The position numbers were made by a program, and so were the translations under genes. Positions 1 to 20,000 of a DNA stretch of 20,000 nt are shown in pieces. Each line of letters starts with the position of its first letter. The stretch's first letter is position 1. This DNA is from Rhizaria sp. SCN 62-66. Taxonomy: Eukaryota. The DNA lies in NCBI GenBank assembly GCA_001724265.1, contig MEDY01000109.1, positions 55,262-75,261 of the forward strand, written 5' to 3'. The notes beneath the pieces were generated by a model. The model was given only the letters and a program-made list of their open reading frames with translations. It ran no database searches and was not told where the DNA came from.

Positions 1-146
1 TTTTTGTAGCTCGCTTGTGACTGATTGGTTCCTTCTATGATCTTGACGTCTATTTATATGATTTTCCACATTGTATTGTAGCCACTTGACTTACACATTG
101 TTTCTTCTGCCTTGTACTTGTCTCGTATTGACTCATGCTAACACAG
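1..146 (+). other. Probable 3' end of an intron upstream of gene 1 (5' UTR intron or link to an upstream exon)
   Basis: T-rich sequence ending in branch-like GCTAAC (137-142) and CAG (144-146), 6 nt before ATG 153. No donor site identified. Confidence 0.45.
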
Positions 147-152
147 GTTGTA

Positions 153-308
153 ATGAGGCACAACCTGCTCCGACTGCTAATCGCTGTCGTTGCTTTCTGT
201 GCCTTTGTGGTGGCGTACGACTTGTCGTCGGACGCTTCGGCGGAGGTCTCTCACGAGATGTTCGCTGATTCCACCGTCGACCAGGGTGCCCTGCTCAGCA
301 TCGACGCT

Positions 309-342
<34 letters not shown>

Positions 343-2528
343 TTGACTCTGAGGCCGACGCCGACGTTGATGTCGACGCCGAGGTCGACGAGGAGGCTGA
401 GCTTGACGCTGACCTTGACACCGAGGTTGACGTCGCTGCCGAGGCCGAGTCCGAGACTGAGGACTCTGCTTCCGCCGTTTCCAAGGCCCTCGCTGGCAAC
501 AAGCTCGAGGCTGTTCTCCTCGATGTCCCCGCCGTGACCCGTGTCCGCAACGTCCAGCGTCTCGACGCCCAGATGGACGAGGCGATCATGGCGTCCCTCG
601 CCGAGGCCGAGGACAACGTTGTCCCCATGGCCGTCGACACCGATCTTCTCCACCACACCAACGAGCTCGAGAAGCTCCAGGACCTCCTCGAGTCCGAGGA
701 CGCCATTGAGCGTAAGTTCTCCTCTTTCCTCGACATCGGTGCCGAGGCTGACGCTGAGGCTGAGGCCTACGCCAACGCCTTCACCGAGGCCGAGCTTGAG
801 AACGAGGCCGAGCGCAAGGACGTTCTCAAGGACCTCGACGACGCCCTCGAGGCGAACCAGATCAAGGCCGACGCTTCCGAGCTCGCCAAGTCGTCCAACA
901 CCAAGAGTTTCGCCAAGATTGCTAAGGGCGTCACTGGCGGCATGTCGTCAACCGACTTTGCCCTCTCCCGTGTGCGTTCCGACATGGCCATGGCCCTGAA
1001 CACCAAAAAGCACACGCTTGACCGCGCCGCCGAGATTGCGTACGAGATGGGCAACTACCTCACGCAGTTCAACCGCGCCCACGGCAAGCCCTGCGAGGAC
1101 AAGACCCCCGGTGGCCGCGACCGCCGTCGCCGCCGCCGCCGTGGTGGCCGTGACCGCGACCGCCGTCGCCGTCGCCGCGACTCGCGTGACCGCCGCCGTC
1201 GCCGTCGTGAGTCGCGCGACCGCCGCCGTCGCCGCAACCGCTCCCGCAACACGAACACGCACTCGCACTCGTCTTCATCGTCGTCCACGTCGACGCACTC
1301 GTCCACCAACTCCGTGTCTAACACCAACACCAAGACGGAGAACAACCAGAAGGAGACGATCGTCAAGATCCGTGAGGTGATCAAGTACATGCCGTGCGAC
1401 GGCGAGCGCTGCCGCCCCAAGCCCAGCATCATCAAGATCGTCACTCCGCCCCCGGTCATCAACTACACCCAGGTGCAGCCCCTGCGCTACAAGGATCTCA
1501 AGTCGTTCGACATCACCCCCGCGCGCCAGTGGAACTTCACGCACAAGGTCGACAACTCGTCGTGGCCTTCGCAGCAGAAGCAGACGATCATTTACCAGGT
1601 TCCTGACAAGCAGACGCCCAGCCGCCCCGACCTGCCTATCACCCCGCCCAAGAAGCCCGAGCCGCCGAAGACGCCCCAGCAGGATACGACCCCCCCTGAG
1701 TCTCCTCCCCAGCAGGATACGACCCCCCCTGAGTCTCCTCCCCAGCAGGACACCACTCCTCAGCCGCCTCAGGAACAGACCGACGAGACTCCCCAGCCGC
1801 CCGAGGAGGCACCTCCTCAGCAGCAGGATGAGACTCCCCAGCCGCCCCCCGAGGAGGAGAAGCAGGAGGAGCCGCCTCAGCAGAACGATGAGACTCCCCA
1901 GCCTCCCGAGGAGGAGGAGAAGAAGGAGGAGTCTCCCCCCGAGGACAAGGAGGGCTGGGGCCCCAAGTACGTCGGCGAGGACGAAGGCAAGTCCACCAAC
2001 GGCAAGGCTGCTGCTGGCGGCAGTGCCAACAGCAAGTGCTCTGGCAAGTGCGTCGACAACAAGACCAACACGTGCTCGACCGGCTTCCTGTCCGGCAAGT
2101 GCTCCGGCGCTGCTAACATCCAGTGCTGCACGGGCACGGTGACCGCCAAGGGCGGCGCCGCCTCCACCAGCAGCTCCACCGCGTCGTCGGCCAACCCCAA
2201 GTGCCCTGGCACGTGCGCTGACAACAAGACTAACACTTGCTCCTCGGGCTTCCTCTCGGGCAAGTGCTCCGGCGCCGCGACCGTCCAGTGCTGCACGGGC
2301 ACGCTGACCGCCAAGGGCGCCTCCACCTCGACCAGCGCCAGCTCCACCTCCAGCTCTAGCTCGTCGTCCTCATCGTCCTCATCGTCCTCGTCGTCGTCCA
2401 AGTGCTCTGGCGAATGCGTCAACAGCTCCACGTACAAGTGCTCTGCCGCCTTTCAGTCCGGCAAGTGCCCCGGTGCCGCCAACATCAAGTGCTGCCCCGG
2501 TAAGGCCACCAAGAAGTTCTTCTTCTAA
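153..2528 (+). CDS. Secreted low-complexity protein (~791 aa): signal peptide, acidic Asp/Glu/Ala region, Arg-rich block, Pro/Gln/Glu repeats, three C-terminal 6-Cys modules
   Basis: Uninterrupted ORF with strong C/G third-position bias, ending TAA at 2526-2528 and followed by AT-rich sequence. ATG 153 gives MRHNLLRLLIAVVAFCAFVVAY (basic n-region plus hydrophobic h-region). The upstream ATG 135 lies within a probable intron end (GCTAAC..ACAG, 137-146). Confidence 0.85.
303..341 (+). repeat. (GACGCC)n hexanucleotide repeat encoding (DA)n
   Basis: gacgctgacgccgacgccgacgccgacgccgacgccgac read directly. Confidence 0.9.
1110..1250 (+). repeat. Four ~30-36 nt coding repeats encoding xxRD-R5-7
   Basis: Translation GGRDRRRRRRR GGRDRDRRRRRR DSRDRRRRRR ESRDRRRRR. 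Confidence 0.85.
1674..1945 (+). repeat. Coding tandem repeats PQQDTTPPESP / DETPQPPEE; first two 33-nt units identical
   Basis: ccccagcaggatacgaccccccctgagtctcct at 1674-1706 and 1707-1739, then degenerate copies. Confidence 0.9.
2037..2495 (+). repeat. Three 31-aa Cys-rich modules C-x3-C-x7-C-x8-C-x7-CC (2037-2129, 2202-2294, 2403-2495) with Ser/Thr linkers
   Basis: CSGKCVDNKTNTCSTGFLSGKCSGAANIQCC / CPGTCADNKTNTCSSGFLSGKCSGAATVQCC / CSGECVNSSTYKCSAAFQSGKCPGAANIKCC. Confidence 0.9.
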
Positions 2529-2938
2529 GTGAAGCCTGGTTCAGGGAGCACACGGGGGATCCTACTACTTTGTGTGGGTAGGAATATATACGGTTGGTTG
2601 GTGGGCTATGAACAGTCGATCCGTGACAACTTTTATCTGTGTGGTTGTGCACTTTTTTTGAAAGAACATTTGTTTGATTTCCGATTGTGATCAAGAAAAT
2701 CATTCAAATCAATACAAAATTACTGATATACGAATGTTTCGATTGTTCATCTCATGATGTAAATATGTTGTATTTGTGATAATACATACTGGCCTGCTGT
2801 ATTTTGATTACAGTAGGTGCTATATAACGAATAATACCATCGTGCACAAGACTAAGCTCACGTGAGGCAAGTGACATGACACACGAATGAGACCGCCATC
2901 TGGATCCACCAACCAATTGCAGAAGTACCTTGTATGAC

Positions 2939-3538
2939 TCAGTAGACGTGAACGATGTTGTACAGCATGGTCCAGAAGAGGACGTAGGTCATGAGGGCCT
3001 GAACGACGCCGTCAGTCCATACCGACCACTGGGACGCGAAGTACGTCTAAACAAAGAAAACATTCAAAGGGAACACAATATAATAGTATAAACACGGATT
3101 TATCAGAGTAAAACACGTACAGTCAGATGATTGGTTGCACAATGCTGTGTTTTGCGAAGTGACGTACGGTAGGCTTGAACGAGGTCTTGACCATCAGGAA
3201 GTAGGACAGCAGGGCCATAGAGGCTGCGAAGAATAGCAGGCCGTAGATGCCATCAAAGCCAATAATGCCACATGCACTGCCCGCAAAGAGAGCAACCATT
3301 GAGCGACTGCGGATACAGCGTAGACGCAGCAAACAAAAGAGGAAAGATGACGAACGAAGATGTGAGTAAGAGCAGCCTGTGTGTAGAGCACTACAGTTGA
3401 CAGTGGAGGAAATGTGATGGGCGCACAATCAGTCTATACGAGCGTGTTAAGTACGTACATATTGTTATGGAGCAGGCCGTTCGCAGCGACCTTCTCAGGG
3501 GCCGTGCGCTGAGCAATCGGAGTGCGGTCATCCATCAT
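2939..3538 (-). CDS. EMC6: ER membrane protein complex subunit 6 (Rab5ip family), ~108 aa; exons 3538-3459, 3306-3168, 3046-2939
   Basis: Spliced product MMDDRTPIAQRTAPEKVAANGLLHNNI-RSMVALFAGSACGIIGFDGIYGLLFF...KPT-TYFASQWSVWTDGVVQALMTYVLFWTMLYNIVHVY*. The G-x3-GI(L/I)G-x2-G-x-YG motif and the TYVLFWT..Y..VHVY C-terminus are characteristic of EMC6. Both introns are GTACGT...YAG and frame is preserved (80+139+108=327 nt). Confidence 0.93.
3047..3167 (-). other. Spliceosomal intron 2 of EMC6 (121 nt, phase 0)
   Basis: Minus strand GTACGT...ttttctttgtttAG; removal joins KPT to TYFASQW. Confidence 0.9.
3307..3458 (-). other. Spliceosomal intron 1 of EMC6 (152 nt, phase 2)
   Basis: Minus strand AT|GTACGT, branch-like TACTCAC, pyrimidine tract, ccgCAG|T CGC. 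Confidence 0.7.
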
Positions 3539-4045
3539 GGTCCCGACGGGGAGCTAAAGGAGCACGCAGTGAAGACAAATCACATATTCATGAGCCATAA
3601 TATAGACAACAGACAATTAATCGCGATGAAAATCTGTCGCATACAAATTCGTCCCTAATGACGATCAGATGACCGTGATATAGCATCATATTCTTGTCAC
3701 TCGCATAGCAGGCAGTCTTCGTCGCTTCTTTTTTTTGTGGCGTGTAGTCTGTTTGAAATTGCCTAAAAAAACGGTGCTGATACGACACTGTTCCATCGTG
3801 TGGTGCAATTATTATGCACTGTCCAGGAAATTCTACGTTATTTTCTATTATTCGTGCTTTTATATTGCTTGAGTCCCTCACCATGCTGGCCACGACTCAC
3901 TTTTGTGACCCCTTCTTTCCCACTCCTCGCACAGTCGTAGAGACACACTTTCCCTGCGCATACACACGCCACACAACTTCTCTTACTGACAAACGCACTC
4001 TCACCTACACAAGACACTCCCAGGCCGGGGTCTGCGCGTAGTCAC
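3539..4045. promoter_or_regulatory. Divergent (probably bidirectional) promoter/5' UTR region between EMC6 and the TM calpain
   Basis: 507-nt lower-GC spacer between head-to-head start codons; inferred from gene geometry only. Confidence 0.5.
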
Positions 4046-7000
4046 ATGGGGTGGAACCCCTTCTCCGGCGCGTCCCTGGCGACGGACGCCTCCGAGCACG
4101 AAGTGTTGTCCTACTCGATGATTGTGTTCGCGATCCCGTTCGTGCTCTACTGCGTCGCCGCGTACTACTTCTACTCGCTCATTAAGTGGGACCCGTCGCT
4201 TGCCGGCGCCTGGCTCTCCGGCCGCATCACAGAGCTGGGGCTCATCGTGCCCCTCGCCACCGTCCCCGCCGCCAACACCGCTGCAGGCGCCGGCACAGAC
4301 GCCAAATCCACCGCCGACGCCGACGCCGCAGCCGACGCCGCAGCCGCGGCCGCCGCTATTGCTGCGGGCGAGGACCCCGACGCCGCCGTGGCCGCGCTGG
4401 CCCGCGCGCGCGCGCGCACCGCGGCCGCCGCCGCCCGCGCGCGCCGCCGGCACACGGCCGACAACGACGCCATCTTTGCACGCGTGTACCCGTTCTTCCG
4501 CATCTACGCCAACGGCGTCTCGGCAGCCGTGCTGCTCGTGCTGCTGGCGTGGGGCGGCGTGCTGTGCTATCGCGTCTCGCTGCTGCTTACGGTCACGCTC
4601 ATGTGCTGGTGCGCGACGCTGCTGCACCTGGTCTTCGCGCTGCGCCAGTGGCGGCTCGCGATGTGGCGGCTCGACTCGGCCATCGTGAGCAAGTTTGTGC
4701 GCGCCGCCGTGATTATCGCGGTTTACCACGTCGTGCTCGTGCTGCTTACGCGGCCCTACGAGTGGATCGGCTTCGCTGCCATGTTCATGATGTTCAACGT
4801 GCTGCCCGTCATCGTGCTCGCGTTCCGCGGGTTCGAGTCGCACAACCTACTCTCTCCCGCTGTGGACCGCACGGCAGACGCGTTCAACTCCAGCGACGAC
4901 GAGGACGGCATTGACAGCGCGTCCGACGACGACGATGAGACGAACAGCGCCGCTCAGACGGCGCTCGGCCTCGGCAGCGGCCAGTCCGGCCCCAGCTCCG
5001 GCTCTGGAGCTGGCTCTGCTAGCGGGCGCATCGCGGGCGGCGTCGGCCCCAATTCGGCCATCGCGCGCTACTGCCGCGACGTCGGCCTGCGCATTCCGCT
5101 TGCCGGGGCTGACACCACCGCGATCGCCAAGGCCGACAGGGCCGAAAAAATCGAAATGATTTTGGGGACCGTGGGCCGCGGCTTGTCGGGCGCGAGCGCG
5201 ACGAAGAAGCAGGCGATGCTGATCCGCCGTGGACGCGGCGGCGGCGGCAGCGACGGCGACGGCGGCAGTGCGAGCGCTGCCGAGGCTGCGCTTGCCGTGA
5301 AAGAGAGCAAGTCAGGCGGCACCGGCGCTGCGAGTGGTGGCGGTACTGGTGGTGGGGGTAATCGGTTCACTCCGGCCGAGAGCTCTGACGACGACGTCGC
5401 AGCGTCGGATGAGGGCAGTGACACGGAGGAGGCCGGCAACATCCGGTCCATGGACTGGTGGCACAAACAGCAAGAGGCGCTGAACAAGACAGCCCCTTAC
5501 ATTCTGCCGCCCTTAGAGTCCGTCGAATACCTTGTGGCGATCCCACAAAAGAGAGCGAGGAACGATACCAGTGACCACGACGACAGCCGTAGCCCGAGTC
5601 TGATGCCGGGCAACGACAGCCTCCGCAATGATTCCGCTTTCCCGCTCAACAACCTCAGCTTCACGAACAGCAACGCCGGCGCCAATACAACAAACATCAC
5701 CGCCGACGGCTCCAACGGTGGGCGTGGTCGCGGCGGCGGCGGTGGTGGTGGTGGTGGCCGCCGCCGGTTCCGTCAGCGACCGACTCTGAGCAATGACCAA
5801 GTCCAGGGCCTGCTGCTGCGCGAGTATGCGCGCGAGCTCGAGTCGGATAACACGGCGCTGCTGCGCACGTTCAACCTCATCTCGACCGCCGCGGGCGACG
5901 GCGGCGGCAACCACGGGGACGCTGCCGCGCTCGCCGCCGCCTCCGCTGCCGCGGCCGCCGCGGCCTCGCCCGGCGGTGGCGACTCTGCCGGTGCCGGCAA
6001 CGGCGATGACGGTGGCGACGGCGGCGGCGGTGGTGGCGGCGGAGACCAGCGGTTGCGCGCCCTGCGGCAGCAGCGGCACCGGCGCCGCGCCCGCGCCGCC
6101 CGCGCGCGCCGCGCCAACGTTGCGGAGCTGCAGCGGCATCCGCTAACCATGGGCGGCGCGGTGCTGTTGTACCTTGCTGCCGTCGTCGTGCTGCTGCTCT
6201 ACGGCGGGCTCGCGCTGTGGCTGCTCGAGGACGGCGGCGCCGGGTTTGTCACCGTCGCCGCGGTGCTCGTGCTCGACATCATCATCTTCCTCACCGTCTC
6301 CTCCTCGGGCACCGGCACCGGGACCAACGGCGGCGGCGCGGCCAACAGTGCCGGCGCTGCTGCTGGCGGTGGCGCGGGCGCCGCTGCGGGGGCCGCGGGT
6401 GGTGCCGCTGGCGCAGGCGGGGACGGAGGCCAAGCAGCTTCCTGGTCGTCCTCGAAGATTAATTTCGACACGTCGCGGCACCCGATCGCGATCTGCATTC
6501 TCCTGGTGACCGTGCGCCTGTTCCTGGTGCTGTTCGGCCGCGACTACTGGCTCGTGGGCCACGCGGCGATGTTCTTCTTCCTCTCCATCTACCTAGGCGC
6601 CGACGTCATCGACATCGTGCTGCCACCGGTCGGCGAGGACCTCTTCTCCTTTGCCGTCGCCGCGCGCCGCCGCGCCGGCGGGGACGGCGCGCGCATGCAG
6701 ATGACCGTGGGCGCCGTACAGCAGCTGGCCAGCCTCGTGCTCGAGGCGCGCGCGCTGCAGAAGAGCCGCTTTGAGCGCGCGCAGAAGGAGTTCATGGCTA
6801 AGGTGCGCGCCGCGGCCGCCCAGGGCGGGCTCTCGCTTGAGACGCTCTTTACGGACAGTGGCGACGGCGGTGCCGCGGCTGGAGCGGTGAGCACCATCTC
6901 CGCTAACGCGACCGCGAGCGCGAATGCTCGTACCGCTGCGGGCGGCGCGAACGGCGGCGCCACCTCTGCCGTGGCCGCCGCCACTGCCGCCGCCGCGACC

Positions 7001-10000
7001 GCCGCCGCCTCCGCTGCAGCGACCGGGAGCATCGGCGACGGCACCCCCGCGCACATGTCGGCGCCTGACCCCGAGGACCTGCTGCGCACTCGGCTGCACC
7101 ACAACGCCCACGGCGGCAACTCCGGCGCCGGCGCCGGCGCGGGCAGCGAAGGCGGCGTGTCGCGCACGTCGCGTGCGCTTGTTTTCGTGCGCTTCTGGTT
7201 CCTCACCTTCATCTTCATCGGCGAAGTCGCGATCGTCGTGCTGACGTCGTCGGGCTCCTTCGGCCACATCTTCTCCACCGCGGGCCCTGTCGCCGGCGTC
7301 GCAGCGCTGGGGCTGGCGTTTGCGCTGCTGGCGATCCGCGTGATGTACCGCGTGTACGCCAACAACGGCTACTCTGTCACGCCGGGGCTTGCCCTCGGCA
7401 TCTTCGTCGGCGTCGCCGCCTGCGCCGCTGCCGGCGTCGCCCACTGGGCGATTACGCACACCAGCACCGTGCTCATCTGCACATGCTTTATCCCAACGCT
7501 GCTGCTCCTGTTCCTCAGCGCCGTGACCAAGTGGGCGCTCAACGACTACCGCATCCTGTCCCCTGCGCTGCACCGCAGTCCGCCGCTGGCGCCGTTTCTC
7601 CCCGCGCTGCTGCGTCTGCGGCTGCCGTCGTCGGACTTAGTACAGCTCGCTTCGCACGCGCTCTTCGTCATACTCACCGTCGCCTTTGGCTACCTTATCT
7701 CTTACGAGCTGTCGTCGCACGCCACGGGCGGCTTCTCCGGCGGCATCGGCTGGATCGGCGTCATCGCCGCCATGGCGCTGCTGGTGCTCATCCTCACCGG
7801 GCTCACCGTGATTGAGTGGTTCATGACCTTCGAGCTCGCGCTGCCCGCTGTGGCGCGCCTCACCGTCGCGCTCCTCGTCTTCACCGGGTCCTGCGCCTAC
7901 GTGTTCTGGGGCGTTATCGTCCCCGGCTTTAGCGCCGACTCCATGCCCTACGCGCTCATCCTGCTCTCTGTTGTGTTTGCGTACCCGATCATCACCGTCG
8001 CGCTCTTCTGCGGGTTCCACATCGTCGACTCTCACGGCCAGGTCTCCGGCGGCACGCGCGCCGCGCTGATCGGGTGCTTCGCGCTCGTGCTCGTGTACCT
8101 GCTCATCGCGGCCATCTTCTTCGAGCCGTGGCTTGTGTACGTGCTCCTGCTCGTCGGGCTTGCCGCGGCCGCCGTGCTGCTGTTCCTTGTCCCCTGGGTT
8201 GCCGCCATCGGCCGCATCGCGCTGCAGTGTTACATGCTGCTGCTCGTCGTCATGGCCTTCGCAGTCGCCTGGCTGCTCGGCAACTTCGTAACCTTCTTCC
8301 TGGGACTCACCGCGACTGTGGTCGTGTTGTGGTGCATCCTCATCGCGTTCACCAAGGCCGCGTATGACGCACATGCGAGCAGCGACGACAAGTACTTCAT
8401 CAACACTGTCTACGGCTCCTCAATCTTCATCTGGTCGCCGTATCTCTTCCCGCTGCGTGTATTTACACCGCGCATGACCTCGCAGCTCGAGAACCCCATC
8501 TCGGAGCGCTCTGATCTGGTCTTGTGTCTGCTTGCCTGTGCTCTCGTGCCGTACGCTTACGCGCTGGCGACCGTGCACTTCATCCGTCCCGCGAGCATCG
8601 GGCTCGGGCTCGCCGCGCTGACAATGACCGCGTTCATCACGCTGCTCTTCCACCTGCGCCACAAGGCCTCGGCGCACTATGACTCGCTCCACGCATCGCT
8701 GTCCTTCCTCAAGCCCGGTTCCGAAAAAATTGCGCACGGCGTGCTGACCGCACAGGTGGCGGCATCAGTGATCCTGACCCGCGCCGCGCCGCTGGGGCTG
8801 CTGGCGGCGCCGCCTGCGGTGCGCGCGCTCGTGGTCAACCTGCAGGCGTTCAAAAGCAAGGCCGAGGCCTACGGCGCCGTGCGCGACGTAGTGGACTGGG
8901 CGTGTGTGGGCGAGACGCTGCAGCGCGCCGGCGTTGACACGACTGCACACTCGCCGTTACGCATTGCGGGCGCGTGGGAGAGAGCCAAGTCACGCGCCAG
9001 CAGCGTTGGCAGGAGCAACAGCGGCCGCGGCACGAAGTTTGGCAACGGCGGAATCTCTGCGTTTGGCATCAACTTGGACTCGATTCCAGAGCTGTTAGAC
9101 CACAGCGAAGATGCAAACAACATCAATAGCAATAGCGATAGCGCGGTCACCAGTACTGGCGGTAACGGCAGCGGCGAGATGGGCCGGCGCTCGTTGCTGT
9201 CGCCGCAGCTTACCGCGTTCGCTAATAGGCTCATGCCGACCGCGGCCCGCTCGCCCGCTGCCGGAGTAACGACCCCCACAGCCAACAGCCCTACGATGGG
9301 CCCCGGCGCCGCCCCGCCGCCGCAGCGTCTCGCGTCGCTGCTGTCTCCCAGCGGCGCCAGCGCGAGCGCAATGCCCGCGATCGCTCTGCTGCCCTCGCTC
9401 GCGCCCTCTGTCGCGAGCGGCCACGGCAGCAAAACGGGCAACGGCCCTCTGTCACCGCGTGCGACGCCCAGGAACACCGCTGGCGGCGGCGCCGGCGCGA
9501 GCCCTGCTGCCGCGACGAACCCTGACTTGGCAATTGCACCCAGCGTGACCGTGACCGGCTCGTTCGCGCTCGACGCCCTGCTGGCCCCGCCCTCGTGGCT
9601 GCCCGCGGACACGCGCTCCCCTCTCGAGGCCACCGTTGCAACCGCCGCCGCAGCCGCGGCCACGACCGCGGCGACATACGCCGGCACGTTCCCCGCGCCC
9701 GGGCTAAGTACCCCTTTAGACCGCGTGGGCACGAGTGTGCTTGCGCCGCCGCCGCCCGTGACCGCGTCGGCGCACGCACTAGGCGCGTGTCTGTCCCGCC
9801 TGTCTTCAGAGCAAGTTGCGCTGCTGCTGAGCGTGGTGACGTCGCACTGGGTACACTTGGCGCGGCGCACGTGTCTGCTCAAGAGTCAGATTGACGAGCT
9901 GAATGTGCTGGCGAGGATTGTGGGCAAGGGACTGGCGGTGCTGCCCACATCAATGTCGCAGTCACGCAAGAAGAAGAATAACAGTAATAGTCTTCACAGC

Positions 10001-12703
10001 GCGACGACTGTCGTCCCGAACAACGGCAACAACAACGCGGATGCAAACTCTGCCAGCGAACAACAGTTACTTCAGCGTGAGTCTTCATCGAGTAGCAGCA
10101 GTTCCACCAATAATGCAGCGGCTGCCCGCAACCGAGCTCGCGCTAAGACAGCTGTGCCGGCCACGACGATCAAGTTCACTCTCAGCACTGTCTCCTGCCT
10201 TGGCAAGCCCGCACGGTCCTTCCTGTTCCCGTTCCCGGTCTCGCTGCTGCGCCGCGCCGCCGCCCACGCGTACAGCTGGCAGCTGCAGCAACCGCGTCTG
10301 CATCCGCGGTACGTGCAGCGCGCCAACGCGATTCTCGCCGCAGCCGCTTCCACCGCGAATACGAACGCGAACGAGCTTGCAGCACAACAGCTCGCTCGGT
10401 CCGCCTCTGGATCAGGCAGCACCCTCGCCGCCGATGGCATGTACAGCGCCGCTGAAATCGCCCGCGCGCAGAATCAGCGGCTTACCTTCCTCGACCCCGC
10501 GCTGGGCTCGACGCGCGTGCTGGCGCGGCTGACGAGCCTTGCACGCTGCGGTCGTGATTATACGTTTTCACTGCGGCAGGCGCACCGGCTGCTCGGCGCG
10601 ATGGACTCCGCGGCAAACTACTCATACGCGCTGTCGACGCTCTTCACGCTGACGTGGCAGTGCGAACTCGTGCGGTACGTGCGGTCGCAGGTGCACGACG
10701 CCAACGTGGCCGCGCTCAAGGCGCTCTACGCTGTGGGGCTCGACGCAGTCACGCTGGCCGACCTCGACGCGCTGCCGCTGCTGGGCGCGGACCGCGAGAC
10801 GGTGGGCGAGGTGTTGGGCGTGCTCACGGTCATCCGCGAGGACGAGGAGAAGTTCAGCGCCGCGATGGCCGAGCGCGAGGAGCGGCTGCAGCGCGCGGTC
10901 GCGGCGGCCAAGGGGGGCCCTGTTGCTGGCGCACACGCGCACCCCAGCAGCCCGCTGACCGCGGCGCTGGGCCGTGAGAACGGTGCGGCCGGCGCGGCAC
11001 TGCTGGGCGGGTTCCGCGTCAAAGCGAAGCCGCAACGCGGCCACGCGGGGTCTCGCGCCGGCTCTGTCGAGCACCATGTTGAAGAAAAAGAGGGTGAGTC
11101 CCGCAGCATGATGTTATCGCCTGGCCCTGCACCCATAGTCTCGATGGGTTATGCTCCAAACAACATCAATAACAATGACACTGTATCTGCAGGCCGCAGT
11201 GCGTTTTTCGCTGCCGGCTCGCACTCCGCGCTCCAGCCGACTCCCTCTAGCAGCAATGGCAACGGGGCCGGGACTGGTCTTGCGCAACTGTCACCGATGA
11301 CGCTGTCTCCTGTGATGGAGGCGCAGCGTAACTTCGACCCCGTTGCGCCTGCAGTTCCCGCCAACAGCAGGACGAGTTATAGCACTAGCAAGTCTCTGGA
11401 CTTCCTTCAGAGCTTGCACGACCGTGAGCAGCAGAACAACCGTGAGCGTGAGCGTAAACAGGACTTGGAGCAAGTCAAGGAAGAGGAGGAAGAGGAAGAC
11501 GGTGTATTCTCGAGTCATCGTGGTCTCGCTGCCTTCACTAAGCCGGCCAACCCAGCGGTGGCGCCTCAGTCAACAACGAATGTAACGAGTGTTGACGCTA
11601 ACGTCGCCCCTGCAGCTCTTGATGATGACAGTAGCATCACTGACCAAGACGACGACGACGATGACGACGACCACTTCGGTGGTGGCGAGTCCGCTGCCCT
11701 TGCTTTTGTCACCAACACGATTACCCTCGCGCCAGTTAATCACACTGAAAACACCATTGACACCGGCCATAACACTCGTGATGACGCTACCTCCGAGACT
11801 GCGCCTGTCACTGAGCCCGCAGCGACAACTCCAGCTCCCGCAGCCGACCCTGTCATTGACTCGGCTACTGCTGCACCTGCACCTGAGCCTGCTACAGTCA
11901 CACCTGAGTCTGACTTGCAGGCATACTCGCAGTCCCAACCAGAGGCGCCGCTACAGGAGCCTCCACAGGAGCCGCCGCAGCTTCCGTCGCCGGCCCCGTT
12001 GCAGCCTCAGCCCGCGCCGCGCAGGTCGGTCGGCTTCAGCGCCACGGCGCAGGTCCGCGACTTCGACGCCAGCGAGCCCCCCGCGTCCGTGCGCGCGAGC
12101 GCTGAGACCGGCGGCGGCAGTGGCGACCGTGAGCAGCGGGTGACCGCGCTCGACGACAGCGGCGCGGTGGACTCGTCCGCGACTGTGGGCGATGGCGCAA
12201 GTAGCACCGGCGCAGTCAGCGCTGGTGTGGGCGCAGCGGCTGAGGAGAGTGGCGACTACAGCGACGACTTCGACAGCTCAGACGCCGATGTCAGCGTCAG
12301 CAGTGCCGCCGGCCCTCTCCCTGCGCCCCCGCTGCCGCCTCTCCCCCGTCCCACAGTCCGCGTCTCACACGGCCACCGCAGCACCGCGCACACTGCGCAG
12401 CTGCCCCGCGCCGACTACGACGACTGCGACGGCGGCGACGGCTCCGGCTCGGTCGGCGGCGGCGCCAGCTCTGCCGCGGACCGTCTGCGCGCCGAGCGCG
12501 AGGCCCGGCGCAACGCGCTCGCGACTGGAACCGCCGCCGCCGCCGCCGCCGCCGCGCCCGCTACTCCGGCGCCCGCTCCTGTGACTCCAGCGGCCCCGGC
12601 GATGACGGACGCAGAGCGGGAGCGGGCGGAGCGCGAAGCCCGGCGCAACGCGCGCGCCCCGAGCACCATCGTCGCCCCTGCAACTGCCACTGTCCCCGCT
12701 GTC

Positions 12704-12771
<68 letters not shown>

Positions 12772-15700
12772 TGCGAGTGCGGTCGACGCCGAGCGCGCAG
12801 AGCGTGAGGCCCGTCGTCTCGCCCGCGAGGCCGCCACGGGCAACGCGCCGACCGTGCCTGCGGCTCCTGCCCCTGCGCCTGTGCCTGCAATGAATGCGGC
12901 CGAGATCGAACGTGCCGAACGCGAAGCGCGCCGCGCCGCCCGCGAAACCGCAACCTCTGCCCCGACCACCAGCGCCACTGGCAGCGACCCCGGCAGCAGC
13001 GCCGACCGGTGGCGCGCGTCGGTGCGCTCGTGGCGCGGCGACTGCCTCCGCGAAGAGGCCGTGCTGCAGCGCAAGCAGGACCACGTCGACTCGCTGCTGC
13101 TCGACATCGAGTCGTTGCAGCGCCGCCGCAAGGCCGCGTTTGAGCGCGCCACCGCGGCTGCCGCCACGTCCGCCACGGGGGCTGAGAAGCTGCTCAAGGC
13201 GACCGTGGGCAGCGGCACTGTCTCCGAGGCGGAGCGCGCGAAGCGCGAGGCGAGCGACAAGCTGCTGGCTGAGCTGGCCACGAAGAAGCAGCAGCTCACG
13301 CGCGTGGCGAGCATGATCGAAGGGTTTGCGAAGAAGATGTGGGACAAGTTTGCTGGGGAAGAGCGCGTGTTCGCGCAGAGCACCGAAGCCGGCGCGCGCG
13401 GGTACGAGCGCGAGTTCGGGCTCCGCTACCAGGGCGCGCAGCCCAGTCGGCTGAGCGCGTATAGTGAGCTTCCGGGCGGCTGCCTCGTCACCAGCGACGA
13501 CGACGGCGACGACGGCGGCGCGGGGGCCGGTGCGGGCAGCGGTGGTAGTGTTGCCGCCGTGGGGCTCTCGTCTCTGAAGCCCTCCGCGAGCGCCGCCGCT
13601 GCTGCGACGACCGGGATGACTGAGGTCGAGAAGGCGCGTGCTGAGCGTGAGGCGCGCCGCGCCGCAGTGCAAGGATAGCAACAGCCAGCTGCGCCGGCTG
13701 CGGCCGCAGCGAGCTCTGTGGGCGATGAGCGCGACGAGAGGGCAGCGCGCCGCAAAGCCATTGAGGAGGCGCAACAGCAGAAGAACCAAGCTGCTGCCAG
13801 TCCTGCTGCTGCTGCTGTTGCGAGAGCTAGCATTGCCGAGACTACCGATCCTAACTCGGTGCAGTCGTACGCGGGCATCGAGGCGACGCACGCGAGCACT
13901 GTCGCCAGCGCCGCGTTTGACGAAGCGGTGAAGCGCTCGCAGCAGCAGTCGCTCGCGCCGCAGCTTCCCAAGCGCCCCACTCCTAGTGCGAACGCCGCGC
14001 CGCGGGCGCAGCTGACCAGTCCGTCGGCGAGCGAGACCGAGGCCGACATGGAGGCCGCGATCGCGGCGTTCCTGTCGTCGAACAACCCCGTGAACAAGAT
14101 CCTGAAGGACCTGGCGGCCAAGGGCGAGTCGGCCTTCACGGACCCCGGGTTCGAGTCGCAGCACGCGCTCTTCATGTCCGACTGGTTCGACGATGCTGAC
14201 GTATCGCGCTGGGCGCCCACGGCCAAGAAGTGGGTCTGGCGCCGCCTCTCGGACTGGATTGAGCAGGAGCACGGCCAGCAGGCCGTGTTGTTCGACGCCA
14301 CGCTGTCGCCAGACGACATCAAGCAGGGTGCGCTGTCTGACTGCTACTATCTGTCGTCGCTCGCCACGCTCACGCTGCGGCAAGACCTCTTCTGGAAGGT
14401 GTTCGTGACCACGAACGCGTCCTCGGCGGGCATCTACGTGTTCCAGTTCAACAAGAACGGCCGCTGGGTGCAGGTCGTCGTGGACGATCTCGTGCCCTTC
14501 GAGTCGGTCTCCGTGTTCGGCGTCGACGGCAAGCCGAAGCGCATCACGCGGCCCGCGTTCGTGTCGTGCCATGAGCCGAGCGAGATGTGGGCGGTGCTGG
14601 CCGAGAAGGCCTACGCCAAGCTGCATCATTCATACCAGGCGATCGAGAACGGCTACGTCGACGCCGCCCTCGTCGACCTCACTGGCGGCGTCGGCGAGCG
14701 CTGGAACTGGGACGACGACGACACGATCAAAGAGCAGTTGCGCGACGGCACGCTGTGGATGCGCCTCGTCAAGGCTTTCCAGTACGGCTACCTCCTCGGC
14801 TGCGGCTCCCCCGAGGGCGCCGACGACAGCGAGGCCAACGCGTCCAAGTGGGGCATTATCCAGTCGCACGCGTACTCGATCCTCGCCGTGGCGCAAGTCG
14901 ACTCGCTGCAGCTGCTGCAGCTGCGCAACCCGTGGGGCCGCAAGGAGTGGACCGGCGACTGGGCCGACTCGTCCCCGCTCTGGGCGCAGTCCGGCGGGCG
15001 CCGCCTCGTCGCCAAGCTCGGCATCGGCGACGTCGAGCAGAAGGACGACGGCAAGTTCTGGATCGCATGGGAAGACTTCACGGTGCACTTCAACGAGCTG
15101 TACATTTGCAAGGTCTTCTCGCAGCAGCTCTGGCCCGAGCGCGGCGACTTCACCTCGCTCTGGACCCACGCGACGCAGACGGTACAGTTCGCCGTCACCC
15201 CACTGAGCGACGCGCCGACGACGATCGTGCTGGCGCTGGAGCAGGACGACGTGCGCGGCGACCTTACCCGCCTCGAACTCTGGTTCCCGTCCATCACGCT
15301 CACCGTGTACGACTCGCTCGGCCTGCCCGTCGACGTCGACGCCGTGCCCGCGACGGCGCGTCTGCTCGCGCACAGCACGTGCGAGGATCGCGCGGCGTCG
15401 GTGGAGCTGGTGCTGACGCGTAAGCCCGCGCTGGGGGTCGACGCGCTGCCGTCGCCGCAGATGCAGGCGCGCGCGCGCAAGCGGCTGCAGCGCGCGCTCG
15501 ACGCCGCCGGAAGCGACGCGGGTGGCGCCGCCGGCGCGGGCGCTGCGGGCGCGGCCGGCTCTGTCGCCAGCGTTGGCGGCGCGCTCGCGGGCGTTCTGCA
15601 GAAGGCGTCGCAGTCCGGAGCAGCGATGAAGAAGGAGAAGGCAGCTCCGGCTGCTGCTGCGAGCGCGACGACGGGCACTAAGGCCAAGCTCAGGGGCAAG

Positions 15701-18700
15701 GGCAGCGCGCCGCCCCTGCCGTCCGCTGCAGAGGTGCCCGTATCGCCGGCTTCTGCGCCCGCGCTGGCCCGGTCCGAGACTAGCCAGTTCGCGTTCTTAG
15801 CAGGAGCGCTGAATGAGCAGGCGCGTGCCGTCGAACGGGAGCGTTTGCGAGCCCGCAATGCGAACAACGCGCTCGACAGTAAAGATACCGCTGAAGCTGC
15901 CGCCGGTGGCGGTGAACTGGCTGACAATGAGCCCGATGTGGCTTGGGGCCGCGCGGAAACCGTGATCCCCAGTCTAGGCGCACTGGCTGAGGCGGGGAAT
16001 CTTTCCATCGCAAGCTCCGAGGCCGACGTTATCAGACCTGCAGTCCCGTCCAACGAGAATCTTGACGACAACAAGGCCGACTCCGATGCTGATGCCGAAG
16101 AAAGCGTTGGCCTCGCGAAGAAGAGCAAGTCGCGTCGCCGCGAGAAGCTGGGCGTGGGCCCCGTCATGGTTGACACGTCGATGCTCGCTGCGCCCGACTC
16201 GCCGGCCACGCTGGCGCGCAAGGCGGCCGCCGCGGCCGCTGCGGCGGCGACGCAGGCCGCGGAGTCCGCTCTCGCGGCCGCCTCCGCAGCCCCGGCGCAG
16301 GCGCCAGCGCCCAGTGCGCCGCCGGCCGCCGCCCCGATCCCGGCGCCGAAGCCCCCGGCGCAGCGCGCGCAGTCCAAGGCCCAGGCGCAGCCCGCGCAGT
16401 CGCCGGCGCCACCCCAGTCCGAGGCGGTGAAGCGGCTCGGCGGCCTCGGCCTCATCGGCGGCGGCGGCAGCAGCACAACCAGCAGCCTGCGGCGCCTGGC
16501 CCCGAACAAGCCCGGCAGCGCCTCGAGCGTCACGGGCGCCGGGCGTCCTGGCGGCATGCCGGCGGGCTCGCGTGGCCGCGCCGCGCAGCACAACGCTCTC
16601 GCCACGGTCGCCAGCCTGAGCGGCAACGGCGCCGCGAACCCGGCCGCCGCCGCCGTCGTTGCGCCGCCGCCCGTGTTCTTCACGCCGCGCGCGTCCGTCC
16701 GCGCCGCCGCCGCGCACAGCCACTCCACGGCGCACAGCCAGTCGAGCAGGGCGGCGCGCGCACAGTCGGCAGGCGTGTCCGCTGCGGCCGCGGCGTCCGT
16801 GATGGGCGCGAACGCGGCGCTGCTGATGCCGCGCCGGTCGGCGTTGTTCGGCGGCGGCAGTGCGTGGGACCGGTCCCGCGCCCGGCAGAGCATCATCGCC
16901 ACGCAGACGAGCGCGAGCGCAAGCGCGATCAGCGAGGTTGCTGCAGAGCAAGACTCTCAGTCTTCTAATGATCAGCGCAGCGCGCGCAAGGCTGCCAAGG
17001 GCGATGGTCCCGGCGATAGTGATCCTGAAGAGAAGGACGAAGATGACGAAGACGATGAGTACTATACCGCGGGCATTGCGCCAGGTCTTCTTGGCCCCGG
17101 CGGCAAGCCCGACTCGCCGATGTCAATCTCGCGGTCAAGTCTGCGTCTCAACGCCTTCTACGGCAGCAACACTGACGACCACAGCGACGACGGCGCCGGC
17201 AACGACAACGGAGGCACTGAGAGCAACCACAGCGCCGCCCTCCCGCGCACGCTCGCGACCAACGCCAACTACAACGGTGGCCACCTTGGTGGCAACGGTG
17301 CTCGCAACACGGTGAAGTGGGCGGAGGACAGTCCCGGCAAGGTCAGGACTGCGCACCGCGCACAGCAGCAGCGGTTCAACCTGTTCTCGCATCAGCAAAG
17401 CTTCCTTGACGCTGATAATAGCCCAATGAACGATAACTACGATAGGAACAACGCTGGATCTGGTCCTGCTGCTGATCTCAACTCGGCTTTTGATGAGAAC
17501 GCCGACCTATTCCAGCAGCAGCAGCCCCAGCGCGGCGATGGCCCCCTTGCTGCCCCTCCCGTGCCGCCGTCCGCCTCGCGCCCCGCTGCGGCCTCCGCAG
17601 CCAGCGCGAAGTCCGCTGCGGCCGCCGCTGAGGAGGAAGAGAGCGACTGTGAGCCCGACGACACGCTCGACTGCTTCGACCCCGTGGCGGCGTACCGCCC
17701 GTACACCGTCGTCGCCACGGTTGTACTGCACCCGGTACGTAAACAACAAGTCGTATTTTCACGATTTCCCTTAAATATGCACATCATATCTCCTTAAGCT
17801 TTAAATCTCACTTACTCACTTAAATTCTATTTTGTTCGTTTCCTCTTTTCACTACAGGAATGGCCGGCCACCAAGTTCCAGCTGCGCTGGTTCTGCTCCG
17901 CCATGTGCGCGATCGAGTCGTTCCCGCAGCTCGCGGCCCGCGTGCGCGGCGACGACGCCTTCGCAGCCGCCGCCGCGCGCAAGGCCGCCGTCGAGGCCTA
18001 CGACGAGCTACGCCGCAAGGAAAAGGGCGAGGACGAAAACGGCAACGCCGTCACGGCCGGCGGTGGTAACGATGACCAAGACGACGACAGCGGCAGCAGC
18101 GGCGGGAGCAGCAGCAGCAGCAGCGCGAGCAGTAGCAAGACTGCTGCAAGTAGCACTGTTAGCAACGTTGACAAGGAGCGCGAGGCGCGCAGGGCCGAAC
18201 GTGAGGCCGCTGTCGCCGCTTCAACGGCTACAACCACCGCCGCTAAGGCGGCGACGCCTGCTGCGACCGTGGGCAGCGCGAGTACCGCGAGTGCCATGAG
18301 TGCGGCAGACCGCGAGCGCGCAGAACGCGAGGCGCGCCGTGCAGGGCGCGAATCTGCGACGACGGTTGTGGCCGCGCCCGCCCCCGCCCCCGCCCCTGCC
18401 CCTGCTCCTGCTGCAATGAGCGCGGCTGAGCGCGAGCGCGCGGAGCGGGAGGCGCGCCGCAGCGCCCGCGAGACCGCCACCGCTACGACTACAACCACAA
18501 CTGCAACTACACCTGCGACTACAACTGCATCTGCAAGTGCAGCGGTAGCCGGCGGGCCCGCGAACCTGGCTCAGGCTGCGGACGTTGTGCGCGCCGAGCG
18601 CGAGGCTCGGCGCGCTGCGCTCGAGGCCGCGAGCAGCGCCCAAACCACGACGACTGCAACTGCAACTGCAACGACCAAGACCACCGCTGCTGCGACGAAG

Positions 18701-18847
18701 ACTACAACCACAGCGACAGCGACAGCGACCGCTGCGAAGACTGCGACGACGACGGCAGCTGCGGCGTCCAAGACGTCGACGACGAAGGAGACCGAGGTTG
18801 AGAGGGAGCGGCGGCTGCGCGAGGAGCGGCGCGCTCAGCGCGGCTAA
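4046..18847 (+). CDS. Giant DEK1-like/TML transmembrane calpain (~4,892 aa if TAG 13676-13678 is decoded); exons 4046-17734 and 17858-18847
   Basis: ORFs 4046-13678 and 13679-17734 are in the same frame, separated only by one TAG. About 23 hydrophobic segments lie N-terminally, followed by a CysPc domain and a C2L-like region. A GTACGT..CAG intron joins HP|EWPATKFQLRWF to the last exon, which ends TAA. Confidence 0.8.
4103..8652 (+). other. Multi-pass membrane region, about 23 TM helices counted by eye, in clusters separated by Gly/Ala/Asp-rich loops
   Basis: Many 19-25 aa hydrophobic stretches, e.g. MIVFAIPFVLYCVAAYYFY, AVLLYLAAVVVLLLYGGLALWLL, WLVYVLLLVGLAAAAVLLFLVPWV. Confidence 0.8.
12707..12766 (+). 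repeat. Perfect (GCT)20 microsatellite encoding poly-Ala
   Basis: 60 nt of uninterrupted GCT in frame. Confidence 0.95.
13676..13678 (+). other. In-frame TAG within the calpain gene (candidate readthrough/recoded codon or nonsense lesion)
   Basis: GTG CAA GGA TAG CAA CAG CCA GCT; the frame is open for 3,210 codons before and 1,352 codons after, up to the intron. Confidence 0.85.
14135..15112 (+). other. Calpain catalytic domain (CysPc, peptidase family C2) with intact triad: Cys 14342, His 14867, Asn 14927
   Basis: Motifs FTDPGF, WRRLSD, DIKQGALSDCYYLSSLATL, GRWVQVVVDDLVP, EMWAVLAEKAYAKLHHSYQAIENG, ALVDLTGG, GIIQSHAYSIL, LLQLRNPWGRKEWTGDWAD, DDGKFWIAWEDF. Confidence 0.97.
17735..17857 (+). 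other. Spliceosomal intron of the calpain gene (123 nt, phase 0)
   Basis: CCG|GTACGT, AT-rich body with in-frame TAA, branch-like TACTCAC (~17813), pyrimidine tract, ctaCAG|GAA. Confidence 0.9.
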
Positions 18848-19265
18848 GCAGCAGTTGAGGTTCCATAATTGACTACGATGTATGACAGTCATCCTGTGAA
18901 AACAAGTTGATATTAAATGTGAGAAGAATACGCGTTATTTAGAGAATTTTGTGATTATTTTGTTTTGTGTTTTGCTCCATAATTACATAATCGTCCAGAT
19001 TTTATGTTTGTGTAGCTACGTGTGCAGCTGCTCTCGGTGTGTTTGTGTAAAACAACAAAGTTACCTAGTCCCTACATGTATCGATGATTTACACATGTAC
19101 CAGTGCAATTAACAGCAGCCACAACAACAATACACCTTGATTATATCTGATTCTATGTATTACAACTCACTAATTAAGAGCTCTATTTATCAACATACGA
19201 TCATCATCTAAGGTAACGGAAATGTAATCAATTTTCTGTTTCGCTGCAACAGTTCATATAATCGT

Positions 19266-19343
19266 CAGTATTCAACCGAGTCAACATATGTTTTGGGGGT
19301 CAGTGTTCAACTGGGGGGCAGTATTCAACTAAGTCAACATATG
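19266..19343. repeat. Short imperfect direct repeats downstream of the PSMA3 stop
   Basis: cagtattcaaccgagtcaacatatg (19266-19290) and cagtattcaactaagtcaacatatg (19319-19343), 23/25 identical, with a partial copy cagtgttcaact at 19301-19312. Confidence 0.75.
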
Positions 19344-19365
19344 CTTATATGTTTGAGGGGTTGGC

Positions 19366-20000
19366 TTACTCGTCATCCGAGTCGGAGTCAGCCATCAAAG
19401 CGCGCTGCTTGGCGGCCTTGGCAATCTAAAGTACGAAAAGAGAAAAGAGAACACAAAAAAATGTAATAATCAATCAGCATGAGACACAATTAACCGCACG
19501 ACGATCAGATCCGCATACAAATGTAAAACTACATTAAAATGCATGCTAAAATGTACGGCAAGCTCATGATATCCAATGCATTCGTATTGGCATATGTTTG
19601 TAATGGTGAACGTACGGTGACGGCCTCGTCGACGATCTCCTTAGGGACGGAGACGGCCTTGTAACTGCTGGCGGCGCACTGCCACATCATCTCGACCTCA
19701 AAGGGCTTGTCCTTGACGTCGTCGTGGAGCTTGTGGAGGATAAGCGCAATGAGCGCCACGGCCTCGCGGACCGTGATTTGGTCGAAGCGGATCTTCTCCA
19801 GCTCCGTCTTGGCGCCCTGGCGGTGGCGGCCCACGGCCACGGCGTGCTGCTTCAGCACCACGCCCGTGGGCGCGATCGAGTAGAGCGCGGCGCCGTCCTC
19901 TTCGTCGTAGGTCGACATGACGGCCGACACGCCGTAGGGCCGCTCGGACCAGTAGATGGTCGTGGTGTGGACGCGGCCGCCGACGCGCTCGGCCAGCACG
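19366..20000 (-). CDS. PSMA3: 20S proteasome subunit alpha-7 (alpha type-3), 5'-truncated by the window edge; exons >20000-19616 and 19425-19366
   Basis: LAERV..VH..TIYWSERPYG, GRHRQGAKTELEKI, HDDVKDKPFEVEMMW and an acidic tail (ADSDSDDE*) match the PSMA3/Pre10 pattern. The intron is GTACGT...tactttAG. Confidence 0.92.
19426..19615 (-). other. Last intron of PSMA3 (190 nt, phase 0)
   Basis: Minus strand ACC|GTACGT...ctcttttcgtactttAG|ATT GCC AAG. Confidence 0.9.

Follow-up and report, generated by a model that had tools for sequence, protein, structure and literature searches.

Does the TAG that lies between a multi-pass membrane region and a calpain protease domain in this DNA divide two genes, disable one, or set how often one gene is decoded to its end? 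The question concerns a window of 20,000 nucleotides from a contig assigned to Rhizaria sp. SCN 62-66 (all positions below are those of the window), and it was raised by an initial annotation that had read the locus as one giant calpain gene and the stop as a candidate readthrough switch.

The interrupted frame and its coding signal

The features relevant to the argument are these.

4046–13675, + strand: reading frame ahead of the TAG, 3,210 codons, encoding the membrane domain and a long linker of low complexity
4103–8650, + strand: predicted multi-pass membrane region, residues 20–1535, about 22 hydrophobic segments with long loops
12488–13669, + strand: five RAEREARR repeats in the linker, by motif count
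13676–13678, + strand: in-frame TAG, codon 3211, identical in the window and in the metagenome contigs L001 and L002
13679–13684, + strand: 3′ context of the stop, CAA CAG, in which CAR is matched and YYA is not
13679–14047, + strand: 123 in-frame codons lacking ATG, from the TAG to the first ATG; neither of the other two frames is open here
14048–14050, + strand: first in-frame ATG past the TAG, residue 3335, context GACATGG
14135–15112, + strand: predicted CysPc calpain catalytic domain (Pfam PF00648, Peptidase_C2, E 2.2e-70, model positions 1–297 of 297)
14342–14344, + strand: putative catalytic Cys3433
14867–14869, + strand: putative catalytic His3608
14927–14929, + strand: putative catalytic Asn3628
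15113–17734, + strand: remainder of exon 1, a post-CysPc segment conserved with the homologues P0005 and P0007, followed by an insert of low complexity that is at least about 600 residues long
17735–17857, + strand: intron of 123 nt (GTACGT...ACAG, GC 0.33) that holds an in-frame TAA
17858–18847, + strand: last exon, 329 codons and TAA, with four more RAEREARR repeats

The first exon, running from the ATG at 4046 to 17734, comprises 4,563 codons and has the TAG as its sole in-frame stop. Its other two frames contain 76 and 134 stops, so the frame (open from 3941 to 13678, and again from 13679 to 17797) is open far beyond what chance would give. Together with the last exon it forms a spliced frame of 4,893 codons including the final TAA, hence 4,892 residues, and the 1,681 codons downstream of the TAG are free of further stops and frameshifts. 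The exon ends that flank the 123-nt intron align to residues 704–754 and 757–822 of P0005, the closest homologue, and are thus contiguous in that protein.

The coding signal carries on beyond the TAG. The GC3 of 0.7–0.9 across the region of the stop indicates coding sequence; it amounts to 0.82–0.92 from 13826 onward, in the ATG-less stretch 3′ of the TAG, and holds at 0.8–0.96 downstream. The 369 nt between TAG and ATG show a GC of 0.68–0.70 with in-frame coding periodicity, and the GC of 0.70 at 13501–14000 compares with 0.40–0.48 past positions 2528 and 18847, where genes truly end. The RAEREARR motif adds to this continuity: besides the five copies ahead of the TAG there is one degenerate copy after it (13736), and the four in the last exon lie at 18179–18620. 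The final copy before the stop occupies 13637–13660, from where the residues AAVQG reach the TAG, so the array of repeat and spacer crosses the stop. The initial annotation had described the locus accurately in most of these respects, namely the lone TAG in the long exon, the product sizes of 3,210 and about 4,890 residues, the next in-frame ATG only at 14048, the GC-rich coding-style sequence on both sides, unlike the AT-rich gene ends, and the repeat on either side of the stop, albeit the single post-TAG copy in exon 1 is a degenerate one.

Upstream of the TAG, a Kyte-Doolittle scan (19-residue windows, mean of 1.8 or more) returned 24 scan windows, one of them poly-Ala and two overlapping, which leaves the estimate of about 22 membrane segments. 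The membrane region is joined to CysPc by a linker of about 1,800 residues. Pfam assigned no family at E up to 0.01 to the pre-TAG translation (4043–13675, 3,211 residues), and at the same threshold no LGL domain, a feature of the DEK1 linker, was found in it.

Downstream, the CysPc domain begins 152 codons past the TAG and is intact, with the catalytic Cys/His/Asn present. Its best match among solved structures is calpain-9 (1ziv_A, E 1.3e-44), to which the Cys, His and Asn motifs all align, and it is about 40% identical to plant DEK1. Calpain_III (PF01067, C2L/CBSW) gave no Pfam match in the window, in P0005 or in P0007, even with the threshold relaxed to E 10. Of the architecture first proposed, a membrane region followed by CysPc-C2L, the membrane region and CysPc were recovered but C2L was not, Peptidase_C2 being the only one of the two calpain domains that Pfam finds. 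A diverged β-sandwich, beyond detection by Pfam, may follow CysPc.

One gene or two

The arrangement of a membrane part (MEM/TML), a linker and CysPc is described as an ancient calpain architecture (PMC10762896; PMC3563603), and the supplementary tables of PMC10762896 list 54 non-plant membrane calpains. Homologues in which the membrane part and CysPc share one chain would indicate that the locus was ancestrally one gene, and several such proteins were found. P0007, a single ORF of 2,270 aa, is collinear with residues 201–260, 706–860, 1078–1559 and 2175–2245 of the upstream half, which matches its N-terminal 1,260 residues, and it is likewise collinear with residues 3307–3762 of the downstream half. 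An exhaustive search with the membrane core among 1.84 billion representative proteins gave only 21 relatives. Peptidase_C2 is present in 4 of the 21 (P0126, P0011, P0135 and P0144, Calpain_III being present or absent), including all three of those with at least 1,700 aa. In P0007, P0126, P0011 and P0135 the membrane domain and CysPc are connected in a single chain, in which the exact equivalent of the TAG codon is unalignable. Sequence comparison thus shows the locus to be ancestrally one gene, and it supports the one-gene reading of the initial annotation, which P0007 bears out by spanning both halves and the long membrane-core homologues by carrying Peptidase_C2. The RAEREARR repeats on either side of the TAG agree with this.

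The closest homologue, P0005, is of less help with the junction. Its CysPc is 52% identical, and it is a 1,164-aa ORF without membrane part, from a contig of 6,149 nt; local alignment of its start to the linker (z −1.3 and +1.1) was no better than for shuffled sequences. A search for long fused orthologues (2,510–7,987 aa) returned two weak matches among 1,460 scored candidates, and these were rejected as orthologues at their identity of 28–31%. A protein search centred on the junction (304–968 aa) gave no hit among 8,000 scored candidates, a negative that carries no weight since the window's own fragments were missed as well, and exact look-up of three versions of the upstream ORF found them absent from the protein collection. 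As to lineage, a proteasome fragment fell only into generic eukaryotic clusters of a protein atlas. In terms of the membrane-anchored calpains of Type 1 (MEM-Linker-CysPc), the locus has both the CysPc and the membrane domain but lacks the uninterrupted chain, which it would possess only if the TAG were read through.

Explanations for the in-frame TAG

The TAG is real in genomic DNA. Two metagenome contigs, L001 (9,814 nt) and L002 (1,168 nt), both with 100% identity to the window, contain it too, which makes an error confined to a single assembly unlikely. ORF calls from other assemblies (P0003 and P0124, on Logan/ENA contigs) begin at the first GTG past the TAG. A sense codon at the site occurs in none of the three copies (window, L001, L002), all of which represent one genotype. 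The initial annotation had held a nonsense allele and a base-call error to be equally plausible with readthrough; the base-call error has now become unlikely, and the nonsense allele is favoured as the likelier explanation.

We give an even chance to the linker carrying a genuine nonsense allele, any leakage through it being unselected. The sequence of events would be as follows. The gene, ancestrally a single unit encoding a giant calpain anchored in the membrane, with its roughly 22 membrane segments, its long linker and CysPc, would have acquired a genomic nonsense codon in the linker of this genotype, ahead of the protease domain. The simplest origin would be a change from CAG to TAG in the Gln-rich spot (GTG CAA GGA TAG CAA CAG CCA), the direction of mutation being our supposition. 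Termination would then presumably be the main outcome, yielding a protease-less membrane protein of 3,210 residues or a destabilised mRNA, and the protease half, if made, would arise only from low-level, unselected misreading of UAG, with some help from the CAA next to it. The lesion would probably be recent, or else represent one allele of a heterozygous diploid, since the downstream sequence shows no other decay.

Several observations are consistent with this. P0007, P0126, P0011 and P0135 are uninterrupted, as expected of homologues of a nonsense allele. The TAG is one of 4,893 codons here, and the gene next to it, with 798 codons, has none in its open frame; such a single event fits a point mutation, not a reassigned codon. 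Nothing points conspicuously to programmed decoding, the 3′ fold being ordinary, the readthrough motif CARYYA being matched at 4 of 6 positions and tRNA genes and Rfam families being absent from the window. Against the nonsense allele, the clean 1,681 codons, the intact triad and the GC3 of 0.8–0.96 are equally expected from continued translation, and this lack of further decay agrees with a nonsense allele or young pseudogene only if the lesion is recent. In addition, its leaky context would be hit by chance in only about 1–2% of cases, every copy has the TAG, which leaves a variant allele a supposition, and the searches turned up no orthologue near enough to reveal the ancestral codon.

Programmed readthrough we consider doubtful, though the strongest of the rivals. 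A near-cognate tRNA would decode UAG-CAA at a set, possibly regulated frequency, giving mainly the protease-less membrane protein of 3,210 residues and, as a minor product, a tethered calpain of 4,892 residues. That UAG-CAA is a selected site for setting the ratio of the two is, in our assessment, unlikely. The reality of the TAG in all three assemblies, the intact 1,681 codons with the catalytic triad and the coding signature persisting through 123 codons that lack ATG would all agree with it. The C at +4 and the CAA at +4 to +6 fit the first half of the type I readthrough motif of tobamoviruses, UAG-CAR-YYA (PMC3542737), and there is cellular precedent in kelch, where readthrough joins two long ORFs (10.1101/2020.06.22.165522). 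CAA is a rare Gln codon in this gene (23 of 4,893 codons). Of the 678 codons a single step away from TAG, only 6 precede a CAA, as do 3 of the 129 CAG codons, from which we estimate that a random nonsense mutation lands in the leaky context at the low frequency given above. The CAG at the next position leaves YYA unmatched, just as the initial annotation had noted in finding CAA but not the full motif, and the four matched positions relate to a motif from tobamoviruses, the host here being a protist. The hypothesis of a stimulatory RNA structure was rejected: the 100 nt from the TAG fold with an MFE of −42.9, compared to −42.7 on average for shuffled sequences (z −0.05), of which 90 in 200 did equally well. 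Further against programmed readthrough, the copies found all belong to one genotype and so lend it no support from conservation, the homologues encode an uninterrupted chain, and in our judgement programmed readthrough of an internal stop is rarer a priori than a nonsense allele. Among the papers searched there was none on stop codon readthrough in protist calpains, and the terms 'stop codon' and 'pseudogene' are absent from PMC3563603.

Gene fission underway is improbable. The protease half would be expressed alone from the ATG at 14048, through an internal transcription start or internal initiation, giving two separate proteins, a free calpain in the cytosol and a membrane protein, and the stop would thereby be tolerated. 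In favour of this, the ATG is 29 codons ahead of the Pfam start of CysPc, and its context resembles that of the gene's own start (CACATGG). The free-standing form of P0005 also points in this direction, although that protein, owing to its short contig, may be a partial call. The periodic, GC-rich stretch between TAG and ATG speaks against fission, unlike as it is to the AT-rich flanks, and reinitiation would not be expected once 3,210 codons have been translated. A free protease could plausibly function, given the proposal for plant DEK1 that autocatalytic cleavage within the linker frees the calpain of its anchor (PMC10762896).

The remaining explanations are weaker still. A consensus artefact, in which the true codon is a sense codon and the TAG stems from an error that is systematic or common to the assemblies, as might happen if these draw on overlapping reads, is very improbable. 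All copies are 100% identical, which makes their independence unprovable from sequence, but three assemblies under different record names agree, the further Logan/ENA ORF calls also start past the stop, and the site is not a homopolymer. Less credible again is an intact gene in which TAG is read as an amino acid, be it that the nuclear code is a variant one or that a suppressor tRNA occurs naturally. Some protist nuclear codes use TAG as a sense codon (NCBI table 15), and the three gene ends visible in the window are all TAA, with neither TAG nor TGA among them. An established sense codon should however recur, and the single TAG, set against 129 CAG and 23 CAA codons for Gln, counts against this explanation, as does the lack of a tRNA gene within the window. 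Pyrrolysine and selenocysteine were set aside, since decoding of TAG as pyrrolysine is not known outside prokaryotes and the codon is not TGA. The least credible explanation is removal of the TAG at the RNA level by an unconventional intron or editing: although 840 GT..AG pairs (up to 1,500 nt) would remove it and keep both frame and CysPc, none has GTAC[GA]T at its start, the GC is at least 0.64 in all that reach 40 nt, compared to 0.33–0.48 in the first 100 nt after GTAC[GA]T sites in AT-rich DNA, and the GC3 around the TAG is that of coding sequence. An intron over the TAG was rejected on start motif and GC alike, in keeping with the earlier statement that no GTACGT intron lies there (the nearest + strand GTACGT are at 10675 and 17735).

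Significance and comparison with known systems

If the TAG marks a nonsense allele, the result is an ordinary one, the natural truncation of a membrane-anchored calpain in a GC-rich protist, and it would still extend a family known from few samples by a Type 1 member of unusual size. If the TAG is programmed, translational recoding would dose a membrane-tethered protease. This would be the first recoding-controlled calpain and, at 1,681 codons, an unusually long cellular readthrough extension, at a site in the same part of the protein as the proposed self-cleavage by which plant DEK1 would release its protease. The locus would then constitute a natural experiment parting anchor from protease, with bearing on the role of the membrane domain in DEK1-like calpains.

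With DEK1 and other membrane-anchored calpains the gene shares the N-terminal multi-pass domain of more than 15 segments, the long and variable linker, and CysPc with its Cys/His/Asn. It differs in having its chain broken by the TAG in the linker, in its length of roughly twice that of DEK1, in a linker that exceeds the 336–1,293 residues cited for three examples (PMC10762896), in Calpain_III/CBSW and LGL, the latter a linker domain of DEK1 (PMC10762896), being undetected by Pfam, and in the low-complexity insert by which the conserved part behind CysPc is divided. Drosophila kelch (ORF1-UGA-ORF2) offers the parallel of one in-frame stop between two long frames, and a short and a long product are likewise conceivable here; in kelch, however, the stop is UGA, a predicted 3′ stem-loop is suggested to be stimulatory and the long product was detected (10.1101/2020.06.22.165522), whereas the present case involves UAG with an ordinary 3′ fold. 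The type I signal of tobamoviruses has the UAG followed by CAA in common with this site, which differs from it in the CAG at +7 to +9 in place of YYA and in belonging to a cellular protist gene (PMC3542737). An ordinary nonsense null allele or young pseudogene is resembled in the one stop, the uninterrupted homologues and the lack of a standout recoding signal. The gene is set apart from such an allele by copies that all carry the TAG and no sense codon, by a downstream 5 kb that is flawless, and by a stop codon context that is partly leaky.

Structure of the interrupted gene

The membrane-anchored calpain gene runs in one plus-strand frame, open (stop to stop, standard code) at 3941-13678, 13679-17797 and 17798-18847. 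Exon 1, from ATG 4046 to 17734, holds 4,563 codons with exactly one in-frame stop (76 and 134 stops in the other two frames), the TAG at 13676-13678 within GTG CAA GGA TAG CAA CAG CCA. Our recount agrees with the initial annotation on this lone stop, on the 3,210 codons before it, on a total of about 4,890 and on the next ATG at 14048. The second interruption of the frame, a TAA at 17795, lies inside an intron:

17735-17857, + strand: AT-rich intron of 123 nt, GTACGT...ACAG, GC 0.33

This splice is confirmed at the level of homology, since the exon ends align to near-adjacent stretches of P0005, the homologue closest to the protease half, with residues 704-754 matching the end of exon 1 and residues 757-822 the start of exon 2. 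The gene ends at TAA 18845-18847, followed by AT-rich DNA. Outside it, the window holds:

153-2528, + strand: 798-codon open frame ending in TAA, no Pfam family; hydrophobic N-terminus, long Asp/Ala-rich (DADADA...) repeats, Cys-rich C-terminus; a CTAAC...CAG motif ahead of it suggests an upstream intron
2900-3545, - strand: seemingly a small multi-exon gene within the 1.5 kb of "intergenic" DNA that precede the calpain gene; ATG near 3540, GTACGT 5' splice sites at 3458 and 3167, GC-richer exon-like blocks
19360-20000, - strand: gene for a proteasome subunit (PF00227, E 4.6e-19), cut off by the edge of the window; at least one AT-rich intron starting GTACAT (~19556 downward), TAA stop near 19367

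No Pfam family was found in the 3,210 residues upstream of the TAG, where ~22 strongly hydrophobic windows of 19 residues fall within residues 20-1535 and are followed by a mostly low-complexity linker of ~1,700-1,800 residues; the same scan returned no hydrophobic segment downstream of the TAG. A full-length Peptidase_C2 match (CysPc, the calpain catalytic domain; Pfam, E 2.2e-70) begins 152 codons past the TAG, and solved calpain cores align with the downstream half, motifs of the catalytic Cys, His and Asn included; the best of them is 1ziv_A (E 1.3e-44). Of the "CysPc-C2L" initially annotated, CysPc was thus found; Calpain_III/C2L gave no Pfam match, even at E up to 10, either in the window or in P0005 and P0007 (a homologue of both halves), and CysPc may be followed by a diverged beta-sandwich. 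A low-complexity insert (15700-17650, + strand) interrupts the conserved stretch that follows CysPc; it is several hundred residues longer than in P0005, in which the conserved blocks flanking the insert site are only ~100 residues apart. The second-best match to the protease half, P0004 from the protein collection (2,051 residues), has four tandem CysPc-C2L units; this multi-calpain layout has no relation to the membrane-anchored type.

Origin and decoding of the stop codon

The TAG is a genuine genomic codon of the linker. JGI metagenome contigs scanned with the first 574 residues after it returned two loci, L001 (9,814 nt; window 8360-18173) and L002 (1,168 nt; window 12624-13791), each 100% identical to the window with 0 mismatches and 0 gaps, and each carrying the TAG. 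The protein collection holds the downstream ORF in three versions differing only in called start, and no exact match to three versions of the upstream ORF:

P0003: downstream ORF, from one Logan/ENA contig
P0123: downstream ORF, from five Logan/ENA contigs, up to 114 kb
P0124: downstream ORF, from L001

P0003 and P0124 start at 13718, the first GTG past the TAG, as expected of an ORF caller with a stop just upstream. Because these starts fit, and because both loci carry the same TAG, an error private to one assembly is unlikely, and so is the base-call error at first rated equally plausible.

The protease half downstream of the TAG is undecayed. With about an even chance of being right, the TAG would be understood as a recent, or heterozygous, nonsense allele in a single ancestral calpain gene, with termination as the main outcome and at most unselected leakage. 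This reading is favoured because such an allele is the commonest cause of the pattern and no recoding signal is present beyond the CAA. Programmed readthrough is distinctly less probable, despite 1,681 flawless codons downstream of the TAG, the CAA directly 3' of it, its presence in every copy (all one genotype) and a precedent in kelch (10.1101/2020.06.22.165522). The stop context does look partially leaky: the following hexamer, CAACAG, agrees with the CAR but departs from the YYA in the type I motif UAG-CAR-YYA (as stated in an excerpt of PMC3542737), just as annotated. CAA makes up 23 of the gene's 4,893 codons and comes next after 6 of 678 codons one substitution from TAG and after 3 of 129 CAG codons, so that a chance nonsense mutation would gain a CAA neighbour ~1-2% of the time; we regard it as a post hoc coincidence of modest weight. 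There is no unusual RNA structure after the TAG, as dinucleotide shuffles of the 100 nt from it onward fold equally well (z -0.05), and our literature search found no paper on stop-codon readthrough in a protist calpain.

That the protease is expressed on its own from ATG 14048 is conceivable but improbable. Plant DEK1, whose calpain is proposed to be released when the corresponding part of the linker is cut (PMC10762896), speaks for it, but the DNA from stop to ATG resembles coding sequence, not promoter; GC3 is 0.7-0.9 across the junction, and of the three frames only frame 0 stays open over the 123 codons from the TAG to ATG 14048. A consensus error common to all assemblies is more doubtful still; the TAG-bearing copies are all one genotype, possibly with shared reads, and speak to presence, not conservation. 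Reassignment of TAG to a sense codon is very unlikely with 1 TAG against 129 CAG and 23 CAA in the gene, and no tRNA gene or known RNA family was found in the 20,000-nt window; in its favour, the window's three visible gene ends are all TAA (2526-2528, 18845-18847 and ~19367, closing GC-rich coding DNA), none TAG or TGA, three being too few to interpret. Removal at the RNA level is the least credible reading. No plausible intron removes the TAG: among 840 GT..AG pairs of up to 1,500 nt that delete it and keep the frame and CysPc, none starts GTAC[GA]T, the form of the confirmed intron, as the earlier remark on a missing GTACGT intron had it (ten start GTACGA, at 13402). Pairs of at least 40 nt over the TAG have GC of at least 0.64 in every case, and GC is 0.33-0.48 in the first 100 nt after GTAC[GA]T sites within the window's AT-rich DNA. 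On present evidence, the stop is a lesion of an ordinary sort, with a less favoured reading that is of interest.

Ancestry of the two halves

Judged by homology, the membrane half and the protease half are ancestrally one gene, as had been proposed. P0007, a single ORF of 2,270 residues from a metagenome contig, is collinear with both, in blocks at residues 201-260, 706-860, 1078-1559 and 2175-2245 of the upstream half and 3307-3762 of the downstream half (CysPc region, 39% identity). An exhaustive HMMER search of 1.84 billion representatives with the membrane core (residues 700-1600) matched only 21 proteins. Pfam places Peptidase_C2 in four of them (P0126, P0011, P0135 and the fragment P0144), among which are all three relatives of at least 1,700 aa (P0126, P0011, P0135); the remaining 17 match no Pfam family, one being 1,501 aa and 16 being 165-857 aa, probably contig fragments. 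The RAEREARR repeat, already noticed on both sides of the stop, occurs in five linker copies, the last ending a few codons before the TAG, in one degenerate copy 20 codons past it and in four copies in the last exon, so that a repeat-and-spacer array spans the stop.

P0005 has 52% identity over 379 CysPc residues, and the ~170 residues ahead of its CysPc do not align significantly with the sequence on either flank of the TAG. Long fused orthologues gave only 2 weak matches among 1,460 scored candidates, and a junction-centred protein search gave 0 among 8,000, missing the window's own fragments as well. In PMC3563603 and PMC10762896, the TML/MEM-linker-CysPc(-C2L) layout is counted among four ancient architectures of calpains, and the gene is a new, very large member of this known but sparsely sampled family.
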